A stretch of 50,930 nt of DNA, from positions 1-50,930 of the forward strand of contig CAZXOE010000001.1 in NCBI GenBank assembly GCA_964642305.1, in the 5' to 3' direction. Positions 1 to 50,930 of the stretch are shown piece by piece (position 1 is the stretch's first letter; every line of letters begins with the position of its first letter). Under the pieces are notes generated by a model. The model ran no database searches. It saw nothing but the letters and a program-made list of their open reading frames with translations, and was not told where the DNA came from. The DNA is from an uncultured Candidatus Saccharibacteria bacterium. Its GTDB lineage: Bacteria > Patescibacteriota > Minisyncoccia > Phycocordibacterales > UBA1550. Made by a program: the position numbers and the translations under genes.

Positions 1-345
1 ACATCAAAAGGGACTAACAATCTTTTACGACAAGGCGCGACACCGATCACTTGTGCAAAAGATTTGCTTGAGGAAATTGGTTTCGTAGAACAAACCTTTG
101 GTTCGCTCGACCTCACTCTCTACACACCCGAGGAACAAGCGGTGCTTATACTATTGGATGAGCCACGCGAGCGCGAGGAAATCATTACATTGCTCGGCAT
201 ACCCCACCCTAAACCGTTCTCCGAACGGTCGGGCGAACCATCTAATGATGGTTTTAGCCCAGCACAAACACTTTCAATACTAACAGTGCTTGAGATTAAA
301 GGTGTAATTCAGGAAAGACTAGGGAAAATTAAGCTAGTGAAATAA
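1..345 (+). CDS. dprA: DNA-processing protein DprA/Smf, C-terminal part (5' end outside window)
   Basis: Frame 1 is open from base 1 (TSKGTNNLLRQGATPITCAKDLLEEIGF...). It matches the conserved GTNxLIxxGA segment and C-terminal winged-helix tail of DprA. Classic dprA-topA neighbourhood. Confidence 0.75.
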   Translation, partial: TSKGTNNLLRQGATPITCAKDLLEEIGFVEQTFGSLDLTLYTPEEQAVLILLDEPREREEIITLLGIPHPKPFSERSGEPSNDGFSPAQTLSILTVLEIKGVIQERLGKIKLVK

Positions 346-437
346 TCGGTCAATTTTTGCAAATTCTAAAATAGCCTTGTTTTATAAGGCTATAAATACA
401 CAGTAATAAAGAAAATTGTAAAAACCTACAAAATTAC

Positions 438-465
438 TTGACAAAAAATCTATATATGCTATACT
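438..465 (+). promoter_or_regulatory. sigma70-type promoter TTGACA-N16-(TGc)TATACT
   Basis: TTGACA at 438-443 and TATACT at 460-465, preceded by TGC (extended -10). Same ATATGCTATACT block as other strong promoters in this window. Confidence 0.6.
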
Positions 466-471
466 GGTACA

Positions 472-806
472 TAGATAGACAAGCACCTTCCATGACACGC
501 AGTGATCTAAACCGAAGTTCAAGTAGTGTAGGTTAGATTCGAAACGGTGTCATAGTTTGGCTCGAGATGGCTACAAAAAGTCTCAGGTGAACTTGCGGTA
601 ACATTGCTGTGGGAGCAAAAGAAATAACTCTTAATTTATATAAAATCTTAAGAGTCCCAGCCAACAGCTAGGAAAATAGCTGACTAGATTACGCTTACAG
701 GGTACAGCGAAAATTTAGTGAATCAATACTATTCCTCCCCTGGTCTCCCACGAGAGAGACTTAAGAAAGGAATAGGGCGGGCAATCCATGGATTGCCCGT
801 TTTTTT
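472..806 (+). ncRNA. Unclassified structured RNA, promoter-to-terminator unit of ~335 nt
   Basis: Bounded by the 438-465 promoter and a GC hairpin plus T7 run (778-806). No SD-preceded ORF longer than 14 codons. Helices readable by eye: 492-498/547-553, 504-513/531-540, 627-634/648-655, 665-670/677-682, 731-736/768-773, 742-747/756-761. Family not recognised. Confidence 0.45.
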
Positions 807-854
807 ATTTTCTCATTTGCAAAATAAATCACTCTATAGTACTAATGTATCTCA

Positions 855-3056
855 ATGGCTGTTAAACAATATAAATTATTGATTGTCGAATCACCGTCAA
901 AGGCGAAGACGATTGGAAAATATCTCGGTGATGATTACCTTGTAAAGGCGAGCGTTGGGCACGTACGCGACCTTCCAAAATCAAACAAACAAGCTATCGA
1001 CATTCCCGGTGGCTTTATTCCGCATTACGAAATCTCAAAAGGCAAAGCAGAGGTGCTAAACGAGATTGATTCACTTGCAAAAAAAGCCAGCGAGGTGCTT
1101 CTTGCAACCGACCCCGACCGAGAAGGTGAAGCTATCGCATGGCACATTGCAGAGGCGTGCAAACTTAAGAATCCAAAACGTGTGACATATCACGAGATCA
1201 CTCAAGCCGCAATTCTAGAAGCCATCGCGCACCCAAGAAAAATTGACCAGAACCTGCGCAAAGCACAGGAGGCGCGTCGCGTACTGGACAGACTTGTAGG
1301 ATACGATCTATCAGGACTCATTTGGAAAAAAGTGCGCTACGGTCTTTCGGCTGGGCGTGTGCAGTCCCCTGCTCTCCGTATCATTATGGAGCGTGAGCGT
1401 GAGATTCGCGCGTTCACTCCGGAGGCATACTGGACACTCACTGCAAAAGTAAAGACACAGAAAGGTTTTGAACTGGAACTTTCATGCACCGAGGAACCTC
1501 GTGATGAAAAAGTTGTAAAAGATATTTTGAAAATTGGTCGCGCAAATCAGTGGATTGTGCGTGAAGTAAAAGAAAGCGAGGTTGGTCGCGCGCCAAAGGC
1601 ACCGTTCATTACCTCCACACTTCAGCAAGCCGGCTCATCGCGTTTTGGCTTTGCGCCTTCTCGCACGATGGGTATCGCGCAGAAGCTCTACGAAAAAGGA
1701 TTCATCACCTACATGCGTACTGACAGTACCACACTTTCAAAAGATGCTCTTTCGGCAATTCAGAGTGAAATTACGAAACGCTATGGCGCGCAGTCTGCTG
1801 AAGCTCGTGTATACAAAACCAAAAGTAAAAACGCTCAAGAAGCGCACGAGGCAATTCGCCCCACCGATATGAGTAAGGACTCTCTCGGTATTAACCCAGA
1901 GGAAAAAAAGCTTTACAAACTTATTTGGGCTCGCACAATGTCGTCACAAATGGTGGATGCAAGACTTGCACGTACCACTATACTCGCAAACGTGCGAGAC
2001 TTTTCTATACCTAATTTTTCAGTGACTGGCTCGCGTGTCCTCACTCCTGGCTGGCTCTCTGCAGACCCAGACTCTCGCGGAGAAGATGTGGAGCTTCCAA
2101 TAGTTGCCGAAGGTGAATCGCTCATTCTTCTTTCTCTAGACGACACTGCAAAATTTACAGAACCGCCTCCTCGCTACTCCGAAGCAGGGCTTGTGAAAGA
2201 GCTTGAGAAACGCGACATCGGTCGCCCTTCTACATACGCGTCTATTATTAAAACTATCTGCGATCGCGGGTATGTGATTAAAGACGGAAAAGCGCTCAAG
2301 CCCACCGATACAGGTGACGTAGTGAGCTCGTTTCTTGAGGAGCATTTTGCAAATTATATTTCTGACACTTTTACAGCAGAGATGGAGAACAAGCTGGACG
2401 ATATTGCAAACGGTGAACGTGAATATGTAAAAACTCTCAAGGATTTTTATGGACCTTTTACAAAGGATCTCAAAGCGAAAGATAAAATTGAGAAGCAAAC
2501 AAATATGGGCGACGCTGATCCAAAGCACAAATGCCCAAAGTGTAATGGCTCAATGATCATCAAACTCGCCCGCAACGGCAAATTTCTTTCGTGCAAAAAA
2601 TATCCTGATTGTGACGGCGCGCGCACGATAGACGGCGAGGAACTTGCTGGCCCACGCGATACTGGAGAGCTCTGTTCAAAGTGCGAGAAGGCGAACCTCG
2701 TAGAACGTGACGGGAAATTTGGTCGCTTCATCGCCTGTGGGAGCTATCCGAAATGTAAATATATTAAAAAAGATGAAGCCGCAGCACTTTTGAATGCCAC
2801 TGGAGTAGGATGCCCTGTTTGCAAAAAAGGTTTTATGACTGAGCGCAAGGGTCGCTTTGGAATTTTCTATAGTTGCACCGGCTACCCTGACTGCAAGTAT
2901 GCAATCAAAGCAAAACCAACGGGACGAATCTGTGAATATCCAAAAGTTGACGGCTCCCCCTGCGACTCACTCATGATGGAAGGCACAAAAACGATACCTG
3001 AGAGATGTAGTAATAAGTTATGTCCTAACCATAATCCACACAAGCTCGCAAAATAA
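855..3056 (+). CDS. topA: DNA topoisomerase I
   Basis: 733 aa. Toprim N-terminus (LLIVESPSKAKTIGKYLG...GHVRDLP, DPDREGEAIAWH), catalytic region (FITYMRTDS) and multiple C-terminal CxxC...CxxC zinc ribbons. Confidence 0.97.
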   Translation: MAVKQYKLLIVESPSKAKTIGKYLGDDYLVKASVGHVRDLPKSNKQAIDIPGGFIPHYEISKGKAEVLNEIDSLAKKASEVLLATDPDREGEAIAWHIAEACKLKNPKRVTYHEITQAAILEAIAHPRKIDQNLRKAQEARRVLDRLVGYDLSGLIWKKVRYGLSAGRVQSPALRIIMEREREIRAFTPEAYWTLTAKVKTQKGFELELSCTEEPRDEKVVKDILKIGRANQWIVREVKESEVGRAPKAPFITSTLQQAGSSRFGFAPSRTMGIAQKLYEKGFITYMRTDSTTLSKDALSAIQSEITKRYGAQSAEARVYKTKSKNAQEAHEAIRPTDMSKDSLGINPEEKKLYKLIWARTMSSQMVDARLARTTILANVRDFSIPNFSVTGSRVLTPGWLSADPDSRGEDVELPIVAEGESLILLSLDDTAKFTEPPPRYSEAGLVKELEKRDIGRPSTYASIIKTICDRGYVIKDGKALKPTDTGDVVSSFLEEHFANYISDTFTAEMENKLDDIANGEREYVKTLKDFYGPFTKDLKAKDKIEKQTNMGDADPKHKCPKCNGSMIIKLARNGKFLSCKKYPDCDGARTIDGEELAGPRDTGELCSKCEKANLVERDGKFGRFIACGSYPKCKYIKKDEAAALLNATGVGCPVCKKGFMTERKGRFGIFYSCTGYPDCKYAIKAKPTGRICEYPKVDGSPCDSLMMEGTKTIPERCSNKLCPNHNPHKLAK

Positions 3057-3213
3057 GAATGGAAGTATTTAGCCTGCGCTAAATGCGCAACTAGTTTTTG
3101 TAAGGCGAAAGCATAATTTTTCAGCAGAAAAATTGCTGAGCCGGGGTCGCGGAAATTTCCGAGCGACGACGAACAAAATATCTGTGACCAAAGACAATTC
3201 CAGAACGCTGCTC

Positions 3214-3253
3214 AAATATACCTTTTGTTTGCTGACAAACAAAAGGTATATTT
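3214..3253. repeat. Perfect inverted repeat, 18-bp arms, 4-nt loop
   Basis: aaatataccttttgtttg-ctga-caaacaaaaggtatattt. Lies inside the 300-nt segment between the two topA 3'-end copies. No T-run follows. Confidence 0.85.
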
Positions 3254-3311
3254 ACTCCTCGGCTCGGCGATGAAAAAGATTACCTTTTCAACGCTCTCAC
3301 TCTACGTCGTA

Positions 3312-3362
3312 AATAAATTGTGCCCAAATCATAATCCACATAAACTGGAGATGGCTAAGTAG
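3312..3362 (+). pseudogene. Displaced duplicate of the topA 3' terminus (NKLCPNHNPHKL-EMAK-stop)
   Basis: The 12 codons at 3312-3347 encode the same NKLCPNHNPHKL as topA 3012-3047, exactly 300 nt downstream. 28/36 nt are identical and all 8 differences are synonymous third positions. An ATG at 3270 would give a 30-aa ORF. Confidence 0.6.
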
Positions 3363-3420
3363 TTGACTGACGAGCTCAAAATGGCTAGTCTTTAAGCAGA
3401 TATCACTCACGGAGGTTATT

Positions 3421-3684
3421 ATGTACGAAAAAATAGGTTTTTCTCTAATTGGGCTTTGGGTTCTTTTGTTGATTTGGCCACTGATTAGGGAATGGGTATT
3501 GTATGACAAATCAACACGCCAGAATCGACAGCGATTGCAATTACTGATAAATCGGGCTAACAAAGGAAATGAGGCTGCCCGAAACGCTTGCGATAATAAT
3601 GGCCTTATAAACAAAGGAATGGTTCTATGCGAAGATGGAGTAAACTTGAGGAGCACATACTCGCTTCCAATTAAATGGCTTTGA
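3421..3684 (+). CDS. Small hypothetical membrane protein (87 aa)
   Basis: GGAGG at 3411-3415, 5 nt before the ATG. One hydrophobic helix (FSLIGLWVLLLIWPLI). Followed by the terminator at 3690-3730. Confidence 0.45.
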   Translation: MYEKIGFSLIGLWVLLLIWPLIREWVLYDKSTRQNRQRLQLLINRANKGNEAARNACDNNGLINKGMVLCEDGVNLRSTYSLPIKWL

Positions 3685-3689
3685 TTTTT

Positions 3690-3730
3690 CACCGCATGCA
3701 AACATGGTTTGCATGCGGTGTTTGCTTTTT
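3690..3730 (+). terminator. Rho-independent terminator
   Basis: caccgcatgcaaac-atg-gtttgcatgcggtg (14-bp stem) followed by tttgcttttt. Confidence 0.7.
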
Positions 3731-3756
3731 CCTCTATCTTCGCCTACTATAAAAAT

Positions 3757-5253
3757 ATGTTTACTCCTAAAAACTTTAAGGATTGCCCAAGCGCACAGGA
3801 GATAATTGCGCTACTAAAAAAACCGAGCAAAGATGACGTGTCTCTAATAGAGAAAGCATACGAGTTTGCTAAGGAGGCTCATAAGGAACAAAAGAGATAT
3901 TCTGGTGAGCCGTATTTTTGCCACCTTGCTAACGTTGGAAGCTATCTTGCCACTATCAATGTTGACGCAGAGACAGTTGCAGCTGGTCTTCTTCACGACA
4001 CGATAGAAGATGCAGGGGTTTCTTCAAAGACTATCGAACAGGAATTTGGCAAAGAAATTCTAACGCTTGTGGAAGGAACAACTAAGCTTGGCAAGCTCAG
4101 GTACCACGGCGTTGAGCGACACGTGGAAAGTCTTCGCAAATTTTTTATCGCAATGTCACACGACATTCGCGTGCTTCTCATCAAGCTCGCTGATCGTCTT
4201 CACAATATTCAAACACTTGAACATGTGCCTGAGGCAAAAAGAAAACGTATTGCTCTTGAGACACTGGAGATTCACGCGCGCCTCGCCGATCGTTTTGGTA
4301 TGGGAAAATGGAAAGCTATTTTTGAGGATGCTGCGTTCCCCTATGCATATCCAAAGGAATATGAGGAGGTCACCGCAATTATAAAGAAAAAGCGAGTTGC
4401 AGATGAAAAATATGCCGAAAAAATGCATCATTCACTTCAGAAGGAGCTCACTGCAAATGGTATCAATGATGCGCGAGTTGATTATCGGGTAAAGAACCTT
4501 TTTAGTCTCTGGAAAAAACTCAGAAGAAAAGATATGGACCCCGATAAGGTGTACGACATCCTTGCTGTGCGTGTCATTGTAAAAACAGTTGAGGATTGCT
4601 ACCGAACGCTCGGCATAATTCATAAACACTGGATACCTGTTCCAGGTCGCATCAAGGACTATATTGCAAGTGAAAAGACAAATGGTTATCGTTCACTGCA
4701 CACAACTATTTTTCGTGGCGATGGAGGAATTATTGAAATACAAATTCGCACAGAAGAAATGCACGAGGAGGCTCAATATGGTATCGCATCACACCTGACC
4801 TACAAGGAAAAAAACGGCTCAAACGGAGATTTCGACAAGAATATGGCTTGGGTAAAGGAACTTGCAAAATGGCAAAAAACGGTTGAAAAATCGGATGAAT
4901 TTATTGAGCACCTTAATATGGATTTCTTTAAGGATCGCGTTTTCGTGTACACACCAAAAGGCGATGTTATTGACCTCCCGGATGAATCCTGCCCAATTGA
5001 TTTTGCATATGCTATTCACTCAAACATTGGCGATCATGTTTCCAGCGCAAAAATAAATGGAAAACTTGTTTCCATAGATACAAAACTTAAAAACGGAGAT
5101 ATTGTGGAAATAGAAACAAAAGAAAGCGCGACTCCAAAGCGCAAATGGCTGGATTACGCAAAAACAACAATGGCAAAACGCCATATTAAAAACTATCTAG
5201 ACAAAACTAGCGCAATAGGAGCAATAGCTCAAAAATTTTTCGGGAAAAAATAA
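3757..5253 (+). CDS. rel: Bifunctional (p)ppGpp synthetase/hydrolase, RelA/SpoT homologue lacking the C-terminal ACT/RRM region
   Basis: HD hydrolase motifs (LLHDTIEDAG, KLADRLHN), RelA/SpoT synthetase core (YRSLHTTI...IEIQIRT) and TGS domain (VFVYTPKGDVIDLP). ATG 3757 is preferred over the track's TTG at 3709, which lies inside the upstream terminator stem. Confidence 0.9.
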   Translation: MFTPKNFKDCPSAQEIIALLKKPSKDDVSLIEKAYEFAKEAHKEQKRYSGEPYFCHLANVGSYLATINVDAETVAAGLLHDTIEDAGVSSKTIEQEFGKEILTLVEGTTKLGKLRYHGVERHVESLRKFFIAMSHDIRVLLIKLADRLHNIQTLEHVPEAKRKRIALETLEIHARLADRFGMGKWKAIFEDAAFPYAYPKEYEEVTAIIKKKRVADEKYAEKMHHSLQKELTANGINDARVDYRVKNLFSLWKKLRRKDMDPDKVYDILAVRVIVKTVEDCYRTLGIIHKHWIPVPGRIKDYIASEKTNGYRSLHTTIFRGDGGIIEIQIRTEEMHEEAQYGIASHLTYKEKNGSNGDFDKNMAWVKELAKWQKTVEKSDEFIEHLNMDFFKDRVFVYTPKGDVIDLPDESCPIDFAYAIHSNIGDHVSSAKINGKLVSIDTKLKNGDIVEIETKESATPKRKWLDYAKTTMAKRHIKNYLDKTSAIGAIAQKFFGKK

Positions 5254-5256
5254 AAA

Positions 5257-5286
5257 AACCGCAGGGTTGCTCCTGCGGTTTTGTTT
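5257..5286. terminator. Bidirectional terminator between convergent rel and SAH genes
   Basis: aaaaaaaccgcagg-gttgct-cctgcggttttgttt, with an A-run on one side and a T-run on the other. Confidence 0.7.
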
Positions 5287-5299
5287 GCCACACTTACTC

Positions 5300-5917
5300 C
5301 TAACCATCATACTTGGCGAGTGCTTCAGTGATCATAACATTCACACCATTAGCATATGTATTCCACTGCTCACCATAAAGGCGGAGCGCTGGAACGAGCA
5401 ATTTGAGATGGTATTCGCGAGTCTCCTTGATCTGCTTCTCGCGTTTCTCTGCACTACAACCAAGCATATTACGGTTGTTATGTAGCCGATCGCAAAGCTT
5501 CACGAGTATCGCTCTCGGACCTCGCTCGATGACTCTTGCAAGATACTCCTCGGTAGTTTCCTTACCCTTCGGAAGTTTTGTAAGGGCTCGACCGTCAAGT
5601 GACAATTCTGCTCCAAAATTCATCCCAAAACGGAAGAACGACAGCAAATACGAATCCTCCGGCATATCATGCAAAAGCAACAGAATGATGGTATCGGGGT
5701 CACGACCTTCGAGCTCGTGAATGTATATCCATGCAGCGCCCTTTGGGTGATCAAAATACCGGCCTCCATCATCACGAGTTTGTTTGGCGTGCCCAAACTT
5801 CGACAAAAAGTACGCAAATTGAACCCGCTCATAATCGGTTGGGTTAAGCACCACCTGAAGTGGCGCAAAAAAGAGCTCATAGCACGGCGGACGTGCATAC
5901 ACTTGGTTGGTGTTCAT
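5300..5917 (-). CDS. Stand-alone HD-domain (p)ppGpp hydrolase (small alarmone hydrolase-like)
   Basis: LLLHDMPEDS and KLCDRLHN mirror the Rel hydrolase motifs (LLHDTIED, KLADRLHN). No synthetase domain. AAGGAG lies 9 nt upstream of ATG 5917; the track's start at 5920 is a TTG. Confidence 0.7.
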   Translation of the reverse strand: MNTNQVYARPPCYELFFAPLQVVLNPTDYERVQFAYFLSKFGHAKQTRDDGGRYFDHPKGAAWIYIHELEGRDPDTIILLLLHDMPEDSYLLSFFRFGMNFGAELSLDGRALTKLPKGKETTEEYLARVIERGPRAILVKLCDRLHNNRNMLGCSAEKREKQIKETREYHLKLLVPALRLYGEQWNTYANGVNVMITEALAKYDG

Positions 5918-6004
5918 CAATCATTTCTCCTTTATTAATGTGCCATAGTTTAACTACCAAAATTCTACAAAAACAATAGCACAAAACTTGCATATCTGTC
6001 AAAC

Positions 6005-6036
6005 AAAAAACTGCCTCAACTGAGGCAGTTTTTTTG
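6005..6036 (-). terminator. Terminator downstream of parB
   Basis: ctgcctca-ac-tgaggcag flanked by an A-run and a T-run. Confidence 0.65.
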
Positions 6037-6041
6037 TTTGA

Positions 6042-7094
6042 CTAGAGTGAGAAGTTTTTCACATTGTACAAATCCTCATCGGGATCTTTTTCCATCACGT
6101 CTTCCCCGCCTTCGTCTAGATCGCCTGCTTCTGCTGGCTTAGCAGCTTCGGCAGCGTCCAGACGTGCTTCCAGAAGCGGCTCCGCTGACCCGTCTGCTGA
6201 TTCAGGAGTTTCGCCCAAAGGAGCGGCGATTTTCCCTGTTTGGATTTCGTGTTGCAAGCGCTTCATAAAGTTTCTAACATCCTCGTTTGAAAAGAAATCA
6301 ATAACAATCTTTCCTCCAACATCCCTTTTCTCAATCTGCACGCGTGTGCCAAGCACCTCGGTAAGCTCTGCTTCAAACTCCGCAACCTCGGGATCTATTA
6401 GCGCTATCTTTCGCACTTTTTCTACAGCAATGCGTCTTGCAATACGCTCTGACTCGCGCACGTTGAGCTTCTTAAAAATAATTTCTTTGTAGAGTGTGAG
6501 TTGTTCCTCCTTTCGGTCACAAAGCATAAGGAGCGGACGTGTGTGTCCCTCGGTGATTTTCCTTTCTGCGAGCGCAATAAGCATCTCATCAGGAAGCGCA
6601 AGTAATCGAAGGGTGTTCGAAACGTACTCGCGACTCTTGCCCACCTTCATAGCAATCTGCACGTGCTTAAAACCAAAATCATCGGCGAGGCGCTGGAATG
6701 CTTTTGCGCGATCCACAGGATTTAAGTCTTCACGCTGGAGGTTCTCTATAATTGCTAGTTCAAGTTTCACTCTGTCTTCCTCTTCTTTTCCTTCCTCGCC
6801 AATACGAATAAGCACAGGAACTTGCTGAAGTCCTGCGATTTTTGACGCGCGTAAGCGTCGCTCTCCGGCGATGAGCTCGTACTCCACAGCAAGCCCGCCT
6901 TCTGGCTTTTCTATCTCACGGCGTGTAACCACAAGTGGCTGAAGAATACCGTACTGCTTTATAGAGTCCGCGAGGTCGCGGAGTTTGTACTCGTCAAATT
7001 CCTTTCTTGGTTGAAAAGGGTTTGGTTTAATTTTTTCGATTTCAATCCAGAAGATTGAATTTTGATACATTTGGTTTGGCATTCCGATGGGCAT
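6042..7094 (-). CDS. parB: Chromosome partitioning protein ParB/Spo0J with long acidic C-terminal tail
   Basis: ParB box (IKPNPFQPRKEF, LIAGERRLRASK), HTH region, then the tail ...AEAGDLDEGGEDVMEKDPDEDLY. Confidence 0.9.
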   Translation of the reverse strand: MPIGMPNQMYQNSIFWIEIEKIKPNPFQPRKEFDEYKLRDLADSIKQYGILQPLVVTRREIEKPEGGLAVEYELIAGERRLRASKIAGLQQVPVLIRIGEEGKEEEDRVKLELAIIENLQREDLNPVDRAKAFQRLADDFGFKHVQIAMKVGKSREYVSNTLRLLALPDEMLIALAERKITEGHTRPLLMLCDRKEEQLTLYKEIIFKKLNVRESERIARRIAVEKVRKIALIDPEVAEFEAELTEVLGTRVQIEKRDVGGKIVIDFFSNEDVRNFMKRLQHEIQTGKIAAPLGETPESADGSAEPLLEARLDAAEAAKPAEAGDLDEGGEDVMEKDPDEDLYNVKNFSL

Positions 7095-7271
7095 AGTAGA
7101 TAAAAAGAATTATTTTGTTCACTCATCTTATCACAAACACTCCCCTACGCAAGTTTCAAAATTCTCAAAAAAGTGCTTAATTCTGTGGATATTTTGTGCA
7201 TAGCTTAGGTACTTGCATTTTTCTGTAGATATGGTATAATTGTTATAGATAAATTTTAAAGGGGTACGGTA

Positions 7272-7562
7272 ATGGCAGCCAATGAGTTTCAAAAACGCAT
7301 TGCAAAAGAAGTTCTTACAGCTCTTGCTGAAAAAATAAGGGCGAACAAAAATATTGATTTAAGAAACCAAAGTTCACTCAAGTTTGACGAACGTACTTAC
7401 TCGCAAGTTCTGTATCTAATCCTTCTCAAAGATAATGTCGTACAGAGAGAAGCGAAAGCTTATCAGTGGCGTGCAATAAAGCCATTGATAGAGAAGGGAT
7501 TTAGTACCAAAATTGCAAAAGCGATTGCGAAATTGCCTGAGCAAAAAGAGCTCTCACTCTAA
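7272..7562 (+). CDS. Hypothetical protein (96 aa)
   Basis: Promoter TTGCAT(7213)-N16-TGgTATAAT(7235), SD aaagggg, and terminator at 7582-7617. No family recognised. Confidence 0.5.
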   Translation: MAANEFQKRIAKEVLTALAEKIRANKNIDLRNQSSLKFDERTYSQVLYLILLKDNVVQREAKAYQWRAIKPLIEKGFSTKIAKAIAKLPEQKELSL

Positions 7563-7581
7563 CTAAGTGCACCTACATTGA

Positions 7582-7617
7582 ATGCCCACCCGTAATTTAC
7601 GGTGTGGGCATTTTTTA
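7582..7617. terminator. Bidirectional terminator
   Basis: atgcccaccCg-taattta-cggtgtgggcat followed by tttttt. Serves 7272-7562 (+) and the small minus-strand ORF. Confidence 0.65.
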
Positions 7618-7626
7618 GTGCGCGGG

Positions 7627-7728
7627 CTATTCTTTGTCATCCATCTTCTTCTGGAATTCCTTGAAACTTGTGGGATCCAAACATTTGATGGCTTCCAACA
7701 TGGCGCAAAGTATTTTTTTAAACATCAT
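7627..7728 (-). CDS. Candidate 33-aa small protein MMFKKILCAMLEAIKCLDPTSFKEFQKKMDDKE (below the ORF-track cutoff)
   Basis: AAGGAGA (complement of 7733-7739) lies 4 nt before the ATG. Minus-strand promoter TTGCTT(7795-7790)-N17-TGgTATGTT(7772-7767). Stop is followed by the 7582-7617 terminator. Confidence 0.35.
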   Translation of the reverse strand: MMFKKILCAMLEAIKCLDPTSFKEFQKKMDDKE

Positions 7729-7871
7729 GTATTCTCCTTATGCAAATTGTAGAGACTTCTATTTAGAACATACCACAAGTTTCCATAAAAAGCAACCTGT
7801 ATGTTTACAAGACATCTACATAAATGGTAAAGTAGGTAAGAATAATCGCGCAAAGCTGTCTAAAAACTACA

Positions 7872-8114
7872 ATGCAATCAATGACAATACTTATGGGACA
7901 CGGGCTAGTATGGTGGACTGGCATGGTTGGAGGATTTTTCTTTCTTCTTTTAATTATCACCGCGCTAACAAAGCAGTACAACTATAATCTTTTTACAAAG
8001 GCCCAGGTACCGCTTACACCATATCATCACTGGTTTGGCTGGCTCACATTTGGGATCCTCCTTATTCATTTCCTTCTCGCGCTATTTAGTTCAGTCTTTT
8101 TTGTATTTTTCTAA
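7872..8114 (+). CDS. 80-aa two-TM protein with His-x12/13-His helix (ferric-reductase/cytochrome-b-like remnant)
   Basis: TM1 is GLVWWTGMVGGFFFLLLIITAL. TM2 is YHHWFGWLTFGILLIHFLLALF. Stop TAA 8112-8114 is followed 2 nt later by the ATG of the FNR-like gene. Confidence 0.55.
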   Translation: MQSMTILMGHGLVWWTGMVGGFFFLLLIITALTKQYNYNLFTKAQVPLTPYHHWFGWLTFGILLIHFLLALFSSVFFVFF

Positions 8115-8116
8115 AC

Positions 8117-8845
8117 ATGGCAACACTTTCACGAGTCATTAGCAAATGGTTTACAGAGGCGCCACACTGGAACGGTACTATTATTGAGAGCGAACGTATT
8201 GGCTCGCGTATTCAAAAAGTGAGGATAGAGCTTCCAGAATTTATAATAGCGCCATTCCCTCTCGGATCATATGTTACTGCTGTCACATGGGACTGCGTAC
8301 CGCGTTGCTACTCCACAGCAAAAAGTGATGACCGTTCATTCACATTATTAGTAAGCTTTTCTGGTGGCGGATGTGGGGCGCGTTTTTTCCGAGACTCTCC
8401 AGTTGGAACCAAGGTTCTTTTTTACGGACCATTTGATGATTTTCCATATCGCTATGGTACTAGTCGCCCAAAAGTATTTTTTGCAACATCCACTGGTATC
8501 GCTCCATTTAGAATGATGCTTGATGAAGCCATCAAAGAGGGTGTTCATTCTACAATTTATATTGGCTCGCCAAAGGAGTCAGACGTAGCCCTTCGCGAAG
8601 AGTTTGAAACGCTAGAAAAACAGCATCCGAAGCTTGTAAAATTTCAACCTGTTCTCTCAAATAGCGACGAGTCATGGAAAGGAGCTCGTGGATATGTAAC
8701 AGACTATATCCCAAAAAACGCTGAGACAATTAGAAAAAGTGATATCTATATTTGCGGTATTCCACCAATGACTCTCGGCGTGCTTAGAGCGCTTGAGGAT
8801 ATTGATATGCCTAAGGAACAAATATTCGTGCAAAAGTTTGGTTAG
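8117..8845 (+). CDS. FNR-like FAD/NAD(P)H-binding oxidoreductase module
   Basis: RCYS (RxYS FAD motif), GPFDDF, STGIAPF (NAD(P)-binding GxGxxP-type) and C-terminal ICGIPPM. Confidence 0.8.
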   Translation: MATLSRVISKWFTEAPHWNGTIIESERIGSRIQKVRIELPEFIIAPFPLGSYVTAVTWDCVPRCYSTAKSDDRSFTLLVSFSGGGCGARFFRDSPVGTKVLFYGPFDDFPYRYGTSRPKVFFATSTGIAPFRMMLDEAIKEGVHSTIYIGSPKESDVALREEFETLEKQHPKLVKFQPVLSNSDESWKGARGYVTDYIPKNAETIRKSDIYICGIPPMTLGVLRALEDIDMPKEQIFVQKFG

Positions 8846-8861
8846 GGAGTATAATGCAAAT

Positions 8862-9332
8862 ATGGAATCAAACGAAATTGCAGTATATAGAGGACTAGGA
8901 GAAGTGCGGAATTATGGCATTGCTGTTCTTGTTGCGCTATTTATTTTAAACAGTTTAACGCTTTGGGCGCTCAACTGGATTGAAACCAATGACCTGCACG
9001 ATGAACTTCAAAAGTACAGCGAATCACTACCAGCGCCGGGAACAGCAAAGCCAGACCAAACTGTGAACCTTCCGGAAGATATTTTACTTTTTCGCACAGA
9101 GACAAACGCTAAAATTGGCTTTTATCAAACATCGATCGGAGGCGAAAAGTACCTAGCATACGCTGATCAAGACAAACACTCTGTGCTTATGAAGTCAATG
9201 TCAAACATACAGGGTGAGGTACGAAGTTTCGCGCTCGCTCTTGTTGCGCTTTATCTTGGTGAACTTGTAATTCTTCTGGGTTGGTGGTTTTTTATCCGCT
9301 CAAAAGTGCGTGAAATATTTGAAGCAGTATAA
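8862..9332 (+). CDS. Two-TM membrane protein with ~100-aa loop, unknown function
   Basis: GGGAG at 8845-8849 upstream of ATG 8862. TMs are YGIAVLVALFILNSLTLWAL and FALALVALYLGELVILLGWWFFI. Sits in the operon between the FNR and FMN_bind genes. Confidence 0.6.
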   Translation: MESNEIAVYRGLGEVRNYGIAVLVALFILNSLTLWALNWIETNDLHDELQKYSESLPAPGTAKPDQTVNLPEDILLFRTETNAKIGFYQTSIGGEKYLAYADQDKHSVLMKSMSNIQGEVRSFALALVALYLGELVILLGWWFFIRSKVREIFEAV

Positions 9333-9335
9333 AAT

Positions 9336-9896
9336 ATGTCATCATTCACAAAAAATCTTCAAAAGTTTCTCGTTCTATTTTTCACTGCGTCCTCAGTAGT
9401 ACTTGTCACGATGGGTATAATACGTATCAAGAAAGTTGACACTATTTCACTTACTGAATCTGGGCAACCAAATTTGCCAAATAATACAGACACTCTAGGG
9501 TCTGCAACAATAACAGGAACAGCTGTACAAACTCCATGGGGAGATGCTGTCGCTGCTATTACAGTTAAAGACGGGAAAATTATTGCAGCAACAATGCCAT
9601 CGATCCCAGACTCCCCTCCTTCAGTTTACGCCGTGCCTTACCTTATTGACCAAGCTGTAAAGGCTGGATCTGCGAATATTCAGGGAGTCTCTGGAGCGAC
9701 ATACACAAGCATTGCTTTTAAAACATCACTTGAAAGCGCGATCTCAAAGGCTGAAGTTCAGGGGGAGACGATTGTTGCAAACGCATCAACTGGCGGTGGC
9801 GTATCTACCGCAAAACCATCAGTTCCACGAAAATACCGTGAGAGCGAAGACGAGGAAGAACATGATGAAGATGAAGATGAAGAATGGGACGATTAA
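9336..9896 (+). CDS. Membrane-anchored FMN-binding domain protein (one FMN_bind domain) with acidic tail
   Basis: N-terminal TM (FLVLFFTASSVVLVTMGII), TPWGD...motif, flavinylation-type motif GVSGATYTS, and C-terminus ESEDEEEHDEDEDEEWDD. Confidence 0.8.
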   Translation: MSSFTKNLQKFLVLFFTASSVVLVTMGIIRIKKVDTISLTESGQPNLPNNTDTLGSATITGTAVQTPWGDAVAAITVKDGKIIAATMPSIPDSPPSVYAVPYLIDQAVKAGSANIQGVSGATYTSIAFKTSLESAISKAEVQGETIVANASTGGGVSTAKPSVPRKYRESEDEEEHDEDEDEEWDD

Positions 9897-9937
9897 TTCT
9901 CTGTAAGATTTTCAAAATAAGACCGTCTCCAGTAGTA

Positions 9938-10951
9938 ATGACAACATTCAAAAAGAAATTAGAGACATTTTTTGTCTATTTTTTTACTGGAATTTCAATA
10001 CTAGTTGTTGTTTTGGGTATTCAAAAAGCGAAGGATGTTGACGCATTTGCTACCAAACCTGCCCCACCAGAGGACAACGGAGACAGTGGCACGAAAAACC
10101 AGCAGTCAAGTGTCTTTGGCGCATTAGCATCAAATTCAAAAGTTCTTGGAGCCTCTGAGTCTGTCTCTGTTGTTGGAAAAAGTTATCCGACCCCATGGGG
10201 AGATCTTGCTACTTCTGTAAATATTAAAAATGGAGAAATTATCTCTGTGGAAATTCCTACTCTTCCAAACTCTCCTCAGTCTATCTACGCAAGACCAATT
10301 TTAATAAACGAAACACTGAGGGCTGGTTCTGCAAATGTTCAGGCGGTGACAGGCGCAACGATCACAAGCAATGCATTTAAAGCATCACTTGAGAGCGCCA
10401 TTGCGCGCGCTAAAGTAAAAAATCCAATAGCTGTTTTGAAAGGCAATGGAATGGCATTACAGACCAATGAAAGCGCTCCGTCAACACCTCAAATTATTAC
10501 CGAAACTCCAATTATTAAGACCCCTAGAGCCTCCGTTACGCTATCATCTGGGGTGTCTGGAACTTTTGCTGGTAACGCATATTCCACAAAATGGGGAAAC
10601 ACAGTTGCATCAGTGACATTTACTAATGGAATAATAACTGCTGTTTCTATGCCACAGGTCCCAAACTCTCCTCCGTCGATTCAGGCAGAGTCATTTCTAA
10701 TAGAGCAGGCGCTCGCCACTGGCTCAGCAAATATTCAGGGGGTTTCAGGGGCAACTGTTGTAAGTGACGCATTCAAGCTATCATTGGAAAGCGCTATTGC
10801 AAAAGCGAGAGCTCAGGGTACAATATCAACACCTGTGCCTACGACAGCTATTTCCACAACACAAATGCAAACTATTACCACGCATCGCTATAAGCAAAGA
10901 ATGGATAGAGATAATGATGACCATGATGACGATGATCATGATGATGATTAA
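9938..10951 (+). CDS. Membrane-anchored protein with two FMN-binding domains and Asp/His-rich tail
   Basis: ATG 9938 (MTTFKKKLETFFVYFF...). Two repeats carry AVTGATITS and GVSGATVVS. C-terminus is DRDNDDHDDDDHDDD. Confidence 0.8.
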   Translation: MTTFKKKLETFFVYFFTGISILVVVLGIQKAKDVDAFATKPAPPEDNGDSGTKNQQSSVFGALASNSKVLGASESVSVVGKSYPTPWGDLATSVNIKNGEIISVEIPTLPNSPQSIYARPILINETLRAGSANVQAVTGATITSNAFKASLESAIARAKVKNPIAVLKGNGMALQTNESAPSTPQIITETPIIKTPRASVTLSSGVSGTFAGNAYSTKWGNTVASVTFTNGIITAVSMPQVPNSPPSIQAESFLIEQALATGSANIQGVSGATVVSDAFKLSLESAIAKARAQGTISTPVPTTAISTTQMQTITTHRYKQRMDRDNDDHDDDDHDDD

Positions 10952-10954
10952 TAT

Positions 10955-11863
10955 ATGACAGAACATTTTGTTTTTCACTCAATGGGGATTCCCGTCCATA
11001 TTACAATCGTAGGCCTTTCAAAAACTGAGGCATACGAGGCAGTAAAAAAAGCTGAGATCGTATTCAATGAGTACGATTTTCGTTTTAGCCGTTTCAAAAC
11101 AGAGAGTGAGTTAATGGCTCTAAATATGAGCAACGGCGCCTGGCACAAGGTTGGTGTGGAACTTTTTCAAATTATTAAACGCTGTGTCGCTCTCTCAGTA
11201 GAAACTGATGGAGCATTCGATCCGTCGGTCGGTGGCATTCTTGCGTCATACGGGTACGGTCTCCCTGAGAACTTCGTCTCACCATCAAATACTCCCACCT
11301 ACCGAGACCTCGCATTCAACGACCGCGAGCTTTTGATCCGCCTTTCGCCAGGGCAGATTCTTGAACCTGCGTGCATTGTGAAAGGCATAGCGATTGATGC
11401 TGTAGGAAGAGCATTGGATAGTGTGCCTGGATTTATGATTAACGCAGGTGGAGACATCCTAACAAAGGGTAATTTTGAAGGCGACTCGTTGTGGAACATT
11501 GCAGTGCAGTCCCCAAACGACCCCAATGCCATTGTGGCAGCCGTAGGACTTAGAAATGCCAGTATGGCCACCTCTGGCGTCTACCAAACGAAGGGCGAGC
11601 AAAACGGCAAAAAATGGCATCACCTGGTAAACATGAAAAACAAACTACCAGCAAAAGGAATTATTAGCGCGACGGTAATAGCAGAAACCTGCGAGAAGGC
11701 GGACACAGAGGCCTCACTCGCAATACTTCTTGGACCAATACAGGCTACTGCTCGTCTGGAGCGAAGCGGACTTCCCTATTTTCTTATTGATGACGACGGC
11801 AATGTGCACAAAAATTCCGCATTCACATCACTAGAAGTACCAATGGTATCTCTTCTCTCATAA
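10955..11863 (+). CDS. apbE: FAD:protein FMN transferase (ApbE family)
   Basis: ApbE-type blocks (GAFDPSVGG, KGIAIDA, INAGGDI, ATSGVYQ). No N-terminal signal peptide or lipobox is visible. Confidence 0.85.
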   Translation: MTEHFVFHSMGIPVHITIVGLSKTEAYEAVKKAEIVFNEYDFRFSRFKTESELMALNMSNGAWHKVGVELFQIIKRCVALSVETDGAFDPSVGGILASYGYGLPENFVSPSNTPTYRDLAFNDRELLIRLSPGQILEPACIVKGIAIDAVGRALDSVPGFMINAGGDILTKGNFEGDSLWNIAVQSPNDPNAIVAAVGLRNASMATSGVYQTKGEQNGKKWHHLVNMKNKLPAKGIISATVIAETCEKADTEASLAILLGPIQATARLERSGLPYFLIDDDGNVHKNSAFTSLEVPMVSLLS

Positions 11864-11868
11864 TTTCT

Positions 11869-12132
11869 CTAAACTTTTTTTTCTGGTGGACGCATAATAT
11901 ACATTGTTACAAACACCACGACAGTCGTAATAATGATTGCGTATATAAACTTTGCGGAAATCGAGTTTGCGCCAGAGGCAGGATAAAAATAGTCGATAAG
12001 GGATTTGATTGCTTCATTCCACGCTAGACCGACAACGATACCAAGACCAGCAGCAATATATGTCATAGATCTCTCGCGCACTTCGTTTGTGATTCGCTCT
12101 CCCTCACTTTTAAATTGCCTTAATCGTTCCAT
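11869..12132 (-). CDS. Small membrane protein (87 aa; resembles DUF5654-type proteins)
   Basis: AAGLGIVVGLAWNEAIKSLIDYF motif plus a C-terminal TM. Family name is from memory only. Confidence 0.55.
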   Translation of the reverse strand: MERLRQFKSEGERITNEVRERSMTYIAAGLGIVVGLAWNEAIKSLIDYFYPASGANSISAKFIYAIIITTVVVFVTMYIMRPPEKKV

Positions 12133-12148
12133 AATTTTATATAATATT

Positions 12149-12865
12149 CTAATTATTCAATTTATAAATCACGTCCTTCCTCTCAACAACTATTTCCCAA
12201 CCCATTCTTTTTGCGTGACGTGATAGTTTTTGATTTGGATTAAAACAGATAGGACGCTCAACCATTTCCAAAAATGAAATATCTCCCTCTGTGTCCCCTA
12301 CGCCCACAGAACCCTCTAGCGTGAGTCCTTCCTTCTCACAGGCTCGACGCACAATATTAGCCTTGTTTGCAATCAAATGTTCATCAATAACCTTTCCAGT
12401 AAAACATTCTGTAGGGCCAGTCTCGTAGAGCATCCCGTACGTTTTATCAAAACCAATATCCTTACAAAAGAAATCCAGAGTTCCCTTTGGCGACTTTGAG
12501 ATAGCTAGTAAGAAGTACCCATCATCCTTTAGTTCTTTAATTAGATTCTCAGTGTACACATACGTTCTGTGGCGGTAACGAGCAACGACGTGCTCTGAAG
12601 CACGCAAAAATTCACTGTACGGTATACCTTTTATATTTTTCATAAATACACCCACGACTGCCATTATGTACTCCTCATAATCACCCTCGCGATCGAGCCA
12701 TTTAACTTTTTCCTTTTCATAATCAGCGCGTACTGAAACAGGAAATAGCCCCATTTCTATTAAAACCTCCACAAGCTCAATAAGGAGAGATGAGCGAAAA
12801 ATAGTCCCGTCAATATCAAAAATGGCGACTTTGCGAAGTTTTTTTGTTTCATCCTTCATATACAC
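12149..12865 (-). CDS. HAD-superfamily hydrolase (phosphoserine-phosphatase-like subfamily IB)
   Basis: Motif I FDIDGTIF, a cap region, and motif IV GVGDTEGD. Confidence 0.75.
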   Translation of the reverse strand: MYMKDETKKLRKVAIFDIDGTIFRSSLLIELVEVLIEMGLFPVSVRADYEKEKVKWLDREGDYEEYIMAVVGVFMKNIKGIPYSEFLRASEHVVARYRHRTYVYTENLIKELKDDGYFLLAISKSPKGTLDFFCKDIGFDKTYGMLYETGPTECFTGKVIDEHLIANKANIVRRACEKEGLTLEGSVGVGDTEGDISFLEMVERPICFNPNQKLSRHAKRMGWEIVVERKDVIYKLNN

Positions 12866-12905
12866 ATTGTAGCGTGAATTATGCAGGTAACAAAACTTAT
12901 TATGA

Positions 12906-13532
12906 TTACAACATATCTGCCGTTATTCCATAAAGTCCTTCTTGTTTAGAAAGCCATTTTTTGTCACCACTTCCATACGCAACGCCAATAACAAATTTAA
13001 TTGCAGGGTATCTTGAGAAGGTTTTCTTTAGTGATAAAAAAGTCCATGCAATTCGGAACTGTAATCGTTGTTTTTTATTGCCCCAGCCGAGGAGAACCAT
13101 ATCTGGATTGTACATCTCAATATATTTTTTAATATCATGCGGATATTCCGCGATAATTCCAAGCTTAATGTCCCCACGAGACCCCCAAGGAAGATTTTTT
13201 GCCTCTTCATGAAATGCAAAAATAGTTGTCCTGCCAACCACATTATGCTTTTGAAGCACCTCCACAACCTGAATATAAAAATCACCACTAGCCTCCTTGA
13301 TCTCAATCAGCAGTTCCAACTTCGTTGACGACAGATATTTCAATACATCGTCTAATGTAGTGGCGTTGTTGTCAGTAACCTTATCGTGCGCGCAGACAAC
13401 AGTTTCGTCATCAGCGTCATATCGAACATCAAACTCCACGCCATCTACACCGGCCTCAACCGATTTTCTAAAAGCTGAAAACGAGTTTTCAATTTCTCCT
13501 GCTGACCATCCTCTGTGTGTAAATAATTTCAT
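12906..13532 (-). CDS. Glycerophosphodiester phosphodiesterase family protein
   Basis: THRGWSAGEIENSFSAFRKSVEAGVDGVEFDVR is the GDPD signature (HRG...EN...E.D). Confidence 0.75.
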   Translation of the reverse strand: MKLFTHRGWSAGEIENSFSAFRKSVEAGVDGVEFDVRYDADDETVVCAHDKVTDNNATTLDDVLKYLSSTKLELLIEIKEASGDFYIQVVEVLQKHNVVGRTTIFAFHEEAKNLPWGSRGDIKLGIIAEYPHDIKKYIEMYNPDMVLLGWGNKKQRLQFRIAWTFLSLKKTFSRYPAIKFVIGVAYGSGDKKWLSKQEGLYGITADML

Positions 13533-13590
13533 ATCCTCTCGTTGCTAAAAAAACGTTCTTATTGATTCACAGAAGTGTCTGTACATATCA

Positions 13591-14514
13591 CTATCTGAAA
13601 ATCATAATGCCTGAATCGTATTTTAGGTCAAAGATAAGCTCGCCTTTTGAAGTGAAGTGATAGCTCGCGACTTCGCCTAGAGATTTAGAAAAGTCGGCTT
13701 CTTGTGATCCTTCGCAGTACATCATTGTGGACATCATTCTCTCAAATGAAATTTTGTTTCCAGTTGTGGTGTACTCTCCGCCTACGCCGTTGCAATCTGT
13801 GCTTGCAGAAAATGTTTTGCTGTCCTTGAAGGTGAGTGCAAATCTTTTTGAATCGCGAGGAATTATTTTTTTACCGTCATTGTATGTCGTGCTTACCCAG
13901 TTCCATGTCTTCATATTGAGCTTCATTCGCGCGGGGTCTGCTTCGCCTTCGAAATTTTGCGCAACTTCACCAAACTGCATTGTCTTTGGATCAAAGAGAA
14001 GCCAAATACTTTTCCCTATTGATGGCATTGCTGTAAATGGTTCTCCGGGTTTTCTTTCTGCATAATTCACAAGCACAATGTTCCCTTTTTTTATCTCTGT
14101 TGTTTGCGGAGCAATGCGGTCACCGATAATTATAGCGTCTGAGCCAAGATAACCGTCCGCCTTGTTGAGCGCAACAGCAAGATAATAAAAGGTACCACTT
14201 CCACCAGTCTCCTGCGTGAGCAAGAACGCAGTGTCCTCCCGCCCATCACCATCGAAATCGTGTTTTACAGCGTTGCCAAAATAGCGAGTGATTGTTTTAG
14301 ATGCCGAACCTAAAATCAAGGGTTCCTCAGACATGCCATTTTTTAATGTTACTGATTCTCCGTTTATTCTGTATGTCGCATCCATAGGACTAGACGCCCC
14401 TATATTCAAACCAATAGACGAATCATTAACCCCAACCTTAAACTTAAAAACCCCCCAACCAAAAAATGTAACGAGTATGAGTATCGCAAAAATTATTCCT
14501 AATGTTTTTTTCAC
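13591..14514 (-). CDS. Membrane-anchored protein with C-terminal META (HslJ-like) domain
   Basis: N-terminal TM (LGIIFAILILVTFFGWGVF). The C-terminal ...FSASTDCNGVGGEYTTTGNKISFERMMSTMMYC resembles META/DUF306. Confidence 0.6.
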   Translation of the reverse strand: MKKTLGIIFAILILVTFFGWGVFKFKVGVNDSSIGLNIGASSPMDATYRINGESVTLKNGMSEEPLILGSASKTITRYFGNAVKHDFDGDGREDTAFLLTQETGGSGTFYYLAVALNKADGYLGSDAIIIGDRIAPQTTEIKKGNIVLVNYAERKPGEPFTAMPSIGKSIWLLFDPKTMQFGEVAQNFEGEADPARMKLNMKTWNWVSTTYNDGKKIIPRDSKRFALTFKDSKTFSASTDCNGVGGEYTTTGNKISFERMMSTMMYCEGSQEADFSKSLGEVASYHFTSKGELIFDLKYDSGIMIFR

Positions 14515-14609
14515 AGAAGTTGATTATACCGCATTGTTGGCAAAATTGCGAAAAATGTGATATATTTCCGATAAGCGCCAAATGGCGCTTTGGCATTATT
14601 TTATAAATT

Positions 14610-14681
14610 GGCTCTATCGTCTAACGGCTAGGACACAGGATTCTCATTCCTGTAATCGGAGTTCGATTCTCCGTAGAGTCA
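14610..14681 (+). tRNA. tRNA-Glu (anticodon CTC)
   Basis: Hand-folded cloverleaf. Acceptor ggctcta/tagagtc, D stem gtct/ggac, anticodon stem cagga/tcctg with loop ttCTCat, T arm cggag-ttcgatt-ctccg, discriminator A. CCA is not encoded. Confidence 0.9.
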
Positions 14682-14733
14682 CAAAATGAAAAAGGTCTGC
14701 ACGAGCAGACCTTTTTCATTTTGTGACTCTACG
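14672..14733. repeat. Perfect 29-bp-arm inverted repeat containing the last 10 nt of tRNA-Glu (core acts as bidirectional terminator)
   Basis: cgtagagtcacaaaatgaaaaaggtctgc-acga-gcagacctttttcattttgtgactctacg. The right arm overlaps the murF stop codon. Confidence 0.9.
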
Positions 14734-16054
14734 CTTTTGCTTTCCACTCCTCCTCCTGGCGGACTAGAAGCTCGTGTGCCCTTTCTGGCTCAGCCATTAT
14801 TTCTTCCACAGTGCGTTCCATGCGAATTCCTTGCGATCCTTTTACAAGTACAACGTCTCCTTTACCAATTATGCTCTCAATATATTTACCTGCTAGACGA
14901 GAATCATCAAAATCAAAAATATTTTTTTCGCTCATATCGGCATCGAGCGCTCCTTCTGCAATATATTGGGCGCGTGGGCCAACAGCAACGACTATGTCAC
15001 AAAATTTTCCTGCTAATTTTCCTATTTTTTTATGTTCATCTATTGTAAACTTTCCAAGCTCCAACATATCACCCAAAACCGCAATTCGCTTGCCTTTTGT
15101 CTTTATACTTTTAAGCGCTTCTAATGCAGCCTCTGATGCCACTGGTGACGCATTGTAGGTATCGTCTATTATGGTCGCACCTTTGATGCCTGGGATAATT
15201 CGCATGCGTCCTGGAGGGCTCATGTGGGCAGAAAGGCGACCAATAATATTCACAATATTTAGCTTCAAATATGCGCCAACAGCGATGGATGTGAGAGCGC
15301 TATACACCGGCTGAACACCCAGCACTCCTCGCATACTAATGGGGAGGACACTCCCATCGTACTCCAATTTGAATGTTGTGCCTACTGGCGCGCCATCTTC
15401 GTATGCGACCTGAATATTTGTTGCCCTAAACATTGCGTTTTCATTTAGTCCGTAAGTCAGCGACATTGCCTTTGTTCTTTCCTTGAGAGCAAGCACTCTT
15501 TCATCATCTGCGTTTATAATTAGCACCCCTGTTGAACGAAGGGCTTTCACTAAATTTGCTTTCTCCTCAAAAAGTTCGTCAGGGTTTTTAAAAAATTCCA
15601 CATGCACAGGAACCTCGCCGAAACGAGTGATGACAGCTACATCTGGAGTAATTAACTTGGTTGCTCTCTCGATATCTCCAGGCTTTCCTGCTCCAATCTC
15701 AAGCACAAGCCACTTTGGATAATGCACGCTAGTTATGATAAGCGTAAGGCCTTTTATAATATTTTTGAACCAAAGCAATGGATTTAACCAACCATTTTCA
15801 CAATCCAAAATCGTGAGAGGAAGTCCTATCTCGCTGTTAAAACTTTTTTCACTTTTGCGAGCGAGGAGCATCTCGCCAACTACCGCAAAAATTGCGTCTT
15901 TTGTGGATGTCTTGCCAACACTACCAGTGACAGCAATAATTTTAGGCTTGTACTTCATTAGCACAAGCCTTGCCTCGGCCTCAAGAATCGCTGTTACTAT
16001 TACTTTAAAAATTTGCTTAATCATGATTGTATTATCTATCTGGCGGGATTTCAT
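14729..16054 (-). CDS. murF: UDP-N-acetylmuramoyl-tripeptide--D-alanyl-D-alanine ligase
   Basis: Mur ligase P-loop VTGSVGKTSTKD, with central and C-terminal Mur ligase domains. An alternative start at 16024 (MIKQIF...) is possible. Confidence 0.9.
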   Translation of the reverse strand: MKSRQIDNTIMIKQIFKVIVTAILEAEARLVLMKYKPKIIAVTGSVGKTSTKDAIFAVVGEMLLARKSEKSFNSEIGLPLTILDCENGWLNPLLWFKNIIKGLTLIITSVHYPKWLVLEIGAGKPGDIERATKLITPDVAVITRFGEVPVHVEFFKNPDELFEEKANLVKALRSTGVLIINADDERVLALKERTKAMSLTYGLNENAMFRATNIQVAYEDGAPVGTTFKLEYDGSVLPISMRGVLGVQPVYSALTSIAVGAYLKLNIVNIIGRLSAHMSPPGRMRIIPGIKGATIIDDTYNASPVASEAALEALKSIKTKGKRIAVLGDMLELGKFTIDEHKKIGKLAGKFCDIVVAVGPRAQYIAEGALDADMSEKNIFDFDDSRLAGKYIESIIGKGDVVLVKGSQGIRMERTVEEIMAEPERAHELLVRQEEEWKAKA

Positions 16055-17744
16055 AATAGTTTAGCAAAAATTTCGTGATTTGCATAAACGGCGCTGAAAG
16101 TGTTTTTGAGGCATACGCTTCTCCTTGTGGATTTCTTACATCAAGATACACAATAAATTTTGGATCATATGAAGGAAAGTATCCGATAAAAGTGTGGAGA
16201 TAGTCCTTGTCTGAATATCCACCATCAAGAACGAGTTGGGCTGTTCCGGTCTTTGCGGCAATACTGTAACGCTCCATTTTGAGCGAACCTCCGAGAAGCG
16301 CTTTGTCTACGACCTCAGTGAGCATTCGTGAAATTTCCTCTGACGTTTCTTTTTTTATTACACGCTTTTCATTAGACGGCACAAACTCGCGAGCAGGTCC
16401 AAGACTATACTCTGTGCGTCTTACCACATGTGGAGTCACAAGCACTCCTCCGTTTGCGAGTGAGGCAAGCGCGCGTATGGTTGCAATAGGTGTCATTGAG
16501 ATACCCTGCCCGAATGACGCTGTCGCATACTCAATATCGCGCGGGCTTTCAAGGTTTCGTAAATCCCCCACGCTTTCATTTGGTAAATCAATCCCTGTCT
16601 CCTCGCCCAATCCAAAGGTTTTGAAATATTCTCTAAACTTTTCCCGTCCAAGACGCTCCATCACAAATATCGTGCCGGTGTTTAGAGACTGATTTAAAAT
16701 TTCTTGCACAGCCACTACCCCGCGCGCCTTGCCGTCAAAGTTTGCGATGCGTTTTGTGTTCACAATACGGAAACCTTTGTCGTCATATGTGGTGCTTGCG
16801 GTCACAACCCCAGCATCAATACCCGCTGCTATGGTAAGAGGCTTAACAATTGACCCCATTTCATACACGCCATCAACGAGTGGGTTTGAAAAAACGCGCT
16901 GATTTTTCTCCTTTGAAAAGTTGTTTGGGTCAAATGATGGCATAGTAGCCATTGCAAATATCTCGCCTGTTTTTGGATTCATAATAATACCGCTCGCGCT
17001 CACCGCATTATATTTTTTGAGAATATCATCCAACAAAACTCTTTCAAGAAATCCCTGCGCAGTGGGTTCTATTGTTGTCACCAAGTCCCCCTCACGACTA
17101 CGGTTGAAAAGTATAGTTGCTCCTGGTTTTAAAAATATGTCGGCAAAGAAATTTGAGGAGTCATTCTTTCCCGAGCGCGCAAGTGTTTCTTCATAGTAGC
17201 GCTCCAAACCATAGCGACCTGTGTGCGTGAGGTTTGTGCTTCCATCGGAACCAACAAAGCCCAGCACTTGAGCAGCGACTTTCCCACCTGGGTAAAAACG
17301 TTTATTATTTTTTTCTAAAATTATACCTTTATCATTGAGAGCGCGAATCTTCTCTGATGCTTCTTTTGATAAATGTTTTGCTATCTCCTCATACTGGTCA
17401 TCTTCACGGCTGGCGCGTGCAATAAAATTCGCGCGGTCAAATGTTACAAACCGAAGTAGTTTATCCGCAAGCTCCTCCTTGTTAGTAACCTTTGATGGAT
17501 CAACAACAAGGGTATAATCTGATACAACTGTCGCCGCAGAAATTTTACGACCATTTTTTTCAGAAAAAAATATCGTGCCTCTATCAAAAGTGCCAACGGA
17601 TGAAACTAGATACTTTGACTCCGCAAGATTTTGATAATATTCTCCGTGAGCTATTTGTATATATCCAAGCTTTGCAATCAAAAGAAGTGCTATCAAAAGC
17701 ACTCCTGTATTTAAGAACCAAACATTTTTTAGACGAGCATCCAT
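16032..17744 (-). CDS. ftsI: Penicillin-binding protein, division-type transpeptidase (FtsI/PBP3-like)
   Basis: N-terminal TM, SxxK (GSIVKP) and KTG (AAKTGTAQ). Positioned between ftsL-like and murF in the dcw cluster. Confidence 0.88.
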   Translation of the reverse strand: MDARLKNVWFLNTGVLLIALLLIAKLGYIQIAHGEYYQNLAESKYLVSSVGTFDRGTIFFSEKNGRKISAATVVSDYTLVVDPSKVTNKEELADKLLRFVTFDRANFIARASREDDQYEEIAKHLSKEASEKIRALNDKGIILEKNNKRFYPGGKVAAQVLGFVGSDGSTNLTHTGRYGLERYYEETLARSGKNDSSNFFADIFLKPGATILFNRSREGDLVTTIEPTAQGFLERVLLDDILKKYNAVSASGIIMNPKTGEIFAMATMPSFDPNNFSKEKNQRVFSNPLVDGVYEMGSIVKPLTIAAGIDAGVVTASTTYDDKGFRIVNTKRIANFDGKARGVVAVQEILNQSLNTGTIFVMERLGREKFREYFKTFGLGEETGIDLPNESVGDLRNLESPRDIEYATASFGQGISMTPIATIRALASLANGGVLVTPHVVRRTEYSLGPAREFVPSNEKRVIKKETSEEISRMLTEVVDKALLGGSLKMERYSIAAKTGTAQLVLDGGYSDKDYLHTFIGYFPSYDPKFIVYLDVRNPQGEAYASKTLSAPFMQITKFLLNYYEIPPDR

Positions 17745-17856
17745 TATCCCATTAAAGACATTGGGTAAAATCCCACGTCTGATTACCTATTAAAATTATA
17801 TTCATAAGGTACATATCTTTATTCCAAAGTATGGCATTGATCTCTGGCGGAAAAGG

Positions 17857-18162
17857 CTAGCGCGCAAGTGCAACTTTTATATCACTGTCGCTAGTAAACT
17901 TTGCATTCACTTCCTGAAATCCCATATTTTGCGCGTACGCTAGAGTGACTCCGTTTATCTGAGCGAGGTATTCCGCCTCAAGTGTGCCTGCTGTGGTTGC
18001 AAGCTCGTGAGCTTGGCGGTTGATATTGCTTCTGTCCACACCTGCGAGCGTGATCACGAGTGCTGAATACAGGTAGAAAGACAACACCACCGCGAGCGCC
18101 ATAGACAGCACCCAAAATATCTTTCTCTCAATGTTATTTAATTCAAGTGTTTTTGTGGTCAT
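17857..18162 (-). CDS. Small bitopic membrane protein in the FtsL position of the dcw cluster
   Basis: 101 aa with a single TM (IFWVLSMALAVVLSFYLYSALVI). Assigned by position only (rsmH-X-ftsI). Confidence 0.5.
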   Translation of the reverse strand: MTTKTLELNNIERKIFWVLSMALAVVLSFYLYSALVITLAGVDRSNINRQAHELATTAGTLEAEYLAQINGVTLAYAQNMGFQEVNAKFTSDSDIKVALAR

Positions 18163-18172
18163 GATTGTGTTG

Positions 18173-19060
18173 TTAATTTTTTATAATGATTCTTAACTTT
18201 GAGCTTCTTGATTTTGGATTATTTTTTATCTCATCATCGCTTGGTACTGTTGGTTTTTTAGTAACTAGAGTAGCTAATCCTTCGCTTGCCTTTTGTTTAA
18301 AAAATTCTTTTACGATTCGGTCTTCTAGTGAATGAAATGAAATGACCGCCATTCTTCCTCCTGTGTTTAAATGTTCAAAACCTTTTGATATGCCCTCTCT
18401 TAAAGCTCCAAGCTCGTCATTTACAGCAATGCGTAAAGCTTGAAATGTTTTTGTTGCAGGATTTATTCTGCTAAAACCGAACTTTGGCACACAATTATTT
18501 ACAATTTCTGCAAGCTGTCCAGATGTTTCTATTGGTTTCTCTTTTCTTGCTTCAACTATTCCTTTTGCAATACGTCTTGCGTAGCGCTCTTCGCCATATC
18601 CATAAATAATGTCTGCGATGCTTTCCTCTGCCCACTCATTCACAATCTCTCTTGCGGTGAGACCATCCCCAGATGAACGAAATGTCATCAGCAGTGGCTC
18701 ATCGCGCATAAAGGAGAACCCTCTTGGCGCCACATCTAGCTGGCGATTTGAAAGCCCAATATCAAGGAGAATCGCGTCAACTTTTCCTACACTAGCCTTC
18801 TCGAGTACAACATCAATGTTTCTAAAGTTGTCGCAAACGAAGAACTTTTTGCATGGTAAGTCTTTCAATCCTTCCTCTGCTATAGCGAGCGATTCTTGAT
18901 CTGCGTCTGTGCCGATAAAAAATCCTGACTTCCCTATCATCTCGCAGAGTACGCGACTGTGTCCTCCGAGACCTACTGTCCCTTCAAACACCGTGTTGCC
19001 CTCCTTGAGCGCGAGGCCTTCTGTTGATTCTTTTAAAAGAACTGATACGTGCTTGTCCAT
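18173..19060 (-). CDS. rsmH: 16S rRNA (cytosine1402-N4)-methyltransferase RsmH/MraW
   Basis: HVSVLLKES..., GTVGLGGHS, DIGLSNRQLD. ATG 19060 lies 2 nt after the mraZ stop; the track's longer ORF overlaps mraZ. Confidence 0.92.
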   Translation of the reverse strand: MDKHVSVLLKESTEGLALKEGNTVFEGTVGLGGHSRVLCEMIGKSGFFIGTDADQESLAIAEEGLKDLPCKKFFVCDNFRNIDVVLEKASVGKVDAILLDIGLSNRQLDVAPRGFSFMRDEPLLMTFRSSGDGLTAREIVNEWAEESIADIIYGYGEERYARRIAKGIVEARKEKPIETSGQLAEIVNNCVPKFGFSRINPATKTFQALRIAVNDELGALREGISKGFEHLNTGGRMAVISFHSLEDRIVKEFFKQKASEGLATLVTKKPTVPSDDEIKNNPKSRSSKLRIIIKN

Positions 19061-19062
19061 AA

Positions 19063-19497
19063 CTAGATCACGCCAATTTCTCCAAGCTTTTCTGCCAATG
19101 CATCTGCGCCTTTTTGAATACGTGACTTGTACTCCTGCCATACCTTTTCATTCCAGAGCTCAACACGTGTGGAAACTCCCACAACGGCGACTTGAGTTTT
19201 TAAGTCAGCGAAATCTTTTAAAAAATCTGGAACGAGGATACGACCTATACTGTCTACATCTGTTTCTACGGCACCTGCGAGCATAAAACGTCCGAACCCG
19301 CGTGTGTCTGCTTGGCCCATTGGAAGCCCTGCAAGCTTCTCTGCGACTTTTCCCCACTCCTTCATTGGGTACACAAAAAGACAGTTGTCCAAGCCGTGCG
19401 TGATGACTACTTTCTTGCCAAGCTCCTTGCGAAACTTTGCTGGGAGCGCAAGACGCTTCTTTGGATCCAATGTGTGAATGTGTTCGCCGATTAACAT
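19063..19497 (-). CDS. mraZ: Transcriptional regulator MraZ
   Basis: MLIGEHIHTLDPKKRLALPAKFRKEL... plus a second SpoVT/AbrB-like repeat (GRILVPDFLKDF). 144 aa from ATG 19497. Confidence 0.9.
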   Translation of the reverse strand: MLIGEHIHTLDPKKRLALPAKFRKELGKKVVITHGLDNCLFVYPMKEWGKVAEKLAGLPMGQADTRGFGRFMLAGAVETDVDSIGRILVPDFLKDFADLKTQVAVVGVSTRVELWNEKVWQEYKSRIQKGADALAEKLGEIGVI

Positions 19498-19629
19498 AAT
19501 GATTTTCGTGAGATTCTCGTGGTTTTTCTGATTTACCACCACAGCCCCTGTTTTAATTCCTAGCAGTTTCGATTGTTTAAAACAGGGGCTGGATGGGGAT
19601 TTCAATAGTCGCTTACTCTCTTTTGAAAT

Positions 19630-19685
19630 CTCCCACTTTATCCCACTTGTATACATTATATTACACTTCGCCCCACTGTACAACA
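19630..19685 (-). promoter_or_regulatory. dcw/mraZ promoter with three GTGGG MraZ-type operator boxes
   Basis: On the minus strand: TTGTAC(19683-19678)-N17-TATAAT(19660-19655). GTGGG boxes lie at 19676-19672, 19646-19642 and 19636-19632. The last two are exactly 10 bp apart and the first lies 30 bp upstream of them. Confidence 0.55.
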
Positions 19686-19704
19686 CTTTTATAAAATAAC
19701 TGTG

Positions 19705-19868
19705 GATAACTCCGACACCTACTTTGCCGTTGTTTTTGTGCCCTGTACGAACGCATCGCATAGGCTAAGTCAACGAGAGAATGCCTAGAAAAACCACGAA
19801 ATAATTTAGAAAAAACAGGGCGACGGCAAAGTGGGTGTGGGAGATAACTCCCGCACCTACCTTTTGCC
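19705..19868. repeat. Structured repeat element of the CCsCACCTAC..TTTGCC family
   Basis: Arms are gacacctactttgccgt (19714-19730) and acggcaaagtgggtgt (19823-19838). Inner stem is gccctgt/acagggc. Direct copy: gataactccgacacctactttgcc (19705-19728) versus gataactcccgcacctaccttttgcc (19843-19868). Confidence 0.6.
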
Positions 19869-20047
19869 TATTTTCTACATCTTTGGACGCCCAACGTCCA
19901 AAGATGTAGAAAAGAAAAAACACCGTCTGCATATAGCAAACGGCGTTCGTGTAAGACCTCCAAACCTGTGAAAAATTAGAATATGGTCTGGAGTAAAACT
20001 CCAATGGTAACGGAAGAAAGGAGGTTTGAGGAGTACTCCAATAGGAT

Positions 20048-20317
20048 TTACTGATTTATGTCGGGTATCAGAATCCCATAAAGTGCACTTAACTCACTAC
20101 GAATAGCGAGATAAGCATTCTTTGCCTTTTCTGACAGTTCCTCTTGATGGAAACTCCTTGCTTGAGCAGGGTTATCAAGATTGGCAAAATCAAAATCTCC
20201 ATTCTCGATGCAAATTTCTGTGACAAGTATTCTGTGTAATTGCGAAAGTCCTTCATCTCGCCTAACCAAACAAAGTACGTGCTCTGGAAGTGCCACGCCA
20301 AGATCCGCATATTTCAT
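20048..20317 (-). CDS. Hypothetical protein (89 aa)
   Basis: AAGGAG lies 6 nt upstream of ATG 20317 (MKYADLGVALPEH...). No family recognised. Confidence 0.55.
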   Translation of the reverse strand: MKYADLGVALPEHVLCLVRRDEGLSQLHRILVTEICIENGDFDFANLDNPAQARSFHQEELSEKAKNAYLAIRSELSALYGILIPDINQ

Positions 20318-20402
20318 AATACTCTCCTTTCTCTTCAAAATTGTCTAAAACAAGTATACCACAAAGCCTAACTTTTTGCAAGGGTTAAGGACAAGCAACC
20401 TG

Positions 20403-20527
20403 TCACACCCCCGCATTGTCATTGCGAGTCGGTTATCTTCCAGGAAGCGAATTTGCTAATTCGCCGACGTGGCAATCTAGGGCTCTGGTTTGCTTCGTGC
20501 CTCGCAATGACGGATGCTGGGTGCGAG
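20403..20527. repeat. Palindromic extragenic element of the cattgcgag...ctcgcaatg type
   Basis: Arms are gcattgtcattgcgag (20413-20428) and ctcgcaatgacggatgc (20501-20517). Inner hairpin is gcgaatt-tgct-aattcgc. Contains cgtggcaatct. From memory, this sequence type is a widespread repeat often mistranslated as ...SLRGTKQ.../...ARNDG... peptides. Confidence 0.5.
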
Positions 20528-20539
20528 GAGATACTAAAA

Positions 20540-22012
20540 CTACTCTGACTCAGGCCTCATTGTTGGGAACAGCACAACCTCGCGGATATTGCGTGTGTTA
20601 GATAAAATCATAACTATGCGGTCAATACCGATACCAACTCCACCGGCTGGTGGTAAGCCATATTCTATTGCTTCCAAATAATCCTCATCTGAGGGTGACA
20701 CATCCCCTTCTCCACCCTTTTTCTTTATATCCTGCTCCTCGTAGCGAGCTTTTTGCTCAAGCGGGTCGTTCAATTCTGAAAATGCGTTCACGACTTCAAT
20801 GCCCGCAATAACAAGTTGGAAACGATCAATTAGTGACGGATCTTTTTCCTGTTTTTTTGCAAATGGTGAAAAACCTGCTGGATAATTGATGATGAAGGTT
20901 GGTTGAACTATCTTTGGACGACACGCCTTCTTGTAAATATTATCCATTATTTTTTCAATAGAATCGTGCGCTTCCACTTTTACACCAAATCGCTCAGATG
21001 CCAAACGCCAATCCTCGCGCGACATCGCTTCTGGACTATCTATTGACGCGTATCGTTTAAACAGATCCAAAAAAGAAACTATAGCGAATTTCTTTGAAAC
21101 ATCTATTGTGTCATCGCCAGATTTTATCTTCGTGCCTTTTAAAACATTTTTCACCAGAGCCTTTACGAGCTTCTCTACAAATTCCATCTGTGTAGTGCAG
21201 GTTTCGTATGATGCGTAAAATTCGAGCATCGTAAACTCTGGATTGTGAGTCATATCTATACCCTCGTTTCTAAAATTACGGCCGATCTCATACACGCGGG
21301 GGAATCCGCCTACTAAAAGCTTTTTCAAATAAAGCTCAGGCGCAATACGAAGATTTAAATCAATATCAAGAGCATTGTGATGTGTTTTAAAAGGCTCCGC
21401 GAGGGCTCCTCCAGCAAGAGATTGAAGAAGCGGGGTCTCTACCTCCATGTAATCCGCGTCATTCAAGAACTTGCGTATCTCTGTGATAATTTTTGAGCGT
21501 AGCTTGAAACGCGCGCGAACCTCCTCGGACATAAGCAGGTCTAAATAACGTTTTCGAAAACGCTCCTCCACATCCTGAAGCCCATGCCATTTGTCTGGAA
21601 GTGGTCGCAAACTTTTTGAAAGCATTTTCCACTCCTTAACCTCAAGCGTGCGCTCCTTGCGCTTTGTCATAAATAGAGTGCCTGTACAGTCTATAAAATC
21701 CCCAATATCAACAGTGTCCTGAAAAAGTGAGAACAGCTCCTGATCCATGTCATCACGTTTTAGCAAACCTTGAATCATTGCTCCGTCGTCCTCTATATTA
21801 AAGAATACAAGCGCTCCTTGCCCACGAATAGCCATCACGCGCCCAGCAAGAGTTATCTTTTTATTATCCTTAGAAAGTTTTGTAAACGACGAAAGAGCAT
21901 CTGCTACACAAAACGAGCGCTTTGTAGCGATCGGGTATGGAAGCATCCCCTTTTCTTTGAGAAGTTCAAGCTTCTTTAATCTTTCTGCGCGTATCTCTTC
22001 TAATGAAGCCAT
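20540..22012 (-). CDS. lysS: Lysine--tRNA ligase (class II)
   Basis: OB-fold N-domain plus class II motifs (FRNEGIDMTHNPEFTMLEFY, GGVGIGIDRIVM). Confidence 0.95.
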   Translation of the reverse strand: MASLEEIRAERLKKLELLKEKGMLPYPIATKRSFCVADALSSFTKLSKDNKKITLAGRVMAIRGQGALVFFNIEDDGAMIQGLLKRDDMDQELFSLFQDTVDIGDFIDCTGTLFMTKRKERTLEVKEWKMLSKSLRPLPDKWHGLQDVEERFRKRYLDLLMSEEVRARFKLRSKIITEIRKFLNDADYMEVETPLLQSLAGGALAEPFKTHHNALDIDLNLRIAPELYLKKLLVGGFPRVYEIGRNFRNEGIDMTHNPEFTMLEFYASYETCTTQMEFVEKLVKALVKNVLKGTKIKSGDDTIDVSKKFAIVSFLDLFKRYASIDSPEAMSREDWRLASERFGVKVEAHDSIEKIMDNIYKKACRPKIVQPTFIINYPAGFSPFAKKQEKDPSLIDRFQLVIAGIEVVNAFSELNDPLEQKARYEEQDIKKKGGEGDVSPSDEDYLEAIEYGLPPAGGVGIGIDRIVMILSNTRNIREVVLFPTMRPESE

Positions 22013-22149
22013 ATGGGTATATTAAATGTTAAATATCAAATTTATAATTTCTAAACAATGCTTTAGTTTCATAATTCTAGAATTAGAAAAATTATTTTGA
22101 AATTAAAAATTTAAAATTAAACATTAGGAATTTTGCTCATTCGAGCAAC
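22013..22149. repeat. AT-rich ~120-nt leader element, copy A (upstream of lysS)
   Basis: Shares collinear blocks with 31031-31150: taaatgttaaatWtcaaattt, ttctaaa, aaacaatgYtt, aaattaaaaattta, attaNacatta, ttttgct. Confidence 0.6.
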
Positions 22150-22617
22150 TTATTCTACGTTAACAATCTTGCACGATACTACACCCATTGGTGTTTCATA
22201 CGAACAGTTATCTCCTTTGCTCTTGCCCATAAGCGCTTCGCCCAGTGGAGACTTGTTTGAAATTTTGTTTTCCTTTGTATTTGCCTCCTCTGAACCTACG
22301 ATCTTGTAATGCCTTTCCTCCTTGTCTCCTTGGCGGAGAATTACAGCAGTAGAACCAATACCAACAACACTCCCTTTGTGCTTCCCGGTAATCACAGCGT
22401 TTTTGATCATCTGCTCTAGCTTTGAAACACGCTCCTCCGCTTCTGCCTGATTTTGGCGAGCTTCGTGATACTCTGCATTTTCAGAAAGGTCTCCTAAACC
22501 CTTTGCAAATTCAAGTTGCTCCGCAATCTCTTTACGGCGTACGCTTTTTAAATAATCTAACTCTTTGGTTAATTCATCAAATTTCTCCTGGCTTAAATAT
22601 TCTTTTTCATCTGACAT
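22150..22617 (-). CDS. greA: Transcription elongation factor GreA
   Basis: Coiled-coil N-domain with GDLSENAEYHEAR, plus a C-terminal FKBP-like domain. Confidence 0.93.
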   Translation of the reverse strand: MSDEKEYLSQEKFDELTKELDYLKSVRRKEIAEQLEFAKGLGDLSENAEYHEARQNQAEAEERVSKLEQMIKNAVITGKHKGSVVGIGSTAVILRQGDKEERHYKIVGSEEANTKENKISNKSPLGEALMGKSKGDNCSYETPMGVVSCKIVNVE

Positions 22618-22685
22618 ATACGATATTCTATCTGTTTAAAGGCAAAAAGTCAATTTTAGCTTAATTTGCCTTCACAAATGGGTAG

Positions 22686-22716
22686 TAAAAAGCCGCCCCA
22701 AGAGAGGGGGCGGCTT
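22686..22716 (-). terminator. Terminator of the 22735-23217 gene
   Basis: agccgcccc-aagagag-ggggcggct with an A-run on the plus strand (a U-run on the transcript). Confidence 0.65.
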
Positions 22717-22734
22717 TGGCAACCCCAGTGCAAA

Positions 22735-23217
22735 CTAGCAACAGCAACCCGCACAGCAGGTATCTTTGCTGGAGGGCCAGTTATGGGGCTCTGGGTCTTT
22801 ATACGTTAGCAGCTGCTCCACCACAGACTCAAGGAGTCCGTCCGAAGCAACAACATACTCACCCGCAATTTCCCCGTGGTCGAATTTGACATCAGCCGGA
22901 TGTATTTTCTCATGCTTCAAGGCATAACCGAATACAGCATCTGAGCCAAGGTGGTCAGGAAATTCCTCTGTACGCAGGTGTCTCAGGTGCATTTCTTCCC
23001 CCATTTCCAAAAGGTACTCGTGTACGATTTTCTCTACATTAGCCATTTTGACATGACCCTCGTCGACAAGAAATTTCAAGAGCCGAGCCTTCTTGCTTGT
23101 GTGATTACTGATACGCTGGCCAAAACCAACATAAAAGTGTGAACAAAGCCCAACAGTAAGCAAATCCAATGAAACAGTGTCATCATAAAATGCACCCCAG
23201 CCAAATCCTTTACCCAT
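22735..23217 (-). CDS. Hypothetical protein (160 aa) with Cys-rich C-terminus ...KDTCCAGCCC
   Basis: Own terminator, weak SD (aaggga), and visibly GC-richer 3' part. No family recognised. Confidence 0.55.
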   Translation of the reverse strand: MGKGFGWGAFYDDTVSLDLLTVGLCSHFYVGFGQRISNHTSKKARLLKFLVDEGHVKMANVEKIVHEYLLEMGEEMHLRHLRTEEFPDHLGSDAVFGYALKHEKIHPADVKFDHGEIAGEYVVASDGLLESVVEQLLTYKDPEPHNWPSSKDTCCAGCCC

Positions 23218-23281
23218 GATTATTCCCTTTTTTAATAATTAGTGAAAGAACGCTTACAAAAAACTACCACAAATCTCTTGG

Positions 23282-23335
23282 AGACGCAACCGTAGCAATA
23301 GTACGCTATAGCGTACTATTGCTACGGTTGCGTCT
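23282..23335. repeat. 54-bp perfect palindrome with no spacer
   Basis: agacgcaaccgtagcaatagtacgcta|tagcgtactattgctacggttgcgtct. Lies between the mrdA stop and the start of the Cys-rich ORF. Confidence 0.9.
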
Positions 23336-23352
23336 AGCGGGAAACACAGGGG

Positions 23353-25098
23353 CTAGTTACTAAAATACTCCGGTGTATTCTCATTCATCCAATCAAGCAT
23401 CTGGCGCATTACATACACACCTCCAATAGTACTACCGTGTGGTCCACGTTCCATTACTACAGTAAACGCATACTTGGGCTTATCGTAAGGGAAAAAGCCA
23501 ACAACCCACGAGTTTATATATTTTTTCCCTGCGTCTATTTCCGCTGTGCCAGTCTTTCCTGCAACATCCACGTACCAGACACCAAGCCCAGATACCGTAC
23601 CATCGGTTACAGCCTGTCGCATTCCCTCGCGCGCTATTTGGAAATACTCTGAAGATAGCGGAATTTTTGACGATGAAAATTCCCTTATTGGCTCCTTCAA
23701 AATATGTGGGGTCACTAAGGTACCATTATTTGCGATACTGGCTATTCCACGAAGAGCCTGAAGGATTGTTGTTTGAAAGCCATATTGCCCAATAACAGTG
23801 TGGTACGTATTTCCTAGTCGCCATTCTTCACCATCAAACATTTTTTTCTTCCATGCAGGGCTAGGAATTGTCCCATTTTTTTCATCAGTAATATCTATAC
23901 CAGTTAGCTCTCCGAAACCGAATAGTCGCGCGTATTTTTCTATATTTGCGATTCCGATCCCCTTTTGATCCTCAAAACCACCTCCAATGGCATAAAAATA
24001 AACGTCAGAGGAAACTGCGATTGCTCGCCTCATATCTACCCAACCATGAGCCTTCCAGTCGTTGAACACAGACCATATGTCAGGATAATATGGATTCTGA
24101 ATTGAAATAGATCCTGTACTCAATATTTTCTTTTCTGGTGTGATGACGCCTTCGGCAAGCGCCGCTATTGCCATAAAAGGTTTTATAATTGACCCTGGAG
24201 TATAAACTCCTGAAACAGCGCGGTCTAGAAATACTGAGCGCTTGTCAAGATTATATCCTTGAATAATTTTTTTATTTTGTCCCTCCGACAAAACAGCGCT
24301 TTCGTACTCTGGATAGCTCGTCATCGCGAGGATCTCGCCTGTTTCAACATCCATAATGGCGCCAGCTCCAGCCATATAGCCGAAATTGTTTGCTGTGTCG
24401 CGAATTATCGCATGAAATTTTTCTTGAATACGAGAATCAATTCCTAATGTCAACGCTGTCCCACTTGTTGGATTTTCAACAATACTTCCTTCTTTTGTGT
24501 TACCAAGCGCGTCTGTTTCAATAATCTGAAGTCCATTTTCTCCAGAAAGAATTTCATTATAATATTCCTCAAGTCCGTCCTTGCCGATAAAATCCTTCTG
24601 ATAAAAATGACCTTTTTTATCTCTTTTTGGGTAGCTCACATAACCTAAAATATGACCGAAGCCCGGCGACAATACGTAAGAACGATGAGGGAACGGCATC
24701 TCCTCTGTTGTCGTGCTAGTGTCTGTAGAAATAAGCGCGATTCGTGTCGCTTCATTATCAAATGAATTCCACGCCAACGGAACCTTATTACGGTCATAAA
24801 TAATACCCCTCATTGCAAAAATAGGAATATGATCAAGGCGGTTATTTTCGCTTTTTCTTAAATACTCCTCGCCATTAACAATTTGTAGTGTTGTTATCTT
24901 AATAAGAAAAATGAACAAAATAATGATAAACGAAAAAAATACCCCCCATATTGCAATGTGATTTATTGGCTTTTCAATGCGTCCTTCAAACTGATCCTTA
25001 TTAAATCCGGGAAGATTTTTGGAGTCAAGAAAAATTGCGTCAGGGTCAAACGAATGTGAATAATCCTTAAAAAATTTCGTTGTTTTTCTTTTTGACAT
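23353..25098 (-). CDS. mrdA: Penicillin-binding protein 2 (elongation transpeptidase)
   Basis: N-terminal TM, SxxK (PGSIIKPF) and KTG (AGKTGTAE). Lies downstream of mreBCD. Confidence 0.9.
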   Translation of the reverse strand: MSKRKTTKFFKDYSHSFDPDAIFLDSKNLPGFNKDQFEGRIEKPINHIAIWGVFFSFIIILFIFLIKITTLQIVNGEEYLRKSENNRLDHIPIFAMRGIIYDRNKVPLAWNSFDNEATRIALISTDTSTTTEEMPFPHRSYVLSPGFGHILGYVSYPKRDKKGHFYQKDFIGKDGLEEYYNEILSGENGLQIIETDALGNTKEGSIVENPTSGTALTLGIDSRIQEKFHAIIRDTANNFGYMAGAGAIMDVETGEILAMTSYPEYESAVLSEGQNKKIIQGYNLDKRSVFLDRAVSGVYTPGSIIKPFMAIAALAEGVITPEKKILSTGSISIQNPYYPDIWSVFNDWKAHGWVDMRRAIAVSSDVYFYAIGGGFEDQKGIGIANIEKYARLFGFGELTGIDITDEKNGTIPSPAWKKKMFDGEEWRLGNTYHTVIGQYGFQTTILQALRGIASIANNGTLVTPHILKEPIREFSSSKIPLSSEYFQIAREGMRQAVTDGTVSGLGVWYVDVAGKTGTAEIDAGKKYINSWVVGFFPYDKPKYAFTVVMERGPHGSTIGGVYVMRQMLDWMNENTPEYFSN

Positions 25099-25153
25099 GG
25101 TTAATATTGCTTCTCAACAATCAAGTAGCGCAATAAATTGAATTGCGATATGC

Positions 25154-25435
25154 CTATCTTATCACTCTTCGCGCAAACGTGGCGATACCAAATATAGCTA
25201 TTGCGCCAAGAATACCGTAGGCTCCACCAAAAGGAAACGCGTTTGATCCATATAGAACATCTAACAAAATTCCAAAAATAAAAATTTCTAAATATGGAGG
25301 CCACAAAAATGCTCCGATTAACGCAAGCACTGCAATAACCCACCATGGAATATAAAAAACTGCTATAAAAAGTATTATGTCGAAAATTATTCTTATCTTA
25401 AATACATTAAAATTTTTTTTATCAAGATTAAACAT
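25154..25435 (-). CDS. mreD: Small polytopic membrane protein in the MreD position
   Basis: Hydrophobic ~93 aa between mreC and mrdA. ATG 25435 is preferred over the GTG at 25450. Assignment is mainly positional. Confidence 0.5.
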   Translation of the reverse strand: MFNLDKKNFNVFKIRIIFDIILFIAVFYIPWWVIAVLALIGAFLWPPYLEIFIFGILLDVLYGSNAFPFGGAYGILGAIAIFGIATFARRVIR

Positions 25436-25461
25436 AGTTTTTATGCGCACATATTATAAAT

Positions 25462-26322
25462 TTATAATTGTTTGCCTAAAATTACCTCTACATTCCGTAT
25501 TTCAGTAATATTAAATGGTAATCGAAAAAAAATCCTTTTGATTGGCTCTTCTGGTTTTTCCTCTATCAATAAAACAGTGCCCAAAATAAGGTTATTCTTT
25601 GCTGTTAGTACAGTGTCGTAAGCGGACACAGCGCTATTCTGTGGAACCCTTGCTTCAAAATTACCCATACCACGACCAATCGCAACCGCTGGGATATTAT
25701 ATGAACCAACAATAACTCTGTGTTCTTCCCCTGGTGATGAGTATAGTTTTATTTTTGCTGTATAAGAAGTAGTTTCGACAATCTCCCCAATAACCCCAGA
25801 GCCAGAATACACAACCGTATTGCCAACAAAAACTCCTTCCTTCTCTCCTGCATCTATGACGATAGTGTCATACGGCGAACGGTCTGCACCAACTAAAACA
25901 TTGGCAAAGAGTCTATCATCATCACGTGAACGCCCAAGAGACTCCTCTAACTTAATTATTTTTTCTGCTAGCAAATTTCTATCTAAAACTTTTGCTTCCA
26001 TTACAGAAATATCATCATTAAGTTTTTCATTTTCTTTTACAAGAGTGTTCTTATCCTTAAAACTTGCAAAAAATGTTCCGACCACGCTTTCTGTCTTGTT
26101 GCCTGCTTCCCACATAAACAAAGAAAATGGATAAACTGCATTTGTGATTACTGAACGAAGTGGAGCATAAAAAAGAACAAGAACGCTTATGGCAAACAGA
26201 AAGCCTATGGCCAAGCCACGTGTCCAGACACGGCTCTGGTGACCCGCCAGCTGATTCGTAAGCGCAATGTTCTTTTTTCCTATAGTTTGTTTATCTTGGC
26301 GGAGTGTCATTTTCGTGCTCAA
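25462..26322 (-). CDS. mreC: Rod shape-determining protein MreC
   Basis: N-terminal TM, coiled coil (LVKENEKLNDDISVMEAKV), beta-barrel C-domain (GVIGEIVE...). Lies downstream of mreB. Confidence 0.8.
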   Translation of the reverse strand: MSTKMTLRQDKQTIGKKNIALTNQLAGHQSRVWTRGLAIGFLFAISVLVLFYAPLRSVITNAVYPFSLFMWEAGNKTESVVGTFFASFKDKNTLVKENEKLNDDISVMEAKVLDRNLLAEKIIKLEESLGRSRDDDRLFANVLVGADRSPYDTIVIDAGEKEGVFVGNTVVYSGSGVIGEIVETTSYTAKIKLYSSPGEEHRVIVGSYNIPAVAIGRGMGNFEARVPQNSAVSAYDTVLTAKNNLILGTVLLIEEKPEEPIKRIFFRLPFNITEIRNVEVILGKQL

Positions 26323-27340
26323 TTAAGACATCTCGAAAACCCTCCATATCTTCTAAAATCATTCCTGCTCCACGAGCCACAGCGGTCAGTGGGTCATTTG
26401 CAATATAAACAGGAACATGAAGAGTCTGTGAAAGAAGTTCATCTAAACCACGAATAAGGGCCCCTCCTCCAACCAAAATAATTCCACGACTCATCACGTC
26501 TGAAAGAACTTCAGGCGGGGTAGTTTCAATTACCTCTTTTACTGCATCAACAAGACCTGCTATTGACCCGCTCATCGCCTCTCGGATATCTGTGTCAGTT
26601 ACTATCACCTCGCGCGGAAGCCCTGTTACTAAGTCTCGTCCACGAATTACCGCCTCCATTTGCTCCTTGCACTTCTTTACTGAACCAATAGCAATCTTTA
26701 CACTTTCTGCAGTTCTCTCTCCGATTAGCACTCGAAATTCATCCCGCACGTAATTTATGATGTCGTTGTTTAGACGATCGCCAGCGATATGCAGGTTTTT
26801 TGAACACACGATACCTCCAAGCGAAATGACAGCAATGTCTGTTGTTCCACCACCGATATCAACAATCATATTGCCAACAGGTTCCTTTACTGGGAGCTTG
26901 ATACCTATTGCTGATGCCATAGGCTCCTCAACAATATGCACCTCGCGAGCACCAGCATTTTTTGCCGCGTCGTACACAGCGCGCACCTCTACAGTCGTAA
27001 TACCAGATGGCACGCCGATAACCACGCGAGGACGAACTGTTTTCTTGCTAACCTTGTTCGCTTTGCTAATAAGATAAGAAAGCATTTCCTCCGTTACCTC
27101 AAAATTTGAAATTACCCCATCTACAAGTGGACGAATCGCAACCACATGCCCAGGTGTGCGACCGAGCATTTGCTTCGCCTGCTGACCAAGAGCGACAATT
27201 TGCCCAGTCTTCTGGTTCACAGCAACAACTGAAGGCTCGTTGATAACGATGCCGTGATCGCGCAAATAAACAAGCGTGTTGGCAGTGCCGAGATCAATAC
27301 CGATGTCATTAGAAAAAAGTTGGTAAAATTTATCAAACAT
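26291..27340 (-). CDS. mreB: Rod shape-determining actin homologue MreB
   Basis: IGIDLGTANTLVY, DIGGGTTDIAVISLGG, GGGALIRGLD. Confidence 0.95.
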   Translation of the reverse strand: MFDKFYQLFSNDIGIDLGTANTLVYLRDHGIVINEPSVVAVNQKTGQIVALGQQAKQMLGRTPGHVVAIRPLVDGVISNFEVTEEMLSYLISKANKVSKKTVRPRVVIGVPSGITTVEVRAVYDAAKNAGAREVHIVEEPMASAIGIKLPVKEPVGNMIVDIGGGTTDIAVISLGGIVCSKNLHIAGDRLNNDIINYVRDEFRVLIGERTAESVKIAIGSVKKCKEQMEAVIRGRDLVTGLPREVIVTDTDIREAMSGSIAGLVDAVKEVIETTPPEVLSDVMSRGIILVGGGALIRGLDELLSQTLHVPVYIANDPLTAVARGAGMILEDMEGFRDVLIEHENDTPPR

Positions 27341-27351
27341 ATAATTAACAA

Positions 27352-28623
27352 TTATTCATCAAGCCCTACCACGAAACACCCACCGGCAATTTTAAAAATC
27401 TCTGCTCTCTCTACCTTTTGCGTCTCTCCTGTCGCTCTCGTTACAACCTCAAGTTTATTTTCTTGAAGAGTCTTCTTTGACACCACAACTCGGAGAGGAA
27501 TGCCGATAAGATCCGCCTCAGCAAACTTCTCACCCGCGCGTAGATCTCTGTCGTCCCAAAGAACCTCAACACTGCATGCGTTAAGCTCTGTATAAAGCGC
27601 CTTTGCATATTTTGAAACCTCCTCGTCACCAGATGACAAATCCACAATATGAACAGTAAATGGAGCAATAGATTCCGGCCAAACGAGCCCCTTATCATCG
27701 CCAAGCACCTCCACAACTGTACCCAAAACGCGCCCGAGCCCAATACCATAACACCCCATTACAACAGTCTGATCCTTCCCTTCCTCGTCTTTGTAGGAAA
27801 GATGAAACGGCGCTGAGTACTTTGTTTTGAGCTCAAAAATGTTTCCTACTTCTACTGACGTTTCTGTTCGCAAATTCTTTCCGCCACACTGAGGACAAGC
27901 ATTATTCATTTCTTCTATAATCTCGTCATTTATCGCGAGTTTACACTTGTCGCATACATAAATAGTATCCTCACCCGCGGAAGTAAGAGTTTGAAACTCA
28001 TGAGAATATTTTGAAAAACTTCCGCCAGACGCGAATGTTAGAAATGTTGTCGCTCCTATACCAACGCGTTCAAATACACGCGCGTATACGCCCTTCATCT
28101 TTTCATAATATGCCTTCATATCCTCTTCGTCGCGGTGGAACGAATACATATCCTTCATCATAAACTCGCGCCCGCGAAGAATGCCCGACTTCGCGCGGAG
28201 CTCCATACGAAACTTATTTTGAAATTGATACGCTGAAAACGGAAGGTCGCGATAAGAAGAAACAAATTGCCTCACGAGCGGAACGACGACCTCTTCGTGC
28301 GTAGGACCGAGCGCGTTTTCGCGACCAGATGTGTCGCTTACTTTGTATAGGTCATCCATTGTGTCCCAGCGCCCAGTCGCAAGCCAGTTTTCTTTTGGCT
28401 GAAGTGACGGCATAAAAATTTCTTGCCCGCCAGCATTATTCATTTCCTCACGAATAATGTTTTCAATTTTTTTGAGAACACGAAGACCGAGCGGGAGGTA
28501 TGTATAAACACCAGCTTGAAGCTTGTCCACGAACCCAGCGCGAATAAGGAGCTTGGCATTTTTTGCCACCTCATCTGCGGGAGCTTCCTTGCGTGTTTTT
28601 GTAAAGAGTTGAGACTGTCGCAT
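27352..28623 (-). CDS. proS: Proline--tRNA ligase (short form without large editing insertion; CxxC...CxxC insert)
   Basis: Class II motifs (FQNKFRMELRAKSGILRGREFMMKD, GCYGIGLGR) and an anticodon-binding C-domain. Confidence 0.9.
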   Translation of the reverse strand: MRQSQLFTKTRKEAPADEVAKNAKLLIRAGFVDKLQAGVYTYLPLGLRVLKKIENIIREEMNNAGGQEIFMPSLQPKENWLATGRWDTMDDLYKVSDTSGRENALGPTHEEVVVPLVRQFVSSYRDLPFSAYQFQNKFRMELRAKSGILRGREFMMKDMYSFHRDEEDMKAYYEKMKGVYARVFERVGIGATTFLTFASGGSFSKYSHEFQTLTSAGEDTIYVCDKCKLAINDEIIEEMNNACPQCGGKNLRTETSVEVGNIFELKTKYSAPFHLSYKDEEGKDQTVVMGCYGIGLGRVLGTVVEVLGDDKGLVWPESIAPFTVHIVDLSSGDEEVSKYAKALYTELNACSVEVLWDDRDLRAGEKFAEADLIGIPLRVVVSKKTLQENKLEVVTRATGETQKVERAEIFKIAGGCFVVGLDE

Positions 28624-28663
28624 ATATCTGTGTATATTACATTAAAAACTTTACAGTGCAAAA

Positions 28664-28696
28664 CTATTTGACTTTTTAGACTAAATATGCTATACT
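28664..28696 (+). promoter_or_regulatory. Promoter block copy 1: TTGACT-N17-TATACT within a 33-nt exact repeat
   Basis: ctatTTGACTttttagactaaatatgcTATACT, identical to 29537-29569. Confidence 0.65.
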
Positions 28697-28776
28697 TGTT
28701 TTAAACCTAGATTTAAAGGTTTGGTAGGCGAAGGCTCGATTTATAGTTTTTTGATATACGTCAAGGGAGAGCAAAA

Positions 28777-29418
28777 ATGAACCTGAATCAAAAACCAGCT
28801 GTTGCAGGTAACAACAATGTTGGCTTAGCGATTATGAAAGAATGCGCCAAAACAGGCCGTGCCATTATTAAACCCCCGAAGCGATCCTCACAACCGCAAA
28901 AGCCCGCGATAAAGACGGAAGTTGCCAAGCTTCGCTTGGAAAAATTTACGTTGAAACTCGAGGGCTTCTTCACGAAGTTCCTCGTTGCAACCGACATTGC
29001 AGGCAAGGTGCAGATTAACACGCCGTCTGGCGGAAACATGGGTTCCAAGAAACCAGCAGTTCCGGCGACAGCTCGCTACGAAATGGCAACTGTTGACCTA
29101 GCCAGTCTCATGGCGCGCGTTTCAGTAGACAGCATCTCCATCAACGTAAGCAGGCAGGACGATTCGGAGTTTCACACGATTTTTATCAACTGCACCGTTG
29201 GCAATGGGCCGGGCAGTGGCTTCAATAAGTGGGGTGAATCTGATGGTGGCGTGTACGAGAAACTGATCCGTCGGATTTGCGAAGACCGCATTTGGGGCGT
29301 TGCGACCCTTCGCGAAGTGACGAAGGGCGACAAAACCTTCCTGAACCTGAGCAAAGGAAAAACGACACTAACTGCAAAATCGATCATTCGTTTCGCGATC
29401 GACCAAGGCGGAAAGTAA
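28777..29418 (+). CDS. Hypothetical protein (213 aa), compositionally foreign
   Basis: SD gggagag upstream of the ATG and a terminator after the stop. GC-richer with a different codon style (CTG, GCG, CCG) from its neighbours. No family recognised. Confidence 0.6.
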   Translation: MNLNQKPAVAGNNNVGLAIMKECAKTGRAIIKPPKRSSQPQKPAIKTEVAKLRLEKFTLKLEGFFTKFLVATDIAGKVQINTPSGGNMGSKKPAVPATARYEMATVDLASLMARVSVDSISINVSRQDDSEFHTIFINCTVGNGPGSGFNKWGESDGGVYEKLIRRICEDRIWGVATLREVTKGDKTFLNLSKGKTTLTAKSIIRFAIDQGGK

Positions 29419-29438
29419 AAAATCGCGACATTCGCGTA

Positions 29439-29468
29439 GCGGGAACTTCGGTTCCCGCTTTTTATTTT
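29439..29468 (+). terminator. Rho-independent terminator
   Basis: gcgggaac-ttcg-gttcccgc followed by tttttatttt. Confidence 0.75.
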
Positions 29469-29470
29469 GC

Positions 29471-29518
29471 TCCACTCGTGATAATAACAAGCAATCGCTT
29501 GTTATTATCACGAGTGGA
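29471..29518. repeat. Perfect inverted repeat, 22-bp arms, 4-nt loop
   Basis: tccactcgtgataataacaagc-aatc-gcttgttattatcacgagtgga. Lies between terminator 1 and promoter copy 2. Confidence 0.9.
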
Positions 29519-29536
29519 AAGTTTGGGCCATTACGA

Positions 29537-29569
29537 CTATTTGACTTTTTAGACTAAATATGCTATACT
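29537..29569 (+). promoter_or_regulatory. Promoter block copy 2 (exact 33-nt repeat of 28664-28696)
   Basis: TTGACT at 29541-29546 and TATACT at 29564-29569. Confidence 0.65.
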
Positions 29570-29605
29570 CGAAAAAGGTTCAATTCACAATCAGAGGGAG
29601 AAGAT

Positions 29606-29875
29606 ATGCATAATTATTCGAATTCGTTTGTAAGAGAAAGTGTCCTTGCCGAAAGACTATGCGAGTCCCTGGACGAAGCCTTACCAAAAGCAGGGTCCAT
29701 GGAAAAAACCATTGTGGCGATGACAATCATCAACACAATCTCGAGCCTGCCTGCATCTAAAATTGCGGATTTTTACACCGCGATGCTGGAATTCAGCACT
29801 CTCACAAAACAAAGACAAGAGAATGTATTGTCCCAGCTCAAAGTAAAAATCACGGAACTCAAAATCGGCACGTAA
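29606..29875 (+). CDS. Hypothetical protein (89 aa)
   Basis: SD gagggag lies 6 nt upstream of the ATG, and the terminator is at 29889-29924. No family recognised. Confidence 0.55.
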   Translation: MHNYSNSFVRESVLAERLCESLDEALPKAGSMEKTIVAMTIINTISSLPASKIADFYTAMLEFSTLTKQRQENVLSQLKVKITELKIGT

Positions 29876-29888
29876 GGAAGAATGTACA

Positions 29889-29924
29889 CGGTGGACTCGC
29901 TCAGGCGCAGTCCACCGTTTTTTA
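29889..29924 (+). terminator. Rho-independent terminator
   Basis: cggtggact-cgctcaggcgc-agtccaccg followed by tttttt. Confidence 0.7.
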
Positions 29925-29941
29925 TACAAAATTATACATCT

Positions 29942-31030
29942 CTAGATCAACTTCATCACATCCTGGAATGTGATGAACACCATAAGCGCGATTAAGAGCA
30001 GAAAACCGATACCGTTTGCCATGTTTGCAACTTCTGGCTTAATTGGTGAACGCTTTATTACCTCAATAAGTAGAAAGAATAAACGCCCTCCGTCAAGAGC
30101 TGGGAACGGAAGAAGGTTGATAATCGCTAGATTAATAGAAATAATCGCAGTCAAGGAGACGAGATGTATGAAACCTAAGGTTGAAGCATCACTGACAATA
30201 CCAACGATACCAACTGGCCCAGCAATATCTTGAAAATCCGCCTGTCCTATGAATATATTTTTTAAAAAGTCCAAAATACCAACCGTCATTGTAACTGTGA
30301 TAGACGCTGTTGTGAAAAGCCCAACAAATAATGCCTCGTGAATAGGTAGTTTGAGTATCCCAACATTATCCATTGAAATACCTATTGCGCGACGTCCATC
30401 CACAAAACCCTCCGCACCCTCTACTACAACCGTTTCCTTTTCACCTCCCCTCAAATATGTGACCTCAATTTCCTCATGGTCTCCAATAAAGTTTTGTGTA
30501 GAAAATATTTTTGGTTCAGTTAAAACATCCTTTCCTGAAACAAGCTCCACTATTATGTCACCACCCTTGAGCCCAGCTTCCTCGGCAGGAGATAGCGGTA
30601 CTACCTGTGTGATTGTTAGACTTGGATTTTGTATACGTTCTCCATATTTAGAACCGTCCACAGAGTAAGGAAGCCCCACCATAAATCCAAAACTTATAAG
30701 GATCCAGGCAAAAATCATATTAAAAACTACTCCAGCGGAAATTATCCACGCTTGCGTAAATCGCGACTTGTGAGTAAGGCTACGCGATGAATCTTTTCCT
30801 TTCAATGACTCATTATCTGGATCTTCGCCAAAAATCTTCACGAACCCTCCTATTGGAAACGTGTTGAATGAATATGTTGTCTCACCAATTTTTTTCTTCC
30901 AAAGGCGAGGCGGAAAACCGATACCAAACTCATCAACACGAACACCAGAAGATTTTGCGGCAAGAAAATGCCCGAGCTCGTGAACGAGGATTAGGGCAGC
31001 GAGGATGACGATGAAGACAAGGATACTCAT
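29942..31030 (-). CDS. rseP: RIP metalloprotease RseP (site-2 protease, M50)
   Basis: HELGHF zinc motif, a PDZ domain, and NLLPFPALDGG. Confidence 0.92.
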   Translation of the reverse strand: MSILVFIVILAALILVHELGHFLAAKSSGVRVDEFGIGFPPRLWKKKIGETTYSFNTFPIGGFVKIFGEDPDNESLKGKDSSRSLTHKSRFTQAWIISAGVVFNMIFAWILISFGFMVGLPYSVDGSKYGERIQNPSLTITQVVPLSPAEEAGLKGGDIIVELVSGKDVLTEPKIFSTQNFIGDHEEIEVTYLRGGEKETVVVEGAEGFVDGRRAIGISMDNVGILKLPIHEALFVGLFTTASITVTMTVGILDFLKNIFIGQADFQDIAGPVGIVGIVSDASTLGFIHLVSLTAIISINLAIINLLPFPALDGGRLFFLLIEVIKRSPIKPEVANMANGIGFLLLIALMVFITFQDVMKLI

Positions 31031-31150
31031 AATTTTAAATGTTAAATTTCAAATTTCTAAATAAATCATAACTTCAAAATTATAAAATTTAAACAATGTT
31101 TAAAAATTAAAAATTTATCATTAGACATTAATCTTTTGCTATACAAAAGA
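31031..31150. repeat. AT-rich ~120-nt leader element, copy B (upstream of rseP)
   Basis: Collinear shared blocks with 22013-22149. Like copy A, it follows the upstream gene's terminator hairpin (aatcttttg-ctata-caaaagatt). Confidence 0.6.
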
Positions 31151-31705
31151 TTAATTACCCATAATCTCCTTCTCCTTCTTCTCTCCTATTGATTCCATGT
31201 TGTTGTTGGCCTCATCAACAAATTTTTGAAGATCTTCAAGGGCTCTTGTTTTCTCATCCTCGCTCATGTCGCCATCCTTTTCTGCTGAAATGATTTCATT
31301 CTTTGTCTGCTCGCGCACTCCTTTGAGCGTTACGCGCGCTGACTCCACTTTGTCACGCACAATTTTTGTAAAAGAAACACGACGCTCTGTGGTAAGCGGT
31401 GGGAAAAATATGCGGAGCCCTGTCTCGTCTGTAGAAACAGAGATGCCGAGATTTGCGTCATTGATAGCTTTTTCAATTGCCTTACCGTTTGTTTTGTCGT
31501 ACGGAACGATACGAAGAGTGCGGGCATCCTCGCTGGAAACACTTGCTACGTGCTGTATCGCAAGATAAGAGCCGTAGGATTCTATAGTAATGCCATCAAG
31601 TATTGAGGTTGATGCGCGCCCGGTGTGAATAGCTGAAAGCTCCTTCGCCAAATGCTCCGCAAGGTCGCCTGCTTTCTTTTTAAATTCTGAAAAATCGTAT
31701 GTCAT
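31151..31705 (-). CDS. frr: Ribosome recycling factor
   Basis: RRF pattern (RTLRIVPYD, PPLTTERR, coiled C-terminal helix). Confidence 0.93.
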   Translation of the reverse strand: MTYDFSEFKKKAGDLAEHLAKELSAIHTGRASTSILDGITIESYGSYLAIQHVASVSSEDARTLRIVPYDKTNGKAIEKAINDANLGISVSTDETGLRIFFPPLTTERRVSFTKIVRDKVESARVTLKGVREQTKNEIISAEKDGDMSEDEKTRALEDLQKFVDEANNNMESIGEKKEKEIMGN

Positions 31706-31734
31706 ATAATGAGAATAGTAGCAGAAAATACCCC

Positions 31735-32442
31735 CTAATTCAATGCGGGAGCATTTATCGCAATATGCTCCAAAAGCATTTTGGGTGAAGATCCGGGATT
31801 TGAGAGGTACGTTTTTGCTTGGAAAATTTCACGGAAGATGTTGGAAGTAGCGTCGTCTCGTTTGCCTGCCGTGCGGGTATATAAAATACGTTCAATGTGG
31901 TCAAGCATTCTGCGAAAAAGCTCACGATCCACAGTCTCCCCTGCCTTCTTTTCTGCCATTTTTTTTGCCAGCGCGAAACGGCCTTCTAGGGTTGCATCTA
32001 AAAACTTTTCCGCGAGCTCCTTGGTTTCATCTGTCTTTACTACATTTGGAGACACCACGAGAACTCTTGAGAGGAGCGTCTGCAAAAGCATTTCTCTGCG
32101 TGGAAGAATAATAAAAAAATGCGTTCCAGTAGTTGGCTCTTCAAAAGTTTTCAGGAGCGCATTTTGAGCCTGGTGTGTAAATGACTCCGCACCTATAATA
32201 AAAATCTTTTTTGAGCCACCAAATCCCGCTACCTTTTCAGCAGACTTAAGCTCTCGCGCTTCATCAATGCCAAGCGATTCATAAAACCTTTCCACAAAAT
32301 CTGGATTTCCTTTAGTTTCAATATTTAAATGTTTTGCGATAGCCTCAACAAGTGCCGGCGCAACAACCTCATACACCCCCTCAATAATATGAGCATGATG
32401 GAGATACCCCGTTTTCTTGTAGTGTTCGAAAATGTTTTGCAT
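31735..32442 (-). CDS. holB: DNA polymerase III delta' subunit-like clamp-loader protein (short)
   Basis: LHHAHIIEG, IIGAESFTHQAQNALLKTFEEPT, LLSRV. Confidence 0.7.
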   Translation of the reverse strand: MQNIFEHYKKTGYLHHAHIIEGVYEVVAPALVEAIAKHLNIETKGNPDFVERFYESLGIDEARELKSAEKVAGFGGSKKIFIIGAESFTHQAQNALLKTFEEPTTGTHFFIILPRREMLLQTLLSRVLVVSPNVVKTDETKELAEKFLDATLEGRFALAKKMAEKKAGETVDRELFRRMLDHIERILYTRTAGKRDDATSNIFREIFQAKTYLSNPGSSPKMLLEHIAINAPALN

Positions 32443-32467
32443 CCGCTTTATAAACTTTAAAACTTTC

Positions 32468-32496
32468 GACTTTATGACTTTATGACTTTATGACTT
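32468..32496. repeat. Tandem octamer (gactttat) x3.6
   Basis: gactttatgactttatgactttatgactt, between the terminator of the second mreB and the holB start. Confidence 0.8.
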
Positions 32497-32524
32497 GAGC
32501 CAAAAAAGAATTACGTACTCGTAA

Positions 32525-33538
32525 TTATTTTTTGGCGAGTATGCTTTTCTTGTACGTATCCAAATGCTCAAGCGCAATACCAGTTCCCTTTACCACACAG
32601 TAGAAAGCCTCTTCGGCAAGCACAGCTTTCACACCAGTACGACGCTCCACAAGCTCAGGAAAATTACGAAGCTGAGATGAACCACCTGTCATAATAATCC
32701 CTTGGTCAATAATATCTGCCGAAAGCTCTGGCGGAGTCTCCTGAAGAACGTCTTTAATGGCTCGTATGATTTCGCGAAGTTCCTTATCAATCGCCTTCAC
32801 TATTTCATTAGTCGTCACCTGCGCTGTGCGTGGAAGCCCAGTAACATAATCACGTCCCTTTATAGTCAGCAAAAGCTCGTCATCCATTGGCACCGCTGAA
32901 CCAATACGAACTTTTATCTCCTCTGCTGTCCTATCACCAATAGCAAGATTGAATGTTTTTTTAATATGGTCAGCGATTGCGTGGTCTATTTTGTTACCCG
33001 CGCATTTTACAGAAGAGGATGCAACGATGCCTCCAAGCGAGATCACCGCTACATCTGTCGTGCCTCCACCAATATCCACAACCATGTGTCCACGCGCTTC
33101 ATAAATTGGAATCCCAGCGCCAATAGCAGCAAGAATCGGCTCCTTTACGACATATACATTTTTTGCCCCAGCTTTAATAGTCGCCTCTATCACTGCGCGA
33201 CGCTCAGTAGACGACACACCAGCCGGCACAGAAACCATTACATCTGGTTTCAAAATATTCCACTTACCAAGAGCCTTACTCATATAGTATCGAATCATAG
33301 CCTCGGTCACACGATAGTCCGCAATAACACCATCCTTCATTGGACGATAAGCGACAATATTGTCAGGTGTGCGACCGATCATTTGTTTTGCCTCAACACC
33401 GACAGCCATAATACGGTTGTCCTGCTGGTTTACCGCAACAACCGACGGCTCGTTTAAAACAACTCCTTTCCCAGGAATAAAAACCAGTGTGTTAGCAGTA
33501 CCTAAATCAATTCCAATTTTTGTTACAAATAGTCCCAT
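32525..33538 (-). CDS. mreB: Second MreB-family actin homologue
   Basis: IGIDLGTANTLVF, DIGGGTTDVAVISLGG, GGSSQLRNF. A paralogue of 26291-27340. Confidence 0.92.
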   Translation of the reverse strand: MGLFVTKIGIDLGTANTLVFIPGKGVVLNEPSVVAVNQQDNRIMAVGVEAKQMIGRTPDNIVAYRPMKDGVIADYRVTEAMIRYYMSKALGKWNILKPDVMVSVPAGVSSTERRAVIEATIKAGAKNVYVVKEPILAAIGAGIPIYEARGHMVVDIGGGTTDVAVISLGGIVASSSVKCAGNKIDHAIADHIKKTFNLAIGDRTAEEIKVRIGSAVPMDDELLLTIKGRDYVTGLPRTAQVTTNEIVKAIDKELREIIRAIKDVLQETPPELSADIIDQGIIMTGGSSQLRNFPELVERRTGVKAVLAEEAFYCVVKGTGIALEHLDTYKKSILAKK

Positions 33539-33543
33539 AAAAA

Positions 33544-34854
33544 TTAAGCGATTACCTCTGATACTTCTGGTACCATTTTTGCGCGTTCTATATCAACACC
33601 TATAGCACGTAAGCGTTTTTCCACATCCTCGTACCCACGGTCAATCGTAGTGTCCACATTATGTATGACTGACTCCCCTTTTGCAACTATCGCAGAAATG
33701 ACAAATGCGAGTCCAGCGCGAAGGTCTGGACTTGTAAGCTTGCGCCCACGAAGCTCTGTCTTGCCACGAACAAGGACACGGTGCGGGTCCATCATCACAA
33801 TATTCGCACCCATAGCAGAAAGGGATTCAGTGTAATTCAATCGTCCTTCGAAAATAGTTTCAAAAACTGTACTCTCGCCATCTGCTTGAGTAAGTAATAC
33901 TGTCATCGGCGCCTGAAGGTCCGTTGGAAAGCCAGGATATTCGTGTGTTTTAATATCAACTGGTCGCAATACTGACGGCGCGCGAACAACTATTTCATTT
34001 TTTTTAATCTCAATACCGACTCCAGCGCTACGCAAAATATCAATTGGTGATTCTAGATGAGAAGGGTTACAGTTTGTAATATGTAGCTCGCGAGCTAAAA
34101 GCGCTCCTAGAATCAAAAAACTCCCAGCCTCAATACGGTCTGGCATTGTTTTGTATGGATGACCCTTGCCAGTCAAAAGTTTTCCACCTTTTATTGTTAT
34201 TGTCGGAGTGCCTGCGCCAGAAATTTTTGCTCCGCATTTGTTTAAAAATTCAGCAAGGTCTGCAATCTCTGGCTCCATTGCTGAGTTTTTAATTACAGTT
34301 ATTCCCTTCGCTAGAACACCTGCCATCATAAATGTCTCGGTCACAGTAACGCTCTGATTTTTTAGAAAAAATTCCGCGCCTTTGAGTCCACCCTTTGCCT
34401 CCACAACATACGAGTCATCTTTTATAAAAACCTTTGCTCCCATCTTTTCAAAACCGCTCACAAATAAATCCAAAGGTCTCGCGCCAATAACACACCCACC
34501 TGGATGAGGAAAAGAGACTCTTCCATAGCGCGCGAGAATTGGGCCAGTCGCAACAATTGAAGCGCGCATTTTTTTAGCAATACCAGGCGTTAGTTCTGGC
34601 GCGAAACCTTTTGCTATTGAAACTGAGTAAACACCTTTTTTTGCGCAGAACACCTCCGCTCCCATATCCTTGAGCAATTCAAACATCCTAAGGGTGTCAC
34701 TTATTTCAGGGATATTTGTCAATTTTACAGTATCGCGAAAAAGCACAGTGGAGGCAATTGCCTTTAAAGCGGCATTTTTAGCGCCCGTGACACGCACTGT
34801 GCCATGTAGTTTTCTATCCCCGCCAAGTCCTTTGATAACAAATGTATTACTCAT
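33544..34854 (-). CDS. murA: UDP-N-acetylglucosamine 1-carboxyvinyltransferase
   Basis: VTGAKNAALK and the catalytic Cys loop PGGCVIGARPLDL. Confidence 0.95.
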   Translation of the reverse strand: MSNTFVIKGLGGDRKLHGTVRVTGAKNAALKAIASTVLFRDTVKLTNIPEISDTLRMFELLKDMGAEVFCAKKGVYSVSIAKGFAPELTPGIAKKMRASIVATGPILARYGRVSFPHPGGCVIGARPLDLFVSGFEKMGAKVFIKDDSYVVEAKGGLKGAEFFLKNQSVTVTETFMMAGVLAKGITVIKNSAMEPEIADLAEFLNKCGAKISGAGTPTITIKGGKLLTGKGHPYKTMPDRIEAGSFLILGALLARELHITNCNPSHLESPIDILRSAGVGIEIKKNEIVVRAPSVLRPVDIKTHEYPGFPTDLQAPMTVLLTQADGESTVFETIFEGRLNYTESLSAMGANIVMMDPHRVLVRGKTELRGRKLTSPDLRAGLAFVISAIVAKGESVIHNVDTTIDRGYEDVEKRLRAIGVDIERAKMVPEVSEVIA

Positions 34855-34940
34855 ATATATTAGGTATGTCCCATCTTACTATGTAAATTGTGTTTTGACC
34901 AAATTTTCATATTCTTTGGCTTTTGCTATAAGATGAATGT

Positions 34941-36917
34941 ATGCAAATTATCACTGTTGCTCCTATCGCGCGTGGCGCTCTTCAAGGCGAGCTAACCTAT
35001 TTTTCCAAAGAACCGATTAGTGTGGGGATGGTTGTTGTGGCGCCTATACGCAAGCGAGAGGTGCCAGCTATAGTGCTTGAGTGTCGCGAAGTTTCTGAAG
35101 AAAGATCGTCTATCAGGTCGTCAGATTATGCTATTAGGAAAATATCTCGTTCTAAGCCACAAAGAATCTGGTTACCTACATTTCTGAAAGCAGTAGAGAG
35201 AACAGCAGACTTATCAGCACAAAAACTCGGTGAAGTACTGCTAGCGCTCACTCCAAAAACAATATTAGATGCGCACCTTGAGGGTCTTCTAAAAGATCCC
35301 GTCATTAATGATGAAGTGGGTAAATCTGAAATTCTCGCGATTCAAGGCAACACAGAAACTCGTTATAAGGAGTACCAGCGACTTGTCCGTGAATCATTTG
35401 CGCGTCACGAATCTGTTTTTATTTGCGCGCCAACAGAGGAAGATGTACTGCGTTTAACAAAGGAAATTGGACGCGGGATAGAAGACTATACATACGCGCT
35501 TTATAGTAGTATTCCAAAAAAGAAAGTTCTTCTAATGTGGAAAAATATTTTAAATGAAGAACATGCGATTCTAATTGTAGGCACCACGCAATACCTCTCG
35601 CTCCCTAGACATTTCAAAGCAATAGTACTTGACGAAGAACACTCACATGCATGGAAGACTATTTCACGACCGCTGTTAGACCTACGTGTATTTGTGGAGG
35701 AATACGCAAAGGCAACTGGAAGTAGGCTAATCATAGGCGCGCCGATACTTCGCGCGGAAACACACGAGCGTATCAAAAACGGAAAGATTGGAGAATATGG
35801 TCGCATAGCCATGCACGCGCGAGAAAACACAAAAACGCTTCTAGTTGACCCAAGAAATGAGGAAAAATCTGTGAGAGAAAATACCGGCAAGCGAGATATG
35901 GTACTCGTAACAAGAGAACTAAAGGAACTTTTGGAAAATTCGCTGGAACAAGGAGAAAATGTGTTCCTTCTCTCTGCGAGAAAGGGTCTTGCTCCTGTAA
36001 CGACATGTGGCGACTGTGGCGCGCTAGTGCGATGTCCAGAGTGTGATGTGCCTTTAGTAATTCATCGCATTAGAGGCGGTGCGCCGCTGCATAAATTCGC
36101 GGCCTCTAACGCGACAGGTCAAAAAGAGTCGCCTGCAGGAGAAACGCAAATATTTGTATGTCACGGATGTGGCTTTATGCGCGTACCAGAAAACAATGTG
36201 AATGAAACCTGTCCTGCTTGTGGAGGCTGGCGACTCCAGGGTGTTGGCATCGGCATTGATCGCATTGACGATGAAATTAAAAAACTTTTCCCAAAAACAC
36301 ACCGATTCATTTTAGACAGCGATCGCGCGAAAACTCGCTCTCAAGCGAAAAAGATTATTGATCAATTTGAAAAATCAAAAGGTGGTGTGCTTATAGCAAC
36401 ACCAATGGCGCTCCCGCTTTTATGTTCTGTGGCTAATACTGCAATCATTTCCATAGATTCGCTTTTTTCTATCCCAGACATTCGTATGTCAGAGCGAATT
36501 TTTGCACTCGTGCTCGCGCTCCGCGAGAAAACCAGAAGTAAGCTTCTCATTCAAACACGCGCGGATGATACTGCTATTTTTGAACAAGCTCTGTCGGGAG
36601 ACCTAGCTAGCTTTACAGAAAATGAACTTGCGATTAGAAAAGCATTTTCATACCCTCCATATGGCACCATTATTAAGATTACCTTGCGTGGCAAACGAGC
36701 GGAGGTCGCGGGGGAGATTGAAAGACTGAAAACTTTTTTGGGAAGTTATGCTCCAATAGTTCCGGGAACCATGGCAAGAGAGCCAAAAAATATTTTTCGT
36801 ATGCATATGATTTTGAAACTCGCAGATGGCAACTGGCTAAACAATGAACTTCTCGCGAAGCTTCGAGCGCTTCCAATGCAGTTTACTGTTGAGGTAAATC
36901 CTGACAATCTGCTTTAA
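34941..36917 (+). CDS. priA: Primosomal protein N' (replication restart helicase PriA)
   Basis: DExH box VLDEEHSHAWK and zinc-binding cysteines (CGDCG...CPECD, CHGCG...CPACG). Confidence 0.88.
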   Translation: MQIITVAPIARGALQGELTYFSKEPISVGMVVVAPIRKREVPAIVLECREVSEERSSIRSSDYAIRKISRSKPQRIWLPTFLKAVERTADLSAQKLGEVLLALTPKTILDAHLEGLLKDPVINDEVGKSEILAIQGNTETRYKEYQRLVRESFARHESVFICAPTEEDVLRLTKEIGRGIEDYTYALYSSIPKKKVLLMWKNILNEEHAILIVGTTQYLSLPRHFKAIVLDEEHSHAWKTISRPLLDLRVFVEEYAKATGSRLIIGAPILRAETHERIKNGKIGEYGRIAMHARENTKTLLVDPRNEEKSVRENTGKRDMVLVTRELKELLENSLEQGENVFLLSARKGLAPVTTCGDCGALVRCPECDVPLVIHRIRGGAPLHKFAASNATGQKESPAGETQIFVCHGCGFMRVPENNVNETCPACGGWRLQGVGIGIDRIDDEIKKLFPKTHRFILDSDRAKTRSQAKKIIDQFEKSKGGVLIATPMALPLLCSVANTAIISIDSLFSIPDIRMSERIFALVLALREKTRSKLLIQTRADDTAIFEQALSGDLASFTENELAIRKAFSYPPYGTIIKITLRGKRAEVAGEIERLKTFLGSYAPIVPGTMAREPKNIFRMHMILKLADGNWLNNELLAKLRALPMQFTVEVNPDNLL

Positions 36918-36951
36918 AAAAAGCCTTAAGTAGGCTATACTCCTTAATATT

Positions 36952-37560
36952 ATGGTCAAGATTGTCCAAAAGGAAGACCCGGTGTTACGCGAAATTGCGG
37001 AGCCGGTAAATTCAAAAGATTTCGGTTCACCACGTCTCAAAAAAATTCTGGAGGACATGGCGACTGCTCTGGAAAAAGAAGAAGACGGTGTGGCAATAGC
37101 GGCTCCACAAATAGGCGTTTCTCTACGCATTTTTATAGTGTCTCATCGAGCCTTTGAGTACGAAGACGAAGAAGATGAGCGCGAAATCGAACTAGAGAAT
37201 ATTAATTCAGATTATGTAAGTCTCGCAAAGCCTCCGCTTCATAAAAAACCAATCCGCTCAGATATGGTCTTCATCAATCCTGTGATTACAAAACTTTCGC
37301 GCAAGAAAAAATGGGTTCCTGAAGGGTGCCTCTCAGTGCGGTGGCTATATGGTGAAGTATCTCGCGCAGAAAAAGCAACTGTGCGCGCCTACGACCAAAA
37401 CGGAAAAATATTTACATGGGGAGGGAGCGGTTTATTAGCTCAAATATTTCAACACGAGACTGACCATCTAAACGGCGCTCTTTTTGTGGACACTGCACGC
37501 AACGTAGAAAAAATAACAGCAGAAGAACAGGAAATAAGGCGTAGGGAACAAGCAAAATAA
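36952..37560 (+). CDS. def: Peptide deformylase with acidic insertion
   Basis: GVAIAAPQIG, EGCLS, QHETDHLNG. Confidence 0.93.
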   Translation: MVKIVQKEDPVLREIAEPVNSKDFGSPRLKKILEDMATALEKEEDGVAIAAPQIGVSLRIFIVSHRAFEYEDEEDEREIELENINSDYVSLAKPPLHKKPIRSDMVFINPVITKLSRKKKWVPEGCLSVRWLYGEVSRAEKATVRAYDQNGKIFTWGGSGLLAQIFQHETDHLNGALFVDTARNVEKITAEEQEIRRREQAK

Positions 37561-38441
37561 TGCACGAAAACAAGTCAGAAATAAAAATCGCGTTTTGGGG
37601 CACATCACGAATTTCTGTCATCGTGCTAGACGAGATGGCGCGCGAAGGAATGTTCCCCTCTCTCATTGTTACAGCGCCACCAAAACAGAAAGGTCGCGGA
37701 CTTGAAATGTCTCCAAGTGAAGTAAAAGTTTGGGCAGACGCCCACAATGTCGCAACACTTGAACCAGAAGAAATTAAATCTGATGAATTTTTAAAGATAC
37801 TTGGTGCGGACTGGGACCTTTTTGTAGTAGCCTCATACGGGAAAATTATTCCACAAAATATCCTTGATCTGCCAAAATATGGCACACTCAATGTTCATCC
37901 ATCGCTGTTGCCAAAACTTCGTGGCGCTTCCCCTATCCAGTCGGCGATCCTAGAAGACGCTCCAATCGGAGAACCTCATGACTGTGGTGTAACCATTATG
38001 CTTATTGATGAAGAAGTGGATCACGGGCCAATCGTCACTCAAGAAAAAATTACCGTGCCAAACTGGCCACCAAAAGGAAAGGATTTTGAGGAGATGCTCG
38101 GGATTCTCGGTGGGAAACTTTTAGTGGAAACAATTCCGCTTTGGATTGCTGGAAGTATCACTCCAAAAGAGCAAGATCACGAGGAAGCAACGTGGACAAA
38201 AAAAATGACGAGTGGAAGCGGGCAAATTTATTTGGATGACGACCCTATGCGAATGTACAGAAAAATCCGCGCGTTTGATTCCTGGCCTCGCGCTTATTTT
38301 ATGACTACAAGAAACAACAGAGAGATACGCGTAGTAGTTACAGAGGCGCACATTGCAAACGGGGCGCTCGTCCTTGATCACGTCATCCCCGAAGGCAAGA
38401 AAGAAATGCCGTACGAGGATTTTATGAGGGGGCAGAAATAA
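37560..38441 (+). CDS. fmt: Methionyl-tRNA formyltransferase
   Basis: NVHPSLLPKLRGASPIQ. Start overlaps the def stop (def-fmt operon). Confidence 0.9.
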   Translation: MHENKSEIKIAFWGTSRISVIVLDEMAREGMFPSLIVTAPPKQKGRGLEMSPSEVKVWADAHNVATLEPEEIKSDEFLKILGADWDLFVVASYGKIIPQNILDLPKYGTLNVHPSLLPKLRGASPIQSAILEDAPIGEPHDCGVTIMLIDEEVDHGPIVTQEKITVPNWPPKGKDFEEMLGILGGKLLVETIPLWIAGSITPKEQDHEEATWTKKMTSGSGQIYLDDDPMRMYRKIRAFDSWPRAYFMTTRNNREIRVVVTEAHIANGALVLDHVIPEGKKEMPYEDFMRGQK

Positions 38442-38580
38442 AAAATCCCCTTAAAACAAGGGGATTTTTGAATAAAACTCTCAGAGCGAGTTAAGTCATT
38501 TTAAGGGGGTTTCGAGCGCGACTGGCGCGAGAACTTCAGGATTTTTTAAGCTTAAAAAAATCCGTACCCTTAAAAGGAAC

Positions 38581-39228
38581 TTACCGAGCGACTTCTATCT
38601 TCTCAATTATCATATCCTCAATCGGACGGTCGTTCTGACCTGTTTTGTTATTCTCGATTGCAGACACTACATCCATGCCTGCGATAACTTTTCCGAATAC
38701 CGTGTGCTTGGTATCAAGGAAGTTATTGTTTGCTGTGTTGATGAAAAACTGACTTCCATTTGTGTTTGGGCCGGAGTTTGCCATTGAAATTGTGCCGATG
38801 ACATTTTTGTTTTCAGTGCTGAGCTCATCTGCAAAGCTGTACCCTGGGCCACCTGTCCCCCATCTCGGCTGATTCGAAACATCCTTTGAAAGTGGGTCCC
38901 CACCCTGAATCATGAAGCCTTTGATGACGCGGTGAAAACGCGTGCCATTATAAAATCCTTCTTTTGCGAGCTTTGTAAAATTCTCTACTGTCTTTGGTTT
39001 TAGGTCTCCAAATAGTTCAAGCGTAATTGCTCCCTGATTTGTTGTCATTGTTACTGTTGTCATATTTTTTTCTGAATTATTTGTTTCTGGATTTATTTCA
39101 ATTTTATTTTCTGTTGCAACTGGTGGGGTTATATCTATCGGTTGTACTTTTTTTGTTCCACTAACCCAGACGATAAAAATAATAAATGATACCGCAATAG
39201 CAGTAAGAATATAATTTTGTGTACTCAT
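38581..39228 (-). CDS. ppiB: Membrane-anchored cyclophilin-type peptidyl-prolyl isomerase
   Basis: N-terminal TM plus FHRVIKGFMIQGGDP and SMANSGPNTNGSQFFI. Confidence 0.9.
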   Translation of the reverse strand: MSTQNYILTAIAVSFIIFIVWVSGTKKVQPIDITPPVATENKIEINPETNNSEKNMTTVTMTTNQGAITLELFGDLKPKTVENFTKLAKEGFYNGTRFHRVIKGFMIQGGDPLSKDVSNQPRWGTGGPGYSFADELSTENKNVIGTISMANSGPNTNGSQFFINTANNNFLDTKHTVFGKVIAGMDVVSAIENNKTGQNDRPIEDMIIEKIEVAR

Positions 39229-39247
39229 AATTTTGTGTCATTAATAG

Positions 39248-39619
39248 CTACTTCTCTCGTCCAAATCGGAGCATATTTTTAATCATCCCTGCGCCTTTAC
39301 GCACTAGTGTTCTGGTCTTTTCCTTGTGTGATGAGAGTTCGCGAACGAGCTCGTTGCGCATATCGTCTATTGCCGCGTATAGGTCATCCTTTTCCGATGT
39401 CGCACGAAAATGTTTTCCGCGAACGGTCATATTCACCTCTGCGACAAACACTTCTCCAGACTGATGATGGTTCGTTGTCTTTCCGATTTCAACATTAACT
39501 ACTGGTTCTTCATTTTCGTGCGGAATAGCAAACTTTTCCACACTTCTCATTTTCTCCTCCACGTAATTTTCAATTGCGCTGGTAAGCTCAATTCCTGCTG
39601 TTGTAATTTTGATCTTCAT
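39248..39619 (-). CDS. hpf: Ribosome hibernation promoting factor / RaiA family (short form)
   Basis: MKIKITTAGIELTSAIENYVEEK... is typical of S30AE/HPF. Confidence 0.85.
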   Translation of the reverse strand: MKIKITTAGIELTSAIENYVEEKMRSVEKFAIPHENEEPVVNVEIGKTTNHHQSGEVFVAEVNMTVRGKHFRATSEKDDLYAAIDDMRNELVRELSSHKEKTRTLVRKGAGMIKNMLRFGREK

Positions 39620-39779
39620 CCCGTTAGAGGTAGGAAATTATTCGCAATTTCCGTAGTTAATTAATGGTTAGTAATATTTCGACATACCACCTTATAATCC
39701 CCAAAAGGCCAGTACATAACTGAATGACCTCTAACGGGATTCATACTGACATTATATCACCACTTAAAAAGTATGCCAA
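39618..39779 (-). promoter_or_regulatory. hpf promoter plus structured 5' leader with start-codon-occluding long-range helix and 18-codon uORF
   Basis: Minus strand: TTGGCA(39779-39774)-N17-TATAAT(39756-39751). A 14-bp helix pairs 39740-39727 with 39631-39618 and includes the AU of the hpf AUG. The uORF spans 39717-39661 (MYWPFGDYKVVCRNITNH), and its GAGG lies in the 5' arm. Confidence 0.5.
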
Positions 39780-39797
39780 GAAAAAGGACCAGCTTTT

Positions 39798-40019
39798 CTA
39801 ATCGGGGATTGAAAGGATCTTCCCAGGGCTGTGATGCCCGGAAATGATACGGATCTGCTTTGGCTCAATATTATAGTGCTTTGCTATTAGCTCCAGAACT
39901 CGCCTGTTGGCAAGGTTTTGCTCTGCTGGTTCCTTTACAGAAACCAAAAAAGAATCCTCCGAACCTTGAGTAAGCGCTTCCTTTTTAACCCCAACTGATA
40001 CGCGGACACGAATGTACAT
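39798..40019 (-). CDS. DUF167/YggU-family protein
   Basis: 73 aa. VKEPAEQNLANRRVLELIAKH matches the YggU pattern (P..G.AN..l...la). Confidence 0.65.
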   Translation of the reverse strand: MYIRVRVSVGVKKEALTQGSEDSFLVSVKEPAEQNLANRRVLELIAKHYNIEPKQIRIISGHHSPGKILSIPD

Positions 40020-40022
40020 AAA

Positions 40023-41459
40023 TTATATAACCTCAACCAAAAGCATGTTTGTTCCTCCAATTCGTCCAAATGGGATTCCTGCAGCAATTACTACCTTGTC
40101 CCCTTTTTTTGCAAGTTTACGAGAAATTACATACGAACGCACTTCTTTTATAACATCTTCTATTGTTGTTAGCTTTTCTGCAAGAACAGGTAAGCAACCA
40201 AATGATAATGCAAGCTGTTCAACAACATGTCTTCGTGTACTCATAGCAATAATTGATTGTTCTGGGCGATATCTAGAAATCATACGAGGGGTAAATCCAG
40301 ACTCGGTAAGCGCTACAATTGCCACTGCTCCCACATTTGAGGCTGTACTTACAGTTGCAAAGGTGGTTGAATCAGCAACATCCTTGTATTTACTATGTGT
40401 ATCTACCCTAGAAGTAAGCATGTCTCCATAAAGTGCTTCATGGTGAGGGTATTCTTTTTCTACAGAAACAGCTATGCGTGTCATCATAGAGACTGTTTCT
40501 ACTGGATACTCACCAAGAGCGCTCTCTTCTGAAAGCATGACAGCATCTGCGCCATCTAGAATCGAGTTTGCCACATCAGAAACCTCTGCACGGGTTGGAA
40601 CAGGGCTCTTTATCATCGACTCCATCATCTGTGTTGCAACGATCACCGGTTTACCGAGAGCCTTACATTTTGCAATGATCATTTTTTGAAGAAGTGGCAC
40701 ATGCTCTGCAGGAACTTCCACAGCAAGATCGCCACGCGCCACCATTACGCCATCAGCCTCCATAATAATAGCGTCAATATTCTCTATTGCTTCTTCTGTT
40801 TCAACTTTAGCAATAATCTTTGCTGTAGAACCATGCTTCGCAAGAATACGGCGTAGCTCATTAACATCAGACGCGCGACGCACAAATGAAAGCGCGAAGA
40901 AATCCACCTTGTGTTTAACTCCAAAAAGTAAATCTTTTTTATCTTTTGCTGTAAGACAGGAAATCTTAAGTGACACACCTGGCAAATTTACTCCACGGCG
41001 ACCCTTAGTTTCTCCACCCACGATCACGCGACACTTAATCTCATCTATACTATTGGTCGAAAGTACCTCGAGTTTCTTTTTTCCATCGTCTAGAAGTATT
41101 GAGTCACCTTTTTTAATTTCTTTAGGAAGTGCGGCATAATTTACATATGCTTTTGTCTCATCACCAACACATGCTTTGGTTGTGAGAGTAAACAGTGAAC
41201 CATTTTTAAGTATCACGCGCTCTTGATAAAAATCTCCTATGCGAATCTTTGGGCCAGAAAGATCTTGCAAGATCGCGACTGGAGTACCAAGCTTTTCCCT
41301 TACTGCACGAATATTTTTTACGCGAACCTCGTGCTCTTCGTGTGAGCCGTGAGAAAAATTTAAACGACATACATTCATTCCAGCTTTAGCTAAATTAGTG
41401 AGAATTGTCTCACTCTCAGAAGCCGGCCCAATTGTTGCAACTATTTTTGTTTTTTTCAT
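40023..41459 (-). CDS. pyk: Pyruvate kinase
   Basis: KTKIVATIGPAS, RLNFSHG, MVARGDLAVE. Confidence 0.95.
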   Translation of the reverse strand: MKKTKIVATIGPASESETILTNLAKAGMNVCRLNFSHGSHEEHEVRVKNIRAVREKLGTPVAILQDLSGPKIRIGDFYQERVILKNGSLFTLTTKACVGDETKAYVNYAALPKEIKKGDSILLDDGKKKLEVLSTNSIDEIKCRVIVGGETKGRRGVNLPGVSLKISCLTAKDKKDLLFGVKHKVDFFALSFVRRASDVNELRRILAKHGSTAKIIAKVETEEAIENIDAIIMEADGVMVARGDLAVEVPAEHVPLLQKMIIAKCKALGKPVIVATQMMESMIKSPVPTRAEVSDVANSILDGADAVMLSEESALGEYPVETVSMMTRIAVSVEKEYPHHEALYGDMLTSRVDTHSKYKDVADSTTFATVSTASNVGAVAIVALTESGFTPRMISRYRPEQSIIAMSTRRHVVEQLALSFGCLPVLAEKLTTIEDVIKEVRSYVISRKLAKKGDKVVIAAGIPFGRIGGTNMLLVEVI

Positions 41460-41502
41460 TTTGTATTCTTTAAATTAACGAAGCTGTCATAGTAGCAAAA
41501 TT

Positions 41503-41530
41503 TTGCATTTTCCCCAACTTTTGCTATTAT
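41503..41530 (+). promoter_or_regulatory. Promoter of the tRNA-Asn transcription unit (TTGCAT-N16-TATTAT)
   Basis: TTGCAT at 41503-41508 and TATTAT at 41525-41530. The predicted start lies just before the first tRNA-like unit. Confidence 0.5.
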
Positions 41531-41541
41531 GCACATTGTAT

Positions 41542-41655
41542 TCCGCGGTAGCCGAATCAGCTGATTCTGAATCAGCAGGTTCACATCTTGGGTGAAAGCT
41601 TGGCCATAGACGTGGCAAACCAAATACTATCGTTTGAATTGAATCGAAATTAGAT
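41542..41655 (+). pseudogene. Degenerate tRNA-like unit 1 (tRNA-Asn 5' strand plus anticodon-arm-like hairpin with CUG)
   Basis: Begins with tccgcggtagc, as the real tRNA does. Has a gctga-ttCTGaa-tcagc hairpin (41560-41576) and aggttcacatcttgg resembling the T arm. No matching 3' acceptor strand. Confidence 0.5.
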
Positions 41656-41657
41656 AT

Positions 41658-41750
41658 TCCGCGGTAGCTCAGTGGCAATAGAAATTAGCCAAGCGACTGT
41701 TTAACAGTCATAATGAGCTCCGTAGTTTCAAGGTTACAATATAGACAAAT
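41658..41750 (+). pseudogene. Degenerate tRNA-Asn-like unit 2
   Basis: Shares tccgcggtagctcagtgg (18 nt) and aagcgactgtt (11 nt) with tRNA-Asn, plus cgtagtttcaaggttac versus cgtaggttcgatccctac. Contains insertions and has no 3' acceptor strand. Confidence 0.55.
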
Positions 41751-41752
41751 AT

Positions 41753-41824
41753 TCCGCGGTAGCTCAGTGGTAGAGCAAGCGACTGTTAATCGCTTGGTCG
41801 TAGGTTCGATCCCTACCCGCGGAG
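41753..41824 (+). tRNA. tRNA-Asn (anticodon GTT)
   Basis: Acceptor tccgcgg/ccgcgga, D arm gctc-agtggta-gagc, anticodon arm agcga-ctGTTaa-tcgct, T arm gtagg-ttcgatc-cctac, discriminator G. CCA is not encoded. Confidence 0.92.
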
Positions 41825-41828
41825 CAAT

Positions 41829-41868
41829 AAAAGTAATGACCCTCTTCCTGAGGGTCATTACTTTTATC
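41829..41868. terminator. Terminator after tRNA-Asn (16-bp stem)
   Basis: aaaagtaatgaccctc-ttcct-gagggtcattactttt. Confidence 0.75.
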
Positions 41869-41871
41869 TAG

Positions 41872-41901
41872 CTTCCGCGTGTGTAGGGATCGAACCGTAG
41901 G
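41872..41901 (-). repeat. Inverted relic of the tRNA-Asn 3' half
   Basis: The minus strand reads cctacggttcgatccctacacacgcggaag, versus tRNA gtaggttcgatccctacccgcggag. The T stem is no longer complementary. Confidence 0.6.
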
Positions 41902-42030
41902 CCCACCATTTTAAAGGAGTGCGACGACTATTAAAATGGATGGTCTCGACTGACAAGGAGAGGCGATCCCGTATATTGTCAACCAGGCGAGTCATCGACC
42001 CAAAGGGGCGATCCCGAATCAGCTGATTCG

Positions 42031-42577
42031 TGTCTTGGACATACATTTTTAAGCGTAAAAACATGTCTGGATCAGCAGAGCCACGTCTTGGACGCTGATT
42101 AGCAAATTTCGACCAAAACCCGCGGAGCAAAAATTGACAAATACAGTATATATGATATACTGTCTTTGTTCCTTTCAGGCCTACTTTTGTAGGTTCAAAC
42201 AATTGTTCAAGGAGAAAATGTAATGCCTAGAAGCCCTAGTATTAAATCTGCTCTGATGCCAGAAATCGACAAACTGCTTTCTGATATAGGAAACAAGTTT
42301 GTAGCGATTCCAGCGACGTCCTGCGAATGCGGAAAGCCAGTTGTTTTCACAGGCAAATCAAAAAAAATTACTTGTTCAAGGTGTCAAAACAAATGGGCAC
42401 TCACCGTTCAAGTGTCCCGCGTTGAATAAATCAGGGTTACACCGCCGAAGCAAAAACTGCTTCGGCGGTTTTTGTTTTCAAATAAATTCAAATATCCTCA
42501 TCTCCCTCTCAATCCCATTCCAATTCAAAGTTCCAAATCAGCAGATTTGTGTCTTGGACATAAACATTAGCAAATTC
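42031..42577 (+). repeat. 547-bp direct repeat, copy 1
   Basis: Base-for-base identical by eye to 43894-44440 (offset 1,863 bp). Contains a tRNA 3'-end-like 23-mer (42108-42130), promoter TTGACA(42134)-N16-TATACT(42156), the 68-aa ORF and its terminator (42441-42476). Confidence 0.85.
42223..42429 (+). CDS. 68-aa zinc-ribbon protein (CxC...CxxC), copy 1
   Basis: AAGGAGA SD lies 7 nt upstream. MPRSPSIKSALMPEIDKLLSDIGNKFVAIPATSCECGKPVVFTGKSKKITCSRCQNKWALTVQVSRVE. Has a strong promoter and its own terminator. Confidence 0.65.
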   Translation: MPRSPSIKSALMPEIDKLLSDIGNKFVAIPATSCECGKPVVFTGKSKKITCSRCQNKWALTVQVSRVE

Positions 42578-42931
42578 ACTTCTTTGACGCGAACTTGTGT
42601 ACCAGAGGAAGCCAGAGCGGTGCTTGCAATTTGTATGCGATATTATATAGTATACGTATCACCATGAAAGAGACCCTTATGCAGATATGTCTGCATCGGG
42701 GGCTTTTTTATTTACATAAAAAACGTAAATGTATCGTAAAAAGAGGGTATATTTACGTTTTCCTGCTTCCGGACCTCTAGAGAACGAGGAAACCAGGAAG
42801 GTTGTCGTTATTCTTGCATAAAATACCGCATTTCTATTACGATACTGACGATGTTTTCTACTTATCCTGGGTTGTGGATAACTTTTTACCCTTGCTTTCA
42901 ATAGTATATCGTATAATGGTATACTCTCAGC

Positions 42932-43062
42932 AGGAGTATGCAATAATAACTTACGTGGTGCTCTAGTGTTCCCACAGAGGATCTGTGACTTAAGCTAGAG
43001 ACTGACACTGCGTGAGACCGCTACTTCTAACAAAAGCCCGCATTCTAGGATGCGGTTTTTTG
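42932..43062 (+). ncRNA. Candidate ~130-nt small RNA
   Basis: Extended -10 TGgTATACT (42918-42925; TATAAT also at 42912-42917). Internal stems ctctag/ctagag and cacag/ctgtg. Terminator ccgcat-tctagg-atgcgg plus T7. No plausible ORF. Confidence 0.35.
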
Positions 43063-43105
43063 TTGCCTATTTGTTGAAGAATTCTGGACAACTTCTGACA
43101 CGTGC

Positions 43106-43195
43106 TTGACATCCTACCTTCGTTTGTTAATATGTAGATATCACGACGAAAAGGGGCCCGAACGGTTAATTACCTAAGGCCCCCTTTTCTTTTGC
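43106..43195 (+). ncRNA. Candidate short antisense RNA over the NYN gene 3' end (promoter included in span)
   Basis: TTGACA(43106)-N16-TAATAT(43128), then a hairpin aaaaggggcc...ggcccccttt plus a T-run. The hairpin contains the last NYN codons on the other strand. Confidence 0.3.
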
Positions 43196-43715
43196 CTATT
43201 TTTACCCGAACCTCTTCCTTGTCTAGGTTGTCGAAATACTTTCTAGTTATCTTTTTATACAAAGATGATGCACGTGATCCGTCAGGAAATAGTATTTTCT
43301 CAAACCTTCCCTCTTCAATCAAAAAATCAACAACGAGATTATAATCCCCGTCTCCTGACACAAGAATAATTTTCTCAAAGTCTTCCTTCTTATAAGTCTT
43401 CTTCATAATGTGAAAAACAATGTCAGTATCTACATTCCCTTTTTTTGTTCCAAGCATTGCAGGATTATGTTTTTTAAACATAAGCACAAAACCAGCATTT
43501 TGTATTTCCTCATATAAGTCCTGGTTCTCGTCTTGAACGAAACCGAGAAAATAGTATGCCTTACCGACATTATATTTTTGTTCCAGATACACACGAAAAC
43601 GAGCGAGGTCAATTTTCCATGGATCAACTTCTCGTTTAGCTGTGCCCATGTGTAGGTTCTGACCATCTATGAACGCATAATTTTTGCTTTCTTTATTCAT
43701 TGCCATTGTCTGCAT
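43170..43715 (-). CDS. NYN/LabA-like (PIN-like) ribonuclease domain protein
   Basis: YAFIDGQNL, KKGNVDTDI and ILVSGDGDY are the NYN acidic motifs. 181 aa with no other domain. The start is uncertain (43715, 43706 or 43700) and no clear SD is present. Confidence 0.75.
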   Translation of the reverse strand: MQTMAMNKESKNYAFIDGQNLHMGTAKREVDPWKIDLARFRVYLEQKYNVGKAYYFLGFVQDENQDLYEEIQNAGFVLMFKKHNPAMLGTKKGNVDTDIVFHIMKKTYKKEDFEKIILVSGDGDYNLVVDFLIEEGRFEKILFPDGSRASSLYKKITRKYFDNLDKEEVRVKIGKRKGGLR

Positions 43716-43893
43716 TCTAACATAACTACATCACTAATTTCTAATGATTCCCCTCAATAATCGCCAGTCGAACCTCGTCCCACATTCGGAGCATCAAAAC
43801 AAAAGATACACCCTCGGTGGTGTGTCTTTTGTTTTGACTCGATCCCGCGCGGTATGGTCGACCCAACCGAGCGATCCTGATTTAGCAAAATCA

Positions 43894-44440
43894 TGTCTTG
43901 GACATACATTTTTAAGCGTAAAAACATGTCTGGATCAGCAGAGCCACGTCTTGGACGCTGATTAGCAAATTTCGACCAAAACCCGCGGAGCAAAAATTGA
44001 CAAATACAGTATATATGATATACTGTCTTTGTTCCTTTCAGGCCTACTTTTGTAGGTTCAAACAATTGTTCAAGGAGAAAATGTAATGCCTAGAAGCCCT
44101 AGTATTAAATCTGCTCTGATGCCAGAAATCGACAAACTGCTTTCTGATATAGGAAACAAGTTTGTAGCGATTCCAGCGACGTCCTGCGAATGCGGAAAGC
44201 CAGTTGTTTTCACAGGCAAATCAAAAAAAATTACTTGTTCAAGGTGTCAAAACAAATGGGCACTCACCGTTCAAGTGTCCCGCGTTGAATAAATCAGGGT
44301 TACACCGCCGAAGCAAAAACTGCTTCGGCGGTTTTTGTTTTCAAATAAATTCAAATATCCTCATCTCCCTCTCAATCCCATTCCAATTCAAAGTTCCAAA
44401 TCAGCAGATTTGTGTCTTGGACATAAACATTAGCAAATTC
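43894..44440 (+). repeat. 547-bp direct repeat, copy 2
   Basis: Identical to 42031-42577. Homology resumes after a ~32-nt indel (gacgcgaacttgtgtac in both copies). Confidence 0.85.
44086..44292 (+). CDS. 68-aa zinc-ribbon protein, copy 2 (identical)
   Basis: Same sequence, SD, promoter and terminator as 42223-42429. Confidence 0.65.
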   Translation: MPRSPSIKSALMPEIDKLLSDIGNKFVAIPATSCECGKPVVFTGKSKKITCSRCQNKWALTVQVSRVE

Positions 44441-44554
44441 TGAAATAGTAATTTCACGGCCTGGCCGCAGAATCTTGGACGCGAACTTGTGTACTAGTGG
44501 GAGCCATTAAAAAGAGCTGTTGAATTTTCTGAATAAAATTAGTAACATTTAGTT

Positions 44555-44923
44555 ATGGAACTAACGCTGTTTTTTGCAAAATTTTGGGGTAGTCTCTTTA
44601 TGCTTCTTGGAGTGTTGTCTATTAGCGCAGGATTATTAAAAAGAGTGATTGGTTATACAGAAGACAAGACTATCACTATTTCCACCGGCTACATTACCAT
44701 GCTCTTGGGACTTGCAACGGTTGTAGCTCACAATGTCTGGGTGTGGGATTGGTCACTTGTCATTACCATTCTGGGCTGGTCTACGCTCATCAAAGGTGTT
44801 ATGAAAGTCGGCTTTCCTGATCAAATCAACAAAGGAGCACAAATGTTTAAGAGTCGGGCAAGGCTGTGGGGTGTTGCAATATTTTTAATCGGAGCATTTA
44901 TTTTCTGGATTGGAATTAAATAA
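44555..44923 (+). CDS. Hypothetical polytopic membrane protein (122 aa)
   Basis: Four hydrophobic segments. No family recognised. Confidence 0.55.
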   Translation: MELTLFFAKFWGSLFMLLGVLSISAGLLKRVIGYTEDKTITISTGYITMLLGLATVVAHNVWVWDWSLVITILGWSTLIKGVMKVGFPDQINKGAQMFKSRARLWGVAIFLIGAFIFWIGIK

Positions 44924-44935
44924 TTTAAACAAAAT

Positions 44936-45208
44936 ATGGAAAAAACATACAAATTTTGTCAAAGCTGTGGGTACCCTATGAACAAAGATAAAAAAGGTGG
45001 TGGCACAGAAAAAGACGGTTCAATAAACAAGAAGTATTGTTCAATGTGTTATGCAGGTGGAGAATTCTTGTCTCCACCAGAAATTGATAATGCTGAGAAA
45101 ATGCAAAAATTTTGTATTCAAGAAATGAAAAAAGGTGGAATGAACGGCATCCTCGCCTGGATACTTACACGTGGAATTCCAAAATTAGAGAGATGGCAAA
45201 AAGATTAA
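44936..45208 (+). CDS. Zinc-ribbon domain protein (90 aa)
   Basis: CQSCGYPM...YCSMCYAGGEF pattern, common in small zinc-ribbon proteins. Confidence 0.6.
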   Translation: MEKTYKFCQSCGYPMNKDKKGGGTEKDGSINKKYCSMCYAGGEFLSPPEIDNAEKMQKFCIQEMKKGGMNGILAWILTRGIPKLERWQKD

Positions 45209-45268
45209 ATTGAGACGGTGCGACAGCATCGCTTGATGTGGTACACTTAATCCTAAGTCAGCATCATT

Positions 45269-45745
45269 ATGAAAATGAGTAACACATTCAAACTTATCAT
45301 CGCCATCGTAGTCTCCGAGCTTGCCGGTATCATCGGTGCAGTGTTCACCACGCCGTCCATTGACGGATGGTACGCAGAGATAGTCAGGCCGGCTCTCAAT
45401 CCTCCGGCATGGGTGTTTGGTCCGGTCTGGACGACACTCTTTGTGCTTATGGGCATCGCGGCTTTCCTCGTTTGGAAAAAAGGGTTGGAACGCAGAGATG
45501 TAAAAATCGCTCTCGGCATATTTATTGGCCAGCTGGTCTTGAACACGCTTTGGTCAATTATTTTTTTCGGTCTGCATTCTCCCGGTGGCGCTCTTGTTGA
45601 GATCGTATTCCTCTGGTTCGCCATCCTCGCAACAATCATCGCGTTTTATAAAATCTCCCGTCCGGCCGGATGGCTCTTGGTACCATACATCGCATGGGTC
45701 AGCTTTGCCATGTATCTAAACTACGCGATCTGGTCGCTGAATTAA
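45269..45745 (+). CDS. tspO: TspO/MBR tryptophan-rich sensory protein
   Basis: Five TM segments. WYAEIVRPALNPPAWVFGPVWTTLFVLMGIA and the Trp-rich signature. Confidence 0.88.
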   Translation: MKMSNTFKLIIAIVVSELAGIIGAVFTTPSIDGWYAEIVRPALNPPAWVFGPVWTTLFVLMGIAAFLVWKKGLERRDVKIALGIFIGQLVLNTLWSIIFFGLHSPGGALVEIVFLWFAILATIIAFYKISRPAGWLLVPYIAWVSFAMYLNYAIWSLN

Positions 45746-45774
45746 GCAAATCTCACTAGATTTGTCGGGATTGA

Positions 45775-46043
45775 CCCCTACACCAATGTTGGCATCACTG
45801 CAAGATGTTTTTTAGATAATTTGTTTTGTACCAGATTGTAGTTTGATAAATATAGTTTTTTCAAAAGAAAAGATGAGCAGTAAAAAAACGATGCCAACAT
45901 TGGTGTGGGGGTATAGTTGCATTAATTTATTTGTGGCAAACCCCCGCACCTACTTTTACATTATTATATTTATTTCAGAATGAGCCAGATTTTCCTGTAA
46001 TTTGATATGCTGGAAAAGTCACTAGGCAAAAAGTAGGTGCGGG
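45775..46043. repeat. Two adjacent structured repeat elements of the CCsCACC... family
   Basis: Element 1: cccctacaccaatgttggcatc (45775-45796) pairs with gatgccaacattggtgtggggg (45890-45911), with inner stem actgc/gcagt and an A7C bulge. Element 2: cccgcacctactttt (45943-45957) pairs with aaaagtaggtgcggg (46029-46043). Confidence 0.65.
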
Positions 46044-46058
46044 TGTATAATAAACATT

Positions 46059-46958
46059 ATGAAAAAAACAATAATCCTAATAATCGGTGCTCTTATTATT
46101 GGCGTAGGAGTGTACTTTTATATTACAACCAAACCGGCAACTATTGCTCCTGTAACAGAGGCACCAGTTACGACAGCAACCACTACAAAAACAGAAACTA
46201 AAAAACCAGTAGACACAACAAAAACTGTTATTGGAACTTCGGTGCAAAAGCGCGACATCACCGCGTACCACTTTGGCGCAGGCGCAAAGGAAATTTTGTT
46301 TGTTGGTGGCATTCATGGAGGATACTCGTGGAACACTCCTCTCGTCGCATTTGAGCTTATGGACTACCTAACAGCGAATCCTAATGTGATTCCATCAAAT
46401 GTAAAAGTAACCGTAATCCCTGTTCTAAACCCAGACGGCTTGAAGAAAGTTACCGGCAAGGATGGACGATTCACAAAGGCAGATGTGTCACTATCGGACA
46501 CGGTCGTGATTTCAGGTCGCTTTAACGCAAACAATGTTGACCTCAACCGCAACTTTGATTGCGACTGGCAACCTAAAGGCGTATGGATGACAGAAACTGT
46601 GAGCGGCGGTAGCAAAGCTTTCTCAGAACCAGAGAGCTTAGCGTTCAAAAATTATATTGAAGCAAAAAATCCTTCTGCTGTTATCACATGGTACAGTTCT
46701 GCTGGAGGAGTATTTTCATCAAACTGTAAGAACGGCGTATCTAATGAAACAAAAGCTCTCACAAACGCATTCGCAGGAGCGTCCAAGTACCCCGCATACG
46801 AGAGCTATGATTTCTACAAATTAACAGGCGATATGCCAAATTGGCTAGCAAAGAAAAATATTCCTGCCATTAGCGTGCTCCTCACGACACACCAGGATAC
46901 TGAGTGGACAAAAAATCTCGCAGGGGTCAAAGCCGTTCTAAACTACTACGCTAAATAA
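46059..46958 (+). CDS. M14-type zinc carboxypeptidase homologue, apparently catalytically dead paralogue
   Basis: N-terminal TM and NVDLNRNFD. The three active-site positions read S (HGGYS), Y (TWYSS) and L (ISVLL), where the next paralogue has E, H and E. Confidence 0.7.
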   Translation: MKKTIILIIGALIIGVGVYFYITTKPATIAPVTEAPVTTATTTKTETKKPVDTTKTVIGTSVQKRDITAYHFGAGAKEILFVGGIHGGYSWNTPLVAFELMDYLTANPNVIPSNVKVTVIPVLNPDGLKKVTGKDGRFTKADVSLSDTVVISGRFNANNVDLNRNFDCDWQPKGVWMTETVSGGSKAFSEPESLAFKNYIEAKNPSAVITWYSSAGGVFSSNCKNGVSNETKALTNAFAGASKYPAYESYDFYKLTGDMPNWLAKKNIPAISVLLTTHQDTEWTKNLAGVKAVLNYYAK

Positions 46959-46960
46959 TA

Positions 46961-47839
46961 ATGAACTCACGAACGAGCAAGCAAATTCTCATAGCAGTTT
47001 TTGCTCTTGCAGTAATAAATATTGCTGTTCTTGTTGTAACTAAAAAAAGCAACGAAGCGCCAGTTGCTGAAGCTCCGCAAAAGGCGATTGAAACTGTATC
47101 GCACAAAGTCATTGGTAAATCTGTTGAAGGGCGAAATATTGACGCGTATGTGTATGGAAGCGGGCAAACTCATCTAATGTTTGTTGGCGGTATTCATGGC
47201 GGGTACGAATGGAACAGTGTTCTATTGGCGTATCAGTTTATGGACTATCTAAAGGCAGACCCAAGTTTTATTCCCAAAAACCTAACAGTTGCAATAATCC
47301 CCTCTGCAAATCCAGATGGTGTATTTGATGTCATTGGGAAAGATGGGCGGTTTACCCTTGCAGATGTTCCAACAAAAGAACTTCCAAATGGCACAGGGCG
47401 TTTCAACGCGCATAATGTAGATTTAAACAGAAACTTTGATTGTAAGTGGAGACCAAAAGGTGTTTGGAAAAATAAAATTGTGAGCGCCGGCACGAGCGCG
47501 TTCTCAGAACCGGAAGCGGCGGCTATCCGCGATTTTGTAGAGGAGTTCTCCCCCGCTGGCGCCATCTTTTGGCACAGCAAAGCAAACGCAGTGTACGCGT
47601 CAGAATGCGAGGACGGCATTCTCACAATGACACTAGACATTATGAATGTATACGCTCGCGCAGGAGGATACACACCGATCAAATCTTTTGATTCATACGA
47701 AGTAAACGGTGATGTGGAAGGTTGGCTCGCTTCAATAAATATCCCAGCTATCACAGTGGAGCTTCAAACACACGAGACTGTGGAGTGGGAAAGAAACCTC
47801 GCAGGGATTAAGGCGCTTTTTGGGTATTATAGCTTTTGA
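46961..47839 (+). CDS. M14-type zinc carboxypeptidase (peptidoglycan peptidase-like), active-site residues present
   Basis: IHGGYEWN, NVDLNRNFD, FWHSKAN, ITVELQTH. Confidence 0.75.
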   Translation: MNSRTSKQILIAVFALAVINIAVLVVTKKSNEAPVAEAPQKAIETVSHKVIGKSVEGRNIDAYVYGSGQTHLMFVGGIHGGYEWNSVLLAYQFMDYLKADPSFIPKNLTVAIIPSANPDGVFDVIGKDGRFTLADVPTKELPNGTGRFNAHNVDLNRNFDCKWRPKGVWKNKIVSAGTSAFSEPEAAAIRDFVEEFSPAGAIFWHSKANAVYASECEDGILTMTLDIMNVYARAGGYTPIKSFDSYEVNGDVEGWLASINIPAITVELQTHETVEWERNLAGIKALFGYYSF

Positions 47840-47894
47840 CGAAATACCATTTTTTTGCGATACTCTACGGCAGACAATTACAAAGGAGAATATC

Positions 47895-48200
47895 GTGGGA
47901 AATGGGAAACGAAGCAATTGTATACACGGGACAAAGTTTTGCAAGCACACAACAGTAACGCCAGTAGCGCGGAAAGTTGCGGAATTTCTTAACAATCTTC
48001 CCGATGTCACAAAGATCTCAAATGGGATAATCTGCGGAAAAGGTCCCTCTCAATTCGGGATAAAATTTAACCAAATTCACGGAGGATGGATGATAAAAGT
48101 ATTTGGCGCGCATGCAGTTCAAAAACTTCATGTTTACTCAAATAACCCTGAGGGTACTAAGCAAAAACTTATAGAAAAGTTCCCAAATAGTATCCTTTAA
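47895..48200 (+). CDS. Hypothetical protein (101 aa)
   Basis: AGGAG (47884-47888) lies 6 nt upstream of in-frame GTG 47895. Terminator accgcc-cacaa-ggcggt plus T-run follows the stop. Confidence 0.5.
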   Translation: MGNGKRSNCIHGTKFCKHTTVTPVARKVAEFLNNLPDVTKISNGIICGKGPSQFGIKFNQIHGGWMIKVFGAHAVQKLHVYSNNPEGTKQKLIEKFPNSIL

Positions 48201-48239
48201 ACCGCCCACAAGGCGGTTTTTCTATATATTTTAAATACC

Positions 48240-48268
48240 TTGACTTTTTTATGTGGATATGCTACACT
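48240..48268 (+). promoter_or_regulatory. csp promoter TTGACT-N17-TACACT (TGc extended -10)
   Basis: TTGACT at 48240-48245 and TACACT at 48263-48268. Followed by a ~100-nt AT-rich 5' UTR, typical of cold-shock genes. Confidence 0.6.
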
Positions 48269-48373
48269 TGTATTACAAAAGTAGGAAGGGTTGGAGGAAG
48301 AGGGTTACACCATTTCGAATATCTGTATCTATATTTTTGTATATTAGTAGGATTAAATAAATAATTTAGAATT

Positions 48374-48571
48374 ATGAAAGGAACAATCAAGAAGGTTACT
48401 GACAAAGGTTTTGGTTTTATCACAGCAGAAGGTATGGAGAAGGATCTCTTCTTCCACGCTAACTCGCTCGTAGGCGCAACATTTGATGATATCCGCGAGG
48501 GTGACGAAGTAACATTCGAAACTGAGGATTCTCCAAAGGGAATGTCAGCAGTAAACGTAGAGCGCGTATAG
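48374..48571 (+). CDS. cspA: Cold-shock protein (CspA family)
   Basis: KGFGFI (RNP1) and LFFHAN (RNP2). 65 aa. Confidence 0.95.
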
Positions 48572-48593
48572 TCCTTTAAAAAAGGAAGAAATA

Positions 48594-48628
48594 AGGCCGT
48601 CTCATTATTGAGACGGCTTTATTTTTTA
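48594..48628. terminator. Bidirectional terminator between csp and the cohesin-like gene
   Basis: aggccgtctc-attatt-gagacggcttt followed by attttttat. Confidence 0.7.
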
Positions 48629-48650
48629 TATTCGTCTTTTTATACCATCA

Positions 48651-49361
48651 TTACTCACGATCATTGTGTCTATTCTTAACATATCGATACCCTAGAACTA
48701 TTATTAGGACAAGTATCGCAATGAACACGATACTATTACCCTCAATAATATTAGCAATATTTGCAAGCTGTGTCGTCGCTATGCCTCGTCTTGTCTCTTT
48801 TTTGATACTGCCAATATCATCAATGATGGGTTGTATTGTTATTTCCTGACTTACCGGAATGGTGGTCTCATGAGAAGGGATATTCTGTTGAATAGCCTTT
48901 TCAATCAAGTACACTCCGCTAGTAGAAATACTTGAAAGAGAAAATCCTTTCCCAATTACATCAACTCCTGAAATACCCAATTCAGCATTCCCAATGCGCA
49001 TAGCTCTAACATCTGCTTGTATAATTTCTAAATCATGTGAGGTCCCAGAGGGGATCCCTACAAGGAAATATGGCTTCTCGCACGTGGGAGTAGACTGAGG
49101 TATAAGTCCTTCAGCGAGTTTAATATTCTGGCATGACAAACCATCAAGAGAAAGTGTCCCTTCAACAGCATACACAATATCCCCTCCTGTTTTTACAACT
49201 ATAGAGGTCGTAAAAGTATTACCCAACTTTTCAGAAAGAGACGCCGGCGCAACAACAAGGGAGACACTAGTAGTGCTTACAGCCTGAGCTACGCCAGTAG
49301 CCATAGCAAAAATAGCGCATGTTATCAAACTTTTTACGATAATGTTTTTCATATTATTCAT
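48651..49361 (-). CDS. Cell-surface cohesin-like domain protein (signal peptide plus C-terminal TM anchor)
   Basis: Signal MNNMKNIIVKSLITCAIFAMATGVAQA. Beta-rich domain (VSLVVAPASLSEKLGNTFTTSIVVKTGGDIVYAVEGTLSLDG) resembling cohesin. C-terminal TM IVFIAILVLIIVLGY plus a basic tail. Confidence 0.6.
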   Translation of the reverse strand: MNNMKNIIVKSLITCAIFAMATGVAQAVSTTSVSLVVAPASLSEKLGNTFTTSIVVKTGGDIVYAVEGTLSLDGLSCQNIKLAEGLIPQSTPTCEKPYFLVGIPSGTSHDLEIIQADVRAMRIGNAELGISGVDVIGKGFSLSSISTSGVYLIEKAIQQNIPSHETTIPVSQEITIQPIIDDIGSIKKETRRGIATTQLANIANIIEGNSIVFIAILVLIIVLGYRYVKNRHNDRE

Positions 49362-49374
49362 TATTAATCTGTAA

Positions 49375-50930
49375 TTAATTCGTCCACGCTGACATCAAAA
49401 GCGCAAAGTCGTATTTATCCACCTTGCCATCCTTGTTAATGTCTGCAATTGAGCCAATTCCTTTACCCCACTCAGCCATAAGGAGAGCAAAGTCATATTT
49501 ATTTACAATATGATCGCTGTTAAGATCGCCTACAATGGCACTGAGTAGTGCCTGCGCGAATGAACTCCATCCGCCACCTCCACCGCCACCTCCAGTTGGC
49601 ACAACTGCTGGTGTTGATACAGCCGTTACGTTCAAATTTGATGAAGACGATAGTCCGTATTGGTCAGAAAGCAAGAGCGATATAGTGTACACGCCTGGTG
49701 TGCTATATGTGTGTGTCTGATTATTCCCTATCAACGCAGAGCTTACAGGCACTGTTACGCCATCTCCAAAGCTCCAGAAATAATTCCACGAATCAGGGAG
49801 CGACGAACTATTAGGATCGCTTGAAGTATCTGTGATCGTTGCAAACAGATCATTTATTGAAGCGATAAATGATGCCACAGGAGCATAATTTACCAATGAC
49901 GTAAGAAGAGTTGGTATTGAGATAGAGAGAGTGGTTGTGCCGTTTGGCAATAGGATTGACCCACTTGTCATTACACCATTCGCAATAACCGCATCTGTAA
50001 GTGTCGTATTGTTAATTATTGAATCAACGATAGATGTCGTTGATCCCGTTGACTGTACATTATTTAGGACTGATGTAGATATATTCCCTCCATTAATAGT
50101 AGATGTTGCTATTGTTGATCCACCAATAGCCGTATCAGTAAGAACTGAATTAGTAATAGTAGAATTGGTAATAGTAGATGTTGCCACAGTAGAACTTGCC
50201 ATACTACTTTCTATTATTAGGCTATCGTTAATCTCTGAGTATACGGATGTAGAGCTTGCAACAGTGGTGTCAGTAATAATAGAGGTATCAATGATTGACG
50301 CGGTCGAAGTTGAAGTTGTGATAGCTGAGTCTGTAACAGTGCTATCGGCAATCGTAGAGGTTGCAACAGTTGTATCGACAAGAGTTGAGGTCTCAATGAT
50401 TGACGCTGTCGAGGTGGAAGTTGTGACAGTTGAGTCTGTAACAGTGCTGTCGGCAATTGTAGACGTTGCAACAGTGGTATCGGTGATCACAGACGTATCA
50501 ATAACAGATGCTGTTGAGGTTGAGGTAGCGACTGACGAATCGGTAACAGTGCTGTCGGCGATTGTAGACGTTGCAACAGTGGTATCGACAAGAGTTGAGG
50601 TCTCAATAACAGATGCTGTTGAGGTTGAGGTGGTGATTGTTGAATCTGTAATTGTGCTGTCTGCAACAGTAGAAGTTGCGACAGTGGTGTCGGTGATCAC
50701 AGACGTATCAATAACAGACGCGGTCGAAGTTGAAGTTGTGATAGCTGAGTCTGTAACAGTGCTATCGGCAATTGTAGACGTTGCGACTGTTGTGTCAGTA
50801 ATATCAGATGTGTCAATAATTGACGCTGTCGAAGTTGAGGTTGTGATAGCTGAGTCTGTAACAGTGCTGTCGGCAATTGTAGACGTTGCAACAGTGGTAT
50901 CGACAAGAGTTGAGGTCTCAATAACAGATG
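49375..50930 (-). CDS. Large surface protein: Thr/Ser-rich 35-aa tandem repeats, PKD-like domain, Gly8 linker, C-terminal dockerin (N-terminus outside window)
   Basis: The frame stays open beyond the track's GVG-type start at 50700 up to the window edge. Dockerin duplicated motif: GDLNSDHIVNKYDFALLM...DINKDGKVDKYDFALLM. PKD-like segment: WSFGDGVTV...HTYSTPGVYTISL. Confidence 0.75.
   Translation of the reverse strand, partial: SVIETSTLVDTTVATSTIADSTVTDSAITTSTSTASIIDTSDITDTTVATSTIADSTVTDSAITTSTSTASVIDTSVITDTTVATSTVADSTITDSTITTSTSTASVIETSTLVDTTVATSTIADSTVTDSSVATSTSTASVIDTSVITDTTVATSTIADSTVTDSTVTTSTSTASIIETSTLVDTTVATSTIADSTVTDSAITTSTSTASIIDTSIITDTTVASSTSVYSEINDSLIIESSMASSTVATSTITNSTITNSVLTDTAIGGSTIATSTINGGNISTSVLNNVQSTGSTTSIVDSIINNTTLTDAVIANGVMTSGSILLPNGTTTLSISIPTLLTSLVNYAPVASFIASINDLFATITDTSSDPNSSSLPDSWNYFWSFGDGVTVPVSSALIGNNQTHTYSTPGVYTISLLLSDQYGLSSSSNLNVTAVSTPAVVPTGGGGGGGGWSSFAQALLSAIVGDLNSDHIVNKYDFALLMAEWGKGIGSIADINKDGKVDKYDFALLMSAWTN
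50215..50930 (-). repeat. 105-bp (35-codon) in-frame tandem repeat array, at least 6.5 units, continuing past the window edge
   Basis: The block gagtctgtaacagtgctRtcggcaatYgtagaSgttgcaacagt recurs near 50328, 50432, 50537, 50643, 50748 and 50852. Confidence 0.85.

Follow-up and report, generated by a model that had tools for sequence, protein, structure and literature searches.

A conserved six-gene operon of Patescibacteria as a candidate minimal trans-membrane electron conduit

The evidence leans, by a modest degree, towards a six-gene operon in the window (the whole stretch of 50,930 nucleotides that was analysed) encoding a minimal, self-contained conduit that would carry electrons across the membrane in Yonathbacteria/Paceibacteria (Patescibacteria). 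The usual description of Patescibacteria is of a group without electron-transport chains (PMC7507113), and such a conduit, if real, could serve fermentative cells that have no respiratory chain, by re-oxidising their NAD(P)H or by reducing iron. An ORF scan confirmed all six plus-strand ORFs, which span 7872-11863, with the features of the region being as follows.

7589-7608, + strand: terminator-like hairpin with a T-run after it; closes the upstream gene and bounds the operon region on its 5' side
7804-7833, + strand: promoter-like site (TTTACA, 18-nt spacer, TG-extended TAAAGT); consensus match only
7872-8114, + strand: g1, 80 aa; 2-TM protein, candidate for a minimal cytochrome subunit of bis-His (di-haem b) type
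8117-8845, + strand: g2, 242 aa; NqrF-like FAD/NAD(P)H oxidoreductase of the FNR family, soluble
8862-9332, + strand: g3, 156 aa; 2-TM accessory protein
9336-9896, + strand: g4, 186 aa; single FMN_bind protein, membrane-anchored
9938-10951, + strand: g5, 337 aa; double FMN_bind protein, membrane-anchored
10955-11863, + strand: g6, 302 aa; ApbE-family FAD:protein FMN transferase

The start of g3 is the ATG kept in relatives (the mechanical ORF begins at 8793), and that of g5, MTTFKKK, was chosen by conservation with a related locus, L012 (the mechanical ORF begins at 9884). A sequence-only reading had described six co-directional genes separated by 2-17 nt; the six genes stand, however the gaps from g1 to g6 are 2, 16, 3, 41 and 3 nt, with g2 starting 2 nt past the g1 stop codon and one gap, of 41 nt, lying outside the range given. 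All motifs quoted in that reading are present, namely PRCYS and ATSTGIAPF in g2, VSGATYTS in g4, VTGATITS and VSGATVVS in g5, and YHHWFGWLTFGILLIH in the second helix of g1. A simple hydropathy scan gives two TM segments each for g1 and g3, one N-terminal TM segment each for g4 and g5, and none for g2 or g6, with Cys absent from g1, g3, g4 and g5 and numbering 3-4 in g2 and g6 (three in g6). The promoter-like site, whose first position is also the start (7804) given in that reading, was found by a consensus scan 39 nt 5' of g1, within a 300-nt intergenic region with 85% identity across four related loci, and the sequence of the hairpin at 7589-7608 is also kept in related loci.

The gene order is not peculiar to the contig of the window. 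About 16 independent loci, all from Yonathbacteria/Paceibacteria, show the series mini-FNR-g3-FMN_bind(-multi-FMN_bind)-ApbE, with proteins 45-85% identical to those of the window, and the arrangement is far beyond chance. Throughout the loci of the synteny survey g1 adjoins an FNR gene, the two genes overlapping or lying 2 nt apart. Variant loci carry either a tandem g1 and FNR without flavin genes, or FMN_bind, ApbE and g1 without FNR, leaving g1 as the one membrane component that every module variant has. Neither a terminal acceptor nor an iron transporter is encoded near the operon in the loci inspected. One related locus encodes a canonical PF01794 protein, which makes haem proteins plausible in the lineage.

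The g1 protein belongs to a conserved family, with TM segments placed by the hydropathy scan at residues 10-35 and 53-80, and with the His pair that had been singled out, His52 and His66 (H-x13-H), invariant in 56 of 56 aligned sequences. The invariant residues (n = 56) include W15, G17, G21, K34, Q35, N37, H52, W57 and H66, giving G17-x3-G21 (GxxxG) in TM1, K34-Q35-x-N37 in the loop, and H52-x3-G56...H66 in TM2. The assignment of a ferric-reductase-type helix survives in part, with all 56 members matching Ferric_reduct (PF01794; best E 9.6e-5) and g1 itself scoring 16.9 bits (E 0.007), however every match is sub-threshold (Pfam cut-off 28), and no member of the family reaches the gathering score of PF01794 or of the other cytochrome models. 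Weak matches were also obtained to the prokaryotic cytochrome b561 family (PF01292; 24/56) and DUF4405 (PF14358; 16/56), these and PF01794 all being bis-His b-haem membrane families, and none of ten shuffled or reversed controls matched any of the three. Aligning the family by hhalign with single MsrQ, YodB and CPR FRD sequences gave nothing significant, and a PDB profile search returned no match. By eye, HHWFGWLTFGILLIH of g1 aligns with RRLLGLWCFAWATLH91 of MsrQ and with RRALGILTMGFATTH of a YedZ-type protein from a related lineage, in agreement with the rule that YedZ/STEAP proteins have Arg in place of the first haem His (PMC3591440). The H-x13-H of g1 sits in register with the haem-ligating TM3 helix of proteins that have a ferric-reductase domain, with a nearly invariant Ala70 at the position of the NOX-specific His119. 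The likeness of g1 to ferric-reductase and cytochrome-b helices is, at the level of sequence, weak yet reproducible, and membership of the family holds at the level of a bis-His cytochrome-b-like helix, not a proven FRD.

A rare, natural tandem duplication of g1 (P0103; 151 aa, four TM, with an adjoining FNR gene) keeps the invariant residues in both halves. This protein aligns with positions 1-107 of 121 of PF01794 (E 5e-4, sub-threshold), and most of its sequence is covered by matches to PF01292, PF14358 and PF03188 too, with its FNR partner scoring 22.3 bits against the ferric-reductase NAD-binding model PF08030 (cut-off 22.2). A Foldseek search with an AF2 model of the tandem form gave generic four-helix bundles only. 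The tandem form suggests that g1 is a half-unit that dimerises; no fused or 6-TM form of the family was found in the databases searched, and the earlier description of g1 as a remnant is not borne out.

The FNR, FMN_bind and ApbE assignments proposed earlier hold, with g2 scoring 70.7 bits against NAD_binding_1 (PF00175; cut-off 22), g4 and g5 scoring 30.5 and 51.9 bits (the latter in two stretches) against FMN_bind (PF04205; cut-off 22), and g6 scoring 158.6 bits against ApbE (PF02424; cut-off 25.6). FAD_binding_6 gives only 16 bits with g2 (cut-off 21.1). Whilst g2 had been read as part of a NOX/ferric-reductase-like module, its best PDB sequence relative is the FAD/NADH domain of NqrF (E 1.5e-27), and a further match is to Fre, an NAD(P)H-flavin reductase (NCBIfam E 8e-16; PDB 1qfj, E 5e-16). 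By these comparisons g2 stands nearest to oxygenase reductases and the FAD/NADH domain of NqrF, rather than to the dehydrogenase domains of NOX enzymes. Its homologues fall into about 94 clusters, every one stand-alone and of ~240 aa, with the conserved motifs PRxYS, GGGxGARFF, YGPFDDF, ATSTGxAPF, YICGxPxM and a C-terminal QKFG. No PF03116 domain is detectable in the operon.

Between its two TM segments g3 has an acidic outer loop of ~80 residues, and a single-sequence AF2 model (pLDDT 67, low confidence) places two long helices on either side of a disordered stretch and three beta-strands. The protein matches nothing in Pfam or NCBIfam, and its family is conserved and found in most loci (24-83% identity). 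The flavinylation motifs lie in the contexts QGVSGAT(Y)T in g4, and QAVTGAT and QGVSGAT in g5, with Gln where the canonical motif has Asp (PMC12052999). Linkers of g4 and g5 are P/T/S-rich, the C-terminal tail of g4 is polyacidic and ends in EWDD, and that of g5 is His/Asp-rich; acidic tails are missing from more distant FMN_bind members. In homologous loci the g5 homologues have 2-4 FMN_bind domains, and the NCBIfam PplA model reaches only E 0.033 in the operon, far under its cut-off. The typical ApbE is periplasmic (PMC12052999). In 8 of 8 loci examined the ApbE here is without a signal peptide, lipobox or TM segment, its N-terminus opening directly on the catalytic core.

We propose that a g1 homodimer would form a four-helix bundle ligating two b-type haems, the inner through His52/His52' and the outer through His66/His66', with the positive conserved loop (KQYN...F..Q..T) lying on the cytoplasmic side and docking g2, comparable to the B-loop of NOX enzymes. 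Electrons would pass from NAD(P)H to the FAD of g2, to the inner and then the outer haem, to the covalent FMN of g4 and along the FMN chain of g5, and finally to an external acceptor encoded outside the operon, for which Fe(III), O2, and a partner-cell or mineral surface are candidates. The cytosolic ApbE would most likely attach the flavin to the short motif ahead of the export of g4 and g5 or in the course of it; with an ApbE that has no signal peptide, the placing of the covalently bound FMN outside the cell is an inferred step.

Among anchored FMN_bind proteins, those that have been characterised (NqrC, RnfG and PplA) are known to face outward, which argues against an inward-facing flavoprotein complex, with N-out, C-in anchors, cytosolic FMN_bind domains and, along the inner face, a membrane-tethered flavin redox chain fed by NAD(P)H. 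We regard such a complex as unlikely, and give the same low weight to the role that it would leave to g1, as an anchor or as the sole trans-membrane step to an outside acceptor. An ApbE that contains Cys and is without an export signal in all eight loci is consistent with this topology, as are the known cytosolic ApbEs with cytosolic targets (PMC12052999) and the balanced positive-inside count of the FMN_bind anchors (N flank +2.3, C flank +2.7). However, the N flank has a slightly greater net charge, although the charge pattern as a whole favours neither orientation, Cys is missing from g4 and g5, and their long linkers and beads-on-a-string multi-domain forms follow the pattern described for extracytosolic multi-flavinylated proteins (PMC11334425); a cytosolic FMN chain beside a cytosolic FNR would also make a membrane cytochrome superfluous. 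It is decidedly unlikely that g1 is no cytochrome at all, but a small membrane adaptor or metal- or proton-binding peptide tethering a Fre-like g2, with electrons leaving as reduced free flavin. The sub-threshold standing of every cytochrome-family match, the Fre-like character of g2 with its FAD_binding_6 score under the cut-off, and the uncertain availability of haem in CPR fit this reading, yet a plain anchor needs no invariant H-x13-H with a Gly four residues past the first His, nor a His pair in both tandem halves. The matches are moreover specific to three bis-His cytochrome families and gone in the controls, and g1 is also found with FMN_bind and ApbE where no FNR is present.

A minor but real possibility is that the same conduit would serve iron acquisition, as an assimilatory ferric reductase, and not the disposal of reducing equivalents. 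A link to iron uptake is known for many MsrQ-like, PepSY-like and NQR/RNF-like flavinylation clusters (PMC8238504), Ala at the His119 position fits metal-reductase-type and not O2-reducing FRDs (PMC3591440), and the tails at the C-termini of g4 and g5 are possible cation-binding sites; however, VIT1, Feo and other iron transporters are absent from the operon and its immediate surroundings in every locus inspected, and the acidic tails are not kept in the more distant members. The same Ala70 weighs against a NOX-like oxidase, in which the outer haem or FMN chain would turn O2 into superoxide or H2O2, whether to detoxify O2 or to attack a host. Bacterial NOX enzymes are known (PMC5676040, PMC11564096), an FNR module and a di-haem membrane domain make up the minimal NOX composition, and the tandem g1 and FNR pair occurs without any flavin module, but the FNR is not NOX-DH-like and the conserved FMN_bind and ApbE genes would be left purposeless, making this role very improbable.

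As a putative flavinylation-linked conduit, the operon has its nearest precedents in MsrQ-like flavinylation clusters, the Fre-MsrQ pair and the homodimeric cytochrome FezC. Clusters of FRD, NAD-binding, FMN_bind and ApbE genes were described by Meheust et al. 2021, eLife (PMC8238504), in whose survey flavinylation is strikingly under-represented in Patescibacteria and whose operational definitions the present system would escape. Shared with their MsrQ-like systems are a clustered ferric-reductase-type bis-His membrane protein, PF00175 cytosolic donor, FMN_bind and apbE, and the proposed flow from NAD(P)H through haems to extracytosolic covalent FMN; those systems, mostly of Actinobacteria, have a 6-TM PF01794 protein, usually as an NAD-binding fusion (PMC8238504). 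The operon described here instead combines an 80-aa 2-TM protein under the PF01794 cut-off with a separate NqrF-like reductase and an ApbE without a signal peptide, in Patescibacteria.

An FRD-type cytochrome split from its reductase is already known in Fre-MsrQ, for which fre and msrQ are not known to be neighbouring genes. The E. coli pair (Juillan-Binard et al. 2017, as cited in PMC8238504) likewise divides the two roles between separate polypeptides, a reductase of the FNR family and a membrane cytochrome of the FRD type, with electrons moving outward; the cofactors of MsrQ are treated in PMC12525009. MsrQ has six TM, the YedZ signature (Arg for the first TM3 His) and the molybdoenzyme MsrP as acceptor, whereas the present system keeps both His in a 2-TM unit, with translationally coupled genes and flavinylated proteins as putative acceptors. 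For the FezC and DUF4405 cytochromes (Huang et al. 2024, mSystems, PMC11334425) too, bis-His haem-b sites are predicted to arise when a small membrane protein homodimerises, haem b having been shown experimentally in FezC, and DUF4405 proteins co-localise with apbE; the weak DUF4405 matches of g1 members and of the tandem form add to this likeness. However, FezC comes from gene clusters for ferrosomes and the DUF4405 proteins cross the membrane six times, whereas g1 is under the PF14358 cut-off, shorter, and paired with an FNR gene.

With the flavin-based EET of Listeria (Ndh2, EetA/B, DMK, PplA, FmnB) the operon shares a fermentative, monoderm-type cell from which NADH electrons would be exported to a surface protein carrying a pair of FMN_bind domains flavinylated by ApbE (PplA, compared with g5), however Ndh2, quinone, EetA and EetB have no counterpart here, and FmnB, unlike g6, is an exported lipoprotein. 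An NqrF-like FAD/NADH module, NqrC/RnfG-like FMN_bind and ApbE are shared with Na+-NQR and with the NQR/RNF-like single-pathway systems of Actinobacteria and CPR (PMC8238504). In the NQR/RNF-like systems a polytopic NqrB/RnfD-like domain is fused to the NqrF-like domain, whereas in the present operon, which is without PF03116, the 2-TM His-pair protein would fill the corresponding place.

The six genes of the operon lie on the forward strand and are referred to here, with their products, as g1 to g6, the intergenic spacings from g1 to g6 being 2, 16, 3, 41, and 3 nt.

Features of the operon and its upstream region in the window
7589-7608: terminator-like hairpin, ending the gene upstream of the operon
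7804-7833: promoter-like site upstream of g1
7872-8114, + strand: g1, 80 aa, protein of two transmembrane (TM) helices carrying the His pair
8117-8845, + strand: g2, 242 aa, reductase of the FAD/NAD(P)H family (FNR)
8862-9332, + strand: g3, 156 aa, accessory protein, start placed at the ATG common to relatives
9336-9896, + strand: g4, 186 aa, FMN_bind protein
9938-10951, + strand: g5, 337 aa, FMN_bind protein, start placed at the conserved MTTFKKK
10955-11863, + strand: g6, 302 aa, ApbE

A hydropathy scan gives two TM helices each for g1 and g3, a single N-terminal helix each for g4 and g5, and none for g2 and g6. A convergent DUF5654 gene begins 5 nt past g6, and the window outside the operon holds the usual Patescibacteria housekeeping genes (topA, relA/spoT, a mur ligase, PBPs, mraW/mraZ, mreB/C, aminoacyl-tRNA synthetases, and pyruvate kinase), with the nearest named relatives being Candidatus Yonathbacteria and Parcubacteria/Paceibacterota MAGs. 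The ~300-nt intergenic region 5' of the operon is 85% identical among the window and three loci from other genomes (L012, L093, and L096), and a search of this long conserved region for a riboswitch or known RNA returned no Rfam match. Divergent to the operon, a 33-aa ORF, MMFKKILCAMLEAIKCLDPTSFKEFQKKMDDKE, lies at 7627-7728 on the - strand behind a strong Shine-Dalgarno sequence (AAGGAGA), with a 36-aa homologue in L012; the hairpin at 7589-7608, which this ORF shares, is a possible bidirectional terminator. Elsewhere, the 50-kb window of this small-genome bacterium encodes two MreB paralogues (26291-27340 and 32525-33538, - strand), MreC, two class-B PBPs, and a PKD/dockerin-domain protein (49375-50700), while Pfam recognises neither the 658-aa ORF at 34941-36917 nor the 213-aa ORF at 28777-29418.

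The g1 and FNR genes are 2 nt apart or overlap by up to 14 nt, and HMMs built from our own alignments, run on every locus retrieved via either gene, show that the window shares the order g1-FNR-g3-FMN_bind(-multi-FMN_bind)-ApbE with L003, L012, L013, L093-L096, L099-L101, L105, L107, L109, L110, and L114; L117 has it as well. Among the variants, L001 reads g3-FMN_bind-ApbE-g1-FNR, L005 is without g3, and L007 and L008 hold a tandem g1 and an FNR only. The clusters at L010:3163-6258 and L011:439-3534 comprise a response regulator, a histidine kinase, an FMN_bind protein with the canonical D-x-x-T-G-A-T motif, a short ApbE of 244 aa, and g1, with no adjoining FNR, a composition that suggests regulated expression and another electron donor. 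At L116:6636-7564, g1 is followed after a ~130-nt gap by a truncated FNR of 187 aa, with neither FMN_bind nor ApbE, which may represent a decaying copy of the system. These variants indicate that modules recombine around g1, the sole membrane component common to all of them. In the loci inspected, neither an iron transporter nor a terminal reductase recurs consistently near the operon.

Homologues of the 80-aa g1 protein form a genuine, conserved family in which the His pair is invariant. When 1.8 billion cluster representatives were searched exhaustively with HMMER, just five credible relatives emerged at the 50% identity level, and the 90% identity collection contains 60 g1 clusters, 68-133 aa long, none of which has a name or a Pfam domain. 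Across a 56-member alignment, residues W15, G17, G21, K34, Q35, N37, H52, W57, and H66 are invariant, and H53, W54, G56, G61, L69, and A70 nearly so, with an invariant GxxxG in TM1, an invariant K-Q-x-N in the loop, and an H-x3-G-x9-H arrangement in TM2 that amounts to H-x13-H (H52/H66), His53 providing an H-x12-H as well. The loop carries two to three Lys/Arg residues and the termini none, often with an Asp, such that by the positive-inside rule the loop would be cytoplasmic and TM2 would run from inside to outside, placing His52 at the inner and His66 at the outer side. This predicted orientation is like that of TM3 of NOX2, where His101 is a ligand of the inner haem and His115 of the outer one (PMC3591440).

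All 56 g1 members, scanned singly, match the ferric reductase domain (FRD) profile PF01794 (best E 9.6e-5), with 24 of 56 also matching cytochrome b561 (PF01292) and 16 matching DUF4405 (PF14358), all below the curated cut-offs. The window protein scores 16.9 bits against PF01794 (E 0.007; gathering cut-off 28 bits), residues 48-74 aligning to profile positions 33-59. Ten reversed or shuffled versions of g1 gave no match to any of these three profiles at E <= 1, so composition does not lie behind the matches. The FRD, cytochrome b561, and DUF4405 families belong to one Pfam two-haem cytochrome clan. Members of the FRD superfamily (NOX, FRE, YedZ-MsrQ, and STEAP) bind one or two b-type haems and are defined by a six-TM domain with haem-ligating His residues on TM3 (H-x13-H) and TM5 (H-x12-H) (PMC3591440), whereas g1 has two TM helices, one of them with the His pair, and its tandem variant has four; four haem-ligating His residues could be supplied by g1 solely as a dimer. 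By eye, the g1 segment HHWFGWLTFGILLIH66 aligns with TM3 of E. coli MsrQ (RRLLGLWCFAWATLH91), residues 47-161 of which cover the whole PF01794 profile, and with RRALGILTMGFATTH137 of a YedZ-type protein from a related locus. An Arg in place of the first His is the YedZ/STEAP signature, and is seen in both MsrQ and the YedZ-type protein, whereas "long-form" FRDs retain both TM3 His residues (PMC3591440), as does g1. Profile-profile comparison by hhalign of the g1 family and tandem alignments with E. coli MsrQ, E. coli YodB (cytochrome b561), and the Patescibacteria YedZ-type protein, each taken as one sequence, gave nothing significant, the non-significant alignment to the last of these setting G56-H66 of g1 on the expected TM3 segment. 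A search of all PDB sequences with the g1 profile returned no match at E <= 10, and helical-moment analysis of g1 conservation was too unclean to serve as evidence. We accordingly regard g1 as a helix hairpin of the bis-His cytochrome-b-like kind, which is either related to the FRD/cytochrome b561/DUF4405 group or convergent with it, and not as a proven FRD member.

The L117 locus additionally encodes a canonical YedZ-type PF01794 protein of 288 aa 5.6 kb downstream of its operon (L117:13332-14198), with an Arg for the first TM3 His and H-x12-H on TM5, which suggests that haem proteins are present in the lineage. A heliorhodopsin gene is located upstream in the same locus (L117:1810-2601).

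The strongest indirect argument that a single g1 hairpin dimerises into a four-helix, four-His, two-haem core comes from the tandem form. P0103, a tandem-duplicated g1-like protein of 151 aa with four TM helices, holds two g1-like hairpins in a single chain, each with its own H-x13-H, and this form is known from three 90% identity clusters only. It matches PF01794 with 20.5 bits (E 5e-4) over positions 1-107 of 121, and its alignments to PF01292, PF14358, and PF03188 likewise cover most of the protein. An AF2 model shows four long helices (pLDDT 80, pTM 0.50), for which a Foldseek search of the PDB recovered only generic helical bundles at E > 4. The gene overlaps the downstream FNR gene by 8 nt, with the partner FNR scoring on FAD_binding_6 (30 bits) and NAD_binding_1 and barely reaching the ferric-reductase NAD-binding model PF08030. 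Both tandem gene pairs (L007:6001-7135 and L008:1695-2829) are surrounded by genes of glycosyltransferase and Wzt/ABC-2 type, and neither pair has an FMN_bind or ApbE gene close by. Experimental precedent for haem sites formed by homodimerisation of a small membrane protein is provided by FezC (PMC11334425).

The reductase g2 scores 70.7 bits against NAD_binding_1 (PF00175; cut-off 22) and 16 bits, under the cut-off of 21.1, against FAD_binding_6 (PF00970). The motifs PRxYS, GGGxGARFF, ATSTGxAPF, and YICGxP(xM) are invariant or nearly so in the family, with YGPFDDF and a C-terminal QKFG also kept, and the NAD-/FAD-binding domains together with the RxYS, GxxS/T, and CG motifs place g2 among FNR-type proteins. 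By sequence, the NqrF FAD/NADH domain ranks first among its solved relatives (E 1.5e-27), ahead of the reductases of methane monooxygenase and benzoate dioxygenase, cytochrome b5 reductase, and Fre, and the 60 best PDB matches listed include no NOX dehydrogenase domain. All g2 homologues stand alone at about 240 aa. No fused g1-FNR protein was found in the collections searched, the sole longer candidate (P0058) being a mis-called start with g1 read in another frame. Across 185,579 species genomes, distant relatives of ~30% identity in Acidobacteriota and other groups are ordinary soluble reductases, beside which the neighbours differ and no g1-like gene is present. The accessory protein g3 has no Pfam family match and shows no similarity to the histidine-kinase sensor part beside the variant cluster, to which a relationship was considered; its single-sequence structure model is of low confidence and too poor to search with. 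Its probable role is that of a scaffold linking the putative cytochrome to the anchored flavoproteins.

In the flavin module, g6 matches ApbE (PF02424) at 158.6 bits over positions 1-258 of 266 (cut-off 25.6), and g4 and g5 match FMN_bind (PF04205; cut-off 22) at 30.5 bits and, in two stretches, 51.9 bits. Every FMN_bind domain of 24 proteins carries [IV]-Q-[GAS]-V-[ST]-G-A-T, and the first-position Asp of the canonical flavinylation motif D-x-x-[ST]-G-A-[ST], the change of which to Ala has only minor effects in the substrate tested (PMC12052999), occurs only in L010. The number of domains in the second FMN_bind protein varies between loci from two to four, so that an operon can hold as many as five flavin sites, an arrangement reminiscent of multi-flavinylated proteins of beads-on-a-string form that are described as extracytosolic (PMC11334425). 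Polyacidic C-terminal tails, sometimes with His, are found on the g4/g5-type proteins of Yonathbacteria-type loci (9830-9896 and 10900-10951 in the window, with equivalents in L012 and L095-L114), ending mostly in EWDD, DWDD, or WDF after a conserved PSVPRKYR, whereas the more distant loci L001, L003, L005, and L107 are without them. Cation binding is one possible function of these tails, and signalling for sorting or attachment another.

On which side of the membrane these domains lie is the point at which the evidence divides. The strongly conserved N-terminal anchors of g4 and g5, their P/T/S-rich linkers, the complete absence of Cys, and the polyacidic tails favour a location outside the cell. 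The alternative, in which the FMN_bind domains face inward, draws on the ApbE itself, as g6 begins straight at the catalytic core in each of the eight loci examined (the window and seven others), with neither a lipoprotein nor a secretion signal at its N-terminus, has no hydrophobic segment, and contains three Cys. Typical ApbE proteins are extracytosolic and carry such a signal, with cytosolic forms, signal-less like g6, being a minority class (PMC12052999). Balanced charges flanking the g4 and g5 anchors and the lack of a flavin exporter in the operon also speak against an outside location. The simplest reconciliation would be cytoplasmic flavinylation of the seven-residue motif, either ahead of export or while it proceeds; even within unstructured tags the motif is recognised (PMC12052999). 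Read-through of the g5 stop, which would fuse g5 to ApbE and so export the latter, was also considered; the frame is common in the window (10949-10957; TAA and one codon) and L012 (stop and three codons), but not in L013 or L001, and is probably coincidental.

Gene content, conservation, motifs, and gene coupling are observed directly. In the proposed path, electrons would pass from NAD(P)H to FAD on g2, then to an inner haem for which two g1 chains each supply His52, and on to an outer haem coordinated by His66 of both chains, from which they would reach the covalent FMN of g4 and, through the FMN chain of g5, an external acceptor. Taken as a whole, with haem binding, dimerisation, docking of g2 on the g1 loop, orientation, direction of flow, and acceptor all deduced, we consider this path slightly favoured. 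Proposed more tentatively, and rather unlikely in its entirety, is a joint reading in which g1 would be the smallest natural trans-membrane di-haem cytochrome, a homodimeric two-TM "half" of the ferric-reductase/cytochrome-b561-type four-helix core, with the tandem four-TM form capturing the duplication step towards larger cytochromes of this kind. Paired with a separate NqrF-like reductase, it would give Patescibacteria a respiratory-like NAD(P)H outlet to a chain of three to five covalent flavins, flavinylated by a cytosolic ApbE before export.

Patescibacteria are described as ancestrally without electron-transport chains (PMC7507113) and as fermentative, and a conserved, self-contained conduit from NAD(P)H to surface flavins would, if true, alter how their iron acquisition, host interaction, or redox balance is modelled, at least for the Yonathbacteria/Paceibacteria branch. 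With ~80 residues and one His pair per chain, g1 would likewise offer a very small, tractable model of trans-membrane haem electron transfer, and would bear on how ferric-reductase and cytochrome-b561-type domains evolved through duplication of a hairpin. Where flavinylation occurs when a signal-less ApbE is combined with anchored FMN_bind proteins and no FAD exporter is a testable question. Extracytosolic flavinylation is reported to be strikingly under-represented in Patescibacteria (PMC8238504), and we found no paper linking the group with ApbE, no Patescibacteria entries in the accessible part of the PMC8238504 supplements, and nothing relevant in PMC12577380. The definitions used in the former survey, namely a PF01794 match and a signal peptide on the ApbE or FMN_bind protein, would probably miss this operon, illustrating that threshold-based surveys can overlook whole lineages.

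Several known systems share parts of this arrangement. The flavin end of the operon resembles NqrC/RnfG and Listeria PplA, and the reductase g2 resembles NqrF. NQR/RNF-like systems have a PF03116 domain fused to an NqrF-like domain (PMC8238504), whereas g2 homologues stand alone and no operon protein matches the NqrB/RnfD-like PF03116. No gene of Listeria-type extracellular electron transfer (PplA, exported FmnB, Ndh2, or EetA/B) was seen among the operon genes or those other ORFs of the window that were scanned, the best score against the NCBIfam PplA model being only 13.3 bits (E 0.033; cut-off 325). NOX-type oxidases have His119 four residues after the outer TM3 His (PMC3591440), a position (70) occupied by Ala in 54 of 56 g1 proteins, and a NOX-type dehydrogenase domain, a type not seen among the listed PDB relatives of g2. 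The same logic as that of g1 and g2 is found in the split Fre-MsrQ pair and, with the flavin genes included, in the MsrQ-like flavinylation systems of Actinobacteria, in which a six-TM PF01794 protein is usually fused to PF00175 (PMC8238504). Such systems are formally defined by a PF01794 gene clustered with apbE and/or FMN_bind; here ApbE and FMN_bind score above threshold and g1 below the PF01794 cut-off, which leaves the formal definition untriggered even with a matching architecture. Pre-export flavinylation by a cytosolic ApbE would be a route not described for extracytosolic flavoproteins. What is new in this operon is a putative cytochrome cut down to a separate two-TM hairpin, of which a tandem-fused relative exists, the stand-alone NqrF-like reductase with which it is obligatorily paired, an ApbE that lacks a signal peptide, multi-flavin proteins with acidic tails, and the host lineage.

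Follow-up and report, generated by a model that had tools for sequence, protein, structure and literature searches.

A candidate array of small, recombinase-less cassettes behind a tRNA-Asn gene in a Patescibacteria chromosome

Downstream of a tRNA-Asn gene in an uncultured Candidatus Saccharibacteria bacterium lie a predicted nuclease gene, two copies of a small zinc-ribbon ORF and several short RNA candidates, together with a 547-bp direct repeat that is perfect to the last base. Genomes of the candidate phyla radiation are very small, and few mobile elements have been recognised in these bacteria. The window, by which we mean the whole stretch of DNA that was analysed, is 50,930 nucleotides long. 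We divide its tRNA-linked part into five putative cassettes. A terminator and a U-type element make up e1, and e2 carries the gene for the 68-aa zinc ribbon. In e3 lie two mini-RNAs, a DUF3800-V RNA, the NYN gene and the sRNA convergent with it; e4 is e1-like and e5 is e2-like. A 27-nt double hairpin, here called M, recurs in most of them. The features, in order, are these:

41753..41825, plus strand: tRNA-Asn (GTT), by ARAGORN; Rfam tRNA 72.2 bits
41829..41866, plus strand: terminator hairpin of the tRNA, by sequence reading
41870..42030, plus strand: 5' part of e1, a degenerate U-type element closing with the M hairpin GAATCAGCTGATTCG
41870-41896, within e1: the tRNA-Asn 3' end in nearly exact reverse complement, AGCTTCCGCGTGTGTAGGGATCGAACC
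42031..42577, plus strand: perfect repeat, copy 1
42016-42040 (across the left end), 42069-42093 and 42535-42559: M sites of repeat copy 1
42134-42161 and 43997-44024: promoter TTGACA-16-TATACT, score 11/12, within the palindrome ACAAATACAGTATATATGATATACTGTCTTTGT
42223-42429 and 44086-44292, plus strand: 68-aa zinc-ribbon ORF with AAGGAGA upstream
42441-42469 plus T-run (to 42478): zinc-ribbon terminator
42578..42614, plus strand: tail of an older element, with the M box remnant ACTTCTTTGACGCG and then ...GGAAGCCA; paralogue of 44472-44506
42624..42713, plus strand: second mini-RNA candidate with promoter (TTGCAA-16-TATAGT) and terminator
42917-42925: extended -10-like TGgTATACT before the DUF3800-V RNA
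42932-43028, plus strand: DUF3800-V RNA (Rfam RF02964, 73.7 bits, E = 6e-15; gathering score 37.4)
43038-43062, plus strand: terminator of the DUF3800-V RNA
43106..43193, plus strand: NYN-linked convergent sRNA with its promoter TTGACA-16-TAATAT at 43106-43133
43170..43715, minus strand: gene for a NYN/LabA-like nuclease of 181 aa, or of 176 aa if translation starts at the second Met, which is the start in the related locus L001
43767..43793, plus strand: degenerate copy of the tRNA-Asn T-arm and 3' end, GTCGAACCTCGTCCCACATTCGGAGCA; distal end of the conserved NYN cassette
43796..43893, plus strand: terminator hairpin and short 5' part of e4, closing with the M hairpin GATTTAGCAAAATCA
43894..44440, plus strand: perfect repeat, copy 2, with the internal features of copy 1 at +1863
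44441..44471, plus strand: M*, a nested variant of M (TGAAATAGTAATTTCA CGGCCTGGCCG) with no counterpart at copy 1
44472..44506, plus strand: tail of an older element (ATCTTGGACGCG...GGGAGCCA); end of the array

The host gene beyond the array begins at 44555.

The last ~23 nt of tRNA-Asn are copied repeatedly downstream. Positions 42108-42133 match tRNA-Asn 41805-41830 with 81% identity over 26 nt in the same orientation, so the 23-nt tRNA-like copy that had been noticed by a first, sequence-only reading of this DNA is real (42108-42130 in copy 1). Direct copies at 42108-42130, 43767-43793 and 43971-43993, and in the GGAAGCCA and GGGAGCCA tails, bound the units. Among 39 tRNAs, at loci that were chosen via the M motif, a downstream copy (at least 13 of the last 16 nt, within 330 nt) follows 13 and an upstream copy precedes none (0/39). 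Behind roughly one in three of the tRNA genes examined lie structured elements of 130-200 nt whose ends copy the 3' end of the neighbouring tRNA.

Elements of the same build as the U-type part of e1 follow other tRNAs (loci L024, L069, L090, L093 and L001). In the U and W families a conserved structured core is flanked by two copies of the adjoining tRNA end, one inverted and one direct, and these ends change with the neighbour (Arg, Phe, Gly, Ser, Asn, Trp, Tyr). An insertion sequence or MITE with a fixed terminal inverted repeat does not match elements whose ends follow the adjoining tRNA. A tmRNA or tRNA pseudogene was also considered: ARAGORN found none in 41870-42130, and no T-arm is possible there on the minus strand. 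Rfam searches of the repeat (E up to 5) and of the U elements (0.5) returned only tRNA, tmRNA, DUF3800-V and chance matches. The chance matches were microRNA-like, to long hairpins.

M consists of GAATC-AGCA-GATTC followed by CGTC-TTG-GACG (consensus cTGAATCAGCAGATTCACGTCTTGGACGc). Its exact pattern occurs in 94 stretches of the collection, where our own calculation gives a chance expectation of ~69; about 40 of the 94 are in Patescibacteria, on up to 5-6 contigs per genome. All copies from the candidate phyla radiation form the hairpin and the chance matches from other phyla do not. Variants alter both sides of both stems, and in M* the departures from the consensus are compensatory in both hairpins, with the two-hairpin fold of the consensus kept. 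By these comparisons, M is a real structured motif. Inside long ORFs it always takes one reading frame (ESADSRLGR; antisense PRRESAD), and it also borders variable segments. Rickettsia palindromic elements and the Neisseria dRS3/NIME sequences are short palindromic repeats comparable to M, likewise with a fixed frame in ORFs and at the borders of variable segments; M differs in being only 27 nt long and in its restriction to one candidate-phyla-radiation clade. What gives M its significance is that the same double hairpin appears to mark recombination breakpoints and occurs in frame within housekeeping genes; one ORF with M inside it is the 549-aa, ArgRS-like ORF of L048.

Two other identities for M were tried. 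It is not a DNA-uptake sequence, because in 51 kb the full motif is confined to the array locus plus one variant at 20437; two more GTCTTGGAC matches, at 16397 and 16646, are ordinary codons of a PBP gene. Nor does it look like a group I intron fragment, as the tRNA-Asn intron of L001 offers only a loose AATCAGCAG...CTTGG likeness.

Base-by-base comparison confirmed the identical direct repeats reported before: 42031-42577 and 43894-44440 form one perfect 547-nt run (100%) at an offset of 1,863. Homology continues beyond it. To the left, 41995-42030 and 43858-43893 match at ~75%; to the right, the match of 42581-42614 with 44473-44506 is 88% and includes an indel of 29 nt. Once the repeat (and M*) is taken out, the two flanks can be aligned over their whole length, at ~78% identity. 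The perfect run begins between the hairpin GAATCAGCTGATTCG and TGTCTTGGAC and stops after ATTAGCAAATTC, directly before the box remnant; both of its ends are the hairpin/box junction of M. The 5' parts of the two repeat-bearing units differ greatly in length (about 160 nt vs about 55 nt). The sequence-only reading had taken the repeat for a simple att-type duplication. We disagree, because both ends lie at M junctions and the flanks align as two diverged copies of an older element. A fully identical centre with diverged edges is also the pattern expected from gene conversion between old duplicates, and from RecA-mediated integration of a repeat-carrying circle.

The layout is not unique either. 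A very recent event was among the options of the sequence-only reading, which had named a two-copy layout with ordinary divergence in relatives as evidence against its model; the repeat-NYN-repeat arrangement does recur in other genomes with ordinary divergence. In L001 the NYN gene lies between different perfect repeats (190 nt at 100%); in L112 the bracket is 142 nt at 93%, adjoins tRNA-Trp and belongs to a three-copy series graded 93% and 63%; in L133 it is 58 nt at 98%. All of these bracketing sequences are unrelated to the 547-bp block, so that in L001 and L112 the bracket is present without it. Arrays of W elements occur in L142.

Each repeat copy carries the 68-aa zinc-ribbon ORF. The promoter scan (11/12) upheld the palindrome-embedded promoter, and the ORF, its AAGGAGA ribosome-binding site and its own terminator are all present. 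Only one other copy of this cassette was found among 5.8 billion proteins, and the case for its mobility is therefore built on two contexts. In the second, L007, tRNA-Asn is followed by a lone 68-aa cassette ending in M + TACCCGCGGAG and then by a 198-aa cassette ending in CCCGCGGAGA; this array carries CCCGCGGAG copies of the tRNA 3' end. Between the two ORFs, 17 codons differ synonymously and 19 non-synonymously, and third positions are over-represented among the changes. For the 68-aa protein, Pfam, NCBIfam and PADLOC gave only zinc-ribbon matches below threshold, and no PADLOC defence model matched. An AlphaFold2 model from a two-sequence alignment was unusable (mean pLDDT 48.8, pTM 0.27). 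The zinc ribbon and the NYN nuclease had been combined into one module on first reading. Their distribution separates them: the zinc ribbon stands alone directly behind tRNA-Asn in L007, whereas L001 and some 30 further loci have the NYN cassette but no zinc ribbon.

The stand-alone NYN/LabA-like RNase gene, by contrast with that proposed module, was correctly identified. Pfam NYN (PF01936) matches residues 15-154 with E = 4.5e-15 (56.9 bits vs a cut-off of 24.2), the protein aligns with PDB 2qip (E = 1.4e-06), and the motifs FIDGQN, NVDTD and SGDGD, candidates for the conserved acidic residues of a PIN-like active site, can be read both in the translation and in its alignment with 2qip. PADLOC reported a weak partial match to PDLC01154 'NYN' (E = 0.0017, 15.8 bits). 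The gene shares 99% amino-acid identity with its counterpart in L001 and 93.5% nucleotide identity over 696 nt, a value well above the 66-76% of the syntenic genes of L001 (pyk, ppiase and others). Homology of the NYN cassette with L001 ends at 43799, just past the tRNA-like copy. These comparisons point to the NYN gene as mobile cargo. Its mRNA may be leaderless, because TAGAAT lies directly upstream. The closest relative, L001/L102, comes from a groundwater assembly.

A convergent sRNA, which accompanies the NYN gene in every case, runs into the gene's 3' end. It spans about 43140-43193 (~54 nt), consists of AUCACGACGAAAA, a hairpin and a U-run, is antisense to the last NYN codons and folds at -20.3 kcal/mol (z = -3.6). 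In 18 of 19 loci an invariant 20-mer of the sRNA and its own promoter lie at a fixed distance. This 20-nt segment stays invariant while the NYN protein falls to 55-70% identity; conservation of the hairpin is inflated, because the hairpin partly encodes the NYN C-terminus. A sequence search returned 16 exact matches, nearly all titled as candidate-phyla-radiation genomes, and the pair is common to several classes of that radiation. The sRNA belongs to no Rfam family, and the complement of its 5' 13 nt is found in the window at its own antisense site alone. Promoter scanning and Rfam both confirmed and sharpened the earlier proposal of promoter- and terminator-bounded small RNAs. The NYN gene and its convergent sRNA form a widespread, undescribed pairing, a candidate new RNA-controlled nuclease module.

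Such a pair might act as a self-stabilising toxin-antitoxin or defence-type module, and its self-stabilising nature would explain its spread. Like type I and type III toxin-antitoxin systems (txpA/RatA, whose antisense RNA overlaps the 3' end, and ToxIN, in which an RNA inhibits an endoribonuclease), it combines a compact nuclease gene with a strongly promoted, 3'-overlapping convergent RNA and has spread horizontally in mobile contexts. However, type I toxins are small membrane peptides whereas NYN is a predicted nuclease, and in type III systems the antitoxin consists of repeats in tandem ahead of the toxin gene.

No gene that could have moved these units was found beside them. As the sequence-only reading had stated, there is no integrase, transposase or Rep domain in ORFs of 110-140 aa or more anywhere in the window. 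IntI was sought by its Phage_integrase domain, with no match in the window, and an element-encoded integrase is absent from the window and from the L001 and L007 cassettes.

We give a probability of about one half to the reading that, in 41826-44506 of this Patescibacteria chromosome, small cassettes without a recombinase have been stacked into an array behind the tRNA-Asn 3' end. The odds seem to us even that every cassette is closed by a degenerate tRNA 3'-end copy, with M in most of them. We are equally divided over the 547-bp repeat, which would be the stretch common to e1/e2 and e4/e5, that is, one mosaic cassette on either side of the NYN cassette. The first proposal that the locus is a tRNA-linked recombination hotspot is supported. 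Cassettes would enter as circles, recombining at tRNA-end or M sites with the help of an enzyme encoded elsewhere; the identical copies would stem from two insertions, or from conversion limited by M sites. Loss of the 547-bp block alone would join GATTCG to ACTTCTTTGAC. This route of entry is wholly our inference, because no excised circle, empty site or recombinase was seen.

The array resembles two known kinds of locus. Like tandem accretions of integrative elements at tRNA genes, and like cis-mobilisable elements (CIMEs), which lack an integrase, it shows insertion at a tRNA 3' end, a tRNA-end copy closing every unit, and stacked units without an integrase. It differs in that the units are tiny (about 130 nt to 1.2 kb) and many are gene-less, that the U and W families carry inverted as well as direct tRNA-end copies around a structured core, and that one core is found at many different tRNAs. 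With integron arrays and CALINs it shares one-gene or gene-less cassettes separated by folded, imperfectly palindromic sites, breakpoints within the site that make each site a hybrid of two cassettes, duplicated cassettes and the local absence of a recombinase. Unlike attC sites, M lacks R''/R' cores (RYYYAAC...GTTRRRY); moreover, the cassettes here have their own promoters and terminators, and a tRNA 3' end takes the place of attI as the platform.

Among the alternatives, the one that survives best is the original model, which we regard as a tentative second choice. Two perfect 547-bp direct repeats would permit RecA-type loop-out of a 1,863-bp circle; such a circle (the 547-bp block + 42578-43893) would have integrated Campbell-type into a resident block, from which it could loop out again. 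The perfect identity over 547 nt, the unique sequence on all four outer sides and the window without a recombinase all suit this. So do the NYN brackets elsewhere, which are local target sequence (a U element, a W element, the 5' end of radA): exactly this trace would remain from a circle that had picked up part of its target. However, outside the repeat the circle begins and ends with paralogues of the sequences that flank the block in the chromosome, so in both partners the block must already have occupied one and the same M junction of the older element, which is an extra step. The bracket occurs without the 547-bp block in L001 and L112, and homologous recombination does not predict breakpoints at M junctions.

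It seems unlikely to us that a ~620-bp unit was duplicated in tandem long ago, that the NYN cassette went in between the two copies, and that ongoing gene conversion keeps their interior identical. Such a history would account for the 75-88% homology past the perfect block on both sides, and the graded three-copy series of L112 (93% and 63%) fits it. Against this, identity is 100% over 547 nt and then drops abruptly, within 35 nt, to about 78%, the 29-31-nt M* insertion sits exactly on the boundary, and the 5' parts of the units are very unequal (about 160 nt vs about 55 nt). Least probable of all is an assembly artefact, in which a small circle or strain variant was threaded through the repeat of a single chromosomal copy: the perfect 547 bp do exceed short reads, the source is apparently a metagenome-assembled genome and its closest relative (L001/L102) is from a groundwater assembly, but the same topology appears in independent assemblies (L112, L119, L117), one independent assembly has 93%-identical repeats, which assemble unambiguously, and all four junctions are structurally sensible as M-site joints.

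The cassette array itself may be read more boldly, and here we are doubtful. It might belong to an undescribed cassette system of Patescibacteria, in which each element carries its own address, the stem of the U/W fold reproduces one tRNA/tmRNA 3' end, M is the point of strand exchange and the enzyme acts in trans. By analogy, the U/W element would fold as RNA or as imported single-stranded DNA, its folded sites being used like integron attC sites or the folded attP of CTX phage, and the enzyme would insert promoter-bearing mini-cassettes at tRNA ends. The NYN/sRNA pair would then be an addiction module that retains cassettes, or part of the machinery. If the pair, the tRNA-end elements and M reflect one recombination system, they would represent a new route of cassette exchange; if there is no single system, the locus nevertheless shows tRNA-linked islet accretion in a clean form.

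Other features of e3 also bear on earlier proposals. Of an inverted pair of DnaA-box-like sequences, one perfect box stands (TTATCCACA, 42873-42881, minus strand). The window count is not significant (two perfect boxes vs 0.35 expected, with two reached in 5/100 shuffles), and the pair was rejected as an origin, being not significant and only scattered in related loci.

The first reading could assign the proposed module to no described system, but one of its small RNAs belongs to a described family, DUF3800-V. Every position of the RF02964 model, 1-96, is matched, and the score is double the gathering score. The family was defined by proximity to DUF3800 genes, and several DUF3800 motifs have an intrinsic terminator after them (Weinberg et al. 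2017, PMC5737381). An intrinsic terminator follows 42932-43028 too; the neighbour here, however, is an NYN gene, and none of the window ORFs searched encodes a DUF3800 protein. We rejected DUF3800-V as the partner RNA of NYN, since it does not lie beside about 40 other NYN loci. The second mini-RNA candidate (about 42658-42713, 5' AUCACC) folds at -23.3 kcal/mol (z = -5.1) and resembles the NYN-linked sRNA.

Base-by-base comparison within the window confirms the repeat described in the sequence-only reading: 42031-42577 and 43894-44440, offset by 1,863 bp, are identical without interruption over 547 nt. To the left of this block, 41995-42030 and 43858-43893 match at ~75%; to the right, beyond a 29-nt indel, 42581-42614 and 44473-44506 match at 88%. 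The adjacent tRNA-Asn occupies 41753-41825. Both copies carry the tRNA-like stretch, embedded promoter, ORF and terminator already attributed to them.

Features within each copy of the 547-bp repeat
tRNA-Asn-end-like stretch, 26 nt, 81% identity
sigma-70-type promoter, 11/12, within a palindrome
68-aa CxC...CxxC ORF with an AAGGAGA ribosome-binding site
strong terminator

The gene between the copies is indeed a NYN gene (Pfam NYN, 4.5e-15; its product also matches PDB 2qip). Likewise, the ORFs of the 51-kb window gave no match to integrase, transposase, Rep or DUF3800 families, so the reported absence of the first three stands; the gene context is housekeeping (TopA, RelA, ParB, dcw cluster, aaRS genes, MreB, pyruvate kinase). 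The sole factual claim to fail was a pair of DnaA-box-like sites. There is one perfect 9-mer (TTATCCACA, 42873-42881), and its occurrence in the window is not statistically significant. The same 9-mer is found at L108 4600, L136 5646 and L075 6312 (L-numbers denote loci of other genomes fetched for comparison); in several loci it immediately precedes the promoter of a cassette.

NYN travels as mobile cargo, accompanied by a fixed RNA partner. The closest relative, a groundwater Patescibacteria assembly syntenic with the window (L001/L102), shares only 66-76% nucleotide identity in the flanking genes, as against 93.5% over a 696-nt segment (window 43104-43799). This segment starts at the -35 element of a small RNA (sRNA) promoter, includes NYN and extends to a degenerate copy of the tRNA-Asn T-arm/3' end at 43767-43793. 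Three RNA units lie between the repeat copies:

~42658-42713 (+), short promoter-then-terminator unit
42932-43028 (+), full-length DUF3800-V RNA with its own terminator (Rfam, 73.7 bits; gathering score 37.4)
~43140-43193 (+), short promoter-then-terminator unit, the sRNA, convergent with NYN and overlapping its final codons

The sRNA gene (~54 nt: AUCACGACGAAAA, hairpin, U-run; 43106-43193 with its promoter) occurs also in L001, L108, L112 and L128-L142 and is covered by no Rfam family; all NYN genes of this family have it in convergent orientation. Its first 20 nt (ATCACGACGAAAAGGGGCCC) are present exactly in 16 species-representative genomes, 14 of them titled as candidate-phyla-radiation groups (Paceibacteria, Parcubacteria, Nomurabacteria, Uhrbacteria, Kaiserbacteria, Saccharibacteria, Patescibacteria) and two labelled 'uncultured Pseudomonadales' and 'uncultured bacterium'. 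Across 19 aligned loci this 20-mer and the next hairpin are near-invariant, and NYN protein identity drops to 55-71%. Upstream of the sRNA the DNA is unrelated, save for a -35/-10 pair at fixed distance in 18 of the 19. In two loci, L130 and L131, NYN has been lost and the sRNA kept. The DUF3800-V RNA, which belongs to an orphan class known only by its proximity to DUF3800 genes (PMC5737381), adjoins none of ~40 other NYN loci and most plausibly represents cargo of its own. The DUF3800 protein has an RNase H-like fold and a role that is unknown (PMC10910872).

The locus reads as five cassettes (e1-e5) that follow tRNA-Asn, in this order, before the next host gene.

Cassettes of the window array
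41826-42130, e1: terminator, inverted tRNA-end copy, M sites, direct tRNA-end copy
42131-42614, e2: zinc-ribbon gene, M, tail with end GGAAGCCA
42615-43793, e3: mini-RNA, DUF3800-V RNA, sRNA, NYN, tRNA-end copy
43794-43993, e4: shortened e1
43994-44506, e5: e2 with an M* insertion, tail with end GGGAGCCA

The perfect block comprises the final 100 nt of e1 or e4 and the initial 447 nt of e2 or e5. Its left edge falls between the hairpin and the box of M, a 27-nt double-hairpin motif, and its right edge falls after ATTAGCAAATTC, immediately before a box remnant. Exactly at this right edge, in the second copy, sits M* (44441-44471), a complete variant of M. When block and M* are removed in silico, the two flank sets align end to end at ~78%.

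Upstream of the tRNA gene there are also partial copies of its 5' half (window 41538-41600 and 41654-41710; L001 3736-3660). L001 keeps the nearer (TCCGCGGTAGCTCAGTGG..AAGCGACTGTT), with the acceptor sequence of its own genome; the more distant one leads directly into M motifs. The window tRNA-Asn has no intron, unlike its orthologue at L001/L102 3348-3594 (-), in which a group I intron (Rfam, 73.2 bits) splits the anticodon loop.

Two repeat families, M on the one hand and U/W on the other, explain the tRNA-derived sequences noticed earlier. The M consensus is cTGAATCAGCAGATTCACGTCTTGGACGc. By our own calculation ~69 exact matches to the pattern would be expected by chance in the genome collection; there are 94, about 40 of them in one Patescibacteria clade, on up to 5-6 contigs per genome. 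All candidate-phyla-radiation copies fold into a pair of adjacent hairpins, a fold absent from chance matches in other phyla, and variants such as GAATT-AGTA-AATTC / CGGC-TTG-GCCG are altered on both sides of both stems. Within long ORFs, which reach 549 aa, the frame is always ESADSRLGR (L037, L046, L048, L049, L056, L070, L071, L076, L085) or, in antisense, PRRESAD (L034, L051, L071); the L048 ORF looks like ArgRS by translation. In sitting in frame within ORFs, M resembles the palindromic elements of Rickettsia.

Full M in the window is confined to the tRNA-Asn locus, with one variant elsewhere, at 20437-20462. This variant (GAATTAGCAAATTCG CTTCCTGGAAG) sits within a hairpin element of a third kind (GTCATTGCGAGGCACGAAGCAAACCAGAG ... 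CTCGCAATGAC; 20415-20515, -), just downstream of a class II aaRS gene ending at 20540. The outer repeat of that element likewise surrounds M in L008, L012 and L062.

U and W are 130-200-nt elements that follow tRNA and tmRNA genes. At the 5' end each bears the reverse complement of the final 17-20 nt of the adjacent tRNA, including a bulged A that is constant; at the 3' end it repeats the same nucleotides directly, and the core is conserved irrespective of the tRNA. In the U core, 7 of the 12 pairs predicted for the long stem carry compensatory changes. W, the second family, is built like U around a different core (GAAAAGCTTTTG...CCAAAAGGTATACTGGT...), is tandem, and is matched to tRNA-Trp and tRNA-Tyr. 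Neither has an Rfam family. In the fetched loci, a tRNA-end copy (at least 13 of the final 16 nt) lies within 330 nt downstream of 13 of 39 tRNAs and upstream of none.

Locations of U and W elements
L024 5590-5810; L069 (three copies); L090; L093; L084; L073; L075: U, ~150-200 nt
L001 3078-3267 and 2115-2304: U
L057, L017: U, tandem arrays after tmRNA
L112 3430-3571, 2298-2439 and 2108-2249; L142 1-440 and 1830-2050: W

NYN is bracketed in other genomes too. In L001 its cassette is enclosed by a pair of 190-nt U elements, 100% identical to each other, which are matched to the tRNA-Asn of L001 itself. In L112, L117 and L119 a 63%-identical NYN adjoins tRNA-Trp between W elements 93% identical, with a third W copy at 63%, and in L142 three W elements precede the cassette. 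The bracket in L133 is a 58-nt piece, 98% identical (1380-1437 and 2320-2377, oriented coordinates), which we read as the radA 5' end, coding for the N-terminal zinc ribbon. A full-length radA-like ORF begins with one copy and a truncated 5' fragment with the other; the arrangement looks as though an element had inserted into radA and regenerated the 5' end of the gene.

The zinc-ribbon gene is a cassette distinct from that of NYN. Among 5.8 billion proteins the 68-aa product has one homologue (72% identity), on a contig (L007) that begins inside a tRNA-Asn with a 3' end identical to that of the window. This tRNA is followed directly by the promoter palindrome, ORF and terminator seen in the window, then by an M-like site and TACCCGCGGAG; further on come a 198-aa gene, another M-like remnant and CCCGCGGAGA. 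The two ORFs differ at 17 synonymous and 19 non-synonymous codons, and the changes fall mostly at third positions; hence the ORF is coding. The protein model was unusable (pLDDT 48.8).

We propose, with a probability of roughly 0.5, that miniature cassettes form an array linked to tRNA-Asn at this locus. They would have accumulated successively at the tRNA 3' end, and an enzyme whose gene lies elsewhere would exchange them at M sites. The identical block would be one mosaic cassette on either side of the NYN cassette, duplicated via two insertions or via conversion bounded by M sites. NYN and its convergent sRNA would form a self-contained, horizontally spreading module, the nuclease being restrained by an antisense or binding RNA.

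The sequence-only reading had proposed that a 1.86-kb circle entered a resident repeat copy by Campbell-type homologous integration. The present structure, whatever its origin, can loop out by homologous recombination; the bracket recurs with other sequences, so the layout is independent of the 547-bp sequence, and we consider such an origin doubtful. An old duplication homogenised by gene conversion would pair a perfect block with diverged flanks, and strikes us as improbable. An assembly threading error could yield perfect copies and is the least probable, since recurrence in L001, L112/L117/L119, L133 and L142 means that the layout is not an accident of one assembly. These explanations are not fully exclusive of one another.

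The array behaves like tandem accretion beside tRNA genes, but without an element-borne integrase, and like integron/CALIN arrays, but without attC cores or IntI, and so belongs to neither class. MITEs have fixed ends, whereas those of U/W vary with the target. Folded, target-copying U/W elements and M breakpoints leave a slim chance of something more novel. The NYN/sRNA pair is similar in logic to type I and type III toxin-antitoxin systems yet fits neither definition; from linkage, overlap and mobility, its role would most likely be toxin-antitoxin-like or defensive.

Two further features lie near NYN cassettes in other genomes. L001 has a second, unrelated NYN/LabA-like gene (48-680, -; 210 aa) 1.7 kb from the cassette, with a GC-rich structured leader ahead of it. 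In L108 (4557-4970; also L105-L107 and L109), some six 69-nt repeats in tandem, each containing a GC-rich hairpin, directly adjoin the promoter of the sRNA in a NYN cassette of 73% identity.
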